DNA of 64,000 bases from Candidatus Thiovulum imperiosus. GTDB taxonomy: Bacteria; Campylobacterota; Campylobacteria; Campylobacterales; Thiovulaceae. Shown piece by piece: positions 1 to 64,000 of the stretch. The notes below the pieces were generated by a model, which saw only the letters and a program-made list of their open reading frames with translations, did not search any database and had not been told where the DNA came from. The stretch lies in contig JAMJTW010000031.1 in assembly GCA_024281175.1 (NCBI GenBank), positions 20,100 to 84,099 on the forward strand, written 5' to 3'. The position numbers were made by a program, and so were the translations under genes. The stretch's first letter is position 1. Every line of letters begins with the position of its first letter.

Positions 1-8691: not shown

Positions 8692-10203
8692 TTAGTAGTT
8701 GTAAGCTACTTTATAATTTGGGTCGTCCTCTTCATAAGTACAGAATGGACCAGCATTTTTTAAGATAGCTTTACAGTCGTTGGAAAGGTGTCGAATTCGG
8801 AGATTTTTTCCAGCTTCAGAATACTTTTTTGTAATTCCATCTATCGCTTCAACTCCAGAAATATCCATAACTTTTGCATTTTTGAAATCAAGAACTACCT
8901 CATCAGGGTCACTTTCCAATTGGAACTGCTCATAGAAAGAGGTAACAGAACCAAAAAAGAGTGGACCTTCAAATTCATAAATCTTTCTACCATCTTCAAC
9001 TCTGCTTCTGGAATAGACTCTTGCATGTTGCCAAGCAAAAACTAGAGCTGAAATTATGATACCTGTAATTACAGCAATTGCTAAATCAAAGAAAATTGTA
9101 ATGAGGGTTACAGCTACAAGGACAAAACGGTCACTATTTGGCATATACTTTATTCTATTTCCACTCTCCCACTCAAAAGTTCCAATCGAAACCATAAACA
9201 TAATTCCAACAAGAACTGCTACTGGAATTACGGCGATGAGGTCTGTTAAAACTATCACAAAAAGAATTAAAAGAACAGATGCAACAAGTGCCGAAAGTCG
9301 TCCCCAACCACCATTTGAGAAGTTGATAATAGATTGTCCAATCATTGCACAACCTGCCATTCCTCCAAAAGAGCCACAAGCCACATTTCCAACTCCTTGA
9401 GCCACACACTCCTGATTTCCACTACCTCGTTTTCCGCCCATTTCATCAAGAACTGAAAGGGTAAGAAGAGACTCAATTAGACCTACAAGAGCTACAAGAA
9501 CAGCATAAGGCAAAACCATAAGAAAGACATCTAAAGAGATTTCAAATTCTGGAATTGAGAAAGTTGGTAAAGAGCCTGAAATATCAGCAAGGTCTCCAAC
9601 TCTTTTTGTATCTAAGTCGAAAAGTAAAACTATTGCAGTAATTGTAACAATTGCAACTAATCCCGATGGAACTGCTTTTGTGATTTTTGGAAAGAACTCG
9701 ACGATTGCCATCGTAAGAAAAACTAAAGCATACATTACCCAATTTTCACCCTCAAAAAGTGGAAATTGTGCTAAAGCAATTACAATTGCAAGACCATTTA
9801 CAAATCCATACATTGCAGGTTGAGGAACAAGTCGAATGAGTTTTCCTAATTTCAGAACACCCACAAAGATTTGGAGAAGACCTGCTAAGATGGTGGTGAG
9901 AAGTATATATTGTAAAATCATCTCAGCATCAGCATCTGGAAAAAGCTCTTTCACTTCAACTCCAAGCCCAACAAGAACTACGGCAACAGCACCAGTCGCA
10001 CCTGAAATCATTCCCGCCTTTCCACCAATTAGAGCTGTAATGAGTCCTAAAATGAAAGCGGTGTAGAGTCCAACAAGTGGTGAAACTCCAGCTATAAATG
10101 AGAATGCAATCGCTTCTGGAACAAGTGCAATTGCAACAACAATTCCAGAAAGAATATCATTTTTTGCACTATGACCAATAAAAGTGTTTCTTATATTTAA
10201 CAA
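8692..10203 (-). CDS. SulP-family anion (sulfate/bicarbonate) permease with C-terminal STAS domain
   Basis: 503 aa with many TM helices. The C-terminal STAS-like block reads FEGPLFFGSV...LDFKNAKVMDISGVEAI. Confidence 0.9.
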   Translation of the reverse strand: MLNIRNTFIGHSAKNDILSGIVVAIALVPEAIAFSFIAGVSPLVGLYTAFILGLITALIGGKAGMISGATGAVAVVLVGLGVEVKELFPDADAEMILQYILLTTILAGLLQIFVGVLKLGKLIRLVPQPAMYGFVNGLAIVIALAQFPLFEGENWVMYALVFLTMAIVEFFPKITKAVPSGLVAIVTITAIVLLFDLDTKRVGDLADISGSLPTFSIPEFEISLDVFLMVLPYAVLVALVGLIESLLTLSVLDEMGGKRGSGNQECVAQGVGNVACGSFGGMAGCAMIGQSIINFSNGGWGRLSALVASVLLILFVIVLTDLIAVIPVAVLVGIMFMVSIGTFEWESGNRIKYMPNSDRFVLVAVTLITIFFDLAIAVITGIIISALVFAWQHARVYSRSRVEDGRKIYEFEGPLFFGSVTSFYEQFQLESDPDEVVLDFKNAKVMDISGVEAIDGITKKYSEAGKNLRIRHLSNDCKAILKNAGPFCTYEEDDPNYKVAYNY

Positions 10204-10244
10204 AAACTATCCTAATATTTTTTGGAATAGTAACAAAAAGATAA

Positions 10245-10305
10245 AAGAGTCTAAAAAGAAGACTCTTCGGTCGCTACCCTCCCTCAGAGTGTTCTGCCCT
10301 AAAAA
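10245..10305. repeat. GAGTC-hairpin module plus CTCAGAG module of the interspersed repeat family; possible ureG terminator
   Basis: AAGAGTCT-AAAAAGA-AGACTCTT hairpin at 10245-10267, followed on the minus strand by a T-rich run. The adjacent GGTCGCTACCCTCCCTCAGAGTG recurs at 15584-15620 and 31597-31625. Confidence 0.65.
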
Positions 10306-10472
10306 GGGGACTGACCAAATAGAGTATTTTTACATCTTAACAATTTATATGTCATTTCGAACCCTTTAGGGTGAGAAATCTTTTACATATTTGGGTAAAA
10401 GGATAAACTTCCAAGATTTCTCAATCACTTCGTTCATATCGAAATGACAAGAAAGCCTATTTGGTCACTCCC
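10306..10472. mobile_element. Full-length MITE-like (Correia-like) element, 167 bp
   Basis: Terminal inverted repeats GGGGACTGACCAAATAG and CTATTTGGTCACTCCC. Internal boxes GTCATTTCGA...GAGAAATCTT pair with AAGATTTCTC...TCGAAATGAC. Confidence 0.65.
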
Positions 10473-10478
10473 ATTTTC

Positions 10479-11069
10479 TCAATTTTCTGCAAGAACTTCT
10501 ATCCACTCTACAAGTTTTTTGATACTATCATCTCTATTTGATAAGAAGAGATAAGGCTTATTTCTTCTATTCTCTTTAACATCACTCTCCATAAATTCAA
10601 GGTTTACACCAACATAAGGAGAGAGGTCGGTTTTATTTACAATTAGGATATCGCTAAAAAGAAGACCAGCACCCTTTTTCCGTGGAATATCAGCACCTTG
10701 AGCAACATCAATAACATACATATAGTAGTCAATAAGTTCATAAGAGAAAGTTGCACTCAGATTGTCACCACCACTCTCTACAAAGATGATATCGGGATTG
10801 TATCTCTCTTCTAACTCTAAAACTTCTCGCTGATTTGCACTTATATCATCTCGAATTGCTGTATGAGGACAACCACCTGTTTCAACTCCAATAATTCTCT
10901 CGCTATCAATATCAAGATGAGATTTAAGATAGTTTGCATCTTCTGTTGTGTAGATGTCATTTGTAACAATACCAAGAGAGTATCTCTCTTTCAAGATATT
11001 TGTGAGCTGTTCAATAATGGAAGTTTTTCCACTTCCAACTGGTCCAGCTACTCCTATTTTTATGCTCAT
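10479..11069 (-). CDS. ureG: Urease accessory GTPase UreG
   Basis: P-loop GPVGSGKTS, metal motif GGCPHTAIRDD, and NKTDL. Confidence 0.95.
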   Translation of the reverse strand: MSIKIGVAGPVGSGKTSIIEQLTNILKERYSLGIVTNDIYTTEDANYLKSHLDIDSERIIGVETGGCPHTAIRDDISANQREVLELEERYNPDIIFVESGGDNLSATFSYELIDYYMYVIDVAQGADIPRKKGAGLLFSDILIVNKTDLSPYVGVNLEFMESDVKENRRNKPYLFLSNRDDSIKKLVEWIEVLAEN

Positions 11070-11077
11070 ATTTTCTC

Positions 11078-11752
11078 CTAAGTTACGAAAAGTTTCGGTT
11101 CTAAATCTTTGTGTCTATATATTATCTCTTCAAAAAGTGGGTTGAAGTTAGAAAGATGCTTTTCTCCACTAGAATCTACTTCTAGTTCAAGTAGAGTTCT
11201 CTGAATTTCTGATGGTTTTATTCTTGATATTTTCAAACTACTCATTGCGATATTCAAAAGAGTTTTTTTACTCCAGAGAAGAAGAAAAGTTTCTGGTGAA
11301 ATATCAAGTTCATATCCATAAGCTGAGAGAACTGCTAACTCATTTCCAAAAGCTACACCCTCTTTCACTTTTAAGAAATACTCTTTTACAACTTGTTTCT
11401 GAATTCCAAAATCTATCTGTTTTAAATAGTTTGCTCCAATCTCTTTTGACGCTTTTGCATAATGAAAATTTTGCATAGCACTAAAAACCTCATCGGCTCT
11501 AATTAGAAGATGCAACTTATCCTCTTCTAAATGTTTGAAAATCTCTCTTACAAATGGAAATTCTAATTTCTGATACTGCTCAACAATCAGATTTTCTAAA
11601 AATAGTTCCAACTCATATCTGTTTGTAACTCTTTCCAAAACAATATGAGGTTCTAATCCAAAAGAGTGAACAAAAGCTCCACTTGGAAAACTATTATCAA
11701 GTATCTGAAGAAATCTGCTAAGAGCTTTAGTGTGAATGGTGTGCATTTCCAT
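11078..11752 (-). CDS. ureF: Urease accessory protein UreF
   Basis: LQILDNSFPSGAFVHSFGLE motif, and position between ureE and ureG. The start may be the internal Met two codons downstream. Confidence 0.8.
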   Translation of the reverse strand: MEMHTIHTKALSRFLQILDNSFPSGAFVHSFGLEPHIVLERVTNRYELELFLENLIVEQYQKLEFPFVREIFKHLEEDKLHLLIRADEVFSAMQNFHYAKASKEIGANYLKQIDFGIQKQVVKEYFLKVKEGVAFGNELAVLSAYGYELDISPETFLLLWSKKTLLNIAMSSLKISRIKPSEIQRTLLELEVDSSGEKHLSNFNPLFEEIIYRHKDLEPKLFVT

Positions 11753-12158
11753 TTGGTTTGAAATATCCTTTTCTCTTTTCTACACCTATTTCACTATTTT
11801 TACAAAATTCTATAATATCCTGTAGAGAGACATCATTTAGAACTACTATTTTATAATCTTCAATTGAGATAGGTTGATGTCTATTCCCAACTTCATAAGC
11901 AATTTTTGCAAAATCGATATGGTTTGAGAAAGAGAGTTTATAAATTTCATCTTCTCCTTTTTTTACACCTATCTTATATCCATCTTCAGCTATCAAAACA
12001 TCTCCTTCGTGAAGATGAGAAAACTTCGCCTTTACAATAAAATTTACACCTTTATCAGTTGTAGCTGTAAGATTTGGTTTTTTCATATCAAACCAACCAA
12101 GCTCCACAATATCATCATAATCTTTACTCTTTTCTATTTTAGTAACTCTTTTTATCAT
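11727..12158 (-). CDS. ureE: Urease accessory nickel chaperone UreE
   Basis: EVGNRHQP motif and His-rich C-terminus NAHHSH. Overlaps the ureF start. Confidence 0.85.
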   Translation of the reverse strand: MIKRVTKIEKSKDYDDIVELGWFDMKKPNLTATTDKGVNFIVKAKFSHLHEGDVLIAEDGYKIGVKKGEDEIYKLSFSNHIDFAKIAYEVGNRHQPISIEDYKIVVLNDVSLQDIIEFCKNSEIGVEKRKGYFKPNGNAHHSH

Positions 12159-12211
12159 CTTTTTATCTCCTTATGTGTTAAAATTATAGGCTAATTAGAG
12201 CGGAGTATTAA

Positions 12212-12925
12212 ATGAACCCTTACTTAAATGATATTATAGAAATTTCACAAATTGATAATGAGATAGCTGAATTTGAACCTAAAGTTGAAAGAATAAAGTA
12301 TAGTTATAACTCTATTCAAAGACAGAGAGATGAAATTCTTCAAGAGATTGAAAAAGTTGTTGATGATATTCGTGATGTAGATAATAAAATCGGTGTTCTT
12401 GAAAAAGATATTGAGAGAATTGGTCAAGAACAGAAAGAGTATGAGAAAAAATTAAATACTATTACAAAAACTAAAGAGTTGAATGCCTTAACTATGGAGA
12501 ATAATCTTCGAAAAGAGCAAATTCAATATGATAATAGTGAAGTTGATAGATACGGAAAAATAAGAGACAACCTCGACCAGAAACTTAAAGATAAGAAAAA
12601 TGAGTATGAAGAATTTAAAGAGAAACTCTCTTCTGAAGAAGAGAGAGTTAAAAAAAGTTTAGATTCTATTTCTGAAGCTAAAAATGTTGTTTTGAAAGAT
12701 AGAGACAAAAAGAGAGATTCAATGAATCCAAAAATCTACTCTTTCTATTCAAAAATTCGAAAATGGGCTGGAGAGAATGCAGTTGTTCCAGTTCGAGATG
12801 GTGCTTGTTATGGCTGTTTTATAAAATTAAATGACCAAACTTTTCTTGAGGTAATAAAAGGTGAAGAGATAATAACTTGTCCAAATTGCGGTAGAGTTAT
12901 CTATTTAGAGAGAGATGAGGAGTAA
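12212..12925 (+). CDS. Coiled-coil C4 zinc-ribbon protein (COG1579 type; resembles H. pylori HP0958/FlgZ)
   Basis: Long charged coiled coil followed by CYGC...CPNC. Lies immediately upstream of waaA, as HP0958 does with HP0957. Confidence 0.7.
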   Translation: MNPYLNDIIEISQIDNEIAEFEPKVERIKYSYNSIQRQRDEILQEIEKVVDDIRDVDNKIGVLEKDIERIGQEQKEYEKKLNTITKTKELNALTMENNLRKEQIQYDNSEVDRYGKIRDNLDQKLKDKKNEYEEFKEKLSSEEERVKKSLDSISEAKNVVLKDRDKKRDSMNPKIYSFYSKIRKWAGENAVVPVRDGACYGCFIKLNDQTFLEVIKGEEIITCPNCGRVIYLERDEE

Positions 12926-14061
12926 TGTTCTCCTCCACATATACAGTTTCTCTACTAACTCTACACTCTCTACTCTCTCCTATCATATTTGCAATATCTT
13001 TTAAAAAAAAGTATCGAAATTCAATTCCAGCGAGATTCTTTCTCTGGAAAAATAGAACAAATTTAGAGAATAGATATTGGTTTCACGGCTGTTCTTTGGG
13101 AGAGATAAATGCGATAAAGCCATTTTTGAAAAAGTTTCCAGAAGACACTCTGCTGACAACAACCACGGAAACAGGTTTCAATTCAGGAAAAAAGAGTGGA
13201 TTTGAGACAAGATATCTACCTTTTGAACATCTACTATCTTTCTGGAGAGGAAAACCGAAAAAACTTATAGTTTTGGAAGCTGAACTCTGGTATCTGCTTT
13301 TTAGAATTGGAAAGAGAAAAGGTGCAGAAACTATACTTTTGAGTGGTCGAATTTCTGAAAGAAGTTTTCCAAAATATATGAAGTGGAGATGGTTTTATAA
13401 AAGAATTTTTCAGAATATAGATGTGATTTATGCTCAGAGTGAAATTGATAAGAGTAGATTTGAGAAATTGGGAGCTGGAAAGGTGAAGGTTTTAGGAAAT
13501 ATAAAACTTTTGAAATCGAAAAGTTCTCAAAATTTAGATATTCCAAAAGATAGAAAAGTTTTTGTTGGTGCTTCAACCCATAAAGGAGATGAAGAGACAA
13601 TTTTAAATGCTTATCCAACTTCTGAAAGAGTACTTATAGTTCCAAGACATAAAGAGAGGTTTGATGAGGTTTGGAAAATTGTCTTGGAATTTGGAGAGAA
13701 AAGAGGAGTCTCTACTTCAAGATATTCAGAAAGTCATAGCTTTCAAGCAGATGTAGTTTTAGTAGATACTATTGGAATGCTTATCGATATTTACGCAAAA
13801 AGTGATGTTGTAATTTTAGGAGGCGGTTTTTATGATGGCATTGGTGGACACAATCCAGTTGAACCAGCCTCTTTTCAAAATATAGTTATTTCTGGAAAAT
13901 ACGCTTTTAACCAACTTGAACTCTTTCCCTATATTGATAATTTAAAAATTGTAGAAAAGATAGAGTTAAAAGAAGTTCTACAAAATATAAACTCCTTACA
14001 TATCGCAAAAGTCTCTCAAGATATAGATTTCCAGAAAATAGAAGATACTCTCAAAAAATAG
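12925..14061 (+). CDS. waaA: 3-deoxy-D-manno-octulosonic acid (Kdo) transferase
   Basis: YWFHGCSLGEINA motif, the C-terminal GT-B half, and length fit WaaA/KdtA. Confidence 0.9.
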   Translation: MFSSTYTVSLLTLHSLLSPIIFAISFKKKYRNSIPARFFLWKNRTNLENRYWFHGCSLGEINAIKPFLKKFPEDTLLTTTTETGFNSGKKSGFETRYLPFEHLLSFWRGKPKKLIVLEAELWYLLFRIGKRKGAETILLSGRISERSFPKYMKWRWFYKRIFQNIDVIYAQSEIDKSRFEKLGAGKVKVLGNIKLLKSKSSQNLDIPKDRKVFVGASTHKGDEETILNAYPTSERVLIVPRHKERFDEVWKIVLEFGEKRGVSTSRYSESHSFQADVVLVDTIGMLIDIYAKSDVVILGGGFYDGIGGHNPVEPASFQNIVISGKYAFNQLELFPYIDNLKIVEKIELKEVLQNINSLHIAKVSQDIDFQKIEDTLKK

Positions 14062-14161
14062 GATTTACTAAATAGAGTATTTTTACACTTTACATATGTC
14101 ATTTCGAACCCCTTTTGGGTGAGAAATCTTGGGAGTGGCAGAAACCTATTTGGTCAGTTCC
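14061..14161. mobile_element. Short MITE-like element, 101 bp
   Basis: GGATTTACTAAATAG ... GTCATTTCGAACCCCTTTTGGGTGAGAAATCTT ... CTATTTGGTCAGTTCC. It starts at the waaA stop codon. Confidence 0.6.
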
Positions 14162-14170
14162 GCATGAAAC

Positions 14171-15220
14171 TTACTTTTTTAGACTCTCTTCCAAATTGTG
14201 ATGAGTAACTTTGATAGTCTCCAAAATCTCCTCTATCTCCTTTTCAGAACCACCATTTGTAAGAAGAGTATAAAGTTTCTCAATTTCTGCTCGAAGTGGT
14301 CTTGGAAAGTTTTTAGCTCCATAATCCAACATATTCAAAGCAAGATTTGCTGAAGAGTGAGAAATTTGTCTCTGAATTCCCTGAAGTGTTACGGTTGTAA
14401 AAGGCGAATTCATATAGAAAATTGTCTCATTTATCACATGTCTTAAGTAGTTTCTAAATCTTACAATTTCGTTTTCATCAAGATAGTTTAGTGCTACAAG
14501 AAAATCTTTTTTGTAAATCTTAGAAATCTTGCGAAGTTGATTGAAAGATTGAATTGAGATTTCTCTTCGTTGCTCTTTGAGTTCATCAAAAACGATTTGA
14601 CTTGCTGTTTTTCGGACATTTGCAATATGAAGATTTTGAAACATTGTTGCAAAAATTCCATTCACTTGCTGTTTTGTTGCCCCAAAGTTTTCCAGAGTCT
14701 CTTCAATTTTCTCTCTCAAATCTCTATACTCTAAATCGAAAAGTTTTCTCTCTTCGTAAATCGATTTCACTTCTGTAATCATCTCTCCAATTTGAAGAGG
14801 CGAAATCGTTTCAGAAATATAGAAACCGTTTTTCCGAATTGCTGGAAGAACTTCTTTTGTTATCCACTTTTTAAAGTCTTTTGCATTCTCTTTTTTACTA
14901 CTGAAACTTGCTGAGTAAATCCCACTCTCATTTACAAGAGTTAGCTTACCATTTCTGTCAAAAGATACACCTCCATTTGGGAGGTGTATTTTCTTATCAA
15001 TCTTTAAAATATCCTCTTTTTCGATGTGTTTAAGCATTTTATTTGTGTTTGACAAAACTCTTTTTGTTCTGGTATCAATCTTTTCATATCCTAAAATTGA
15101 AGCCACATCTTTTGCAACAAACCACAAATCTTCTGTTTTTAAATCAAGTAGAGTTCTTATCTCTTTTCCCTCAAAAAATCGAAAGTTTTCTGGCATTTTT
15201 TCTAAAAGTTTTAAATTCAT
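14171..15220 (-). CDS. BRO-N domain protein with RhuM-like C-terminal region (phage antirepressor-like)
   Basis: N-terminal LWFVAKDVASILGY and WITKEVLPAIRKNG are BRO-N hallmarks. C-terminal FQNLHIANVRKTASQIV...ALNYLDENEI parallels the RhuM-family core. Confidence 0.75.
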   Translation of the reverse strand: MNLKLLEKMPENFRFFEGKEIRTLLDLKTEDLWFVAKDVASILGYEKIDTRTKRVLSNTNKMLKHIEKEDILKIDKKIHLPNGGVSFDRNGKLTLVNESGIYSASFSSKKENAKDFKKWITKEVLPAIRKNGFYISETISPLQIGEMITEVKSIYEERKLFDLEYRDLREKIEETLENFGATKQQVNGIFATMFQNLHIANVRKTASQIVFDELKEQRREISIQSFNQLRKISKIYKKDFLVALNYLDENEIVRFRNYLRHVINETIFYMNSPFTTVTLQGIQRQISHSSANLALNMLDYGAKNFPRPLRAEIEKLYTLLTNGGSEKEIEEILETIKVTHHNLEESLKK

Positions 15221-15251
15221 AAATTATCTTTTTTGGAGATTTTACAGGAAA

Positions 15252-15347
15252 GTTTTGCAATCCCTATAAGGGAAACGGAACTATAGCACTATGTTGGAAG
15301 ACCTAAAAGAATTTCAATGTTTGCAATCCCTATAAGGGAAACGGAAC
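15252..15347 (-). CRISPR. Minimal CRISPR-like array: two 30-bp repeats and one 36-bp spacer, no cas genes in the window
   Basis: 15252-15281 and 15318-15347 match at 28/30 positions (the 28 bp at 15254-15281 and 15320-15347 are identical). The minus-strand repeat is GTTCCGTTTCCCTTATAGGGATTGCAAAAC, with an internal TCCCT-TAT-AGGGA hairpin and an ATTGCAAAAC tail. The spacer is 15282-15317. Confidence 0.45.
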
Positions 15348-15348
15348 C

Positions 15349-15555
15349 CTAACTGTTCCCATTTATTGGGTGTAATTGTAGTGAAAGAAAAATAAAATTT
15401 AGCTTAAGCGAAAATTGACCTCGATTTTTCGGGCATAAATTTTTTGCTTTATAAGAGATTTTTATGGCATAAGTTTGAAGCCATTTTTTATTACTTCTGA
15501 AACTTAAACGGTGATTTTCTGAAACTAATTTCAGGAAATTTTCTCTTGTTTTCAT
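15349..15555 (-). CDS. Small hypothetical ORF (68 aa); alternatively the AT-rich leader of the mini-array
   Basis: ATG preceded by AGGAGA. I recognise no family. It ends 1 nt before the first repeat on the minus strand. Confidence 0.3.
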   Translation of the reverse strand: MKTRENFLKLVSENHRLSFRSNKKWLQTYAIKISYKAKNLCPKNRGQFSLKLNFIFLSLQLHPINGNS

Positions 15556-15583
15556 CTTTCTCTCCTATCTATATAAGGCAAAA

Positions 15584-15743
15584 CACTCTGAGGGAGGTTC
15601 TTCCAGAACTGACCGAAGAGTCTTCTTTTTAGACTCTGCGACTATGCTCAGAGAGGAAATCCTGCTCTATTTAGCCAGTTCCTCTTTTTAGACTTTTCGC
15701 GTTCGCTAAGAGAGGAAATCCTTACTCTATTTGGTAAGTTCCC
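15584..15743. repeat. Composite of repeat-family modules including a roughly 58-bp tandem duplication
   Basis: CACTCTGAGGGAGG..GACCGAAGAGTCT-TCTTTTT-AGACTCT hairpin at 15617-15637, then two tandem units each ending AGAGAGGAAATCCT.CTCTATTT.G..AGTTCC. Confidence 0.6.
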
Positions 15744-15774
15744 AAGTTTTTACATAAAATTATTAAAACTTTAC

Positions 15775-15780
15775 TATAAT
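15775..15780 (+). promoter_or_regulatory. Candidate -10 box for murA
   Basis: TATAAT lies 28 nt upstream of the murA ATG. The RBS AGGAGGA is at 15798-15804. Confidence 0.3.
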
Positions 15781-15807
15781 GGTAAGTTTTAAGCATAGGA
15801 GGAAAAG

Positions 15808-17088
15808 ATGGACGCTTTAAAGATTTACGGAGGTAAAAAGCTCTCTGGAAAAGTAAAAATTTCTGGAGCAAAAAACTCTGCTCTACCAATCATTGCTTCT
15901 ACAATATTGGCAAAAAACAGGGTCAAAATTGAGAATATGCCTAATGTTGTAGATATAAAAACTCTACTAAAACTTTTGGGAAGACTTGGTGCAAACTACG
16001 AACTTTCTGGAAATAGCTTAGAGGTAGATAGCTCAAAAGTAAATAGTACGGTTGCAAATTATGATATAGTAAAAACGATGAGAGCTTCTATTTTAGTTTT
16101 AGGTCCTCTGCTAACAAGATTTGGACATTGTGAGGTATCTTTGCCTGGAGGTTGTGCAATTGGGGCTAGACCTGTTGATTTACATCTTAAAGCTCTACAA
16201 AAGATGGGTGCTGAAATTACTATTGATGAGGGATATATTAAAGCGTCTACACCAAAAGATGGGTTACAAGGAGCAGATATCCATTTTGAAAAGAAGAGTG
16301 TAACAGGTACTGAAAATATTGTCATGGCAGCAGCTCTTGCTCATGGAGAGACAAATATCTCAAATTGTGCTTTAGAACCTGAAGTTGTCCAGATATGCGA
16401 AATTTTAAGAGATGCTGGAGTTGAGATAGAGGGAATTGGAACTGAACAAATCAGAGTAGTTGGAACTGGTGGAAAACTTCTCCAATTTCAAGATATAAAA
16501 GTTATTCCAGATAGAATTGAAGCTGGAACTTATCTTTGTGCTGGAGCAATTACCAAAAGTACAGTAAAAGTTTCAGATGTAGAACCAAAACATATTCAAG
16601 CAACTATAAATAAATTAGAAGAGATGAACTTCAAATTAGAAATTGGAAAAGATTTTGTGAGAATTGCTCCTCCAGAAGATGGAAAAATAGGTAGCGTAGA
16701 TATTGTTACAGCTGAATTTCCAAAGTTTCCAACTGATATGCAAGCTCAATTTGTAGCTTTGACAACTCAAGCATGTAGTGAAAGTATCATTGAAGAGAGG
16801 CTTTTTGAAAACAGGTTTATGCATGTTAGCGAACTTCAGAGACTTGGTGCTGGAATAGAGATTGAGAAAAACCAAGTTAAAGTTTCTGGAAGTAGTGAAC
16901 TTATTGGTGCTGATGTTATGGCAACAGATTTAAGAGCCTCTTCTGCTCTTGTTTTAGCTGGACTTGTAGCAAAAGGGGAAACTACAATACATCGTATTTA
17001 CCACCTAGATAGAGGGTATGAGAGTTTAGAGGAGAAACTTCGAAATCTTGGAGCAAAAGTAGAAAGAGTAAAGGTAGATATTCTTTGA
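15808..17088 (+). CDS. murA: UDP-N-acetylglucosamine 1-carboxyvinyltransferase
   Basis: Full-length MurA pattern, including the active-site loop [15 protein letters not shown]. Confidence 0.95.
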
Positions 17089-18104
17089 GAGATATCTTTT
17101 CAGTAGAGAGTTACAATTACGATTTCGATAACTCTCTTATTGCAACCCACCCTCTCTATCCAAAAGAGAGTGCGAAACTTCTAGTTTATAACAGAGATAC
17201 AAAAGAGATAATTCATACAACTTTTGGAAACCTCATCAATTTCATACCTAAAGAAACTTCCATTCTTTTCAACAATACAAAAGTTATTAAAGCCCGTTTC
17301 TTTGGAAAGAAAGAGAGTGGAGGAAAAGTTGAAGTTCTACTAAATAGACCTTTGCCAGATTTGAAATTCTCAATTTTTGTAAAAGGAAAAGTGAAAGTTG
17401 GAACTAAAATTCTCTTTGAAGATATTTCACTTCAAATTTTAGAACTCGTTTCAGACGGTAGTAGAGTTGGTGAGTTTTGGAGAAGTGGAGAGAAATTGGA
17501 GTTTGAAGAAGTCTTGGAAATCTTAGAAGAGATTGGAGAGATACCTCTACCACCATATTTAAATCGAGAAGCTGGAGAAGAAGATGAGGTAGATTATCAA
17601 ACTATCTTTGCAAAAGAGAGTGGTGCTGTGGCAGCTCCAACTGCTTCTCTCCACTTTTCAGAAGAGATGTTGAAAGAGTTAGAAAGCAGATTTGAAACTT
17701 CATACCTTACACTACATGTTGGAGCAGGAACTTTCAAACCAGTCGAGGTTTCTGATATTAGGGAACATACTCTACACAAAGAGATTTTTCAAATTCCAGA
17801 AAAGACAAAAGATATTTTGGAAAGTTCTAAGAAGATACTTTCAGTTGGAACTACTGTTACAAGAACAGTGGAGTACTTTTGGAAAAGTAGAGAAGTTCTT
17901 GGAGAAGCTGATATCTTCCTACATCCTGAAAATAGACCTCAAAGAGTAGACTATCTACTTACAAATTTCCACCTTCCAAAATCTACACTTCTTATGCTTG
18001 TCTCTTCATTTGTTGGAGTTGATGAGGTTCAGAGAATTTACAAAGAAGCAGTTCAAAAAAGATACCGCTTCTACTCTTATGGAGATGGAATGCTTATAAT
18101 TTAG
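17085..18104 (+). CDS. queA: tRNA preQ1(34) S-adenosylmethionine ribosyltransferase-isomerase
   Basis: [28 protein letters not shown] and [13 protein letters not shown] motifs. Overlaps murA by 4 nt. Confidence 0.95.
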
Positions 18105-18123
18105 AGTCTAATAGAAAGACTCT
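18103..18123. repeat. GAGTC-hairpin module overlapping the queA stop codon; possible terminator
   Basis: AGAGTCT-AATAGAA-AGACTCT followed by TTCTC. Confidence 0.5.
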
Positions 18124-18138
18124 TTCTCAGGCGAATTT

Positions 18139-18257
18139 GGGAGGTGACTAAATAGGCTTCTGTCATTTCGATATGAGCGTAGCAATTGAGAAATCTTGGA
18201 AATTTATCATTTTAATCGAAACTCTTAAAACATAAAAACACTCTATTTGGTCACTCC
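18139..18257. mobile_element. MITE-like element, 119 bp
   Basis: GGGAGGTGACTAAATAG ... GTCATTTCGATATGAGCGTAGCAATTGAGAAATCTTGG ... CTATTTGGTCACTCC. Confidence 0.6.
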
Positions 18258-18402
18258 AGATTTTTTAGTAAAGTATAATGGAGAGGTCTTCTTTTTCTGA
18301 AAAATTTGTATTTTTTATGAGAATTAGTTTTATGGTAGAATTCCTTAAATCAAGTAGAAACTTGGAATTTCTATTTGAAAACTTGAATTAAGGAAAAAAC
18401 TA

Positions 18403-19155
18403 ATGAGCGAGAATTATAACACATCTTTGTTTGAAATGGTAGAGGGTGAACTTAGAATTTCTCATCTTGTAATTGCTAGTATAATAAATAGCCAACCAGC
18501 TTCAGTTAGCAAACTAATTACGAATTATAGTGAAGAGTTAAGCAATTTAGGAAAGATAGCATCAAAAAAATCTAAGAAAAAAGTATATTTTCTTAATAGA
18601 AAACAGTTGAATTTAATGTTTTACATTATAAAAATGCCATCTGCTAACTTATTTATATTAGCCTCAAAATTCAATGACTCTTTTAAAGCGATAGAGGAAT
18701 TTTCCAAAGAAGATAATGTCGATACAAGAAAAGGTTTTGTTTATGTTGCTGAGTTTGATAATGGGAATTTGAAAGTTGGACATTCAATAAATCCTACTCA
18801 GAGATTAAGAAATTTAGAGACTCAATCTGGCAATAATATTATTAAATACTCTCTTTTTGAATTTAAAACCAAAAATGAAAGTTTAAAAGCTGAAACAGAC
18901 CTTTTGCGAAACTTGAAAGAGTGGCGAATAATTGGAGAATATATTGGTAGAAGCTATGAATATGTAGTTGAAACTGCGAAGGAAATTTTAAAGGCTTTCA
19001 ACTATACAGAGAAGATTTTTCTCTTTTACAACTACTCAACTTTACGAACATATTTTCAAAAGCAAAATTGGAAACCAGATATTTTACAAGAGATACTTAG
19101 AAGTAGCCAAAGTAGAGTGCCCACTCTGAGTATAGTTACTAAAAAAGCTATTTAG
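18403..19155 (+). CDS. Rha-like N-terminal DNA-binding region fused to a T5orf172 (GIY-YIG-like) domain
   Basis: GFVYVAEFDNGNLKVGHSINPTQRLRNLE matches the T5orf172 core pattern. The N-terminus (RISHLVIASIINSQPASVSKLI) looks like a phage Rha/HTH region. Confidence 0.7.
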   Translation: MSENYNTSLFEMVEGELRISHLVIASIINSQPASVSKLITNYSEELSNLGKIASKKSKKKVYFLNRKQLNLMFYIIKMPSANLFILASKFNDSFKAIEEFSKEDNVDTRKGFVYVAEFDNGNLKVGHSINPTQRLRNLETQSGNNIIKYSLFEFKTKNESLKAETDLLRNLKEWRIIGEYIGRSYEYVVETAKEILKAFNYTEKIFLFYNYSTLRTYFQKQNWKPDILQEILRSSQSRVPTLSIVTKKAI

Positions 19156-19255
19156 CAATTCTCAAAAATTCAAAAGTTATCTTAATTTAGAAAAGTTACA
19201 AAAAATAAAGAGTGATTCTTCTATAATTTGTCAGTTTATATAAAAATTTGGAGAA

Positions 19256-20200
19256 TTGATGTTAGATTTAGCAATTATTGGAGGTGGTCCAGCTGGATTA
19301 ACTGCTGGACTTTATGCAACTAGAGGTGGTTTAAAGAGTGTAACAATGTTTGAAAAAGGAGTACCTGGAGGTCAAATAATGAACTCTTCAGAAATTGAGA
19401 ATTATCCAGGTGTTCCAGAGGTAATGAGTGGTATGGATTTGATGGCAAAATGGCCAGAACAGTGTCAGAGATTTGGTCTTAAACATGAGATGATAACTGT
19501 TACACAAGTTACAAGAAATTCTGAAACTGGAATTTTTACAATTCATAAAGAAGATGGAACTACTGAAGATGCTATCTCTGTAATTGTAGGAACAGGTTCT
19601 ACTCCAAAAAGAGCTGGTTTCAAAGGTGAAAATGAGTTTTTTGGAAAAGGAGTTTCAACTTGTGCAACTTGTGATGGTTTCTTCTATAAAGATAAAGAGG
19701 TAACAGTTATTGGTGGTGGAGATACGGCACTTGAAGAAGCTGTATATCTTGCAGGTATATGTTCAAAAGTTTATCTTGTTCATCGTAGAGATACATTCAG
19801 AGCTGCACCAAGTACAGTTGAGAGAGCAAAAAACACACCAAATATAGAATTTATCGTAAACTCAACTCCTGATGAGGTTTTTGGAGAAGATTTCGCTGGA
19901 GTTCAAGGAATTAAAATTAAAACACCAGAGGGAATTCGACAACTTGATACAACAGGAGTTTTCATCTTTGTTGGAAATGATGTAAATAATGGAGTTTTAA
20001 AACAAGATGATGGCTCTTTCCTTTGTGATATTACAGAGTGGGGAGAAGTTGTTGTAAACCTTAAGATGGAGACTTCAATTCACGGTCTTTACGCTACTGG
20101 GGATATGAGACTTGATGCACCAAAACAAGTTGTTGTTGCTGCTGGAGATGGTTCTACTGCTGCAATTGGCGCAATCTCTTATGTTATGGAAAACAAGTAG
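19256..20200 (+). CDS. trxB: Thioredoxin-disulfide reductase
   Basis: GGGPAG FAD motif, redox CATCDG, and [15 protein letters not shown] motif. The likely true start is the ATG at 19259. Confidence 0.95.
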
Positions 20201-20221
20201 AATTTTCTCTTTGGGCGAACG

Positions 20222-20257
20222 CGAAGAGTCCAAGAAAAAGACTCTTCGGTCACTCCC
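20222..20257. repeat. GAGTC-hairpin module plus a solo terminal repeat half
   Basis: CGAAGAGTC-CAAGAAAAA-GACTCTTCG followed by GTCACTCCC. Confidence 0.55.
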
Positions 20258-20275
20258 GAAAATCTGAATTAGAAA

Positions 20276-21007
20276 ATGAGCTTATCACTAGATTTTAGAA
20301 ACAACATCTTCTCTTTAAACAAACTTCAGCTACCAAGTAGATACTACTATTTTAAAGAACCAGAAAACTATATAAAATTCTTAACAGTTGGAGAGGGTCT
20401 TTTTCCAAAAGATAGAGTGAAAACAGAGATATCTTTGGAAAACTCATCTGCAATTTTTTCAACAGAATCGGCAACAAAAATCTATTCCAGCAAAAAAGAG
20501 TTTGCAGTAAATCAGATTCAAATAGAGTTAGTAAATTCAAATTTTGAATTTCTGAATGATGAACTAATTCTATTTAGCGATGCGAAATTTCTTCAATTTC
20601 TAAAAGTGAAGTCAGATGCAAATTCTACATTTTTTTATGGTGATATTTTAAGTCGAGGTAGAAGTTTTGAGAATTTCGATTTTGAAGTTTTAGGGACTAA
20701 AAATAGCTTTTTTTTAGATGGAAAATTGGAGTATTTAGAAAAATATACTAAAAGTGGTGATGAGGTAAAGGAGTATCTGAAAAGGCATAACTCGGAAACT
20801 CTTTTTGCAAAAGTTTATATCAGAACGAGTAGAAATATAGATTTTTTAAATCTCTTAAAAGGAAGTTTCTCTTTTTCAAAAAATAGAAAGATGATACTTG
20901 GAGTTTATAGCGGAAACATGGTGGAACTAAAAAAGTGGCTACACAATATCTGGAGACTTTATAGAGAATTTCATGGTAAAACAAATTTCAATTTGGGAAA
21001 ACAGTGA
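20276..21007 (+). CDS. ureD: Urease accessory protein UreD/UreH (divergent)
   Basis: VGEGLFPKDRV and TESATKIY parallel the H. pylori UreH blocks VSPGLMKGD and SQSFEKIH. Length and context fit, with a nickel permease overlapping downstream. Confidence 0.6.
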   Translation: MSLSLDFRNNIFSLNKLQLPSRYYYFKEPENYIKFLTVGEGLFPKDRVKTEISLENSSAIFSTESATKIYSSKKEFAVNQIQIELVNSNFEFLNDELILFSDAKFLQFLKVKSDANSTFFYGDILSRGRSFENFDFEVLGTKNSFFLDGKLEYLEKYTKSGDEVKEYLKRHNSETLFAKVYIRTSRNIDFLNLLKGSFSFSKNRKMILGVYSGNMVELKKWLHNIWRLYREFHGKTNFNLGKQ

Positions 21008-21624
21008 TGGAAATTATAGTTTGGTATGGAATTCTCCACGCTTTTGGACCCGACCACCTGTCGGCAATTGCTGACTTTTCAATAGGGAAGAGTAGAAAAA
21101 AGACTTTTGCCATCACCACTGCTTTTGCGATTGGTCATGGAGTTATGCTTTTTCTCTTTGCAAAAATTTTGGAGATGTGGAATATTTCAGAGGAGCTTTT
21201 AGGGTATGGAGATATGATTAGCTCACTTGTAATCCTATTTATGGGAATTTATCTCCTCTTTATGGTTTTTACAAAAAGAGTTCTGCTTTCAAAACACTCC
21301 CACAATGGAAAAGAGCATATTCACATAAGTTTTGGAAAACACAATCACAAAGAGAATATTTCAGCTTTCTCAATTGGAGCTTTAATGGGAATTGGTGGAG
21401 TTAGAGGAATGCTTGTTACTCTTGGGGTGATAGAGAGCAGTAGTGTAGATTTGTATTTACTCTTCGCTTTTGTATTTGGAGTGAGTCTTGTTTTTCTCTC
21501 TTTTGGTTTTGTGATAAATTTTATAAATGAGAAACTTCTGCACTCCCAAAAAAGTGTAGAGAGAGTTTTTGGAACAGTTGGTTTAGTTTCAGTTGCGGTT
21601 GGAACAAGTATGATTTTAGGATAA
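21004..21624 (+). CDS. NicO/UreH-type nickel permease (NiCoT-like)
   Basis: HX4DH signature HAFGPDH in the first TM, a His-rich loop HSHNGKEHIHISFGKHNH, and about 6 TM helices. Overlaps ureD by 4 nt. Confidence 0.7.
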   Translation: MMEIIVWYGILHAFGPDHLSAIADFSIGKSRKKTFAITTAFAIGHGVMLFLFAKILEMWNISEELLGYGDMISSLVILFMGIYLLFMVFTKRVLLSKHSHNGKEHIHISFGKHNHKENISAFSIGALMGIGGVRGMLVTLGVIESSSVDLYLLFAFVFGVSLVFLSFGFVINFINEKLLHSQKSVERVFGTVGLVSVAVGTSMILG

Positions 21625-21664
21625 GGAAAAAGCGGAGTTTCTTTTTCCTCCTCCTTTTGGGGAT

Positions 21665-22108
21665 TTATAATTTCTGTTCTAACTTTTCAAGAAACTTAAT
21701 AGTCTCTTTTCTATTTATAAAATCATCTTTTGAGTGTTGAATAACTCTTTGAAGTAGTTCTCTATCTTCCACTTTTCTAAAAAGCTCTAAAACTTCAGTC
21801 TCAAATTTTGGTAGGTGTTGAGAGATAATAGACCAGACCTCATCAGAGTCAATACCGAAATATTCGTGTACAACAAGATTACGAAAATTGACAATCATTC
21901 GATAGTTAGAGGAGAGAAGTTCACCATTAATTAGGTGTTTTGTAGCTTCACCAATTATCTGCAACTCTCTCATTGTTGCATCAAAACTTTTCTCATCATA
22001 ATAGAAATCTTCACCATCACTAAATTCAGATGTGTATCTTTTGATTTTATCAATTGAGATAAGTATATCGACGATAAAAAACTCTAAAACTCTTTTAGAC
22101 ATAGACAA
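21665..22108 (-). CDS. hepT: HEPN (DUF86) toxin HepT of a type VII toxin-antitoxin pair
   Basis: RX4H motif FRNLVVHEY. Overlaps the upstream MNT gene by 14 nt. Confidence 0.85.
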   Translation of the reverse strand: MSMSKRVLEFFIVDILISIDKIKRYTSEFSDGEDFYYDEKSFDATMRELQIIGEATKHLINGELLSSNYRMIVNFRNLVVHEYFGIDSDEVWSIISQHLPKFETEVLELFRKVEDRELLQRVIQHSKDDFINRKETIKFLEKLEQKL

Positions 22109-22385
22109 GCTCCTTTGAAATCTCCTCTCTTATAAAACCCCTTAATGAGGATAGATAACCAATATCTACGCTTATTCCAAAATAGCTTTCCAGAAATATT
22201 CTAAGCTTTTCACGATTTTCAAAATCTTTTTGGTTTGACTCTATCACGATATCAATATCACTGTTTTCATTAGCTTCATTTCGTGCATAGCTTCCAAAAA
22301 GTCCAATTTTTTCAACTCCAAATTTCTCTTTAAATTCGTTTTTGTGAGACTTTAGGAAAGAGATGATTTCAGTTTTTGAGGTCAT
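22095..22385 (-). CDS. mntA: Minimal nucleotidyltransferase antitoxin MntA
   Basis: GLFGSYARNE...SDIDIVIE nucleotidyltransferase motif. 96 aa. Confidence 0.85.
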   Translation of the reverse strand: MTSKTEIISFLKSHKNEFKEKFGVEKIGLFGSYARNEANENSDIDIVIESNQKDFENREKLRIFLESYFGISVDIGYLSSLRGFIREEISKELVYV

Positions 22386-22483
22386 GGAAAACCTTTTTTA
22401 TGGATTTTAGCGAAATGGGAAAAATGGTTGAGGTTGTTTAAGAGAAAATAAGGTCTCTTCTTTATTTCCCCTTTTTTGGGAAA

Positions 22484-22513
22484 CTAAAGGAGTGTGAAAT
22501 CTCTTTTAGACAT
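22484..22513 (-). pseudogene. Nine-codon remnant of a second HEPN gene
   Basis: ATGTCTAAAAGA overlaps the stop of MNT copy 2 exactly as at the intact junction (22095-22108), but reads MSKRDFTLL-stop and then runs into the duplicated MNT upstream region. Confidence 0.5.
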
Positions 22514-22793
22514 AAATTATCTCATTTTGAATTGATTGTTTGATTTGTTCTCGAACTGTTTTGAAAAGACCTAAGTCTATATTTGGATAGAGGTTATCTT
22601 CTAAAAAATATTTAAAATCATAATACAAATTAAAGTCTGACGGCATTTCAACAACTAAATCAATATCACTGTTTTCAGTTGCTTCATCTCGTGCATAGCT
22701 TCCAAAAAGTCCAATTTTTTGAACTCCAAATCTCTCTCTAAATTCGTTTTTATGAGACTTTAGGAAAGTTATGATTTCAGTTTTTGTGGTCAT
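22506..22793 (-). CDS. Orphan MntA-like nucleotidyltransferase (tandem paralog)
   Basis: GLFGSYARDE...SDIDLVVE motif. The first 48 aa or so and about 55 nt of 5' flank nearly match copy 1. The C-terminal half is diverged. Confidence 0.85.
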   Translation of the reverse strand: MTTKTEIITFLKSHKNEFRERFGVQKIGLFGSYARDEATENSDIDLVVEMPSDFNLYYDFKYFLEDNLYPNIDLGLFKTVREQIKQSIQNEIIYV

Positions 22794-23172
22794 GGAAAAC
22801 CTTTTTTATGGATTTTAGCGAAATGGGGTAGGTGGTTGAGGTTGTTGGAGATAAAGAGAGGGTAATGTTTTCCTTCGTTAAATCTTTATCCTGTCTTTTT
22901 CACGGGATTTTTATATAGAATAATTATTCTTTAATTTCTTAATGAAAGTTCCTACTAATAAATTATCTTTTAATATTTCTTCAAATTTTAATTTACCAGA
23001 AATAGAGAATCGAGCTGAGTGGTTAAAGAGCCTTACTTTTACCGTAAAAGTTGGCTTTATAAAATCTTTATAAAATCTTATAAGGATTTAAAAAACACCC
23101 TTGAGAAATTAGAGGTTTATGAAAAGTGAATTCTCTTCCAAATCTTTTATAAAATTACAATAAGGAGAAGAT

Positions 23173-23853
23173 ATGTTTTTAACAAACCGGGAACAAGAGA
23201 AGTTGATGATCTATACAGCGGGGAAACTTGCTCTGGAGAGAAGAGATAGGGGTTTGAAGCTAAATTACCCTGAAGCAGTTGCAATTCTCAGTAGTTTTAT
23301 TCTTGAGGGTGCTAGAGATGGAAAGAGTGTAGCTGAACTTATGGTTGAAGCTACAAAAGTTCTAAGTGCTGATGAGGTTTTAGATGGAGTAGCAGAGATG
23401 CTTCAGATGGTTCAGACTGAAGCTACTTTCAACGATGGAACAAAACTTGTTACGGTTCACAATCCAATTCCTGTAACAAGTTCTATTGCTGGAGAGTATA
23501 TTATTGATGAGGGTGAAATTGAGCCAAATAGCGGAAAAGAGACTCTCTTTTTAGAAGTTACAAACAGCGGAGATAGACCAGTTCAAGTAGGTTCTCACTA
23601 CCACTTTTTTGAGACCAATTGTGCATTGCAATTTGATAGAGAGAAGGCTTATGGAAAACGGTTAAATATTCCAAGTGGAACATCAGTTCGATTTGAACCA
23701 GGGTCGAGCAAAGAGATATCTCTTATAGATTTTGGTGGAAAGAGATATATCAGTGGGTTTAACGCTCTTGTTGAGGGAGATCTTGAAAGTTCAAAAGAGA
23801 TTGCTATGGAAAGATTAGAGAAATTTTTAGGAGAGTGTGATGAAAATAGATAA
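23173..23853 (+). CDS. ureA: Urease gamma-beta fusion subunit (UreA in Helicobacter nomenclature)
   Basis: The N-terminal 100 aa read [14 protein letters not shown]...TVHNPI (gamma). The following GEI...[17 protein letters not shown]...FEPG is beta. Confidence 0.95.
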
Positions 23854-25528
23854 AAGAAAATACGCTTCAATGTATGGACCAACTGTTGGAGATAGATTTA
23901 GATTAGCTGATACAGAACTTTTTGCTTGTGTTGAGAAGGATTACACAATCTATGGAGAGGAGAGCAAATTTGGTGGTGGAAAAACTATCCGAGATGGAAT
24001 GAGCCAATCTCCAACAGCAGGAAGTGAAGTTTGCGACCTCATCATCACAAATGCAGTTATTATCGACTACACTGGAATTGTAAAAGCTGATATTGGAATT
24101 AAAGATGGTAAAATTGTAGCTATTGGAAAGAGTGGAAACCCAAATAATACAGATGGAATTACAGAGGATTTAGAGATTGGAGCAAATACAGAAATTCTCT
24201 CAGCTGAAGGAAAAATTATTACAGCTGGTGGAATAGATGCTCATATCCATTTTATCTCTCCAGGGCAAATTGATGAAGCTCTACACAGTGGTGTAACAAC
24301 AATGATTGGTGGAGGAACTGGTCCAAATACAGGAACAAATGCAACGACTTGTACTCCAGGGGAGTTTAATATCTCAAAGATGATAGAGTCTGTAAACGAC
24401 CTTCCCCTAAACTTTGGATTTATGGGAAAAGGGAACTCTAGCAACTACGAAACTTTAGCTTCTCAAATTCGAGCTGGAGCGATGGGATTAAAACTTCATG
24501 AAGATTGGGGTACAACTCCAAAAGCGATAGATACTTGCCTAAAAGTTGCTGATGATTTTGATGTTCAAGTTGCAATTCACACAGATACTTTAAATGAGTC
24601 TGGATTTGTTGATAATACTGTAAATGCTTTTAAGGGCAGAACAATCCACACTTTTCACTCTGAAGGTGCAGGAGGTGGTCACGCTCCAGATATTATGAAA
24701 GTTGCTGGACTTGAAAATATTCTCCCATCATCTACAAATCCAACTCTACCATACACAAAAAATACAATAGAAGAGCATCTCGATATGCTTATGGTTTGTC
24801 ACCATTTAAGTCCAAAAATTCCCGAGGATGTCAGTTTTGCAGAGAGCCGAATTCGAGGAAAAACTATCGGTGCTGAAGATGTTCTTCACGATATTGGAGC
24901 TATCTCAATGACAAGTAGCGACTCTCAAGCAATGGGTAGAGTTGGTGAAGTTATTACAAGAACTTGGCAAGTTGCCCACTCTATGAAAGTTCAGAGAGGC
25001 TCTTTAGAGGGAGATAGAGAGTATAACGATAACAATAGAATTAAGAGATATATCGCTAAATATACGATAAATCCTGCTATCGCTTCTGGAATAGATGAGT
25101 ATGTTGGAAGCGTAGAAGTTGGAAAAATAGCTGACTTAGTTCTCTGGAATAGAGCTTTTTTTGGTGTGAAACCTGAAATTATTATCAAAGGTGGATTTAT
25201 CGTAACAGCTATGATGGGAGACTCTAATGCATCTATTCCAACTCCTGAACCAAATTTTTATAGAGATATGTTTGGAAGTTTAGGAAAAGCTGGAGCTAAA
25301 ACAAGTGCTATTTTTGTGGCAAAAGAGAGTCGAGAAGTAGATACAGACAAAGAGGTTTTGGTTGTGAAAAATACGAGAAATATCTCAAAAAAGGATATGA
25401 AACTAAACAGTTTTATTGGAGATATTAGAGTTAATCCTGAAACTTATGATGTTACAGTAGATGGTGAATTGATTGAGTCAAATTATATGACGGAACTCCC
25501 AATGGCTAGGAGATATTTCTTGTTTTAG
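23837..25528 (+). CDS. ureB: Urease alpha subunit (UreB in Helicobacter nomenclature)
   Basis: [28 protein letters not shown] and [13 protein letters not shown] active-site blocks. Overlaps ureA by 17 nt. Confidence 0.95.
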
Positions 25529-25602
25529 AAGAGTATTCTTCACAATTCATTCACAAGTTGTTGATAAAATTCTTTTGTAAAAAAATTTCTTAAGGATACT
25601 TA

Positions 25603-26706
25603 ATGAGAAATCGTGTTTTCTCTTTTCTGTTTGCTCTGGTTCTTGGAATCAGTTTTATCTCTTGTGGTGGTGGAGGCGGAGGCTCTGAGTCTTCAGCTGA
25701 AGAATCTACTGAAAAAGCTACTATGTCTATTCGAGTTCCAATGAGTACATTTTCTGACTCTGGATTTAATATCGATAGAGTTTCTGTTACAGTCTCTGGA
25801 AATAGCTACTCTGAAGAGCAGAATCTAACTATCTCTGAAGATTCTGCTACTGGTCTATTTAAATTTTTAGAAGCTGGAACTTATGAAGTCTCTGTTAATG
25901 CTTATGAGGGTGACTATCATGTGGCTGAAGGGAGTGGTGAAGGAGTTGTTGAGGTTGGAAAGACATCAACGGTAAGCGTATCACTTGAGTATCTGGTTGG
26001 AAACTTAGAGGTTACTGTTTCTGAACCTGTAGAGGATGAGTTTAATCAGAGCCGACTACTTCAAGGACTTGTAGCTTGGTATGAGTTTGAAGGGAACGCT
26101 GATGACTCTTCAGGAAACGGGAATGATGGAACTGAATATGGTGGAGTTGGTTATACAAAAGGTGTGATTGGAAAAGCAGGGAGCTTTGATGGGAAAGATG
26201 ATTATGTTAATATAGATGCAGTCCCTGATTTAGGGGAAGACAATTACAGCGTATCCGTATGGATTAATAAGAGTCAAAAATCTATTGAACTTCAGTCAAT
26301 CGTTACTCTTCAAAAACATAGATATTTTTATATGGCATTCAGGGGGAATAATTTAGAAAGTAGAAGTGAACCTAACACAATAAATACTGCCAATAATTAT
26401 GACTATGCAATAACAACAACTGAAGAAGATTATACGGATTCTCAATGGCATAATATGGTTGCTGTTAAAACTAACAATACCTTGATGTTATATGTAGATG
26501 GTGTTTATAAGGGAGAGCCAGTTAATGGTGGTATTTCAATGGATAGGTCAAGCTATGGAGGGTCATCAAGAGTTGGAAGCTATGAATCAGTCTCCGGTTA
26601 CGATCAATATTACCTTAACGGTCTTATCGACGATCTCCGTATCTACAACCGAGCTTTATCCGAAGAGGAAATAAAAGCCCTCTACCAAATGGGAAATAGC
26701 CAGTGA
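25603..26706 (+). CDS. Lipoprotein with C-terminal LamG (laminin-G_3/concanavalin-like) domain
   Basis: Lipobox ISFISC followed by a Gly/Ser linker. LVAWYEFEGNADDSSGNGNDG and LIDDLRIYNRALSEEEI are classic LamG_3 blocks. Confidence 0.8.
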   Translation: MRNRVFSFLFALVLGISFISCGGGGGGSESSAEESTEKATMSIRVPMSTFSDSGFNIDRVSVTVSGNSYSEEQNLTISEDSATGLFKFLEAGTYEVSVNAYEGDYHVAEGSGEGVVEVGKTSTVSVSLEYLVGNLEVTVSEPVEDEFNQSRLLQGLVAWYEFEGNADDSSGNGNDGTEYGGVGYTKGVIGKAGSFDGKDDYVNIDAVPDLGEDNYSVSVWINKSQKSIELQSIVTLQKHRYFYMAFRGNNLESRSEPNTINTANNYDYAITTTEEDYTDSQWHNMVAVKTNNTLMLYVDGVYKGEPVNGGISMDRSSYGGSSRVGSYESVSGYDQYYLNGLIDDLRIYNRALSEEEIKALYQMGNSQ

Positions 26707-27002
26707 CACTAGAAGAGAAGAGGCTGGAAATAGATATTTTTGGCAAACAGATAGATTCTATCAAAGGTAAAATCGATATTCTTCATAAAAAACTGCTTAT
26801 ATTTTTAGGAGTTGGTGCTGGAAGTTGGTTTTATGTTATCAAGTTTGGAGAATCTCAACTATTTGCTTTAAATCTACTAGCAGTTCTCTTCTTTCTAGCT
26901 TTTCTCTTTGCAGGTTTGGGAAACTTTGCAATTATCTTAAAACTTTCCAAGCTTGAAAAAAGATTGTCAGAATTAGAGGAGAAACTAGAAAATGTTAGGT
27001 GA
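26703..27002 (+). CDS. Small two-TM membrane protein with flanking coiled-coil segments
   Basis: 99-aa ORF overlapping the LamG gene by 4 nt. Has two hydrophobic helices. No family recognised. Confidence 0.55.
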   Translation: MTLEEKRLEIDIFGKQIDSIKGKIDILHKKLLIFLGVGAGSWFYVIKFGESQLFALNLLAVLFFLAFLFAGLGNFAIILKLSKLEKRLSELEEKLENVR

Positions 27003-27099
27003 TATTGTAATAGGTCTTATTCCTGTAAGTCTGTTAATTTTGCCATTTGTAGCCTACTTTGCAGTAAAAAACAACTGGAAAATAGTGGATTGGTTCTAA
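26992..27099 (+). CDS. Candidate 35-aa single-TM peptide, not in the ORF track
   Basis: ATG at 26992 overlaps the previous stop, with GGAGGA about 10 nt upstream. Translation is MLGDIVIGLIPVSLLILPFVAYFAVKNNWKIVDWF. Confidence 0.3.
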   Translation: MLGDIVIGLIPVSLLILPFVAYFAVKNNWKIVDWF

Positions 27100-27177
27100 A
27101 TTTTCTCTTCCTTTTTGAAAGAACCATTTCTGCTAAAATCTCCAAATGAATTTAAAAAACAAAAAGGAAGTGACCCA

Positions 27178-27259
27178 CTCTATTTGGTCAGTCCATTAAC
27201 TAAAGAAGCTCTACTTAAAAGCGGAGTAGTAAAATCTAAAGAGTCTAAATTGGACTCTT
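27178..27259. repeat. Solo terminal-repeat half and a GAGTC-hairpin module
   Basis: CTCTATTTGGTCAGTCC at 27178-27194. AAGAGTC-TAAATTG-GACTCTT at 27239-27259. Confidence 0.5.
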
Positions 27260-27303
27260 CATATTTCTGGTAATATAGTACAAAACTTCAAAAGAGAACT
27301 TTA

Positions 27304-28482
27304 ATGAGAGTAATTGTAATAGGTGGTGGTTATGGAGGTATTAGAGCAGTTCAGGCTCTAGTAAAAAATAGGGATTTGGAGATAGTTGTAATTGACAAAA
27401 ATGGATATCACTATCTTCAAACTGATGTCTATTCTTATATTGCAAATGAAACAAATATTAGTGATATCACTATCGATTTAGGTGCTTTATTTCGAGGACT
27501 TAGAGAAGATATTCAATATATCAATGAAACAGTTTTGGAAGTTGATGAGAATAGAAATGAAGTTATTACACACAACTCTCGTTTTACTTATGATTATCTT
27601 ATAATCGCCACAGGTTCTGTTACAAATATGCCTGTAAAAGTTGAAGGCATACATAGATACTCTTATGGAGTTAAGAGTTTACATCATGCTCTACTTTTTA
27701 AGCAGAAATTTGAAGCAAGTATCTTTGAGTATATAAAATATGGTGGTTGTGCAAAATTTAATATTATAATTGGTGGTGGCGGTCTTGCTGGAATAGAAGT
27801 TGCAGCGGAGATGGCTTACATAAAAGATATCTACCTTACAACAATTGGTAGTGGTTGTAAAGGAGTTTCTATCTATCTTGTAGATGGTAGTGGAATTTTA
27901 AAAGGTCAAGACCCTTATGTTATAGAGAAGAGTACAAAAAGACTTGAAAAACTTGGAGTTAAACTTAAGATAGGAAATAGAATTTCTAAAATAGATAAAG
28001 ATTTTGTCTATTTTGGTGATTATGACTATATCAGATACAACTTTCTAATTTTTACAGGTGGTGTTTTAGGAAATAGTATCGGTCTTCAAAAAGAGGTTTC
28101 AACAAACAAGATAGGACAGTATATTGCTGATGAATATTTTAAAATTCATAAAAATATTTTTGCTGTTGGAGATGTTGTTGAAGTTTTAGATGAGAAAGGA
28201 AATTATGTTGCTCCAACTGCTCAGAGTGCTGAACAGATGGGAACAGGAATTGCAAAAAATATTTTAAGAGATATTGCTGGAAAAGGAATGAAAAAGATAT
28301 CTCCAAAAAATAGAGGTTTCTTAGTCGCTTTAGGTGGAAAATACGCTTCGGCAAATCTTATGAATTTAGTTCGATTTTCTGGATATAAAGCCTACTTTTT
28401 CAAACTGCTTGTAACAGAAGGGTATAAACTACCTTTAAAATATTTCACTGCCAAAGGAAGAAAAATTGCCGAAAACTGGTAA
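27304..28482 (+). CDS. NAD(P)/FAD-dependent oxidoreductase, type II NADH dehydrogenase-like
   Basis: Two dinucleotide motifs (VIGGGYGG and IIGGGGLAGIE) and a C-terminal GDV motif (FAVGDVVE). Confidence 0.8.
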   Translation: MRVIVIGGGYGGIRAVQALVKNRDLEIVVIDKNGYHYLQTDVYSYIANETNISDITIDLGALFRGLREDIQYINETVLEVDENRNEVITHNSRFTYDYLIIATGSVTNMPVKVEGIHRYSYGVKSLHHALLFKQKFEASIFEYIKYGGCAKFNIIIGGGGLAGIEVAAEMAYIKDIYLTTIGSGCKGVSIYLVDGSGILKGQDPYVIEKSTKRLEKLGVKLKIGNRISKIDKDFVYFGDYDYIRYNFLIFTGGVLGNSIGLQKEVSTNKIGQYIADEYFKIHKNIFAVGDVVEVLDEKGNYVAPTAQSAEQMGTGIAKNILRDIAGKGMKKISPKNRGFLVALGGKYASANLMNLVRFSGYKAYFFKLLVTEGYKLPLKYFTAKGRKIAENW

Positions 28483-29764
28483 AGTTTATATAGAGACTTT
28501 TGGTTGTGCTATGAACCATAAAGACTCTGAAAATATGTTGAGGGAACTCCAAGAAGAGAATTTCTCTCAAACCTCATCACCAGAAGATGCTGACTTGCTT
28601 CTTATAAATACCTGCTCTGTTCGAGAGAAACCTGTTCATAAACTATTTTCAGAACTGGGACATCTTAATAGAATTAGAAAAGAGAGTTCTAAAATTGGAG
28701 TGACAGGTTGTACAGCTTCACACTTAGGAGATGAAATTCTCAAAAAAGCTCCTTATGTAAATTTTGTTTTGGGAGCTAGAAATACATCTAAAATTAGAGA
28801 AGTTCTATATAGAGATGGTGCTGTTGAAATCGATATAACTCACGATGACTCCCTACACTCTTTTGGTGAAACTCCAATTTCTAAATTTCAGAAATCGATA
28901 AATATCTCTATCGGTTGCGATAAAAAATGTACATTCTGTATTGTTCCTCAAACAAGAGGTACTGAGATATCAATTCCGTTAGACCTAATTCTTTCAGAAG
29001 TTCGAAAGGGTGTAGAAGCAGGTGCAAAAGAGTTTCTTCTTTTGGGACAAAATGTAAATAGTTATGGTCGTCGATTTTCTCTGAAACACCAAAAAATAGA
29101 TTTTACAAAACTTTTGAGAGAGATTTCTAAAGTAGATGGTCTTGAGAGAATTCGTTTTCAATCTCCCCACCCTTTGCATATGGATAATAGATTTATAGAG
29201 GAGTTTGCAACAAATTCTAAAATTGCAAAATCTATTCATATGCCTCTTCAGAGTGGTTCAAGTAGAATACTTTCTAAAATGAAGAGAGGATATACCAAAG
29301 AGTGGTTTTTAGATAGAGCTGAAAGAGTTAGAAAGGCTGTACCAAATGTAGCTATCTCAACAGATGTAATTGTTGGATTTCCAGATGAGAATGAGGAAGA
29401 TTTTAGAGATACAATGGAAGTTTTAGAAGCAGTCCGCTTTGAGCAGATGTTCTCTTTTAAATACTCTCCAAGACCTTTGACTGAAGCTGAAAACTTTCCA
29501 AATCAAATTGCTGATGAGGTTGCTGGAAAAAGATTACAAACTTTGCAAAAACGACACTTGGAAATTTTAAACTCTCTTGCTGAAGATAGAGTTGGAAAAG
29601 AGTACTCTGTTCTCTTTACAGATTTTGAAGAGGGTTGTCTTCTTGGTAGAACTTCTGAAGGGTATTTAGTAAAATCTCTTGGCACAGAAGAGAGTGTAGG
29701 GAAAATCAAAAATATAAAAACTACTTCATCTTTTAGAACTTATATGAAAGCTACTATTCTCTGA
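28466..29764 (+). CDS. miaB: tRNA (N6-isopentenyladenosine-37) methylthiotransferase
   Basis: N-terminal Cys triad (FGCAMN, NTCSVRE, TGC), radical-SAM CDKKCTFC, and a C-terminal TRAM region. TTG start overlaps the previous gene. Confidence 0.95.
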   Translation: MPKTGKVYIETFGCAMNHKDSENMLRELQEENFSQTSSPEDADLLLINTCSVREKPVHKLFSELGHLNRIRKESSKIGVTGCTASHLGDEILKKAPYVNFVLGARNTSKIREVLYRDGAVEIDITHDDSLHSFGETPISKFQKSINISIGCDKKCTFCIVPQTRGTEISIPLDLILSEVRKGVEAGAKEFLLLGQNVNSYGRRFSLKHQKIDFTKLLREISKVDGLERIRFQSPHPLHMDNRFIEEFATNSKIAKSIHMPLQSGSSRILSKMKRGYTKEWFLDRAERVRKAVPNVAISTDVIVGFPDENEEDFRDTMEVLEAVRFEQMFSFKYSPRPLTEAENFPNQIADEVAGKRLQTLQKRHLEILNSLAEDRVGKEYSVLFTDFEEGCLLGRTSEGYLVKSLGTEESVGKIKNIKTTSSFRTYMKATIL

Positions 29765-29772
29765 ACATTCAC

Positions 29773-30465
29773 TCAGAGTGGTGTTTCCAATTTCCACTTT
29801 AGTTGGTGGTAAGTTCCACCAAATTCCATTCCAAACTCTTTTCCCGATGAGGTAAGTTTCCAAATTCCATCCTGCTTTTCTTGGAAGCCCTTTCTTTCCA
29901 GAAGCAAGTTCGCTTCTCTTCCTGAAATTCCGTGTAGCTTTCCAAGTTCTGTTGGGAGGAAGTAGGTTTGGGAAAAGTCGAGTTGGAAGAGAGAAGAGAT
30001 ACTTTTTTCACCTAAAAGCTTTTGGAGAAGTAGTAAGTGAAAAGGTTTTGTCTCTTCGAGAAATTCCACGAGCTTTTTAGCTTCTTCATTTTGGGAAAGG
30101 AGTTCTGAAAAGTTTGGAAGTTCTGAAATGGAGTAACTTCCTGTTTTTCTGATAGAGGGTAATACCTCTTCCATAATCCACTCTTCAATTTTTTCCGCTT
30201 CTGGCATTTCAGATTTTATAATAAGTCGCCAAACATCAGGTTCTAAAATTAACTTTGTTTGTGGATGTAATTTAAAGGTCACTGTATTAGTGACCTTATC
30301 AAATTCTTGCCATTCTACGGGTTTTTTGCAATGAACTTTTATCGCATTTGCAGTTTTTTTATACTCTAAAAGCTCTGCTACATCTTTTGCAACAAACCAA
30401 TCTTTGCCATCTATTAACAGAATTCTGACTTGAAAACTGTTAAAATTTTTAGTTATTAGGTTCAT
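29773..30465 (-). CDS. BRO-N / KilAC-type phage antirepressor-like protein
   Basis: DWFVAKDVAELLEY and WIMEEVLPSIRKTG (BRO-N). The C-terminal LPTELGKLHGISGREANLLLERKGF...WKLTSSG resembles KilAC. Confidence 0.75.
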   Translation of the reverse strand: MNLITKNFNSFQVRILLIDGKDWFVAKDVAELLEYKKTANAIKVHCKKPVEWQEFDKVTNTVTFKLHPQTKLILEPDVWRLIIKSEMPEAEKIEEWIMEEVLPSIRKTGSYSISELPNFSELLSQNEEAKKLVEFLEETKPFHLLLLQKLLGEKSISSLFQLDFSQTYFLPTELGKLHGISGREANLLLERKGFQEKQDGIWKLTSSGKEFGMEFGGTYHQLKWKLETPL

Positions 30466-30576
30466 GATTTATACTTTAAAATTTTATTTACAATGTCATT
30501 TTACTTTTAGAGTATTAAATTAAACTTAAATGAGCTTGTAAAGATTGCCTTTAGATATTAAAAGGAGATTAAAATA

Positions 30577-30759
30577 ATGTCAGAAAAATATTCAACAACT
30601 TTTTACACAACTAAAGATATGAAGAGAGAGGCACTAAAAGTTGCTAAGAAAAAAGGAATAAATACTTTAAATGGTCTTTTGAATTTTCTAATTGCCGATT
30701 TTATAGAAAAAAATAGAGAGCTTTTAAATAGAGAAGAGTCTCACAGAAACAGACTCTAA
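30577..30759 (+). CDS. Small basic protein, possibly ribbon-helix-helix-like
   Basis: 60-aa ORF with a GGAG RBS, divergent from the BRO/KilAC gene. Its last 8 codons lie inside a GAGTC-hairpin module at 30735-30757. Confidence 0.4.
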   Translation: MSEKYSTTFYTTKDMKREALKVAKKKGINTLNGLLNFLIADFIEKNRELLNREESHRNRL

Positions 30760-31054
30760 ACGAATATGAAGAGTGTTTTTAAGATTTCTCACATTCGTTC
30801 GAAATGACAAAAGGGGGAAAACCCACTCTGAACGAATGTGAAGAGTCCAAAAGAAAGACTCTTCTTTCGTAAAACTTCCTTAGAGTGGAGAAACATGTCA
30901 TTTCGAACCCTTTAGGGTGAGAAATCCTTTTCAAGTTTTTAAGATTTCTCACATTCGTTCGAAATGACAAAAACGGGCGGAAAGAGAGAAAGACCAGCCC
31001 CAAAAGGGGGCTGGAGTTAGTTGAAGATTTCTCGTATTCGCTCGAAATGACAAG
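30760..31054. repeat. Cluster of four GTCATTTCGA/GAGAAATC repeat units with a 38-bp perfect duplication
   Basis: GTTTTTAAGATTTCTCACATTCGTTCGAAATGACAAAA occurs at 30775-30812 and 30935-30972. GAGTC hairpin at 30840-30864. Related units at 30896-30926 and 31023-31054. Confidence 0.7.
30994..31014 (-). terminator. GC-rich hairpin downstream of the caspase-like gene
   Basis: CCAGCCCC-AAAAG-GGGGCTGG, followed on the minus strand by a T-rich tract (TCTTTCTCTCTTTCC...GTTTTTG). Confidence 0.5.
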
Positions 31055-31070
31055 ATAAAATTGTTAAAAA

Positions 31071-32366
31071 TCATAAATCTTGAACACAGACGGCGAAAGT
31101 GCTATTAGTCTGGTTATCCCAACCGCCATCACCGTACTCGAAACTGACAATCCATGAACTAGAAATATCTTTATAGTATTTTTTTGAAGTCCATGTCCAA
31201 GTTGGAACAAAATGTGAAATTTCACTTTCAACAAATTTATCATTGTGTCTCTTATGCTTACTTGCATCAAACCATTGACTCCATTTTTCATAAGTTTCCC
31301 ACTCATGAAAATAAGTCATCAAACTCTTTGCTTCATCTCGGCTTGGAAGTCTCCAATTTGAATATCCAGAAAGATTTAAGTTTTCACAATACCTCATCGC
31401 CTCTTGCCAAGTGTAATATTCTCTGTTCTTCTTTTGCCACATTAAATCTGTTTTCTTATCAACAAAAAAATCTCTGTAAATCTCATAACGGTATATTTCC
31501 CAATACCCAAAGTATCCCAAAACCAAAAGAAGAGAAGCAATAAGATTGAAAAGAATTTGCTTTTTTGGAGACCTATTGACTTCGCTCTCATTTCTACTCT
31601 GAGAAAGCGTAGCGACCGAAGAGTCTCTTTTAGGTTCTTCGCTCTGCTCAGAAACGGTTTCCCCTTTTCCATTCAGATAGAAATCGTCATAAAGTTTCTG
31701 ATGAACCCAAGGAACTTGAAAATTATTTGTCTCTTCAATTACACCTTTTACGGTCTTTTTCAAGACATCATCAATTTTCGCACCTTTTGAAGATATATGC
31801 TTTAGAAGATTTTTTGTAAAAACTCCATTTCGCTCTTTTGGATTATCAAGAGCTATCTGGTCTGGACCAGTTGCAAAAGAGATGATAGATTGGTGGGTAA
31901 AACTCATATTTGGATTTGCCAAACCTCGATGAATATTTGCACTTCTACCGCCTCTACTTTTGATATTCTTCTCAAATGGATTATCTCGACTAGAGTCCAG
32001 AAAGAAGAGGTTCAATTTCGCCTTACTATCCTCCATTCGGTTCTGAATAAAATCGAGTGAAATTGCTGAGTCTGGAATTTCATCTTCCGAAAGAATTTCA
32101 GCATCGACTGGAACAAGAAAGTTCCTACCGAGATATTGCATTCCGTGTCCAGCATAAAAGAAGAGAGAAATCTCAACTCCTACGGAATTTTGCCCAAACT
32201 CTCGAACCAGCCTCTTAAACTCTTTCTGCTCTAAGTCTTCGCCATAAAAAACCGTGAAATCTAAACTTTCTAAAGCCTCTTTCATATCTCTACTATCGTT
32301 TATCGGTTTTTTAAGCTTTGCTATATTTTCATACTCTCCGTTTCCGATTACAAGAGCTGTTTTCAT
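31071..32366 (-). CDS. Caspase-like (peptidase C14) domain, TM helix and DUF1566 (Lcl C-terminal-like) domain protein; Ser at the catalytic Cys position
   Basis: ALVIGNGEY, FFYAGHG (His74) and FFLDSSRDNPF (Ser126 where DxCR is expected). TM helix ILFNLIASLLLVLGYFGYW. C-terminal DLMWQ...YTWQEAMRYC...WRLPSRDEAKSL. Confidence 0.85.
   Translation of the reverse strand: MKTALVIGNGEYENIAKLKKPINDSRDMKEALESLDFTVFYGEDLEQKEFKRLVREFGQNSVGVEISLFFYAGHGMQYLGRNFLVPVDAEILSEDEIPDSAISLDFIQNRMEDSKAKLNLFFLDSSRDNPFEKNIKSRGGRSANIHRGLANPNMSFTHQSIISFATGPDQIALDNPKERNGVFTKNLLKHISSKGAKIDDVLKKTVKGVIEETNNFQVPWVHQKLYDDFYLNGKGETVSEQSEEPKRDSSVATLSQSRNESEVNRSPKKQILFNLIASLLLVLGYFGYWEIYRYEIYRDFFVDKKTDLMWQKKNREYYTWQEAMRYCENLNLSGYSNWRLPSRDEAKSLMTYFHEWETYEKWSQWFDASKHKRHNDKFVESEISHFVPTWTWTSKKYYKDISSSWIVSFEYGDGGWDNQTNSTFAVCVQDL
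31597..31655. repeat. Repeat-family fragment embedded in frame in the caspase-like gene linker
   Basis: CTCTGAGAAAGCGTAGCGACCGAAGAGTCTCTTTTAGG...TGCTCAGA. The 18 nt GTAGCGACCGAAGAGTCT match the reverse complement of 10259-10276 exactly. Confidence 0.6.
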
Positions 32367-34462
32367 TCTAAAATCACTCTGACATCTACAACTTGAATTC
32401 CATTTTCATAGGCAAAAACAGGGTTCAATTCAATATCTGAAATTCCTATTCTACTCTCTACAACTTCACCCAATTTCAAAACTGTATCTATTAAAGTTTC
32501 AATATCTCTAGGTTTCTCTCCACGAACTCCCGAAAGAATTTTGTGAAGATGGCTAGATTTGAACATTCGGATAGTCTCCTCTTTTGAGAGTGGAAAAGAG
32601 CGGAATGAGACATCATTGAAAACTTCAACCATTGTTCCGCCAACTCCAGCCATAATGGTTGTTCCAAATTGTGGGTCTCTTCTTGCTCCTAAAATCACTT
32701 CAGTTGAAGGAGTTGCTGTTTCAGAAATTTCAATTCCAGAAACTTCAGCACTGGAATCAAACTCTTTCGCATTTTCTAAAATTTTTTCAAACTTTTCAGA
32801 AACCTCATCAGCACATTTAACACCTAGAAATACACCTCCAGCATCGCTTTTATGGAGAATATCTTTTGATACAACTTTCATAACAACTGGAAAGCCTATC
32901 TCTTCAGAAAATGCCACCCCACTCTCTGGAGTTTCTGCTACAAAACTTTTTGGATTTGAGATTTCCAAAAGGTCTAAAACCTCTTTTCCCTCATTTTGAA
33001 GTAGTGAAAATCGTCCCTCACTTTTTGCAACTTTTACAATTTCAGAAATCTTTTCGGTAGGTATCTCTTTTCGAATTACTTCCTCTCTACTTCTCAAGAT
33101 ATTTCTATAAAATCTAAACATCGCACCAAGAGAAGAGACCGCCTCATTTATCTCTTCAAAGATAGGAATTCCCCGTTTTCTCATATTTAAAACTCTCTCT
33201 TCCATCTCTTTCCCACCAACAAATGAGAAGACAACAGGTTTTGGAAATCCTCTTTTAAACTCTTCAGAAATCATCTCTTCTATCTCTTCGGCACTAAATA
33301 CTGCTACTTCTGTTCCAAGAACGATGATTGCATCAACTTTGGGGTCTTCAAAGGCGAGTCTTAAAGTTTTCTGATACGCCTCTCTATCAGCACCACCTGT
33401 AATATCAATTGGGTTTTTGAAAGAGCCACACTCCGAAGCCACTGCACCAACATCACCATATCGACCACTGAAATCATCATCGAGAAGTTCAACATCCCAC
33501 TTTTCAGCCGAGTCAGTCGCCAAAGCACCTAAACCTCCACCATTTGTAATGATAAGAGTTTTCAGACCTTGTGGCATTGGAGAATTGGAAAGGAATTGAC
33601 TCCAGTGAACTCCTCTTCCCATTGTGAAAACTCGAAGAACTCCACTCTGTTTCATAATTTCGTTAAAGAGTTTGTCAGAACCTGCTAAAGCTCCAGTATG
33701 AGAAGCTACGGCTAAAGCACCTCTTTTTGAAGTTCCAGATTTAAGAACAATAATGGGTTTCTTTCTTGCAACTCTTTTAAAACTCTCTAAAACTCTTTCA
33801 CCACCCTTAATTCCCTCGATATAGAGAAGAATAGTTTTTGTGTATGGGTCATTTTCTAAGTAGTCCAAAATATCAGCTTCATTTAAATCAGCTTTATTTC
33901 CAAGAGAGACAATTGCAGAAAGACCGATATTTTCAACTTCTGTCTTTCCAATCATTGCTACTCCAATCGCACCGCTTTGAGTAATTACAGCAACACTACC
34001 TTTTTGAACTGCTTTTGAACCAAAAGTAGCATTTAGCGATGAGGTTCTGGAGTAGATACCAAACATATTTGGACCAAGAAAACGGAGATTTCCAGCTTTT
34101 GCAACAGCAACTATCTGTTCTTCCTCTTCGATATTTCCAATTTCTCGAAATCCAGAAGTGATGATTTCAGCAAATTTTACTCTTTTCTGAACAAGTTCTC
34201 GAACAACAGAAAGGACAAGCGAGTGAGGAACAACTACAACTGCAAAATCTATTTCAGACTCTATCTCCAAAACAGATTTTGAAACAGATAAGCCTAGAAT
34301 TTCTCCACCCTTTGGAGAGATTGGATAGATTTCTCCCTTGTATCCGCAAGAAATTACATTTTGTAAAATTTTATATCCAAGTTTTTTCTCATTTGAAGAA
34401 GCACCAATAACAGCAACAGATTGTGGTTGAAAAAGTTGTTTCATACTTTCCCTTTTTGTCAT
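32363..34462 (-). CDS. ADP-forming acetyl-CoA synthetase family protein (fused CoA-binding, ligase-CoA and ATP-grasp domains)
   Basis: N-terminal PQSVAVIGASSNEKKLGY CoA-binding motif, SCS-like central domains, and a C-terminal ATP-grasp region. Overlaps the downstream gene by 4 nt. Confidence 0.85.
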   Translation of the reverse strand: MTKRESMKQLFQPQSVAVIGASSNEKKLGYKILQNVISCGYKGEIYPISPKGGEILGLSVSKSVLEIESEIDFAVVVVPHSLVLSVVRELVQKRVKFAEIITSGFREIGNIEEEEQIVAVAKAGNLRFLGPNMFGIYSRTSSLNATFGSKAVQKGSVAVITQSGAIGVAMIGKTEVENIGLSAIVSLGNKADLNEADILDYLENDPYTKTILLYIEGIKGGERVLESFKRVARKKPIIVLKSGTSKRGALAVASHTGALAGSDKLFNEIMKQSGVLRVFTMGRGVHWSQFLSNSPMPQGLKTLIITNGGGLGALATDSAEKWDVELLDDDFSGRYGDVGAVASECGSFKNPIDITGGADREAYQKTLRLAFEDPKVDAIIVLGTEVAVFSAEEIEEMISEEFKRGFPKPVVFSFVGGKEMEERVLNMRKRGIPIFEEINEAVSSLGAMFRFYRNILRSREEVIRKEIPTEKISEIVKVAKSEGRFSLLQNEGKEVLDLLEISNPKSFVAETPESGVAFSEEIGFPVVMKVVSKDILHKSDAGGVFLGVKCADEVSEKFEKILENAKEFDSSAEVSGIEISETATPSTEVILGARRDPQFGTTIMAGVGGTMVEVFNDVSFRSFPLSKEETIRMFKSSHLHKILSGVRGEKPRDIETLIDTVLKLGEVVESRIGISDIELNPVFAYENGIQVVDVRVILE

Positions 34463-34476
34463 TAGTTTAACAAAAG

Positions 34477-35544
34477 TTACATCTTTTGAAAAATCTCTTT
34501 CACTTTTTTAAAATCTAGAATTTGTTCAAAATCATCTCCAAGAGCATTAGAAAGAGGTTTTGAGTGAATTACAGTAGAGTTGTAAAGTTTTTGATACACC
34601 TCATCATCTAAATCTTTTGTAATACCTTTTGGAACTTCTATTCCCTGCTTCTCTGCCATTTCAAGAAATTCAAGATACTCTTTTGGATAGAACTCCTCCA
34701 TTGCATTCATTGTTATGCAGTTTCCAATACAGTGGTGAGTTCCCAAAACTACGGAGAGACCAGCCGAAAATGGGTGAACTACTCCAACAAAAGAGTTTGC
34801 AATTGCACAACCTCCAAGATAAGAAGCAACCATCATCTTCTCTCGATTTTCATCACTCATCATATCTTCACTATGAAAAACTTCTCGAACAAGTTCTATC
34901 GCTTGTTGTGAGTATGCATCTCCAATCGCATTTCGATATCTACCATTTAAAGACTCAATGCAGTGAATATAAGTATCCATTCCAGTATAGAAATACTGCT
35001 CTTTCGGTACACTTTTTGTAAGACTTGGGTCTAAGATAAGTTGATCGTAAATTGTAAAGTCGCTGTTCATTCCAAGTTTCAAACCACTTTTTGAGTTTGT
35101 CATAACACAAGTTCTACTCGCTTCAGCACCTGTTCCAGAAACAGTTGGAACTCCAATTTTATAAACTCCTGCCAATTTTACTAAATCCCAACCTTGATAA
35201 TCTTCAGCCTTTCCACCATTTGTAAGTAGATTTGAAACAGCTTTTCCAGTATCAAGAGTTGCACCACCACCAATTGAGACTATGGCATTTGGAATACCTT
35301 TCTGAAGCTCCAAAACTCTATCTCGAAATCTATCTATATCTTCTGTTTTTGGCTCATCTGTTGTATCAACATAAAAAACCTCATCACCATCTTTTAACTC
35401 TATTTCTAAATCTCTATTTTGAAAATAGTGGTCTATAAAATAGAGGATATATCCATTTTCTCTTTTTGCTTCTAGTAGTTTTGGAAGCTCTTTTATTGCA
35501 CCTTTTCCAAATATGTAATTTCCAACATTTTTTGAGTTGTTCAT
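34477..35544 (-). CDS. Iron-containing (group III) alcohol dehydrogenase family protein
   Basis: SIGGGATLDTGKAV nucleotide motif and His-rich metal site (YIHCIESL; VVHPFSAGL..GTHHCIGN). Confidence 0.85.
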   Translation of the reverse strand: MNNSKNVGNYIFGKGAIKELPKLLEAKRENGYILYFIDHYFQNRDLEIELKDGDEVFYVDTTDEPKTEDIDRFRDRVLELQKGIPNAIVSIGGGATLDTGKAVSNLLTNGGKAEDYQGWDLVKLAGVYKIGVPTVSGTGAEASRTCVMTNSKSGLKLGMNSDFTIYDQLILDPSLTKSVPKEQYFYTGMDTYIHCIESLNGRYRNAIGDAYSQQAIELVREVFHSEDMMSDENREKMMVASYLGGCAIANSFVGVVHPFSAGLSVVLGTHHCIGNCITMNAMEEFYPKEYLEFLEMAEKQGIEVPKGITKDLDDEVYQKLYNSTVIHSKPLSNALGDDFEQILDFKKVKEIFQKM

Positions 35545-35602
35545 AATTCTCTTTTTCTCTACAATCGTCCTAATTCTATTTCGTGAAAGAGATAAAACTT
35601 TT

Positions 35603-35761
35603 GGGACTGACCAAATAGAGTATTTTTATGCTTGAATAACTTATATGTCATTTCGAACCCCTTTAGGGTGAGAAATCTTTTACATCACTTCGAGTAAAAC
35701 GATAAGTTCCCAAGATTTCTCAATCGCTACGCTCATATCGAAATGACAAGAGAGGCAGAAA
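35603..35761. mobile_element. MITE-like element flanked by a perfect 28-bp direct duplication
   Basis: It has the left terminal repeat GGGACTGACCAAATAG and both internal box pairs. TCTATTTCGTGAAAGAGATAAAACTTTT occurs at 35575-35602 and 35762-35789. Confidence 0.7.
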
Positions 35762-35762
35762 T

Positions 35763-36095
35763 CTATTTCGTGAAAGAGATAAAACTTTTTACTAAAAAAT
35801 AGCTATTTTTCTTTTTTGTTGGAACAAACCAGTATCTAATTTCACCAACCTCTTTTCCAGTTTTAAATTTCTCCACTTTCAAAACTGGATAATCTATTCC
35901 ACCTTTAAAAAGTTGATTACAACTTAAAATCCTTTTCAACGAAAGGAAAGGTGCTTTCCAGAGAGAGTTGAAAAGAAACTGCTCTTTTGTATATTGTGAA
36001 CAAGTTGGATAGTATCGACAACTACCATAAGCTAAATGGGTTAGATATTTTTGATAAAAGAGAATTGGAAAAACGAAAAGTTTTTTAAAATTCAT
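35763..36095 (-). CDS. yidD: Membrane protein insertion efficiency factor YidD, with a C-terminal extension
   Basis: YQKYLTHLAYGSCRYYPTCSQY motif. About 40 extra C-terminal residues. The last 7 codons lie in the duplicated 28-mer. Confidence 0.85.
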   Translation of the reverse strand: MNFKKLFVFPILFYQKYLTHLAYGSCRYYPTCSQYTKEQFLFNSLWKAPFLSLKRILSCNQLFKGGIDYPVLKVEKFKTGKEVGEIRYWFVPTKKKNSYFLVKSFISFTK

Positions 36096-36109
36096 TTTTG
36101 GAATCAGAA

Positions 36110-36379
36110 TTAAATTTCTGATTCTTTTACTTCAAATTTCTGAAGTAATTTATCAACTTTTTTTATCTGTTCAAGTTGAATTTTGAGACTTTCTAAAAAG
36201 AGAACAACTATTGAAAGTAGAAAAAAGAAGAGAAATGTGATTATGATTGCTAGTGGAATTGAAGTGACTTGGAGAGAGATAAGAAGAATTGAGATAGTTC
36301 CAAAAACAACCATTGACCAAGAAACCCCCAAAAGGAGGTTTAGAAATTTTTCAAGTTTGTCTCTATTGACAAAAATCAT
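36110..36379 (-). CDS. Small membrane protein
   Basis: 89 aa with two hydrophobic helices and a charged C-terminal tail. Lies between atpB and yidD on the same strand. Confidence 0.5.
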   Translation of the reverse strand: MIFVNRDKLEKFLNLLLGVSWSMVVFGTISILLISLQVTSIPLAIIITFLFFFLLSIVVLFLESLKIQLEQIKKVDKLLQKFEVKESEI

Positions 36380-36385
36380 CTTTTT

Positions 36386-37066
36386 TTAATGTTCCTCGCT
36401 GATGTGAGTTGCTCCAGCCAAATAGACATAAGTAAGTATCATAATGATAAATGCTTGAAGAACACCAGAAAATGTTAGTAGTGCAAATGCAGGTAGTGGT
36501 GCAAACCAAGGAGCTAACATTAGGACAACAGCTAAAAAGAGATCATCACCTTTAATATTTCCAAAGAGTCGGAAAGAGAGAGAGATAATTCTACTAATAT
36601 GAGAGATGATTTCAATTGGGAACATCAACCAAGATAACCACCAAACTGGACCCATAAAGTGACCAAAATATTTTACAACTCCATTTCTTCGAATACCTTC
36701 AAAATTGTAGTAAACAAAAATTGAGATTGCTAAAGCTAATGTAAAATCTAAGAAACTTGAAGGAGACTCAAATCCTGGAACTATTCCAATAAAGTTTGAA
36801 ACAACAACAAAAAGTCCAAGAGTAGCGACAAGAGGGAGATATTTTCTAGCATCTTCTTTTCCAATAGTATCTCTACCCATTGCTAAAACGCCAGTTAGAA
36901 AAGCCTCCATAACATTTTGAACTCCAGTTGGAACTAATCTCATAGAAGTAACAGTCATTCTAGCTAAAAAAATTACAATGAGTGTTGCAAAAAGCATGTG
37001 AGCTAAATATACAAATTCGTGATTGTGAGAAATTGTACCAAAAAAGAGAAATAATCTTTCTTCCAC
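36386..37066 (-). CDS. atpB: F0F1 ATP synthase subunit a
   Basis: Polytopic protein with the conserved Arg block [15 protein letters not shown]. Confidence 0.9.
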
Positions 37067-37219
37067 TTACTTTATCCTTATTTTTTGGCAAATTATATCA
37101 GATTGGGGAGCTTTCGCTTAAGAAAAGAGATGGTGAAAATATTTTTAGTTTTTTTATATTATTCTATTTTATATCACTTTCCATATTTAAGATAAAATCT
37201 TACAAAAAGAGTGTAAAAG

Positions 37220-38506
37220 ATGAATATATTTTCAACTACTGATAGCGATTTTACCGATAAATTTGAAGAGATTTTAGGTCGAGGAAAGATGGATATAGAC
37301 GGTGTCACGGAGGTTGTCTCTTCTATTTTAAAATCTGTTAGAGAAGATGGAGATAAAGCCCTATTTCAAGATATTGAGAAGTTTGATAAGTGGAAACCTG
37401 AAAAGAGTGATGATTTAATAATTTCCCAAGATGAAATGAGAGCTGGATTTGACAGACTCTCTCCAGACCTTCAGAAAGCTCTTCGAGTAGCGTATAGTAG
37501 AATTGAAAAATATCATAAACAGCAGATGCCAAAAAGTTGGATAGATACAGAGAGTAGTGGAAATATTTTAGGACAAAAAGTTACACCTATTGAAAAAGCT
37601 GGACTCTATATTCCAGGAGGAAAAGCTATCTATCCATCTTCTCTACTAATGAATGCAATTCCTGCAAATGTCGCTGGAGTTAAAGAGATAGTTGTTTCAT
37701 CTCCAACACCACTAAATGAGGTTAGTGATATTCTTCTTGGTGCTGGATATATCTGTAACATTTCAGCTATCTATAAAGTTGGTGGTGCTTCAGCAATTGG
37801 AGCTATGGCTTATGGTACAGAGACAATACCAAAAGTTGATGTAATTACAGGTCCGGGAAATATCTTTGTTGCTACAGCTAAAAAACTTGTTTTTGGAGAT
37901 GTCCAAATTGATATGATTGCTGGACCGAGTGAGATTGGTGTGATTGCAGACAAAACAGCAAATCCAAATCATATTGCGATAGATTTACTATCTCAAGCTG
38001 AACATGATGAGATGGCAAGTTCTATTCTGATTACAGACTCACAAACTCTTGCTGATGAGGTTTCTAAAGAGGTGGAAATTTGGCTTCAGAAACTATCTCG
38101 AAGAGAGATAGCGGAAAAGTCCATTGTTGAGAGAGGTGCTATTATCGTAGTAAAAGATTTAGATGAGGCAATTTCACTTATGGATAGAATTGCTCCTGAG
38201 CATCTTGAAGTCGTAACAGAAAATCCATTCGATTTGTTGCCAAAAATCCAAAATGCTGGAGCGATATTTTTAGGAAAATATACACCTGAAGCGATTGGAG
38301 ATTATGTAGCTGGACCTAATCACACTCTTCCAACAGGTGGAAGTGCTAAATTCTTTTCACCTCTCTCTGTTGAACACTTTTTAAAGAAAAGCTCTATCAT
38401 CGCTTTTTCAAAAGAGGGGTTAGAAGAAGTTGGAAAAGATGTGATTGTTCTTGCTGAAACAGAGGGACTTGAAGCACATGCTCTATCTACAAAAGTGAGA
38501 TTGTGA
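37220..38506 (+). CDS. hisD: Histidinol dehydrogenase
   Basis: SQAEHDE and [15 protein letters not shown] motifs over the full length. Confidence 0.95.
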
Positions 38507-39099
38507 AAGTTTTAAAAAGAGCTTTTGGGGAGTATCAGACAAACTGCTATATTTTGGATTTTGAAAATTTCCAATTTGTAGTAGACCCTGGAGTTGGAGC
38601 TTTCCAGTGGGTGAAAAGGGAAGTAAAAGACCTAAAAGGAATTCTTCTTACTCACGCTCACTTTGATCATATGTGGGACTCTTACAAAATAGCTGAAGAG
38701 TTTGGAGTTAAAATCTATCTTCACAAGCTCGATGAGGTTATTTTAAAAAATGACTTTTTTGGTAGAGGAGTTCCAAAGTATAGAGAGGACTTGGTAGAAC
38801 TTACAGACTTTTCCCTCTCCCTTTCTTCTATTCCTATCCTCTTTCACCACCTTCCAGGACATACACCTGGAAGCTCTATTTTAGAAATTGAAAACATATA
38901 CTTTTCAGGAGATGTACTTTTTAAAGGTTCTATTGGAAGATTTGATTTTCCTTTCTCAAGTAGAGATGATATGAGAAGAAGTTTGGAAAAAGTTTTAAAG
39001 TTACAAAACTTTCCAGTTTTTCCTGGTCATGGGGAAAACACATTTTTGGAATTAGAGAAAAATAGTTTAAGGAATTTTATTTATGGATTATCTACTTAA
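38503..39099 (+). CDS. MBL-fold metallo-hydrolase (glyoxalase II/YcbL-like)
   Basis: THAHFDH, GHTPGS and GDVLF motifs. Overlaps hisD by 4 nt. Confidence 0.85.
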   Translation: MKVLKRAFGEYQTNCYILDFENFQFVVDPGVGAFQWVKREVKDLKGILLTHAHFDHMWDSYKIAEEFGVKIYLHKLDEVILKNDFFGRGVPKYREDLVELTDFSLSLSSIPILFHHLPGHTPGSSILEIENIYFSGDVLFKGSIGRFDFPFSSRDDMRRSLEKVLKLQNFPVFPGHGENTFLELEKNSLRNFIYGLST

Positions 39100-39853
39100 A
39101 GTTTTGGGTTCTGGTGGAAGCAAAACAAAGACAAATGCAACTGTATCACTTCAGATAGCTGATAATATGCTAATTGACGCTGGAAATATATTTCAGAAAT
39201 ATGAATTTGATACAAATAAGATAGAACATGTTTTTATCTCTCACTCTCACTTCGACCACATTTTAGAACTGCCATTTCTAATTGAGAATGGTTTTACTAC
39301 AAGAACAAAACAGCTCCATATTTACGGTCTGCAAGATACTATTGCAAATATAAAGAAGTTTATGTTTAATGACTATATTTGGCCTGATTTCTCTCTAATT
39401 CCTCTGCTAACAACTGGTGAAAAATCTATCGTATTCAACGAAATCGAGTTTGGAACAACACTTTATATAAATGATATTTCAATTACTCCAATTCCAGCAA
39501 ATCATATTGTTCCAACAGCAGGTTTTGTCATTGAGAAGAATGATAGAGCTTTCGCTTTAAGTAGTGATACTTATCTAAATAATGATTTTTGGAAAACTAT
39601 AAATGAGAATAGAAAGATAGATACAGTTTTAGTTGAAATCTCTTTTGAGTCTGCATTAAATGGACTTGCACAAATTAGCAAACATCTTACACCACAACTT
39701 TTAGATAGGGAGTTGGAGAAGTTGAAAAGAGATGATTTGGAGATATATATCTACCATGTAAAAGAGAGTAGTATTCCTGCTGTAACAGAGGAATTAAAGA
39801 ACTATTCAAATCTAAAAAAATTTGATGTGAAATTTCTTCCAGAACAGTTATGA
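39083..39853 (+). CDS. MBL-fold hydrolase, possibly class II cyclic-nucleotide phosphodiesterase-like
   Basis: ISHSHFDHILELPFL motif. Overlaps the upstream gene by 17 nt and the downstream gene by 4 nt. Confidence 0.65.
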   Translation: MDYLLKVLGSGGSKTKTNATVSLQIADNMLIDAGNIFQKYEFDTNKIEHVFISHSHFDHILELPFLIENGFTTRTKQLHIYGLQDTIANIKKFMFNDYIWPDFSLIPLLTTGEKSIVFNEIEFGTTLYINDISITPIPANHIVPTAGFVIEKNDRAFALSSDTYLNNDFWKTINENRKIDTVLVEISFESALNGLAQISKHLTPQLLDRELEKLKRDDLEIYIYHVKESSIPAVTEELKNYSNLKKFDVKFLPEQL

Positions 39854-41481
39854 AAACTTTACTATTTTTAATTTTTAACTCTCTTCTCTTAGCAGATAGC
39901 TCATTTTCACTTTTAGGAGAGAAGAAGTATGATGAAAATTTCACTCATTTTGAATATAGCAATCCAGAAGCTCCAAAAGGTGGAGATATTATTTTTGGAG
40001 TTTTTGGAACTTATGACTCTCTAAATCATTTCAATTTGAGAGGTGAAACAGTCCAAGGTTTAGAACTCATTTACGATACTCTTTTTGTAAAATCTGGTGA
40101 TGAAATCGCTTCCTATTATGGTCTTTTGGCTAAGGATATAAATATCTCTTCTGATTGGAAATCTGTTATTTTTACAATTCATGAAGATGCAAGATTTTCA
40201 GATGGAAAATCCGTTTTAGCAGAAGATGTGAACTTTACTTTTCAAACTCTACTTACAAAAGGTTCTCCTATCTATAAAGCTCACTTAAGAGGAGTTGGCA
40301 AAATAGAGATTTTGGGAGAGAGAAAGATAAAATTTGAAGTTGATAAGAAAGACCTCATCACCACAATTTCTACAATAAAGATTTTCTCAAAAGAGTTTTT
40401 TAACAATGATATACCCGTAGGTAGTGGAGCTTATAAAATAGAGAAGAATGATTTTGGAAGTTCTATAAAATATATTCGAAGAGATGATTACTGGGGAAAA
40501 GATTTAAGTCCAAATGTTGGAAAATACAATTTTGACTCTATCACTTATGACTACTATCGAGATGAAAATGTCCTTTTTGAAGCTCTAAAATCTCTACGAT
40601 ACCACTTTCGATATGAAAATATCTCCAAAAATTGGGTAACAGGATATGATGGACTCCAAGAGAAATTTACAATAGAGGAGATACCTCATAAACTCTCTCA
40701 AGGAATGCAGGGATTTTGGTTCAATACTCGACTTCCAAAATTCCAAGATGTCAAAATTCGACAAGGTATAGCTTTAGCTTTCGATTTTGAATGGGCAAAC
40801 AGAAATCTATTTTATGGACAATATAAGAGAAGCAATAGTTTCTTCTCAAATTCAATTTTCGATTCAAAAGAGTTTCAGATGCCAGAAGCTGGTGGTAGTT
40901 ATCAAATAAGACCATCTCTTCGAAAAGCGATGAGGTTACTAATCTCTGCTGGTTGCTACTTACAAAATGGAAAACTCTATCTTCCAAATGGTGAACAACT
41001 CAAATTCACTCTTCTTTTAGGTTCGAGTGGTTTTGTAAAAGTTGCCCTACCTTTTAAACGAAATCTTGGAAAACTTGGTATAGATTTGGAAATAGAAGTT
41101 GTAGACCCTTCTCAATACTATCTGAAATATAAGAAATTTGAATTTGATATGGTTGTTAGAACTCTCTGGCAACCTCTCCTTGTTGGTAGTGAACAGTTTA
41201 GTTATTGGCACTCAAGTTTAGCAAAAGTTGAAGGAAGTCAAAATCTTTCTGGAATTGAGAATCAAAAGATAGATTCCTTAATTGAAAAAATTGGAAATAG
41301 TGAAAATTTTATAGAGTTACAAAGTTTAGTTTTTGAATTAGATAGAGAACTTTTAAAAAATTTTTATGTGATTCCCCATTGGCACATCGATAAATTTAGA
41401 GTTGCTTACTGGAAAAGAGTTCACCGTCCAGAAATTTCACCACTGTATGATTTAAATATAGAGAATTGGTGGTTTGAGTAG
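39850..41481 (+). CDS. ABC transporter substrate-binding protein, family 5 (peptide/nickel/YejA-like), with no cognate permease genes nearby
   Basis: Signal peptide, then FEYSNPEAPKGGDIIFGVFGTYDSLN, typical of family-5 SBPs. 543 aa. Confidence 0.8.
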   Translation: MKTLLFLIFNSLLLADSSFSLLGEKKYDENFTHFEYSNPEAPKGGDIIFGVFGTYDSLNHFNLRGETVQGLELIYDTLFVKSGDEIASYYGLLAKDINISSDWKSVIFTIHEDARFSDGKSVLAEDVNFTFQTLLTKGSPIYKAHLRGVGKIEILGERKIKFEVDKKDLITTISTIKIFSKEFFNNDIPVGSGAYKIEKNDFGSSIKYIRRDDYWGKDLSPNVGKYNFDSITYDYYRDENVLFEALKSLRYHFRYENISKNWVTGYDGLQEKFTIEEIPHKLSQGMQGFWFNTRLPKFQDVKIRQGIALAFDFEWANRNLFYGQYKRSNSFFSNSIFDSKEFQMPEAGGSYQIRPSLRKAMRLLISAGCYLQNGKLYLPNGEQLKFTLLLGSSGFVKVALPFKRNLGKLGIDLEIEVVDPSQYYLKYKKFEFDMVVRTLWQPLLVGSEQFSYWHSSLAKVEGSQNLSGIENQKIDSLIEKIGNSENFIELQSLVFELDRELLKNFYVIPHWHIDKFRVAYWKRVHRPEISPLYDLNIENWWFE

Positions 41482-41518
41482 ACAGAAGATTTAAAAAGGC
41501 GATGAGGTCGTAAAAACC

Positions 41519-41992
41519 TCATCGTTCAAGAGCAACAACACCACTTCGAATTATTTCAATTGGGTTGTATTTCTGAATTGCTTTTATAAAATAGGCAACT
41601 CTAGTTGGTTCATCTGCAACCATACAAATGATAGAACCATCGCCAACATTTACAATTTTCCCGTTGTAGGCTCTTGCGAGAGCATCAACATCGGAGAGAC
41701 TCTCTTCAATTGGAACTTTTACAAGAGCCATCTCTTTCTCAACAAAGTCATCTTTCTCAACAACTTTGAGAACTGGAATAAGTTTGTTTAATTGCTTCTC
41801 AATTTGAGTAACAGTTTTACAACTACCATAAGTCTCAATTGTAAGTCTTGAAAGTCCGCTATCATTTGGAACTGGTGCTACTGTAAGAGACTCTATATTA
41901 TAGCCTCGTCCTGCAAAAAGTCCAGAAATTCTTGCAAGAACACTTGACTCATTCTGAACAATAACTGAAATTATATGTCTATCTTCTCTCAT
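41519..41992 (-). CDS. ilvN: Acetolactate synthase small (regulatory) subunit
   Basis: HIISVIVQNESSVLARISGLFAGRGYNIESL ACT-domain block. Lies immediately downstream of the large subunit. Confidence 0.95.
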   Translation of the reverse strand: MREDRHIISVIVQNESSVLARISGLFAGRGYNIESLTVAPVPNDSGLSRLTIETYGSCKTVTQIEKQLNKLIPVLKVVEKDDFVEKEMALVKVPIEESLSDVDALARAYNGKIVNVGDGSIICMVADEPTRVAYFIKAIQKYNPIEIIRSGVVALER

Positions 41993-41995
41993 TTT

Positions 41996-43672
41996 CTACC
42001 TTAACATCATATTGTAGAGTGAACCACCAGCAGGAACCATTGGCATAACATTCTCTCTTCTATCAACTTTTACATCAATTAGAGCAACAACATTTCTCTT
42101 TTCAGCATCTAAAAGTGCCTTTTCAAGCTCTTCCATAGTTTCAACTCTATATCCAACACCACCAAAACTCTCTACAAGTTTTACAAAGTCTGGTTGAACT
42201 GTAAGGTCTGTTTCAGAGATACGGTCGTCATAAAATAGAGTTTGCCACTGTCGAACCATTCCTAAATAGTTGTTGTTCAAAATCACATTTACAACTGGAA
42301 GTTCATACTCAACAGCAGTCATAAGCTCTTGAATATTCATGAGAATTGAACCATCTCCTGTAACATTTACAGCAACTCTATCTCTATCTCCAGCTTTAAC
42401 ACCCATTGCTCCAGGAAAACCGAAGCCCATTGTTCCAAGTCCGCCAGAAGTGTTAAATTGTCTAGGTCGAGAGAATGGATAGAATTGAGCAGCCCACATC
42501 TGGTGTTGTCCAACATCAGTTGAGATATTTGCTCTATCTCCAAAAACTTCACCAATCTTCTCTATCACCTCTTGCGGTTTGATAGCTTCACCTTTATCAT
42601 ATCCGAGTGGGTGCAACTTATCGTTCTTCTCTATCGCATCTCGCCAATCTTCAAACTGCTCTGGCTCTATTTCTGTAATTAGAGGCAACATATCTGTTAA
42701 AACAGAGTGTAAATCTCCAATGATTGGATAGTGCGAAGCCACGAGCTTATCAACAGAACTCGGGTCGATATCAACATGAATTATCTTCGCCTCTTTTGCA
42801 AATTCTGAAAGTTTTCCCGTAACCCTATCATCAAATCTAGGACCAAAAGAGATAAGCAAATCAGCTTCACTCATAGCTATATTTGCAGCGTAACTACCGT
42901 GCATTCCTACCATAGAAATTAGAAGTGGATTTGTACTTCCCATAACTCCTCTAGCCATAAGAGTCTCAACAGCTGGAATTCCAGTTTTTTCAGCAAACTC
43001 TCTAACAAGATTTCCAGAATTAGACTGTACAACACCACCACCAACATAAAGAAGAGGTCTTTTTGAAGATTTGATAGCTTCTACTGCATTTTTAATTTTC
43101 TCTAAATCACCCTTGAATGCTGGATTGTAAGTTGGAATTTCAGCTTTGTCTGGATAGACAAATTCAGTAATTTGAGCAGAAACATCTTTTGGAATATCAA
43201 CATGTACTGGTCCAGGTCTTCCACTTCTTGCGATATAGAACGCCTCTTTAATTACTCTTGGTAAATCTTTTGCATCTGTAACAAGATAGTTGTGTTTTGT
43301 ACAAGCTCTACTAATCCCAACAGCATCAATCTCTTGAAAAGCGTCTGTTCCGATAAGAGCCATTGGAACTTGTCCTGAAATAACAACAATTGGAACGGAG
43401 TCCATATAAGCGTCAGCAAGACCCGTAACAGCATTTGTAAATCCGGGACCACTTGTTACTATCGCTACACCAACTTCTCCTGTAACTTTTGCAAATCCCT
43501 CTGCTGCATGTATAGCTGCCTGTTCGTGTCTTGTCAATACATGTTTTATATCATCTTGCTTATAGAGTTCATCATAAACATTCATTATAGCTCCACCAGG
43601 GTAACCAAAAACTGTATCTATTCCCTCCCTTTTAAGGGCTTCAACAACCATTCTTGAACCACTTATTTCCAT
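41996..43672 (-). CDS. ilvB: Acetolactate synthase large subunit (biosynthetic type)
   Basis: ThDP motif GDGS...NNNYLGMV and an N-terminal pyrimidine-binding domain (FGYPGGAIMNVYD). Confidence 0.95.
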   Translation of the reverse strand: MEISGSRMVVEALKREGIDTVFGYPGGAIMNVYDELYKQDDIKHVLTRHEQAAIHAAEGFAKVTGEVGVAIVTSGPGFTNAVTGLADAYMDSVPIVVISGQVPMALIGTDAFQEIDAVGISRACTKHNYLVTDAKDLPRVIKEAFYIARSGRPGPVHVDIPKDVSAQITEFVYPDKAEIPTYNPAFKGDLEKIKNAVEAIKSSKRPLLYVGGGVVQSNSGNLVREFAEKTGIPAVETLMARGVMGSTNPLLISMVGMHGSYAANIAMSEADLLISFGPRFDDRVTGKLSEFAKEAKIIHVDIDPSSVDKLVASHYPIIGDLHSVLTDMLPLITEIEPEQFEDWRDAIEKNDKLHPLGYDKGEAIKPQEVIEKIGEVFGDRANISTDVGQHQMWAAQFYPFSRPRQFNTSGGLGTMGFGFPGAMGVKAGDRDRVAVNVTGDGSILMNIQELMTAVEYELPVVNVILNNNYLGMVRQWQTLFYDDRISETDLTVQPDFVKLVESFGGVGYRVETMEELEKALLDAEKRNVVALIDVKVDRRENVMPMVPAGGSLYNMMLR

Positions 43673-43758
43673 GGAAGCCTCCTATAATTTCTAAAAAAGT
43701 TTTGACATTATAGTAAAAATGTGGTAGACATATCTGATTTTGTACAGGTAAGTGAAAT

Positions 43759-44214
43759 TTAAAATAAACTTTCAGGCTGAATAACTCTATTCTCCTTATC
43801 TACAACTTTCCAATAGAGTTTTTCATCAATAATTCTCAATTTAATACCAAACTCAATATCATCTTGTTCTAAAATATTTGAGATAGGAATATAGTTTGGA
43901 AAAAGAATTTGAAATTTTTTATCAACGATTTCTAAGAGTTCTCTATATTCACCACTACTTAAAATAGTTTCAAAATCTTGTTGAGTGCTATTGTGAATTG
44001 CATAAATAATTATAAGAAGCATTGCAAAAACCAAGAGTTCATCTGAGTCTGTACACCAACAACTTACACCTGAATTCCAAAAATTTACTACTTCCATATC
44101 CACAATTCCAATTTTTGAGGAAGTAGTAAGTTTTGGCAGAGGACTCTTTTCAACACAACTTATAAATAAAAGTGTAACTAGAAAAAGCAGAAAACTCTTT
44201 TTAAGCCAATCCAT
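43759..44214 (-). CDS. Hypothetical lipoprotein
   Basis: Signal peptide with lipobox LLFISC. No family recognised. Confidence 0.5.
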   Translation of the reverse strand: MDWLKKSFLLFLVTLLFISCVEKSPLPKLTTSSKIGIVDMEVVNFWNSGVSCWCTDSDELLVFAMLLIIIYAIHNSTQQDFETILSSGEYRELLEIVDKKFQILFPNYIPISNILEQDDIEFGIKLRIIDEKLYWKVVDKENRVIQPESLF

Positions 44215-44274
44215 TTAAAATATACTCAAAGACCTTATCATTCATAGCACCTCATCATTCATAGCTTCCATTTT

Positions 44275-45672
44275 TTAAATATTGTCAAACTCATTTATAA
44301 GTTTTATAGGAGATAGTGAAAAGCTGTTTCCTTGATAAAGTTTTGAAGCCTTACCATGAGCCAGACTACCTGATATAGTTGCATCTAAAGGTGAATAACC
44401 TTGAGCAATTAAAGCACCAATCATTCCAGCAAGAACATCACCACTACCAGCTTTTGCAAGGTTTGGTTCACCAAGAGTATCAAAATAGAGGTCTCCATCT
44501 CCAGCAATAATTCTATTTGCACCTTTTAAAAGTAGAGTTACATTTGGATATCTATCAGAGAACATCTGAACAAGTTCAACTCTCTTTTCAACAACTTCAC
44601 TAACTGTAAACTTTTTATCAAAGAGGTGAAAGAGCATAGAGGCAAACTCTTTCGGGTGAGGAGTTAAAACTATGTCAAGTGGTCTGGTGGAGAGTATTTT
44701 TAAAATAGATGGTTCATGTAGAGCATCAGCATCTAAAACAAGAGGAATAGATGAATTGAGAATTGTATCTCTAAAGTGGTCAAGCCCAACTTTACCAAGT
44801 CCCATTCCAGCAATAATTACAGAACTATTTTCAGGAACTTCTCTACTCTGCATAAGTTCAAAAGGTAACTCTCTTTTTATTACGCTGACTACTGAGACAA
44901 GACCAGCACCAAAGTTTAGAGAAGCTAAAGCTGAAATAGTTGAAGCACCCTCTCTCTCTCCACTTAAAACAGCAACATGTCCATAACTTCCTTTATGCGT
45001 AGCTTTTTTAGTTCGATGAGGTAGCTTTATATCACTCTCTTCTAAATTGAAAAATGATTTTTTGCTCTCATACATTTTTCTTGAAATTCCTAAATCTGCA
45101 ACCAAAACCTCTCCAACCAAATCTTTTGCAACATCAGAAAATAGAGCTATTTTTAAAGCACCCATAGTAATAGTAACATCTGACTTTACTGCAACTTTAT
45201 CAACATTTCCAAAAGAGTCTACTCCTGAAGGAATGTCACAAGCTATCTTAAAACCTTTGAAAGAGTTTATATCATTTATAATAGAACTAAATTTATCTGT
45301 TATTGGAGTTTTAAGTCCACTACCAAAAAGAGCATCAAGAATTATATCTCCATCTTCCAGTTTGTAAATTCTCTCAACTCCAACAGCTAAAGCTCTTTTA
45401 AGTTGAAATCTTGCAAGTTCACTTTTTGGTGGTGCTGAGAGATAGAGTTTTACTCTAAAATCACCACAAAGCTGTCTTGCTACAACTATACCATCTGCTC
45501 CATTGTGTCCAGAACCACTAACAACTACTAAACTACTACCTTTTGGAAATCTATTTTTAATGTAATTAGAGATTGTTGTTGAGGCATTTTCCATCAAAAT
45601 CTCTTCAGTTAAAAATATGTCGCTATAACAGAAATTATCAAGAGTGTGAACCTCTTTAAAAACTTTTTCCAA
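44275..45672 (-). CDS. nnr: Bifunctional NAD(P)H-hydrate repair enzyme (epimerase/ADP-dependent dehydratase)
   Basis: N-terminal YjeF_N motif GSGHNGADG. C-terminal kinase-like domain with GSGDVLAGMIG. Confidence 0.9.
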   Translation of the reverse strand: MEKVFKEVHTLDNFCYSDIFLTEEILMENASTTISNYIKNRFPKGSSLVVVSGSGHNGADGIVVARQLCGDFRVKLYLSAPPKSELARFQLKRALAVGVERIYKLEDGDIILDALFGSGLKTPITDKFSSIINDINSFKGFKIACDIPSGVDSFGNVDKVAVKSDVTITMGALKIALFSDVAKDLVGEVLVADLGISRKMYESKKSFFNLEESDIKLPHRTKKATHKGSYGHVAVLSGEREGASTISALASLNFGAGLVSVVSVIKRELPFELMQSREVPENSSVIIAGMGLGKVGLDHFRDTILNSSIPLVLDADALHEPSILKILSTRPLDIVLTPHPKEFASMLFHLFDKKFTVSEVVEKRVELVQMFSDRYPNVTLLLKGANRIIAGDGDLYFDTLGEPNLAKAGSGDVLAGMIGALIAQGYSPLDATISGSLAHGKASKLYQGNSFSLSPIKLINEFDNI

Positions 45673-45764
45673 TTCCTCTCCTTTTTAAAACTTATATAAA
45701 TTTGAAACTTATAAGTAGAGTATTCTCTTAAAGAATTTTAGCTAAGATATTGGTTCTAAAATCA

Positions 45765-45936
45765 GGTGTGACCAAATAGCTGTTCTTGTCACCTCGACTG
45801 GAGCATCGCAGAATGGAGAGGTCTCACTTCCAAGATTTCTCGAGTAGCTCGAAATAACGGTGTTCTTGGATTTCTATTAAGTTATTACAAAAATTTAGTT
45901 TCCAAAAGATGAAAATCTTCTATTTGGTCATTTCCC
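45765..45936. mobile_element. MITE-like element, 172 bp, variant internal sequence
   Basis: GGTGTGACCAAATAG ... GTCACCTCGACTGGAGC...GAGAGGTCTC / AAGATTTCTCGAGTAGCTCGAAATAAC ... CTATTTGGTCATTTCCC. Confidence 0.6.
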
Positions 45937-46055
45937 TCAAATCATGCTTTTAGAAATTAGGTTTTAAAAAGCGAAATAGCTAAAAATAGTTTCTATTTTA
46001 TCACTAAAATTGTGTTAATAAAGCAAAAGATAATACTATTATAGTGATACTTTTA

Positions 46056-46064
46056 TGATATAAT
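46056..46064 (+). promoter_or_regulatory. Extended -10 promoter element upstream of cheY
   Basis: TGATATAAT (TGnTATAAT) lies 46 nt upstream of the cheY TTG start in an AT-rich tract. The RBS AAGGGAG is at 46099-46105. Confidence 0.4.
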
Positions 46065-46109
46065 CGCAAGAACATTTTAAAGAAATTATCTAGCATAAAG
46101 GGAGCTTTC

Positions 46110-46478
46110 TTGAAAATATTAGTAGTTGATGACAGTTCTACAATGAGAAGAATTATTAAAAATACGCTCGGTAGATTGAATTATAAAGATATTCTCGAAG
46201 CTGAACACGGTGTTGAGGCTTGGTCCATTATGGAAGCAAATAAAGATTTAGGCATGTTGATTACAGACTGGAATATGCCTGAAATGAATGGACTGGAACT
46301 TGTCAAAAAAGTAAGAGGTTCAGGTGATTTTAATGAATTACCAATAATTATGGTTACTACTGAAGGTGGGAAAGCTGAAGTTATTACAGCCCTTAAAGCT
46401 GGGGTTAATAACTATATAGTAAAACCATTTACTCCTCAAGTTCTTAAAGAGAAACTCTCTGCTGTAATGGGTGGTTAA
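46110..46478 (+). CDS. cheY: Chemotaxis response regulator CheY
   Basis: Near-collinear with Helicobacter/Campylobacter CheY (VVDDSSTMRRIIKNTL, ITDWNMPEMNG, GVNNYIVKPFTPQVLKEKL). Confidence 0.95.
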   Translation: MKILVVDDSSTMRRIIKNTLGRLNYKDILEAEHGVEAWSIMEANKDLGMLITDWNMPEMNGLELVKKVRGSGDFNELPIIMVTTEGGKAEVITALKAGVNNYIVKPFTPQVLKEKLSAVMGG

Positions 46479-47302
46479 TGGAGAGATACTACTACGAATT
46501 AGTAGTAAAACCTCTCTCTCACTACGACCTATTCCTAGACTTCACTCTTCAAATAGTTGAAGATGGTTTGGAAGAGTTTGATGACTCTATTATTGTTAGA
46601 AACCTCCAACCGCTAGATGATGTGGCTTGGGGGATTGAACAGTTTCGAAAAAAGTTAGAAGAGAAATTTGGAATAGAAATTTTTGTACAAATTTCTGAAA
46701 AAAGACTAGAAAATAGAGACTGGATAGAGAACTTTAAACAGAGTGTCCAACCAGTTTTAATACCACCTTTTTACATTCACCCAACTTGGCACAAACCTAA
46801 AAAAGAACTTATATCTCTTGCAATAGACCCTGCAATGGCATTTGGTTCAGGACATCATGAAAGTACAGAACTCTGCTTGGGACTTATAAGCGAAATGGAA
46901 GTTTCTAAAAAGTCTCTTCTTGATGTTGGAACTGGTAGCGGAATTCTTGGAATTGCTGGAGCAAAACTTGGAGCAGAAGTCTCTATTTGTGATATAGACC
47001 CTGTTGCTGTGGATAGTGCCGTAGAGAATTTTGAAAAGAACGGTTTGGAGTTTGTAGAGAGCTGGATAGGTTCGGCAGGAGATACAGGAAATAGCTACGA
47101 TATAGTTATCGCAAACATAATTCCAGATGTGATAGTCGCGATTTCTAAAAGTTTACGAGAGAGAAGCGTAGATAAACTTCTCCTTTCTGGAATTCTTTCC
47201 AATAGGTATAATCTCGTTTTAGAAAATTTTTCAGATTTTAAGTTGGTTCAAAAGAGGGAGAAAAACGAGTGGGTTGCTCTTCTTTTGGAAAAAAGGGTTT
47301 AG
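46478..47302 (+). CDS. prmA: Ribosomal protein L11 methyltransferase
   Basis: AFGSGHHESTELCL and the SAM motif DVGTGSGILGIA. Lies next to cheY, as in Helicobacter. Confidence 0.9.
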   Translation: MERYYYELVVKPLSHYDLFLDFTLQIVEDGLEEFDDSIIVRNLQPLDDVAWGIEQFRKKLEEKFGIEIFVQISEKRLENRDWIENFKQSVQPVLIPPFYIHPTWHKPKKELISLAIDPAMAFGSGHHESTELCLGLISEMEVSKKSLLDVGTGSGILGIAGAKLGAEVSICDIDPVAVDSAVENFEKNGLEFVESWIGSAGDTGNSYDIVIANIIPDVIVAISKSLRERSVDKLLLSGILSNRYNLVLENFSDFKLVQKREKNEWVALLLEKRV

Positions 47303-48370
47303 TTGATGATTTTAGTAATGAGTAATAATGCTACTGAAGCTGATATAGACAGTGTAGCAAAACAGATAAAAGAGTGGGGACATGATGTGAGTATCTCCAA
47401 AGGTGAAATCCAAACTATTATTGGTATTATTGGAGATAAACAGGATTTAGCTGGAAAGCCTCTTCACACTCTAGCAGGAGTTGAAAAGGTTCTTGAGGTT
47501 TCTGCTCCATACAAGAAAGCAAGTCGGGCTTTTCATCCTGAAGACTCAACTTTAGATATTGCAGGTGTAAAAATTGGTGGAGGACATAAAAGTATTATTG
47601 CTGGACCATGTTCAGTAGATAGTTATGAGAACCTCATCAACATTGCAAAATCTGTTCAGAAAGCTGGAGCGACAATGCTTCGAGGTGGTGCATTCAAACC
47701 TAGAACAAGTCCATACTCTTTTCAAGGTAAAGGAAAAGAGGGACTAGAGATGTTAGCTGAAGCTAGAAGAGAGACAGGTCTTCCAATTGTAACAGAGCTT
47801 ATGAGTGAAAAAGATATAGACCTTGTGTATCAGTATACAGATGTTATTCAAATTGGTGCTAGAAATATGCAAAACTTCGCACTTCTTAAAGAGATTGGAA
47901 AACTTGGTAAACCTGTAATTCTTAAAAACGGTATCGCTTCAACTGTAAAAGAGCATCTTATGAGTGTGGAGTATGTTTTAAGTGGTGGTTTACAAGAGGT
48001 GATAATCGCTCTTCGAGGTGTCAGAAGTTATGAAACAGCTATGAGAAATACTCTTGATGTGGCTCTTGTTCCTTACCTTCAAAAAGAGACTCATCTACCT
48101 GTAATTGTAGACCCGTCTCACTCTGCTGGAAAACGGGAGTTTGTTTCTGCATTAGGTTTTGCTGGAATGGCTGCTGGAGCTGATGGAATGATAATCGAAG
48201 TTCACCCTTGTCCAAGTTGTGCATTGTCTGATGGAGACCAAGCTCTACTTCCTGAGGATTTCGATTACCTTATGGAAAAGATAAAAGTTCTTGATGCTTG
48301 GAACCAGAAAGAGTGGAAAGAGAAGTTTGGAAGTAAAAAAACTAGCGACTCTTTTTTAGGAGGTAAGTAA
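47303..48370 (+). CDS. aroF: 3-deoxy-7-phosphoheptulonate synthase, type I-beta, with an N-terminal regulatory extension
   Basis: [24 protein letters not shown] and VDPSHS motifs. About 70 extra aa of ferredoxin/ACT-like N-terminus. Confidence 0.9.
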
Positions 48371-48582
48371 TGGGAATGCCAGGTGGAATTGAGTGGTTAC
48401 TAATTCTTGGAATTGTAGTTCTTATTTTTGGTGGAAAAAAAATTCCTGAACTTATGAAAGGTGTTGGAACTGGAATTAAGAACTTCAAAAGTGCTGTAAA
48501 AGATGATGAGAAGAAAGAGGAGATTGCTGAAACTAAAACAGAAACCCCTAAACCAGAAGTACAAAAGAGTGAGAAAGTCTAG
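48370..48582 (+). CDS. tatA: Twin-arginine translocase subunit TatA
   Basis: A single TM, then [21 protein letters not shown] and an acidic tail. Confidence 0.85.
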
Positions 48583-49847
48583 TGGTTAAAATTGCCATTT
48601 TAGGTGTTGGAACTGTTGGAGAGTCAGTAGCTCGAATTTTAGAAGAGAATAGAGATATCATTTCAGCAAGAGCTGGAAAAGAGATAGTTCCTGTGCTTGG
48701 GGTTGTAAGAGATTTAGGAAAAGAGAGAAGTGTCTCCTTTCCTCTAACTACTTCCCTGGAAGATGCTCTTTCTCGAGATGATATCGATATCTTTGTAGAA
48801 CTTATGGGTGGAGTTGATGAACCTTACCAAGTTGTAAAAACTGCTTTAGAAAATGGAAAGAGTGTTGTTACGGCAAACAAAGCTCTACTAGCTTATCATC
48901 GATATGAACTTCAAGAGATAGCTGGAACCGTTCAATTTGAATTTGAAGCGAGTGTTGCTGGAGGAATTCCAATCATCAATGCTCTTCGAGAGGGTCTAAG
49001 TGCAAATCATATCGAGGGAATTAGAGGTATTTTGAATGGAACTTCAAATTACATTCTTACAGAAATGATACAAAAGGGTGCAGATTTTGGAGAGACTCTA
49101 AAAATTGCTCAAGAACTTGGATATGCTGAAGCTGACCCAACTTTTGATATTGGCGGTTTTGATGCTGGTCATAAACTTCTGATACTAGCCTCCATTGCTT
49201 ACGGTATTGATGCAAAACCTGAAGATATACTTATCGAAGGTATCGAGGAGATTTCAGCTGATGACATCTATTTTGCAAATGAATTTGGATACTCAATCAA
49301 ACTTCTTGGAATTGCAAAAAAAGAGGGTGATGAGGTAGAACTTCGAGTTCACCCAACAATGGTTTCAAATAGCGAAATGATTGCAAAAATTGATGGAGTT
49401 ATGAATGGTGTTTCTGTAATTGGAGATAAAGTTGGTGAGACTCTCTATTATGGTGCTGGAGCTGGTGGAGATGCAACTGCTAGTGCTGTGATTTCAAACC
49501 TCATCGACATTGTTCGACATGACAAGAAATTTCCAATGCTTGGGTTTAAAAAGCCTCTTGAGAGCGGTTTAAGACTCCGAAATCGGGAAGATATAGAGAC
49601 AAACTACTATGTTCGAACTAGAGTTGAAGACCGTGCAGGAGTTCTTGCCGAGATTTCTAAAATTTTAGGCGATTTTGGAATTTCTATAAATGCTGTTCTT
49701 CAAAACAATGAAGAGAAAGAGGAGACTACAAACCTTCTAATTTCTACTCATAAAACAAAAGAGAGTCAAATCCTTTCAGCTCTGAAAGAGATTTCAACAC
49801 TCGACTTTGTAAAAGATAAACCTTTTATGATGAGAATAGAGAGATAG
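48582..49847 (+). CDS. hom: Homoserine dehydrogenase
   Basis: ILGVGTVG NAD motif, catalytic domain (GILNGTSNYILT), and a C-terminal ACT domain. GTG start. Confidence 0.95.
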   Translation: MVKIAILGVGTVGESVARILEENRDIISARAGKEIVPVLGVVRDLGKERSVSFPLTTSLEDALSRDDIDIFVELMGGVDEPYQVVKTALENGKSVVTANKALLAYHRYELQEIAGTVQFEFEASVAGGIPIINALREGLSANHIEGIRGILNGTSNYILTEMIQKGADFGETLKIAQELGYAEADPTFDIGGFDAGHKLLILASIAYGIDAKPEDILIEGIEEISADDIYFANEFGYSIKLLGIAKKEGDEVELRVHPTMVSNSEMIAKIDGVMNGVSVIGDKVGETLYYGAGAGGDATASAVISNLIDIVRHDKKFPMLGFKKPLESGLRLRNREDIETNYYVRTRVEDRAGVLAEISKILGDFGISINAVLQNNEEKEETTNLLISTHKTKESQILSALKEISTLDFVKDKPFMMRIER

Positions 49848-49864
49848 AGTCTCTCTCTACTCTC

Positions 49865-50863
49865 TTAAGCATAGTAACCATACTTTTTTAAATCTATTCC
49901 TATTTTCTCTTCTAATTTTCTATTTGAGTTTTTATGAAAAGATAAAATTTCTTTTCTGAAACTATCTTTCATCGGTGAGTATTTAATATAGATGATTTTG
50001 TCTAAAACTCGTTGGAGAAATATTCTTAAAGAAATCCTATAAAAGAACCTTGCCAAAGTTTTGTAAAAAATATTGCGATTGTATCTCTCTGAAAAAAATC
50101 TCTTTATAGGATTTATTGATATAAAACCTAGAGAGTGTTGATGATAACCTAAAAATCTATTCAAAACATAAGCAATTCTTGCAGAGATAAGAGAATATCC
50201 TCTATTTCTTCCTTTCCCTCTATCTTTAACATCTTTTAGCTCTATCTCCTCTTCTAAGAAGTTACCTATATTTTGAACGAAACTTTCTCTATCTTTTACA
50301 AACATCTCAAAAGGGACAAAAAGAGTATCTTTAAATTTGTCATCTATTTTGTTGTAGAAATATAAGTAGTTCAACATCTTATAATCAAAACTTGGAGCAA
50401 GAGGTCTTTTAATATTTGTATCTGTAAACTCTTTGAATGTAATAGTCCAACCCTCATGAAGAGTCTGTTTGAAAGCTGATTCTAACCAACTATCTTGTCT
50501 TCTAAAAGTCAAAATGATTTTTGCATCTGGGAAAAGTTTATAGATAAAATCCATGTTTTTGTCAAACTCTAGATAGCTATTCGCCATATTACCAACTAGC
50601 CCTTCTCTGCTTATTAAGATATTCTCTTTCTCAATTTCACTTATCTCTATCTCTATCTCTTCTCTTTTTTGCTCAATATCTACGGCAATAGGATGAGAGT
50701 AATTGATATCATCTAAAATCTCTCCAATTTTAGAATCTCCACGAATAAATTCACTATTTTCCAATTTCGGAAAGAGATTATCTTGTAAAAATGTAGTAGC
50801 AGTTTTGTGCATTCCAATATGAATGTATATATTTTTTACCATAAATATACCTTTAAAATGCAC
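49865..50863 (-). CDS. Sulfotransferase-like P-loop protein (tentative)
   Basis: IHIGMHKTATTFLQ resembles the PAPS 5'-phosphosulfate-binding loop of sulfotransferase-family proteins. The rest is unassigned. The likely start is the internal Met (MVKNIY). Confidence 0.45.
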   Translation of the reverse strand: MHFKGIFMVKNIYIHIGMHKTATTFLQDNLFPKLENSEFIRGDSKIGEILDDINYSHPIAVDIEQKREEIEIEISEIEKENILISREGLVGNMANSYLEFDKNMDFIYKLFPDAKIILTFRRQDSWLESAFKQTLHEGWTITFKEFTDTNIKRPLAPSFDYKMLNYLYFYNKIDDKFKDTLFVPFEMFVKDRESFVQNIGNFLEEEIELKDVKDRGKGRNRGYSLISARIAYVLNRFLGYHQHSLGFISINPIKRFFSERYNRNIFYKTLARFFYRISLRIFLQRVLDKIIYIKYSPMKDSFRKEILSFHKNSNRKLEEKIGIDLKKYGYYA

Positions 50864-50869
50864 ATCTAT

Positions 50870-52459
50870 TTACTGTTTTTCTCGATACTCTTCATAAGTT
50901 CCTCTGAAATCAGCAATTCGTCCATCTGGAAAAATTTCAATTACTCGATTTGCAAAAGCGTCAAGAAGTTCACGGTCATGACTAACAACAATAGCATTCC
51001 CCTCAAAATTGTGAAGAGCTTCACCAAGAGCGATAATGGACTCAAGGTCTAAATGGTTGTTTGGTTCATCAAGAAGCAGGAAGTTACCTTGTTCCAACAT
51101 CATTTTCGAAAGCATCATTCTATGTTTTTCACCTCCAGAGATACTTTTTACACTCTTTTCCTGTTCTTCACCAGAAAAGAGCATTCTTCCAAGACAGTTT
51201 CTAACTTCAGCCAAATCACCTTTTGGATTGAAAGATTTAAGCCACTCATAAAGTGTATAATCTCCAACGATTTTATCGGTTGTATCTTGCGGAAAATATC
51301 CAGTTTGAACAGTTGTTCCCCATTTCACATCTCCACTTTCTGGTATTAGTTCACCTAACATAAGTTTTAGTAGTGTACTCTTTCCAACACCATTTCCACC
51401 AATAAGAGCTATCTTATCTCCATGTTCAATTTTGAAAGTCTGTTTCTCAAAAAGTTTTCTCTCACCCTCATATCCAAATGTTACATCTTCAAAAAGCAGA
51501 GTGTCATTACCAATAGTTCTATTCAATTTAAAAACAATGCTTGGGTCTCTACGAGAAGATGGTTTCACATCATCTATATTCAACTTTTCTAACTGTTTCT
51601 GTCTTGAAGTTGCCTGTTTTGCCTTTGAAGCGTTTGCTGAAAATCGTCGAATAAAAGACTCCAGTTCTGCTTTCTCTTTCAACTTTTTACTTCTTTCAGC
51701 TTCCTGTTTCTTTGCAATTACCGTAGAAGCAAGATACCAATCATTATAGTTTCCTGTAAATTCTCGAATTGTTTTGAAATCTAAATCAAGAACATGAGTA
51801 ACAACTTCATTCAAAAAGTGTCTATCGTGAGAAATCACAAGAAGAGTTCCCTCATGTCTCTGAAGTTGTCTCTCAACCCAAGAGATAGCTTCTAAATCTA
51901 AGTTATTTGTAGGTTCGTCGAGAAAGAGAATATCTGGTTTTGGAAAAAGAACTTGAGCAAGAAGAACTTTAAATTTATCAGCACTAGAGAGTGAAGACAT
52001 CGGGTTATAGATTTCACTTGCTGGAACTCCAAGACCTTCAAGTATTTTTGTAATATTTACTTCATACTCATAAGTTGGGTCTTCCTCAACTGTAACAACT
52101 TCGAGTTCTGCAAGTCTATTGTTTACCTCATCAGTAAATTCTGGACTCATATAGAGTTTCTCTTTTTCCTTTATAGCATCATAAAGTCTACGATTTCCAA
52201 AAAGAACAGCATCTAAAACTGTAAACTCTTCAAATGCAAATTGGTTCTGTCCAAGAACTCCCACTCTCAATCCAGGCTCAATAGAGATTTCTCCATCATA
52301 CTCATCTATTTCACCCGAAAGAATTTTCATAAATGTAGACTTTCCAGCACCATTTGCCCCAATAAGTCCATATCTCTTATTTACATCTAATTTTAAGTTT
52401 ATATTTTCAAATAGAATTCGCTTTCCAAATCTCTTTGTCAAATTTACAGTTTGTAACAT
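50870..52459 (-). CDS. ABC-F family ATPase (two fused ABC cassettes, no membrane domain)
   Basis: Walker A GANGAGKST and GGNGVGKST. Signature motifs LSSADKFK-like and ISGGEK. Charged interdomain linker. Confidence 0.9.
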   Translation of the reverse strand: MLQTVNLTKRFGKRILFENINLKLDVNKRYGLIGANGAGKSTFMKILSGEIDEYDGEISIEPGLRVGVLGQNQFAFEEFTVLDAVLFGNRRLYDAIKEKEKLYMSPEFTDEVNNRLAELEVVTVEEDPTYEYEVNITKILEGLGVPASEIYNPMSSLSSADKFKVLLAQVLFPKPDILFLDEPTNNLDLEAISWVERQLQRHEGTLLVISHDRHFLNEVVTHVLDLDFKTIREFTGNYNDWYLASTVIAKKQEAERSKKLKEKAELESFIRRFSANASKAKQATSRQKQLEKLNIDDVKPSSRRDPSIVFKLNRTIGNDTLLFEDVTFGYEGERKLFEKQTFKIEHGDKIALIGGNGVGKSTLLKLMLGELIPESGDVKWGTTVQTGYFPQDTTDKIVGDYTLYEWLKSFNPKGDLAEVRNCLGRMLFSGEEQEKSVKSISGGEKHRMMLSKMMLEQGNFLLLDEPNNHLDLESIIALGEALHNFEGNAIVVSHDRELLDAFANRVIEIFPDGRIADFRGTYEEYREKQ

Positions 52460-52594
52460 CTATATCCAATTTTTTCCTCTATTTTACCGTAATGAAGTAT
52501 TAGAGAATAGAGTCTTGCTTTTTAGATAAATATGAAAAGAAAACTTTTTTGTAAAATTCCAAATAATAAAATTTACATGAAATGATAATTCTAA

Positions 52595-55222
52595 ATGATA
52601 CCTGAAACAGATTTCAAATATATTGCTAAAAATACTTTTAAAATAAAGTTACTCTTTATTCTATCTTTCACAATATTTAGTTTTTTAGTAACAGCAATTA
52701 TCTATTTAACATCTTTAAAACTTCATAATAATTTTCTTGAAGCTCATATAAATAGCGAAGCGGAAACTTTTTTAGAAAGAGATAAAGAGAATTTTAGAGA
52801 GTCACTTAAAGATTTTGAAGATATAGTAAATCTACTTTTTAAGAGTAACGAATTTGAAAACTATTTAAAAAGCGGAGATGAAAACCAGACCTCATCACTA
52901 TTTAGATACACAATAAATTTCAAAAGAGATATCTACCAACTACGATATATAGATAGTAGTGGAGTTGAAAAGATAAGATTTCAGAGAGACAAAATAGGTG
53001 AAAAACCTTATAAAGTTTCTGATAAGTTTTTGCAAAACAAGAGAGATAGTTACTATTTTAAAGAGATTTCAGAATTGGAAAATAGTCAAATCTGGTACTC
53101 ATATATAGATTTAAATAGTGAGCGGGGAGAGATAGAAACACCATTTATTCCAACTTTAAGAGTTGCTAAGAAAGTGTTTGTTGAAAACAAGTATCATGGA
53201 TTTCTAATTTTGAATATATTTATGGAAGATATTCTATTAGATTTATTAGAGTCCAATATATTTAATGTATCTATTCTTGATGATAAAAAAAATTTTCTAA
53301 TTCATAAAGAACTATCTTGGTCGAAATATCTTGATAAAAAAGTAGAAAACTATTTACCACCATACAGCGAGAAGATAATAACTTCAGATAGTTTCTACTC
53401 TAAAGAGATATTTGCAACTCATTTAAACCCATATATCAATATGCCTGAAAGACTCTATCTAATTTTACAATTAAATTTTGAGAGTTTTGAAGAGGCTAAG
53501 AAAGAGAACAACTTTTACATCTTAATAGCTACAACAACAATTTTTCTATTTACAATTTTTATAGGAACTCTATTCTCTTACATTCCATCTAAACTTTCAA
53601 AAAGTCTATTAGAGACAAAATTTAGACAAGAACTTGTTAGAAAAAAATTTAATGAATATATTAAAGCGATGGAGAAAAATAATATTATCTCAAAAAGTGA
53701 TTTATCAGGAAATATAACTTATGTAAATGACAATTTCTGTAATATCACAGGATATAGTCGAGATGAGGTTCTTGGTAAACCTCACTCTATTCTTCGTGCA
53801 GAAGATGTTCCAAAAGAGACTTTTAAAAATTTGTGGGAAACTTTAGAAGCAAAAGAGAGTTGGCAAGGTATTCTAAAAAATAGAGCTAAAGATGGGAAAT
53901 CTTACTGGGTAGATACTGTAATTAAACCTGTATTGAATACTCAAAATAGAGTTGTTGAGTATATAGCTGTTAGACATGATATTACCGAACTTATGGAGCA
54001 GAGACAACATCTTTTAAAAATAGCACAAACTGATGAATTGACCTCTTTTGGAAATAAGAGAAAGTTGATGGAAGATATAAGTAAAAAAGATGCACACAAC
54101 TTAGCAATTTTTACAATAAATGGATTTATAAATATTGGTGATATATATGGGTATGATATATCAAATGAAATTATTAAGCAGTTTGGCTTTATCATAGAAA
54201 GAGAGTTACACAAGAACTTCCAAATTTATAGAATAGATAATGACAGATTTGCCGTTTTAAACTACTCTTTTCAAAAAGAGCATTTTATAAATTTTATCTA
54301 TCTTTTAAATCAGAAACTTAGTAATAGCTCAATTTCTACTAAAGTTAAAGATTTCAATTTAACAACAACTTGTGGAGTCTCCACTGAAAACAGCGATACT
54401 CTTTTAGTAACAGCTGAAATGACAAATCGCCATGCTCATAATATTAATAAAGATATCTTGGTCTACTCCAAAAATTTGGGGATTGAAGAGAACCATAAAA
54501 ACAATATATTCTGGATAGATAAGATAAGAAAAGCTCTTGGAGAAGATAGAATTGTTGTCTTTTATCAACCAATTTATAACTACAAAAATGGAAAAATCGA
54601 GAAATTTGAAGCATTAGTTCGAATGGTTGAAAATGAAGATGTTATCTCTCCTCTACTCTTTTTACACATAGCTAAAGCCTCCCAACAATATTTAAAAATC
54701 ACTAAACAGGTTATAAAAAGCAGTTTTGAGACTTTTCAGAATCTCGACTATGAATTCTCTATAAATTTAACAATTGAAGATATTTTAGATGATGATATGA
54801 ATAGTTATTTAATTAAGATGCTGGAAGAGTATGATGATATTGGAAAAAAATTGGTTATAGAACTGGTCGAGTCGGAGAGTATACAATCTTTTTCAGAAGT
54901 TGATAAGTTTTTAAAAAAGTTAAAGAGTTACGGCTGTTCAATAGCTATTGATGATTTTGGAACAGGATATAGCAATTTTGAGTATCTAATAAAACTTGAA
55001 CCAGATTACATAAAAATAGATGGTAGTTTAGTGGAGAACATAGTTCGAGACGATAACTCAAAAGAGATAGTAAAAACAATTGTAGATTTCGGTCATAAAA
55101 TGGGCTATAAAGTTATTGGAGAGTTTATCTCAAATAGAGAGATTTACTCTATGATAGAAAATTTAAATTTAGATTACGCTCAAGGCTTCTATATTGGTAA
55201 ACCCAAATCTAGTCCTGTCTGA
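52595..55222 (+). CDS. Membrane sensor: periplasmic domain, PAS, degenerate GGDEF and EAL (c-di-GMP phosphodiesterase-type)
   Basis: Two TM helices flank a loop of about 280 aa. PAS/PAC block (ITYVNDNFCNITGYSRDEVLGKPHSIL). The GGDEF position reads RIDNDRF. EAL motifs EALVRM, ELVESE, DDFGTGYSN and AQGFYIGKP. Confidence 0.9.
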   Translation: MIPETDFKYIAKNTFKIKLLFILSFTIFSFLVTAIIYLTSLKLHNNFLEAHINSEAETFLERDKENFRESLKDFEDIVNLLFKSNEFENYLKSGDENQTSSLFRYTINFKRDIYQLRYIDSSGVEKIRFQRDKIGEKPYKVSDKFLQNKRDSYYFKEISELENSQIWYSYIDLNSERGEIETPFIPTLRVAKKVFVENKYHGFLILNIFMEDILLDLLESNIFNVSILDDKKNFLIHKELSWSKYLDKKVENYLPPYSEKIITSDSFYSKEIFATHLNPYINMPERLYLILQLNFESFEEAKKENNFYILIATTTIFLFTIFIGTLFSYIPSKLSKSLLETKFRQELVRKKFNEYIKAMEKNNIISKSDLSGNITYVNDNFCNITGYSRDEVLGKPHSILRAEDVPKETFKNLWETLEAKESWQGILKNRAKDGKSYWVDTVIKPVLNTQNRVVEYIAVRHDITELMEQRQHLLKIAQTDELTSFGNKRKLMEDISKKDAHNLAIFTINGFINIGDIYGYDISNEIIKQFGFIIERELHKNFQIYRIDNDRFAVLNYSFQKEHFINFIYLLNQKLSNSSISTKVKDFNLTTTCGVSTENSDTLLVTAEMTNRHAHNINKDILVYSKNLGIEENHKNNIFWIDKIRKALGEDRIVVFYQPIYNYKNGKIEKFEALVRMVENEDVISPLLFLHIAKASQQYLKITKQVIKSSFETFQNLDYEFSINLTIEDILDDDMNSYLIKMLEEYDDIGKKLVIELVESESIQSFSEVDKFLKKLKSYGCSIAIDDFGTGYSNFEYLIKLEPDYIKIDGSLVENIVRDDNSKEIVKTIVDFGHKMGYKVIGEFISNREIYSMIENLNLDYAQGFYIGKPKSSPV

Positions 55223-55270
55223 TAAAATAGTAGTTAAAAGTTACAATAGACCCTTTACTTTTTTATCATT

Positions 55271-55348
55271 TTGACCGAACAAAATAGAGTGGATAGGTTC
55301 TCTGAGACTACTCCATTCCAATACGCTTTAGTCGAGGTAATGGAAACA
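55271..55348. repeat. Partial repeat-family copy adjoining a full element
   Basis: TGACCGAACAAAATAG (degenerate terminal repeat) and the CTCTGAG module. Confidence 0.4.
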
Positions 55349-55522
55349 GGAGTGACTAAATAGGCTTCTGCCTCTCTTGTCATTTAGTGAAACTTCGGAT
55401 ATGAACGAAGTGATTTAGAAATCTTGGAAACTTATAGTTTTACTAAAAGATTTCTCACCCGAAAGGGTTCGAAATGACATATAGGTTGTTAAAGCATAAA
55501 AATACTCTATTTAGTCAGTTTC
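55349..55522. mobile_element. Full-length MITE-like element, 174 bp, inverted relative to the 10306 copy
   Basis: GGAGTGACTAAATAG ... GTCATTTAGTGAAACTTCGGATATGAACGAAGTGATTTAGAAATCTTGG ... AAGATTTCTCACCCGAAAGGGTTCGAAATGAC ... CTATTTAGTCAGTTTC. Confidence 0.65.
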
Positions 55523-55571
55523 ATGGAAACAAATTAAACTTTTATCACAACATCAGTAAAAAGGAAAAAAT

Positions 55572-56390
55572 TTGATTTTTTCAAATGTAATATCAAGGAC
55601 TTTTGGCAAATTTGCATCAAAAGAGTTTTCATCTCCAGTTCAAAAATTTATAAATGTTTCTTATGTGAAACTTTTAAAGTTGGATATGTCAGAATTTCAT
55701 AAACCGTCACAATATAGTTCTTTAAACAATCTCTTTACAAGAGAACTCACAAACAAGCGAAGTTTTCCAGAAGATAGTTCCAAAGTTATATCTCCAACAG
55801 ACTCAAAGATAACAGCATTTGGAGCAATTCATCAAGGGTTAGCACTCCAAATCAAAGGAATGTCTTATAACATCTCTTCATTACTAACTGAACATATTTC
55901 AAGTGATAAAAAAGGTAGATTAGAGGGTGGAGAGTATATAAATTTCTACTTATCGCCGAAAGATTATCACCACTATCATATGCCAGTAGATGGAGAGATT
56001 TTAAAAGTTATTCATATTCCAGGAAAACTCTATCCTGTGAATATGCCATATTTGAGAAAAAAGCCGAACCTATTTATTGAAAATGAGAGAGTTATTTTAG
56101 AGATATCAGTTCAAGGAAAAACTCTTTTTATGGTTCTTGTTGGTGCTTTAAATGTTGGAAAGATGGTTTTAAACTTTGAGCCAGAAGTGGAGACAAACAT
56201 AAAAGGAGAGACAAAAGTTTTTGATTACACCTCATCACCAAAAAAGATAAAGAAAGGTTCAGATTTAGGTTACTTTAAAATGGGTTCAACAGCAGTATTG
56301 CTATCTGAAAAAGGACTTTTCAAATCTAAAGTTTCTATGTCTCAGAAAGTTAAATTTGGAGAAACCATAGCTGAAATGGAGGAAAATTAG
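55572..56390 (+). CDS. psd: Phosphatidylserine decarboxylase proenzyme
   Basis: LSPKDYHHYHMP and the self-cleavage motif FKMGSTAV. TTG start. Confidence 0.9.
   Translation: MIFSNVISRTFGKFASKEFSSPVQKFINVSYVKLLKLDMSEFHKPSQYSSLNNLFTRELTNKRSFPEDSSKVISPTDSKITAFGAIHQGLALQIKGMSYNISSLLTEHISSDKKGRLEGGEYINFYLSPKDYHHYHMPVDGEILKVIHIPGKLYPVNMPYLRKKPNLFIENERVILEISVQGKTLFMVLVGALNVGKMVLNFEPEVETNIKGETKVFDYTSSPKKIKKGSDLGYFKMGSTAVLLSEKGLFKSKVSMSQKVKFGETIAEMEEN

Positions 56391-64000: not shown

Follow-up and report, generated by a model that had tools for sequence, protein, structure and literature searches.

A CRISPR mini-array distant from cas genes in Candidatus Thiovulum imperiosus and a type III-A system that shares its repeat

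The 64,000-nucleotide stretch of Candidatus Thiovulum imperiosus DNA analysed here (hereafter the window) contains, in a small islet between housekeeping genes, two repeats and one spacer that almost certainly constitute a CRISPR array. Comparison with other contigs from the same series of samples established, as far as sequence can, its identity as CRISPR and that of its leader, the presence of a complete type III-A (Csm) module in the same species, and the duplication of the module to which the array belongs. The reading that we favour, by a modest measure, is that this is a mini-array of the genome's own type III-A system, distant from the cas genes, which arose by duplication or recombination of a module and would be expressed and used through Cas6 and Csm proteins acting in trans.

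The array and a repeat-matched type III-A locus

The repeats are read on the minus strand, which is that of both flanking ORFs, as the first-pass annotation of this DNA had proposed. The components of the islet are as follows (positions in the window).

14062-14165, no strand: dispersed-repeat elements lying between the stop codons of kdtA and BRO, at the islet's opposite edge
14171-15220, minus strand: BRO-N/RhuM gene, 349 aa, immediately downstream of the array and co-oriented with it
15221-15251, minus strand: conserved array trailer TTTCCTGTAAAATCTCCAAAAAAGATAATTT, 31 nt, reaching the BRO start codon
15252-15281, minus strand: leader-distal (terminal) CRISPR repeat, perfect 30-nt consensus GTTCCGTTTCCCTTATAGGGATTGCAAAAC
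15282-15318, minus strand: single spacer, 37 nt, ATTGAAATTCTTTTAGGTCTTCCAACATAGTGCTATA
15319-15347, minus strand: leader-proximal CRISPR repeat, 29 nt, GTTCCGTTTCCCTTATAGGGATTGCAAAC, one A short in the 3′ handle region
15348-15577, minus strand: repeat-proximal half of the CRISPR leader, including an apparently spurious 68-aa ORF at 15349-15555
15575-15745, no strand: two units, each of about 60 nt, of a species-specific dispersed repeat (families D2/D3), in place of the distal leader

A 28-nt perfect direct repeat (TTTGCAATCCCTATAAGGGAAACGGAAC) occurs at 15254-15281 and again at 15320-15347, with 66 nt from start to start, and a search of the 64-kb window allowing up to three mismatches recovered these two copies alone (expectation from 100 shuffles, 0.00). 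On the minus strand, and judged against the consensus of the cas-linked arrays described below, the terminal repeat is perfect and has the same sequence as the repeats at 9735, 9804, 9938, 20727, 20796 and 20866 of a contig bearing a csm operon (L012). The leader-proximal repeat ends in GCAAAC, and the other nine repeat copies seen in the species (9/9) end in GCAAAAC. The initial description of two 30-bp repeats, identical at 28/30 positions and separated by a 36-bp spacer, is equivalent to this division into repeats of 29 and 30 nt and a spacer of 37 nt. These lengths agree with the geometry of CRISPR arrays (repeats of about 23-50 nt, spacers of similar length), and the type I/III geometry that had been recognised is in keeping with the type III-A system found. 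The internal 5-bp stem described at the same time (TCCCT/AGGGA) does exist, but folds weakly (-6.2 kcal/mol, z = -1.4), and over the entire array region the predicted fold is no more stable than that of shuffled sequence (z = +0.56). The spacer is unique within the window and across all fetched loci. Since two repeats and one spacer are the minimum possible, the window array taken alone is weak evidence for CRISPR.

The islet is situated between kdtA (12925-14061) and murA (15808-17088), next to urease accessory genes; ureEFG, a CT398-like gene and kdtA flank it on one side, murA and queA on the other. No integrase or structural gene was found in its 1.7 kb. A tblastn search of the window with all proteins of the csm locus matched only BRO paralogues and, in a PADLOC scan of 59 ORFs, no cas family was present among the matches listed (25 of 31 families), which bears out the earlier statement that these 64 kb are without a cas gene.

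The identical 30-mer flanks a csm operon on both sides (L012/L013), with four repeats on one side and at least four on the other. Because this repeat forms arrays flanking a complete type III-A module, we regard that of the window as a genuine CRISPR repeat. A search for the repeat and for cas operons in the genome and its relatives had been put forward as the check on this feature, and it returned both the identical 30-mer and a csm operon with cas6. The term 'orphan' therefore describes the array in so far as it lies far from cas genes, but a repeat-matched cas locus exists in the same species.

In order, the csm locus comprises a homologue of the 68-aa ORF, the four-repeat array, the 31-nt trailer, a BRO-N/RhuM gene (P0003), a truncated Bro-N gene, the csm operon and a second leader and array. 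The upstream array holds four copies of the repeat and unique spacers of 39, 37 and 37 nt; downstream, the second leader is followed by at least four repeats, with spacers of 39, 40 and 45 nt. The csm-linked spacers, 37-45 nt in length, are unrelated to each other and to that of the window. The type III-A system is seen here with seven spacers in all.

Proteins of the csm operon were assigned with NCBIfam equivalogs and PADLOC. The operon encodes a Cas10/Csm1 (TIGR02578, 1e-97; PADLOC Cas10a, 1.4e-62) with GGDD at residue 429, judged to be HD-less because the TIGR02578 match covers only profile positions 217-735; Csm2 (TIGR01870, 1e-06, just under the cut-off); Csm3 (TIGR02582, 1e-54); Csm4 and Csm5 (TIGR01903, 1.5e-19, and TIGR01899, 2.6e-10); Cas6 (TIGR01877, 9e-14, slightly under the cut-off); a CARF-HEPN effector (PADLOC, 6.5e-66); and further Csx20 (1.5e-43) and a WYL regulator. 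On these assignments the locus is a complete type III-A interference and signalling module. Neither cas1 nor cas2 was found in the stretches examined on each side of the operon or in the window.

Several lines of evidence bear on whether the two loci belong to the same organism. Eighteen contigs of JGI metagenomes 3300049385-3300049408 encode a BRO protein identical to that of the window, and every examined contig among these that spans the array carries the same two repeats and an identical array. Over 21 kb, one such locus (L002) and the window share 99.99% identity. The csm locus (contig _023) and the window locus (contig _013) co-occur in sample 3300049403. Moreover, a 34-nt dispersed element, GATTTCTCACCCTAAAGGGTTCGAAATGACATAT, present in four copies in the window (0 expected), is also found in the csm contigs, in those carrying a third BRO paralogue (P0002) and in those carrying an orphan cas6, and is absent from Thiovulum sp. 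ES, three other relatives and phage contigs. In tetranucleotide usage the csm, P0002 and orphan-cas6 contigs correlate with the window at 0.96-0.98 (0.976 in the csm contig comparison), and Thiovulum sp. ES, other relatives and phage contigs at 0.82-0.94. We therefore assign the window and csm loci to one species and very probably to one genome, within which they would be physically linked. The population is essentially clonal, its only polymorphisms being in the paralogous part of the BRO gene; none of the examined contigs is a variant without the islet or with extra spacers, and the arrays are unchanged across samples, with no spacer turnover.

The 20-mer core of the repeat gave a single chance match, in a coding region of an Oscillospiraceae MAG, when one genome from each of 185,579 species was searched, and 0 matches in IMG/VR. 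In the JGI metagenome collection the 20-mer gave 0 matches and a 19-mer five single chance matches. Rfam CRISPR-DR models did not match 15200-15600 even at E <= 10. Since only chance matches were obtained, the repeat is missing from public collections outside the sample series, and its sequence is, on these searches, specific to this lineage. A relative (GCA_030152305.1, JASKOM010000004.1; L035 7147-10750, GC 27.5%) has a cluster of a reduced Cas10 (664 aa), a 298-aa protein and Cas6, in which no Csm2-5 genes were called and within 10 kb of which no array was found; this may be what is left of a type III system, in degenerate or minimal form.

Leader, trailer and copies of the module

The window leader shares 95% identity (223-230 nt) with the sequence that immediately precedes each of the two csm-linked arrays, and 94% with a fourth copy on a P0002 contig (L007). 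A palindrome, GGAAC-N7-GTTCC, extends across the leader-repeat junction. Among the four copies the 68-aa ORF has 17 variable sites, which fall 7/6/4 on codon positions 1/2/3 and amount to 12 nonsynonymous and 5 synonymous changes. One copy is without the stop codon, so that reading runs 12 codons into the repeat, and another has a 1-nt insertion that shifts the frame; the start, AGGAG-N7-ATG, is retained in every copy. The ORF has no Pfam match and, among 1.84 billion representative proteins, only itself and one marginal match (8e-4) were found. Judged by these features it is an artefact of gene calling on a CRISPR leader. The suggestion that 15348-15555 is a leader and not a gene was therefore well founded, given the leader homology, the substitution pattern, the lost stop, the frameshift and the lack of homologues. 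The same stretch had been called AT-rich; with a GC content of 0.31-0.32 against 0.34 for the window, it does not exceed its surroundings in A+T. A second 68-aa ORF, in L031, proved to have no relation to the leader.

About 230 nt of distal leader, common to the other three copies, is missing from the window copy. We regard the latter as distally truncated because dispersed-repeat units stand where the distal leader would be. The conservation of the leader (95%) is no proof of selection, because the adjacent 3′ part of the BRO gene is equally conserved (94-95%).

The trailer TTTCCTGTAAAATCTCCAAAAAAGATAATTT is also found after the last repeat of the csm-upstream array (L012 9968-10000) and after a half (truncated) repeat before the third BRO paralogue, P0002 (L007 5957-6000). 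The gene that follows it in the window had been called BRO-N/RhuM-like, and rightly so: its product matches Pfam Bro-N (2.7e-19) and RhuM (5.3e-09), as well as the PADLOC defence candidate PDC-S05 (3.9e-11). Paralogues of 81% (P0002) and 74% (P0003) identity lie behind the same trailer in the same sample series; the nearest named homologue, from Thiovulum sp. ES, is 54% identical. The gene is a mosaic, its 3′ two-thirds having 94-95% DNA identity to both P0003 and P0002, and its 5′ third being closest to P0002 (96%) and resembling the truncated bro197 (82%). Leader, array, trailer and BRO gene are thus homologous between loci and the spacers are unrelated. Because the trailer and the BRO gene are duplicated too, the window feature is a cas-distant paralogue of a leader-array-trailer-BRO module.

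The P0002 locus (L007/L031) contains two relics. One is the half repeat and trailer directly ahead of the BRO start; the other is a full leader of about 450 nt followed by one solitary repeat (GTTCCGTCTCCC...) at L007 7190-7676 (about 16911-17402 of L031, minus strand), which lies 42 nt upstream of an operon of HTH_3 and Bro-N/HTH genes. The repeats of this genome therefore form a graded series of four, at least four, two, one and half a repeat. About 6 kb from these relics, the same contig carries an orphan paralogue of cas6 (P0136; L031 10001-10690; JGI 3300049416 Ga0499509_007), whose product has 82% identity to the csm-linked Cas6 and whose gene is directly downstream of a Bro-N/HTH gene. 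It is found on at least 23 contigs (L031-L034 among them), and has neither adjacent repeats nor other cas genes in its surroundings.

Some further observations concern this locus. In L007 the leader with its solitary repeat has a DDE transposase and Mu-like portal and F genes nearby. The defence island around P0002 shows a strain-level swap between L032 (15869-19838) and L031 (15406-18586), the former carrying KilA-N, patatin and a SMODS/DncV-like cyclase (CBASS-like), the latter the Bro-N/HTH operon, the leader with its solitary repeat, and P0002. Separately, P0010 could be placed on no contig.

The dispersed element of the window is intergenic, species-specific and about 80-100 nt long. Its core is a palindrome, CACCC-N3-GGGT, after which comes ...ATAAAAATACTCTATTTGGTCAGTCCC, and in appearance it resembles REP or MITE elements. 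Copies border both of the window's small islets (BRO and T5orf172) and substitute for the distal CRISPR leader.

10347-10380 (minus), 30893-30926 (minus), 55449-55482 (plus), 60666-60699 (plus): 34-mer copies of the dispersed element, about 0 expected
10307, 14144, 15665, 15725, 18241, 27178, 35603, 45918, 55505 and others: related 18-mer CTCTATTTGGTCAGTTCC, 11 copies against 0.17 expected

The second of these islets is a single gene at 18403-19155 (plus strand), between queA and a thioredoxin-reductase-like gene and preceded by the dispersed repeat at 18241; its 250-aa product has a weak Rha-like N-terminus (under the cut-off) and a T5orf172/MUG113 (GIY-YIG-like) domain. Another Bro-N gene (29776-30465, minus strand; 230 aa), beside the dispersed-element copy at 30893-30926, shares 32-37% identity with the N-terminal domain encoded by the array-linked BRO genes. 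Within the urease cluster, two MNT-like nucleotidyltransferase genes and a HepT-like HEPN toxin gene (21668-22793, minus strand) are inserted, with ureD and its neighbour on one side and ureAB on the other; their Pfam assignments come from the identical locus L002. The only Rfam match in the window at the gathering threshold is the 5′ ureB sRNA (23989-24278, minus strand; 97.7 bits), antisense in ureB, which may reflect conservation of the ureB coding sequence and not an antisense RNA conserved outside Helicobacter. A 33-nt tandem repeat of 11.4 copies with 89% matches (63032-63407) lies in the ORF at 62859-63767 and gives its protein an 11-residue period. Among the 59 ORFs scanned, PADLOC matched MADS mad3 (3e-44), mad8 and mad2, AriA (PARIS), two members of PDC-S09 (1.7e-30), and also AbiLi, GajA-like and LmuB-like models; these may be further defence genes, or generic matches to ATPases and methylases.

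Spacer target, activity and alternative explanations

The sequence that the spacer would recognise is given below.

Target sequence for the window mini-array spacer, as on the transcribed target: TATAGCACTATGTTGGAAGACCTAAAAGAATTTCAAT

Neither the window nor any fetched locus, the csm locus included, contains a self-match of at least 16 nt. Against phage records the spacer gave chance matches only (E >= 0.5), against plasmid records none, and no exact 24-mer of this spacer or of two csm-linked spacers was found in IMG/VR. However, spacer positions 1-21 (ATTGAAATTCTTTTAGGTCTT) exactly match one IMG/VR contig, a fragment of a T4-like phage of about 34% GC with gp5, gp53, baseplate, tail-tube and gp32 genes, and two further contigs of the same phage (ENA, Logan) are identical at the match. 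The match lies inside an ORF for a 774-aa virion protein with a lysozyme domain, and a crRNA from this array would be antisense to its mRNA. Such an orientation is a requirement of type III (RNA) targeting. The remaining 16 nt of the spacer align only with a gap, of 9 nt in frame (by hand) or 12 nt (by aligner). The reverse complement of the spacer has one open reading frame, and at the match the phage peptide reads HMLDKKQKDLKEFQ where the spacer encodes STMLE---DLKEFQ; DLKEFQ is found only in a 94%-identical homologue of the 774-aa protein, whose DNA equals that of L028 in that stretch. The matched stretch of the protein is not conserved in homologues of 39-63% identity, and searches of phage, plasmid and IMG/VR data yielded no full protospacer. 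By our own rough estimate, 0.03-0.3 chance 21-mer matches would be expected in a collection of that size; for this reason the match is suggestive and no proof. It points to a related Thiovulum phage as a possible source of the spacer.

The reading that we favour would run as follows. A module of leader, array, 31-nt trailer and BRO-N/RhuM gene, of which a parent-type copy stands directly upstream of the csm operon, would have been copied by duplication or recombination. The array would be transcribed on the minus strand from the retained proximal leader, and its pre-crRNA cut within the repeats by a Cas6 acting in trans, either the csm-linked protein or the 82%-identical orphan. A single crRNA, with 8 nt of repeat as its tag and about 37 nt of spacer, would then be loaded into the Csm complex, and pairing with a complementary phage transcript, possibly that of the T4-like phage, would stimulate the GGDD cyclase of the HD-less Cas10 to produce a signal for the CARF-HEPN RNase.

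Whether the window array makes a usable crRNA today we regard, from its sequence features, as evenly balanced. In favour are the perfect consensus of the terminal repeat, the intact proximal leader and trailer, the two candidate Cas6 proteins, and an effector module that looks complete. Against it, the one crRNA would take its 5′ tag from the altered repeat, and the window copy has no distal leader. The arrays are tiny and do not vary between samples, the stretches examined beside the csm operon hold no cas1 or cas2, and the repeat hairpin is weak. Scans of the leaders for sigma-70 consensus promoters were at or below shuffle expectation and located no promoter: the window has 3 promoter-like sites against 4.5 expected, the sole site on the array strand being inside the spacer, and the counts for L012 are 1 and 0, with none on the array strand.

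A serious alternative, although we think it somewhat improbable, is that the duplicated module is inert, a decaying pseudo-array no longer transcribed, processed or used, and still present only because it was duplicated recently. Since the same genome also contains relics of the module in more advanced decay, the window copy may be a step on a path of decay that runs from four repeats through two and one to half a repeat. Dispersed repeats stand in place of its distal leader, its leader-proximal repeat is mutated in the handle, its leader is no more alike between copies than is the neighbouring gene, and the spacers do not change between samples. Mini-arrays near type III loci have, moreover, mostly been judged degraded (Shmakov et al. 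2023, bioRxiv 10.1101/2023.03.03.530964). Decay of this kind is, however, hard to see in the core of the repeat, where 28/28 positions are intact along with the whole proximal leader and the trailer, and both the Cas6 hairpin and the presumed cleavage site are upstream of the 1-nt deletion. Type III complexes are also tolerant of considerable variation.

Three of the four leader copies read directly into a Bro-N gene, these being all of the copies with a known downstream gene, and two do so through the identical 31-nt trailer; the orphan cas6, too, is next to a Bro-N gene. It is conceivable, but in our view unlikely, that this fusion of leader and array to Bro-N is functional and not accidental. 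Array and BRO gene might form one transcript, in which case cleavage of the terminal repeat by Cas6 would make the 5′ end of the BRO mRNA and couple expression of an accessory defence or antirepressor gene to transcription and processing of the array; alternatively, BRO cassettes might spread by recombination at CRISPR repeats. No repeats were found at the more distant BRO-N/RhuM loci examined, namely that of Thiovulum sp. ES (L011), L016 and L017, and homologues in distant relatives occupy other defence-island contexts (MNT/HEPN, ZorA-like) without CRISPR.

The first-pass annotation had offered three options, of which a remnant and a trans-acting array are both plausible, whereas nothing was found in support of a decoy or regulator. 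It is very unlikely that the array yields a crRNA-like RNA of the CreTA/crlRNA, scaRNA or Racr kind, which would guide Csm to a partly complementary host transcript or titrate Cas6 or Csm. As in regulatory mini-arrays, one repeat of the pair is atypical; the array lies in the 5′ region of the BRO-N/RhuM gene, and RNAs of this kind are documented for other CRISPR types. The array, however, lies neither within nor beside a cas operon but between kdtA and murA, its housekeeping flanks include no recognisable phage or plasmid, and its spacer has no match of 16 nt or more in the window or in the fetched csm, BRO and cas6 loci; a large survey, moreover, found no regulatory targets for type III mini-arrays (Shmakov et al. 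2023). A non-CRISPR origin, as operator- or iteron-like repeats that control BRO or as a dispersed family, with the 68-aa ORF possibly a real regulator gene, could draw on the position of the repeats directly upstream of the BRO start codon, on the start of the ORF (AGGAG-N7-ATG) kept in all copies and on a genome rich in dispersed repeats, but can practically be dismissed given that the same repeat forms regular arrays with unrelated spacers beside csm and cas6, and that the ORF shows 12 nonsynonymous changes to 5 synonymous, a lost stop, a frameshift and no homologue.

Significance and relation to known systems

Array finders usually discard two-repeat arrays or give them the lowest level of evidence. 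What was a two-repeat curiosity is now a securely identified CRISPR array with a named partner system, and its leader, annotated as a 68-aa protein, is a worked example of a gene-caller artefact. The comparison indicates that a type III array and an adjacent gene can be copied as one module to new places in a chromosome. In the Thiovulum-like giant sulfur bacteria it documents a signalling type III-A system with few spacers, several relics and an orphan cas6, and it brings up a T4-like phage as a possible target. The recurrent joining of array to BRO gene is the only part that could open new biology.

Type III-A (Csm) systems with cyclic-oligoadenylate signalling combine a Cas10 bearing GGDD with a CARF-HEPN effector of the Csm6/Csx1 type. 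The partner locus resembles them in its Cas10 GGDD, Csm2-5, Cas6 and CARF-HEPN protein; it differs in that its Cas10 is HD-less, no cas1/cas2 are adjacent, the arrays are very short, and BRO-N, Csx20 and WYL genes accompany them. CRISPRs have been reported in all Thiovulum genomes compared (PMC9938260).

Residence on a virus defines both virus-borne mini-arrays (Medvedeva et al. 2019, PMC6858448) and the solitary repeats that act as RNA anti-CRISPRs (Racr; Camara-Wilpert et al. 2023, PMC10651486). The window array has housekeeping flanks, and its repeat was not found in IMG/VR. It shares with virus-borne mini-arrays a leader, few spacers, the lack of cas genes and a dependence on Cas proteins of the host, and its spacer may target a virus; in contrast to them it sits in an islet without a viral genome, where the only phage-like gene is BRO-N/RhuM. 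Like Racr, it places a repeat away from cas genes, and the copy in L007 is a true solitary repeat with a full leader. The window array, however, has two repeats and a spacer, is chromosomal, and presents no evidence of anti-CRISPR function.

Mini-arrays that flank type III loci have been surveyed and judged to be for the most part probably degraded, with no regulatory targets (Shmakov et al. 2023). That of the window is likewise a two-repeat, type III array with no detectable regulatory target, but it is distant from cas genes, on another contig (kdtA/murA), and retains near-perfect repeats and a recognisable leader.

Bacteria commonly carry arrays that lie far from cas genes and are compatible with Cas systems in trans (Bernheim et al. 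2019, NAR, PMC7145637). Like these isolated chromosomal arrays, that of the window has no cas neighbours, has a repeat identical to that of a cas-linked array, and presumably relies on Cas6 and an effector in trans; unlike them, it is reduced to two repeats and one spacer, with a truncated leader and an altered repeat, and was copied together with a downstream gene. Cas-distant arrays are thus a known and ordinary kind, and it is the fusion of array to Bro-N that stands out here.

Follow-up and report, generated by a model that had tools for sequence, protein, structure and literature searches.

The window analysed here, a stretch of 64,000 nucleotides (64 kb) from Candidatus Thiovulum imperiosus, contains on its minus strand a gene for a 431-aa protein in which a caspase-type domain is joined to a C-type-lectin-like domain, and in which serine occupies the position of the catalytic cysteine. 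The genes and features of the locus are listed below, with the type of evidence used for each in brackets.

34477..35544, minus strand: Fe-dependent alcohol dehydrogenase (Fe-ADH), which opens the same-strand run (Pfam Fe-ADH and ADH_Fe_C).
32363..34462, minus strand: fused ADP-forming acetyl-CoA synthetase (ACD), the upstream gene (Pfam CoA_binding, Succ_CoA_lig, Ligase_CoA_2 and ATP-grasp_5).
31071..32366, minus strand: pseudo-orthocaspase gene, 431 aa, with caspase fold, TM helix and Lcl_C domain (ORF list, sequence, Pfam).
31677..32363, minus strand: Peptidase_C14 domain (caspase/hemoglobinase fold), residues 2-230, predicted to be cytoplasmic (Pfam, MALT1 match).
32145..32147, minus strand: codon 74, CAC, His, the retained catalytic histidine in FFYAGHG (MALT1 alignment).
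31989..31991, minus strand: codon 126, AGT, Ser, at the catalytic-cysteine position in LDSSRD (MALT1 alignment).
31503..31562, minus strand: single TM helix, about residues 269-288, QILFNLIASLLLVLGYFGYW (hydropathy, charges, AF2).
31083..31463, minus strand: Lcl_C / DUF1566 C-type-lectin-like domain, residues 302-428, predicted to be extracytoplasmic (Pfam).
30775..31060, no strand assigned: 43-nt repeat in three copies, at 30775-30817, 30935-30977 and 31018-31060 (repeat search).
30994..31014, minus strand: G+C-rich hairpin followed by a T-rich tail (terminator scan).
30577..30759, plus strand: 60-aa ORF, divergent from the Ant-like gene, encoding a putative, weakly Arc-like (ribbon-helix-helix) repressor (PHROG).
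29773..30465, minus strand: 230-aa Bro-N / anti-repressor (Ant)-like protein, the cassette partner (Pfam, PHROG).

The product of 31071..32366, whose N-terminus reads MKTALVIGNGEY, had been assigned a peptidase C14 layout by the first-pass annotation, and three kinds of search agree with this. Peptidase_C14 (Pfam PF00656) was matched with 116.9 bits against a cut-off of 21.4 (E 1.5e-33), over profile positions 2-233 of 233; the top Foldseek match of the AF2 model was the MALT1 paracaspase (E 3.5e-16), and MALT1 was also the best PDB match by sequence (phmmer, E 2e-13). The profile was matched as a single block, the C-terminal remainder consisting of linker, TM segment and Lcl_C, and the pLDDT of the AF2 model exceeds 90 across most residues of the caspase domain. 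By this end-to-end profile match and the caspase fold, the protein is a member of the Peptidase C14 family. It shares with MALT1 (PDB 3V4O, 8V4X and others) the ALxIGN, YAGHG and LDxCR blocks and the acidic, Arg-specific pocket, whereas MALT1 has a catalytic Cys, is flanked by death and Ig domains, and is a soluble human signalling protease activated by dimerisation.

The C-terminal domain matched Lcl_C (PF07603, formerly DUF1566) with 69.3 bits against a cut-off of 34.9 (E 4.5e-19), and its AF2 model is of moderate confidence. A sequence search of the PDB with this ectodomain found no solved structure, its sole match, to ARIH2 (E 0.02), being spurious. The C-terminal domain of Legionella Lcl, from the same Pfam family, has a C-type-lectin-like fold, is extracellular, and has been proposed to serve carbohydrate recognition and/or trimer formation (PMC11162425). 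Lcl differs from the Thiovulum protein in being a secreted trimeric adhesin with a collagen-like stalk that binds host glycosaminoglycans, and its surface lysines vary even inside the genus Legionella (PMC11162425). Trimer formation and the binding of sulfated glycans are known for Lcl only.

The single TM helix and the DUF1566 domain that had been proposed were both recovered, the former as the sole Kyte-Doolittle peak above 1.6 (19-mer) and as part of an AF2 helix at residues 268-296 that spans the segment. The flanking charges (+4/-2 before the helix and +3/-4 after it) favour an N-in orientation, although the bias is weak, and no N-terminal hydrophobic segment was found in the 431-aa protein. 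The caspase domain is thus likely to lie inside and the lectin-like domain outside, as judged from the hydropathy peak and the weak charge bias only. The sensor-outside, caspase-inside scheme proposed at first therefore probably holds for this protein, but it is not general: the same-species paralog P0008, which has Cys, is a lipoprotein whose two domains both lie outside, and some further relatives lack a signal peptide as well as a TM segment. The combination of domains and the altered nucleophile had also been regarded as uncharacterised. An altered nucleophile is known (PMC6426788), and the combination of C14 with Lcl_C is common, being present in 23 of the 120 best database matches; the literature searched nevertheless contained no paper that treats C14 plus Lcl_C as an architecture.

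In the phmmer comparison with the PDB, FFYAGHG was aligned to YYAGHG of MALT1, which identifies His74 as the catalytic histidine, and FFLDSSRD was aligned to FLLDMCRK, which places Ser126 at the catalytic cysteine. The earlier reading of codon AGT at 31989-31991 as a replaced cysteine codon is therefore confirmed by the sequence and the alignment, and the position of the catalytic Cys falls at residue 126 rather than elsewhere in the protein. AGT is one transversion (T-to-A) away from TGT, and the paralogs use TGT or TGC. Asp24 and Asp124 correspond to the two S1-pocket Asp residues of MALT1, and both are kept, in columns that are at least 90% conserved. His74, Gly75, Asp124, Arg127 and the other active-site blocks are unchanged. 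The domain shows no general decay, because only two of the 44 columns conserved at 90% or more deviate (N20K and C126S; the family median is one) and because the S1 pocket is kept. The protein has the histidine of a catalytically competent C14 peptidase and not its cysteine, and it shows both the dyad substitution and the retained acidic S1 pocket of a pseudo-orthocaspase in the sense of PMC6426788.

In order to decide whether Ser or Cys is the ancestral residue, as had been suggested earlier, an alignment of 121 sequences was made, comprising the query and its 120 best database matches. The His74 column is invariant (121/121), and the nucleophile column contains Cys in 118 sequences and Ser in three, namely the query, an identical database copy and one LRR-fused relative. 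Since Cys is found in 118/121 aligned sequences, Ser126 is the derived state; the block of the nearest relatives, LNLFFLDSCRDNPFEK, is the same as that of the query apart from the change from C to S. Dyads were additionally tallied in the best 150 cluster representatives (50% clustering). All single-domain proteins in this tally other than the query are His-Cys (101/101), and substituted dyads, the commonest of which is His-Ser (10 proteins), are confined to tandem-domain proteins (32/47). An intact His-Cys domain lies alongside the substituted one in 30 of these 32 proteins, which suggests that dead domains in this family usually function next to an active one. Among the 150 representatives, no conserved clade of single-domain proteins with Ser was seen.

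Although a single-base difference from Cys is what a sequencing or assembly artefact would produce, nothing further points to such an artefact, and we regard it as almost certainly not the origin of Ser126. The exact 431-aa protein occurs on 23-25 contigs from separate JGI samples and NCBI, four loci retrieved from independently assembled samples have a gene identical at every nucleotide, and the gene is also identical on three haplotypes of the locus, between which about 98 sites vary over 13.3 kb. The haplotypes differ from one another exclusively in patches of hisD and ACD, the cassette being free of differences. Given the identity of the gene across at least 23 assemblies and three haplotypes, Ser126 is taken to be real. 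The 90% cluster of the query, which has one member, contains no Cys allele, and no diverged Ser-bearing orthologs were found, so that one sequence of the Ser lineage is available.

The stop codon of the ACD gene, whose Pfam domains are complete to the C-terminus of the product, overlaps the start codon of the caspase gene by 4 nt (ATGA). The overlap had been described correctly, but with the ACD gene placed downstream; it lies upstream (5') of the caspase gene. The hairpin at 30994..31014, which has an 8-bp stem with seven G-C pairs and lies 57 nt past the caspase stop codon, is likely to be the terminator of a Fe-ADH / ACD / caspase transcription unit. A search of 185k representative genomes with the ACD protein for the orthologous site found only relatives of at most 49% identity, from unrelated phyla.

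The 43-nt repeats have a 27-nt core, AGATTTCTCACATTCGTTCGAAATGAC, and their region is highly structured (fold z-score -5.8). No further copy was found elsewhere in the 64-kb window, and paralogous cassettes also have the repeat at their 3' junction. A CRISPR-like array was considered for these repeats and rejected, as the copies are unevenly spaced (83 and 160 nt) and base-pair to form hairpins. At this locus Rfam had no match at the gathering score, and the lone match at E <=1 is chance-level.

The protein encoded at 29773..30465 matched Bro-N of Pfam (E 1.8e-21) and, over residues 1-224, phrog_130 'anti-repressor Ant' (E 8.5e-40). With this full-length Ant profile match and the Bro-N domain, it is a phage-type anti-repressor Ant, and it is 61-74% identical to the Ant-like genes adjoining other caspase paralogs. 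The neighbour had been called BRO/KilAC: Bro-N is right, whereas the KilAC label is not confirmed by Pfam, which has no match to the C-terminal half even at E <=10, though PHROG Ant profiles cover that half. The product of the ORF at 30577..30759, which has no Pfam match, resembles phrog_582 'Arc-like repressor' weakly (E 0.0084) and is 54% identical to its counterpart in cassette L026. Across Thiovulum, the Ant-type family has many chromosomal copies with swapped N-terminal domains (Bro-N, KilA-N, pRha). Islets between housekeeping genes also carry toxin-antitoxin pairs (YafQ/RelB, PemK), GIY-YIG, T5orf172 and phage-type regulators.

Phage P22 carries an arc/ant module in its immI region. The Thiovulum neighbours are alike in matching Ant over the full length and an Arc-like repressor weakly, as a divergent pair, but they differ in having no surrounding prophage and in being repeatedly linked to caspase-sensor genes. 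The Thiovulum-like host has at least four intact and at least three decayed caspase-sensor genes, the decayed copies being a broken caspase-Lcl_C gene in L026, an LRR fragment in L055 and an uncalled TM-LRR remnant in L056. A small repressor-like ORF and an Ant-type gene lie immediately downstream of each of the four intact genes and of two decayed ones. The mobile-like islet noted at first, next to a repeat cluster and a BRO/Ant-type gene, is confirmed, and its caspase / small ORF / Ant arrangement recurs at several loci in the genome; the caspase-sensor genes form a birth-and-death family in a Thiovulum-like campylobacterote, travelling with phage-type regulator genes. The literature searched contained no description of a caspase / small-repressor / Ant cassette family. 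A viral origin of the cassette was not supported by a search of IMG/VR, in which the best caspase match has 36% identity and the Ant search gave no match that encodes a relative.

The paralogs closest in their outer part have Cys. P0003, of the same topology as the query, is 67% identical to it in the ectodomain and 50% in the caspase domain, and the corresponding values for P0008 are 62% and 38%; the query is thus a mosaic whose ectodomain is closer to P0003 and P0008 than its caspase domain is. Paralogs with Cys occur in the same population: P0003 was found together with the locus of the window in sample 3300049408, P0119 was found in sample 3300049405, and P0003 and P0124, the latter from the same 90% cluster as P0008, were both found in sample 3300049399.

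A sister clade of caspase-TM-LRR proteins was also examined. Its Ser allele outnumbers the Cys allele (at least 12 contigs to one), and the two alleles, identical in the rest of their DNA, are set apart only by 10 substitutions that cluster in 85 nt surrounding the nucleophile codon. The Ser patch is more diverged from a 95%-identical outgroup than the remaining gene is. A diversity-generating retroelement was rejected as the source of the patch, since the changes are not adenine-specific. A metagenome scan for a gene-conversion donor, using the Ser/Cys patch written in IUPAC code, found one extra contig, which is an outgroup with Cys, and no donor.

Substituted dyads have precedents. In a survey of orthocaspases, 858 of 9,994 (about 9%) were dyad-substituted 'pseudo-orthocaspases', which retain the acidic S1 pocket and are presumed to be proteolytically inactive (Klemencic et al. 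2019, PMC6426788). The Thiovulum protein resembles them in its substituted dyad and in the kept fold and acidic S1 pocket, and fusions to C-terminal interaction domains are frequent in the described ones. Those clades have mainly Tyr-Ser, Tyr-Asn, Tyr-Ala or Phe-Ser dyads and are old conserved lineages of Cyanobacteria and Alphaproteobacteria, whereas the Thiovulum protein has a single, apparently recent, His-Ser substitution, belongs to a campylobacterote, is membrane-anchored with an Lcl_C ectodomain, and is part of a multi-paralog cassette family. The His-Ser metacaspase TbMCA4 of Trypanosoma brucei is inactive, and the S219C change brings back its autoprocessing; nevertheless the protein has a biological function, and an active paralog processes it (PMC3220528). 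Both proteins have a C14 fold with the His kept and Cys changed to Ser, are membrane-associated, and coexist with active paralogs. TbMCA4 differs in being a eukaryotic, calcium-dependent, lipid-anchored metacaspase with a p10 region and no lectin-like domain, and a parasite virulence factor. By this precedent, the His74/Ser126 protein has most likely lost proteolytic activity.

The catalytically dead caspase-fold paralog cFLIP modulates caspase-8 by pairing with it. For the Thiovulum protein this is a functional analogy only, with homology limited to the fold; the tandem relatives with a dead and a live domain offer a counterpart in cis. CFLAR is marked 'Pseudo' in Table S1 of PMC6426788, and TbMCA4 with MCA3 is a comparable case. 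Our preferred reading, to which we give about an even chance, is that the Thiovulum protein acts likewise and serves active paralogs as a dead partner or decoy. It is predicted to be a single-pass inner-membrane protein with a structurally intact cytoplasmic caspase fold devoid of its nucleophile cysteine, connected to the extracytoplasmic Lcl_C domain by a disordered linker and one TM helix. It would cleave no substrate, yet would retain the fold, the acidic S1 pocket and an ectodomain near to those of P0003 and P0008. Such a non-catalytic protein could form a pair with one of the active paralogs, or rival it for the ligand outside or the substrate inside, and a potentially self-harmful protease would thereby be tuned or damped. 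To our knowledge, a need for dimerisation is unproven for bacterial orthocaspases, and the partner logic is an analogy. Of the two options named in the first-pass annotation, a pseudo-protease scaffold and a Ser-nucleophile variant, the former is the reading best supported by precedent (pseudo-orthocaspases, TbMCA4).

The latter option, in which a His74/Ser126 pair cleaves peptide bonds in the caspase fold, is very unlikely. Cys-to-Ser caspase mutants serve as catalytically dead controls, and the caspase dyad is without a third residue for activating a serine hydroxyl. The intact residues around the dyad (His74, Gly75, Asp124, Arg127 and the other active-site blocks) would be compatible with activity, and exchange of Cys and Ser is known in another clan (picornain and chymotrypsin, cited in PMC3220528). 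However, TbMCA4, the sole His-Ser C14 protein to have been assayed, was inactive on peptide libraries and became active after its Ser was changed to Cys, its authors stated that Ser-nucleophile caspase-fold proteases are not known (PMC3220528), and the 150 representatives lack a conserved single-domain Ser clade. The main alternative to the partner or decoy role, somewhat less likely than that role, is an early stage of loss of function, in which a T-to-A hit in a redundant, fast-turnover paralog gave an effectively neutral or mildly advantageous null allele that is turning into a pseudogene and has no regulatory role. AGT and TGT are a single nucleotide apart, and an intact domain is equally expected from a very recent neutral loss. 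The presence of at least three broken copies in the same genome (L026, L055 and L056) makes simple loss of function more likely a priori, and the uniform His-Cys dyads of the 101 other single-domain relatives are as expected if stand-alone dead copies vanish; a stand-alone His-Ser dyad, atypical for the family, could be a transient rather than a functional state. Long-term retention is likewise unsupported, as no diverged Ser-bearing ortholog was found. Against this, the ORF is full-length, with 42 of the 44 conserved columns, the S1 pocket, the TM helix and the ectodomain kept; the allele is fixed, being identical over at least 23 assemblies and three haplotypes; the gene is translationally coupled to the housekeeping-type ACD gene; and the predominance of Ser in the sister clade is a hint of favoured Ser alleles.

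At the level of the cassettes, it is also conceivable, although rather unlikely, that the caspase / small ORF / Ant units are anti-phage or abortive-infection modules, in which binding of an external signal by Lcl_C or LRR would trigger a cytoplasmic death protease and of which the 431-aa protein would be a disarmed copy. Their occurrence as small islets among housekeeping genes, with toxin-antitoxin pairs, GIY-YIG, T5orf172 and phage-type regulators, is consistent with this, and conflict genes typically show such turnover, domain shuffling and numbers of paralogs. In PADLOC-DB v2 the protein has a weak, partial match to the 'caspase' model (35.7 bits, E 1.4e-9, profile positions 5-158 of 453), and the neighbouring gene has weak matches to PDC-S69 and PDC-S05; no known defence-system partner was found nearby with this database, however. 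The EACC1-associated caspase model (NCBIfam NF047832) was matched with 50.4 bits, well below its cut-off of 140, and close relatives were not found on the viral contigs of IMG/VR. The wholly extracytoplasmic paralog and the TM-less ones do not fit a single sensor-outside, killer-inside scheme, and elsewhere Lcl_C is known for binding glycans in the manner of an adhesin. More speculative still, and in our view improbable, is an undescribed arc/ant-linked conflict or recognition system of low-GC, Thiovulum-like bacteria, in which short-tract gene conversion among paralogs would switch the codon between Cys (armed) and Ser (disarmed), the disarmed copies being retained, in the way of cFLIP, as decoys with the same ectodomain as the armed ones; the 85-nt Ser/Cys patch of the sister clade is the hint on which this reading is based.

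By itself, a Cys-to-Ser pseudo-orthocaspase is an object of an expected kind, and possibly a gene that is starting to decay. Dead enzymes that regulate live paralogs are recurrent in eukaryotic cell-death signalling and almost unexplored in bacteria, and a genome with both His-Ser and His-Cys membrane caspases that nearly share their outside domain is a natural test case, to the value of which the relatives with fused dead and live domains add. Thiovulum is an uncultured, veil-forming giant sulfur bacterium, to which surface recognition and regulated cell death are plausibly relevant.

The caspase homolog of the window is encoded by a single open reading frame:

31071..32366, minus strand: caspase-homolog open reading frame, 431 amino acids, N-terminus MKTALVIGNGEY

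Pfam profiles matched both domains that the first-pass annotation had read from the sequence, namely a complete Peptidase_C14 domain (residues 2-230, profile positions 2-233 of 233, 116.9 bits, E 1.5e-33) and an Lcl_C domain (PF07603, formerly DUF1566; residues 302-428, 69.3 bits, E 4.5e-19). The caspase fold was also recovered in an AlphaFold2 model built with 52 homologs as input, in which pLDDT exceeds 90 over most of the caspase domain, followed by a disordered linker (approximately residues 240-266), a long helix (268-296) and a moderately confident C-terminal domain. The MALT1 paracaspase was the top PDB match by structure (Foldseek E 3.5e-16) and by sequence (E 2e-13). In the sequence alignment the blocks FFYAGHG and FFLDSSRD fall on MALT1 YYAGHG and FLLDMCRK, respectively, and therefore His74 occupies the catalytic His position and Ser126 that of the catalytic Cys. 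Direct reading of the sequence gave CAC (32145-32147) for codon 74 and AGT (31989-31991) for codon 126, so that the annotated coordinates and motifs were both correct. Additionally, Asp24 and Asp124 align with both Asp residues of the MALT1 Arg-binding S1 pocket. By the offset of this alignment, the MALT1 residues concerned are 415, 464, 365 and 462.

The origin of Ser126 was analyzed in an alignment of 121 sequences, consisting of the window protein and its 120 best database hits. The nucleophile column contains Cys in 118 of the 121 sequences and Ser in three (the window protein, the identical entry in the database and one relative with an LRR fusion), and the His74 and Asp124 columns are invariant. 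The nearest relatives read LNLFFLDSCRDNPFEK, with Cys as the sole difference in the block; Ser126 is therefore derived, through one T-to-A transversion, and Cys is ancestral. A sequencing error could be ruled out, since the exact protein is present on 23-25 contigs from separate JGI samples, as well as in NCBI, and the gene is nucleotide-identical across four retrieved loci. Two of these loci (L002 and L003) differ from the window at about 98 positions in 13.3 kb, located in hisD, atpB, the ADP-forming acetyl-CoA synthetase (ACD) gene and a few elsewhere, with none in the stretch comprising the caspase gene, the small ORF and the anti-repressor (Ant) gene. No Cys allele was found in the 90% cluster of the protein, which has a single member. 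The strain differences are patchy, with 70-72 in the ACD gene (32363-34462, 2.1 kb), 20-27 in the 1.15 kb of hisD (37220-38506) compared and about 7 kb of identical neighbouring genes, which suggests imported recombination tracts.

In order to estimate the rarity of the His-Ser dyad, the caspase domain was searched with phmmer against 1.84 billion representatives, and the best 150 of the 34,692 hits were scored. Among these 150, all 101 other single-domain proteins are His-Cys; the 47 tandem-domain proteins comprise 15 with two His-Cys domains and 32 with a substituted domain, which adjoins an intact His-Cys domain in 30 of the 32, His-Ser being the commonest substituted dyad (10 proteins). 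Dead domains in this part of the family are thus normally fused to a live one, and a stand-alone His-Ser protein is rare. At the 44 columns that are at least 90% conserved, the window protein deviates at two (N20K and C126S), against a family median of one, and therefore shows no general erosion. Substitution as such is already documented: 858 of 9,994 bacterial orthocaspases have a substituted dyad and were named "pseudo-orthocaspases", with a conserved acidic specificity pocket (PMC6426788), so that the novelty previously claimed was overstated. Trypanosoma brucei MCA4 is likewise a C14 protein that retains His and has its Cys replaced by Ser; it shows no activity on peptide libraries, and the S219C exchange restores autoprocessing. 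MCA4 is still a functional virulence factor, processed by an active paralog, and its authors knew of no Ser-nucleophile protease with a caspase fold (PMC3220528). Of the two alternatives left by the first-pass annotation, the pseudo-protease is likely by the MCA4 precedent, and a Ser-nucleophile enzyme is unlikely, given the inactivity of His-Ser MCA4. Precedent and chemistry thus indicate that the window protein is most likely proteolytically dead. It represents a His-Ser pseudo-orthocaspase that stands alone, is membrane-anchored and carries an Lcl_C ectodomain.

The window has a GC content of 34%, and the acetolactate synthase that it encodes shares 85% identity with the Thiovulum sp. ES enzyme, against 72-80% with the enzymes of other Campylobacterales, which assigns the window to a Thiovulum-like campylobacterote; nothing closely related to the locus was found in the representative-genome collection. 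Several Cys-intact caspase paralogs occur in the same population. These include P0003 (caspase-TM-Lcl_C, 733 aa; contig _015 of sample 3300049408, where the window locus is on contig _001), P0119 (caspase-LRR; sample 3300049405, which also contains the window locus) and the lipoprotein caspase-Lcl_C proteins P0008 and P0124, the latter sharing sample 3300049399 with P0003. The window protein is a mosaic by sequence comparison: the nearest match of its caspase domain is that of P0005, which comes from a different sample (69% identity, against 50% for P0003 and 38% for P0008), and its ectodomain is 67% identical to that of P0003, 62% to P0008 and 28% to P0005.

As annotated, the window protein has no N-terminal signal sequence, and the first caspase-fold strand starts the protein, likewise in its closest relatives. 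The sole strong hydrophobic segment, QILFNLIASLLLVLGYFGYW, lies at approximately 269-288, and its flanking charges (+4/-2 before, +3/-4 after) favour an N-in orientation. The proposed arrangement, caspase inside and Lcl_C outside, is therefore likely, on the modest evidence of one segment and a charge bias. P0003 and P0005 have the same topology. P0008 carries a lipoprotein-type signal, which would place both of its domains outside, and the related proteins P0002 and P0009 lack both a signal sequence and a TM segment; the arrangement is not universal in the family.

A second Ser case was observed in a caspase-TM-LRR cluster from a related organism (about 30% GC), where Ser and Cys alleles coexist at >99% identity. 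The Ser allele (AGT; P0015, P0121 and P0122) is found on at least 12 contigs and the Cys allele (TGT; P0123) on one. The sequences compared were:

L017 5001-6734 and L021 879-2612: the two alleles
L028 3401-4115: outgroup

The 10 nucleotides that distinguish the alleles fall within nt 352-436, an 85-nt stretch around the nucleophile codon, and the remaining 1,649 nt of the gene and 2.7 kb of flanks are identical. The outgroup contig (95-96% identity) has Cys, and at 9 of the 10 sites it agrees with the Cys-type patch. As the divergence of the Ser allele from the outgroup is about 11% in the patch versus about 4% elsewhere, the Ser patch looks imported from a more divergent donor, apparently by short-tract gene conversion; a metagenome scan with an IUPAC version of the patch found no donor. 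Alternatively, the single Cys contig may be a chimeric assembly. This case does not bear directly on the window's gene, whose Ser is one isolated change against the consensus block, and it shows that Ser alleles recur and can predominate in the protein family.

Downstream of the caspase gene are a strong hairpin terminator, a 43-nt repeat in three copies, an oppositely oriented 60-aa ORF (weak match to "Arc-like repressor", E 0.0084) and, on the caspase strand, a 230-aa Bro-N protein matching phrog_130 "anti-repressor Ant" over its full length (E 8.5e-40). The same order, a caspase-sensor gene, a 60-69-aa ORF on the opposite strand and a 230-274-aa Ant-like gene, is shared by the P0003, P0119, P0008 and P0005 loci, which confirms and extends the earlier suggestion of a mobile-like islet. 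Between the window, L013, L024 and L026, the Ant-like proteins share 56-77% identity over their full length, and the small ORFs are of two types. The Ant C-terminal domain has one copy in the 64-kb window, yet each of the four caspase paralogs that are intact in this genome is followed by such a domain within about 1.3 kb, so the adjacency is not a mere density effect. No close relatives of the cassette genes were found on viral contigs in IMG/VR, searched with the caspase alignment and the Ant protein. The Thiovulum-like caspase/small-repressor/Ant cassette family is previously undescribed in the literature searched. The ACD gene had been placed downstream of the caspase gene; it is upstream, its TGA overlapping the caspase ATG, in the position that corresponds to DUF4384 genes (447-478 aa) directly upstream of caspase-sensor genes at L024 4568-6004, where the overlap is 4 nt, and L017 3570-4913. 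Toxin-antitoxin pairs (YafQ/RelB, PemK) and small GIY-YIG or T5orf172 genes also occur in caspase/Ant islets (L026 9047-9569; L057 5759-6269; L013 6694-6990). A 27-nt core, AGATTTCTCACATTCGTTCGAAATGAC, was observed in the window (30782-30808, 30942-30968 and 31025-31051), L024 (8229, 8312 and 9693), L026 (10887) and L056 (4566), on the 3' side of caspase-sensor or Ant genes, with 8 of 8 copies at cassettes in about 135 kb compared. It has no Rfam match, and the exact 27-mer, with sharp edges, is also intergenic in three unrelated IMG/VR contigs (L058-L060; GC 57%, 40% and 41%).

The Ant-like family is greatly expanded in Thiovulum. At least six paralogs were recorded on contigs whose lengths range up to 500,602 nt, the size of the window's own contig, to which three of them (P0388, P0389 and P0402) were confirmed to belong. 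At least nine were counted in Thiovulum sp. ES. Members (window 29773-30465; P0383-P0502; L055, L056 and L057) share the C-terminal half at 73-86% identity, and the N-terminal domain alternates between Bro-N, KilA-N and pRha. Each gene is usually preceded by a small HTH/RHH gene, and the copies are scattered among housekeeping genes. The window has a second Bro-N ORF (14171-15220, minus strand, 349 aa; Bro-N-like region 14810-15175, 33% identity), which lacks the common C-terminal half. Decayed caspase-sensor members were also identified:

L055 4268-4510: 80-aa LRR fragment, directly upstream of a small-regulator/Ant pair
L056 3477-4544: uncalled TM-LRR remnant, directly upstream of a small-regulator/Ant pair
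L026 9636-10766: broken caspase-Lcl_C gene (48-aa C14 fragment and 181-aa Lcl_C ORF)

The L026 remnant sits between the YafQ/RelB pair and a further HTH_3 and Bro-N pair, and in L057 the Ant module adjoins a PemK toxin module without a caspase gene. The Ant modules of L055, L056 and L057 are on the window's own contig. The paralogs and the decayed genes at Ant modules indicate that members of the caspase-sensor family duplicate, shuffle domains and decay.

Guided by the cis-tandem architectures, we propose that the window protein, an otherwise well-formed caspase-fold module that would lie on the cytoplasmic membrane face, may serve the active paralogs in trans as a non-catalytic partner or decoy. 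Its lectin-like ectodomain is nearly the same as in the active paralogs P0003 and P0008, and it could either pair with such paralogs or compete with them for a shared outside ligand or inside substrate. The main rival explanation is that the gene is a recent null allele, in keeping with the visible decay of the family; the Ser lineage is a single undiverged sequence, on which the partner and null-allele readings are computationally inseparable. For the family as a whole, possible roles are a conflict system, surface recognition in veil-forming cells or envelope remodelling. Defence-system profiles gave only weak, partial matches, and in other contexts Lcl_C is known as a glycan-binding domain that trimerises (PMC11162425).

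Two further observations were made. A 2.8-kb nuoA-D segment is inverted between two samples (L027 1-2842 versus L026 2796-5637); a breakpoint falls approximately 250-360 nt 5' of the P0119 caspase gene, and in L027 a truncated nuoD reading frame continues as far as the start codon of that gene. The inversion is either a genuine rearrangement at a cassette edge or an assembly artefact. In the window, positions 23989-24278 (minus strand) match the Rfam 5' ureB sRNA of Helicobacter (97.7 bits, E 2.4e-24), antisense inside the urease alpha-subunit gene (23837-25528, plus strand), a match that may simply reflect coding-sequence conservation.
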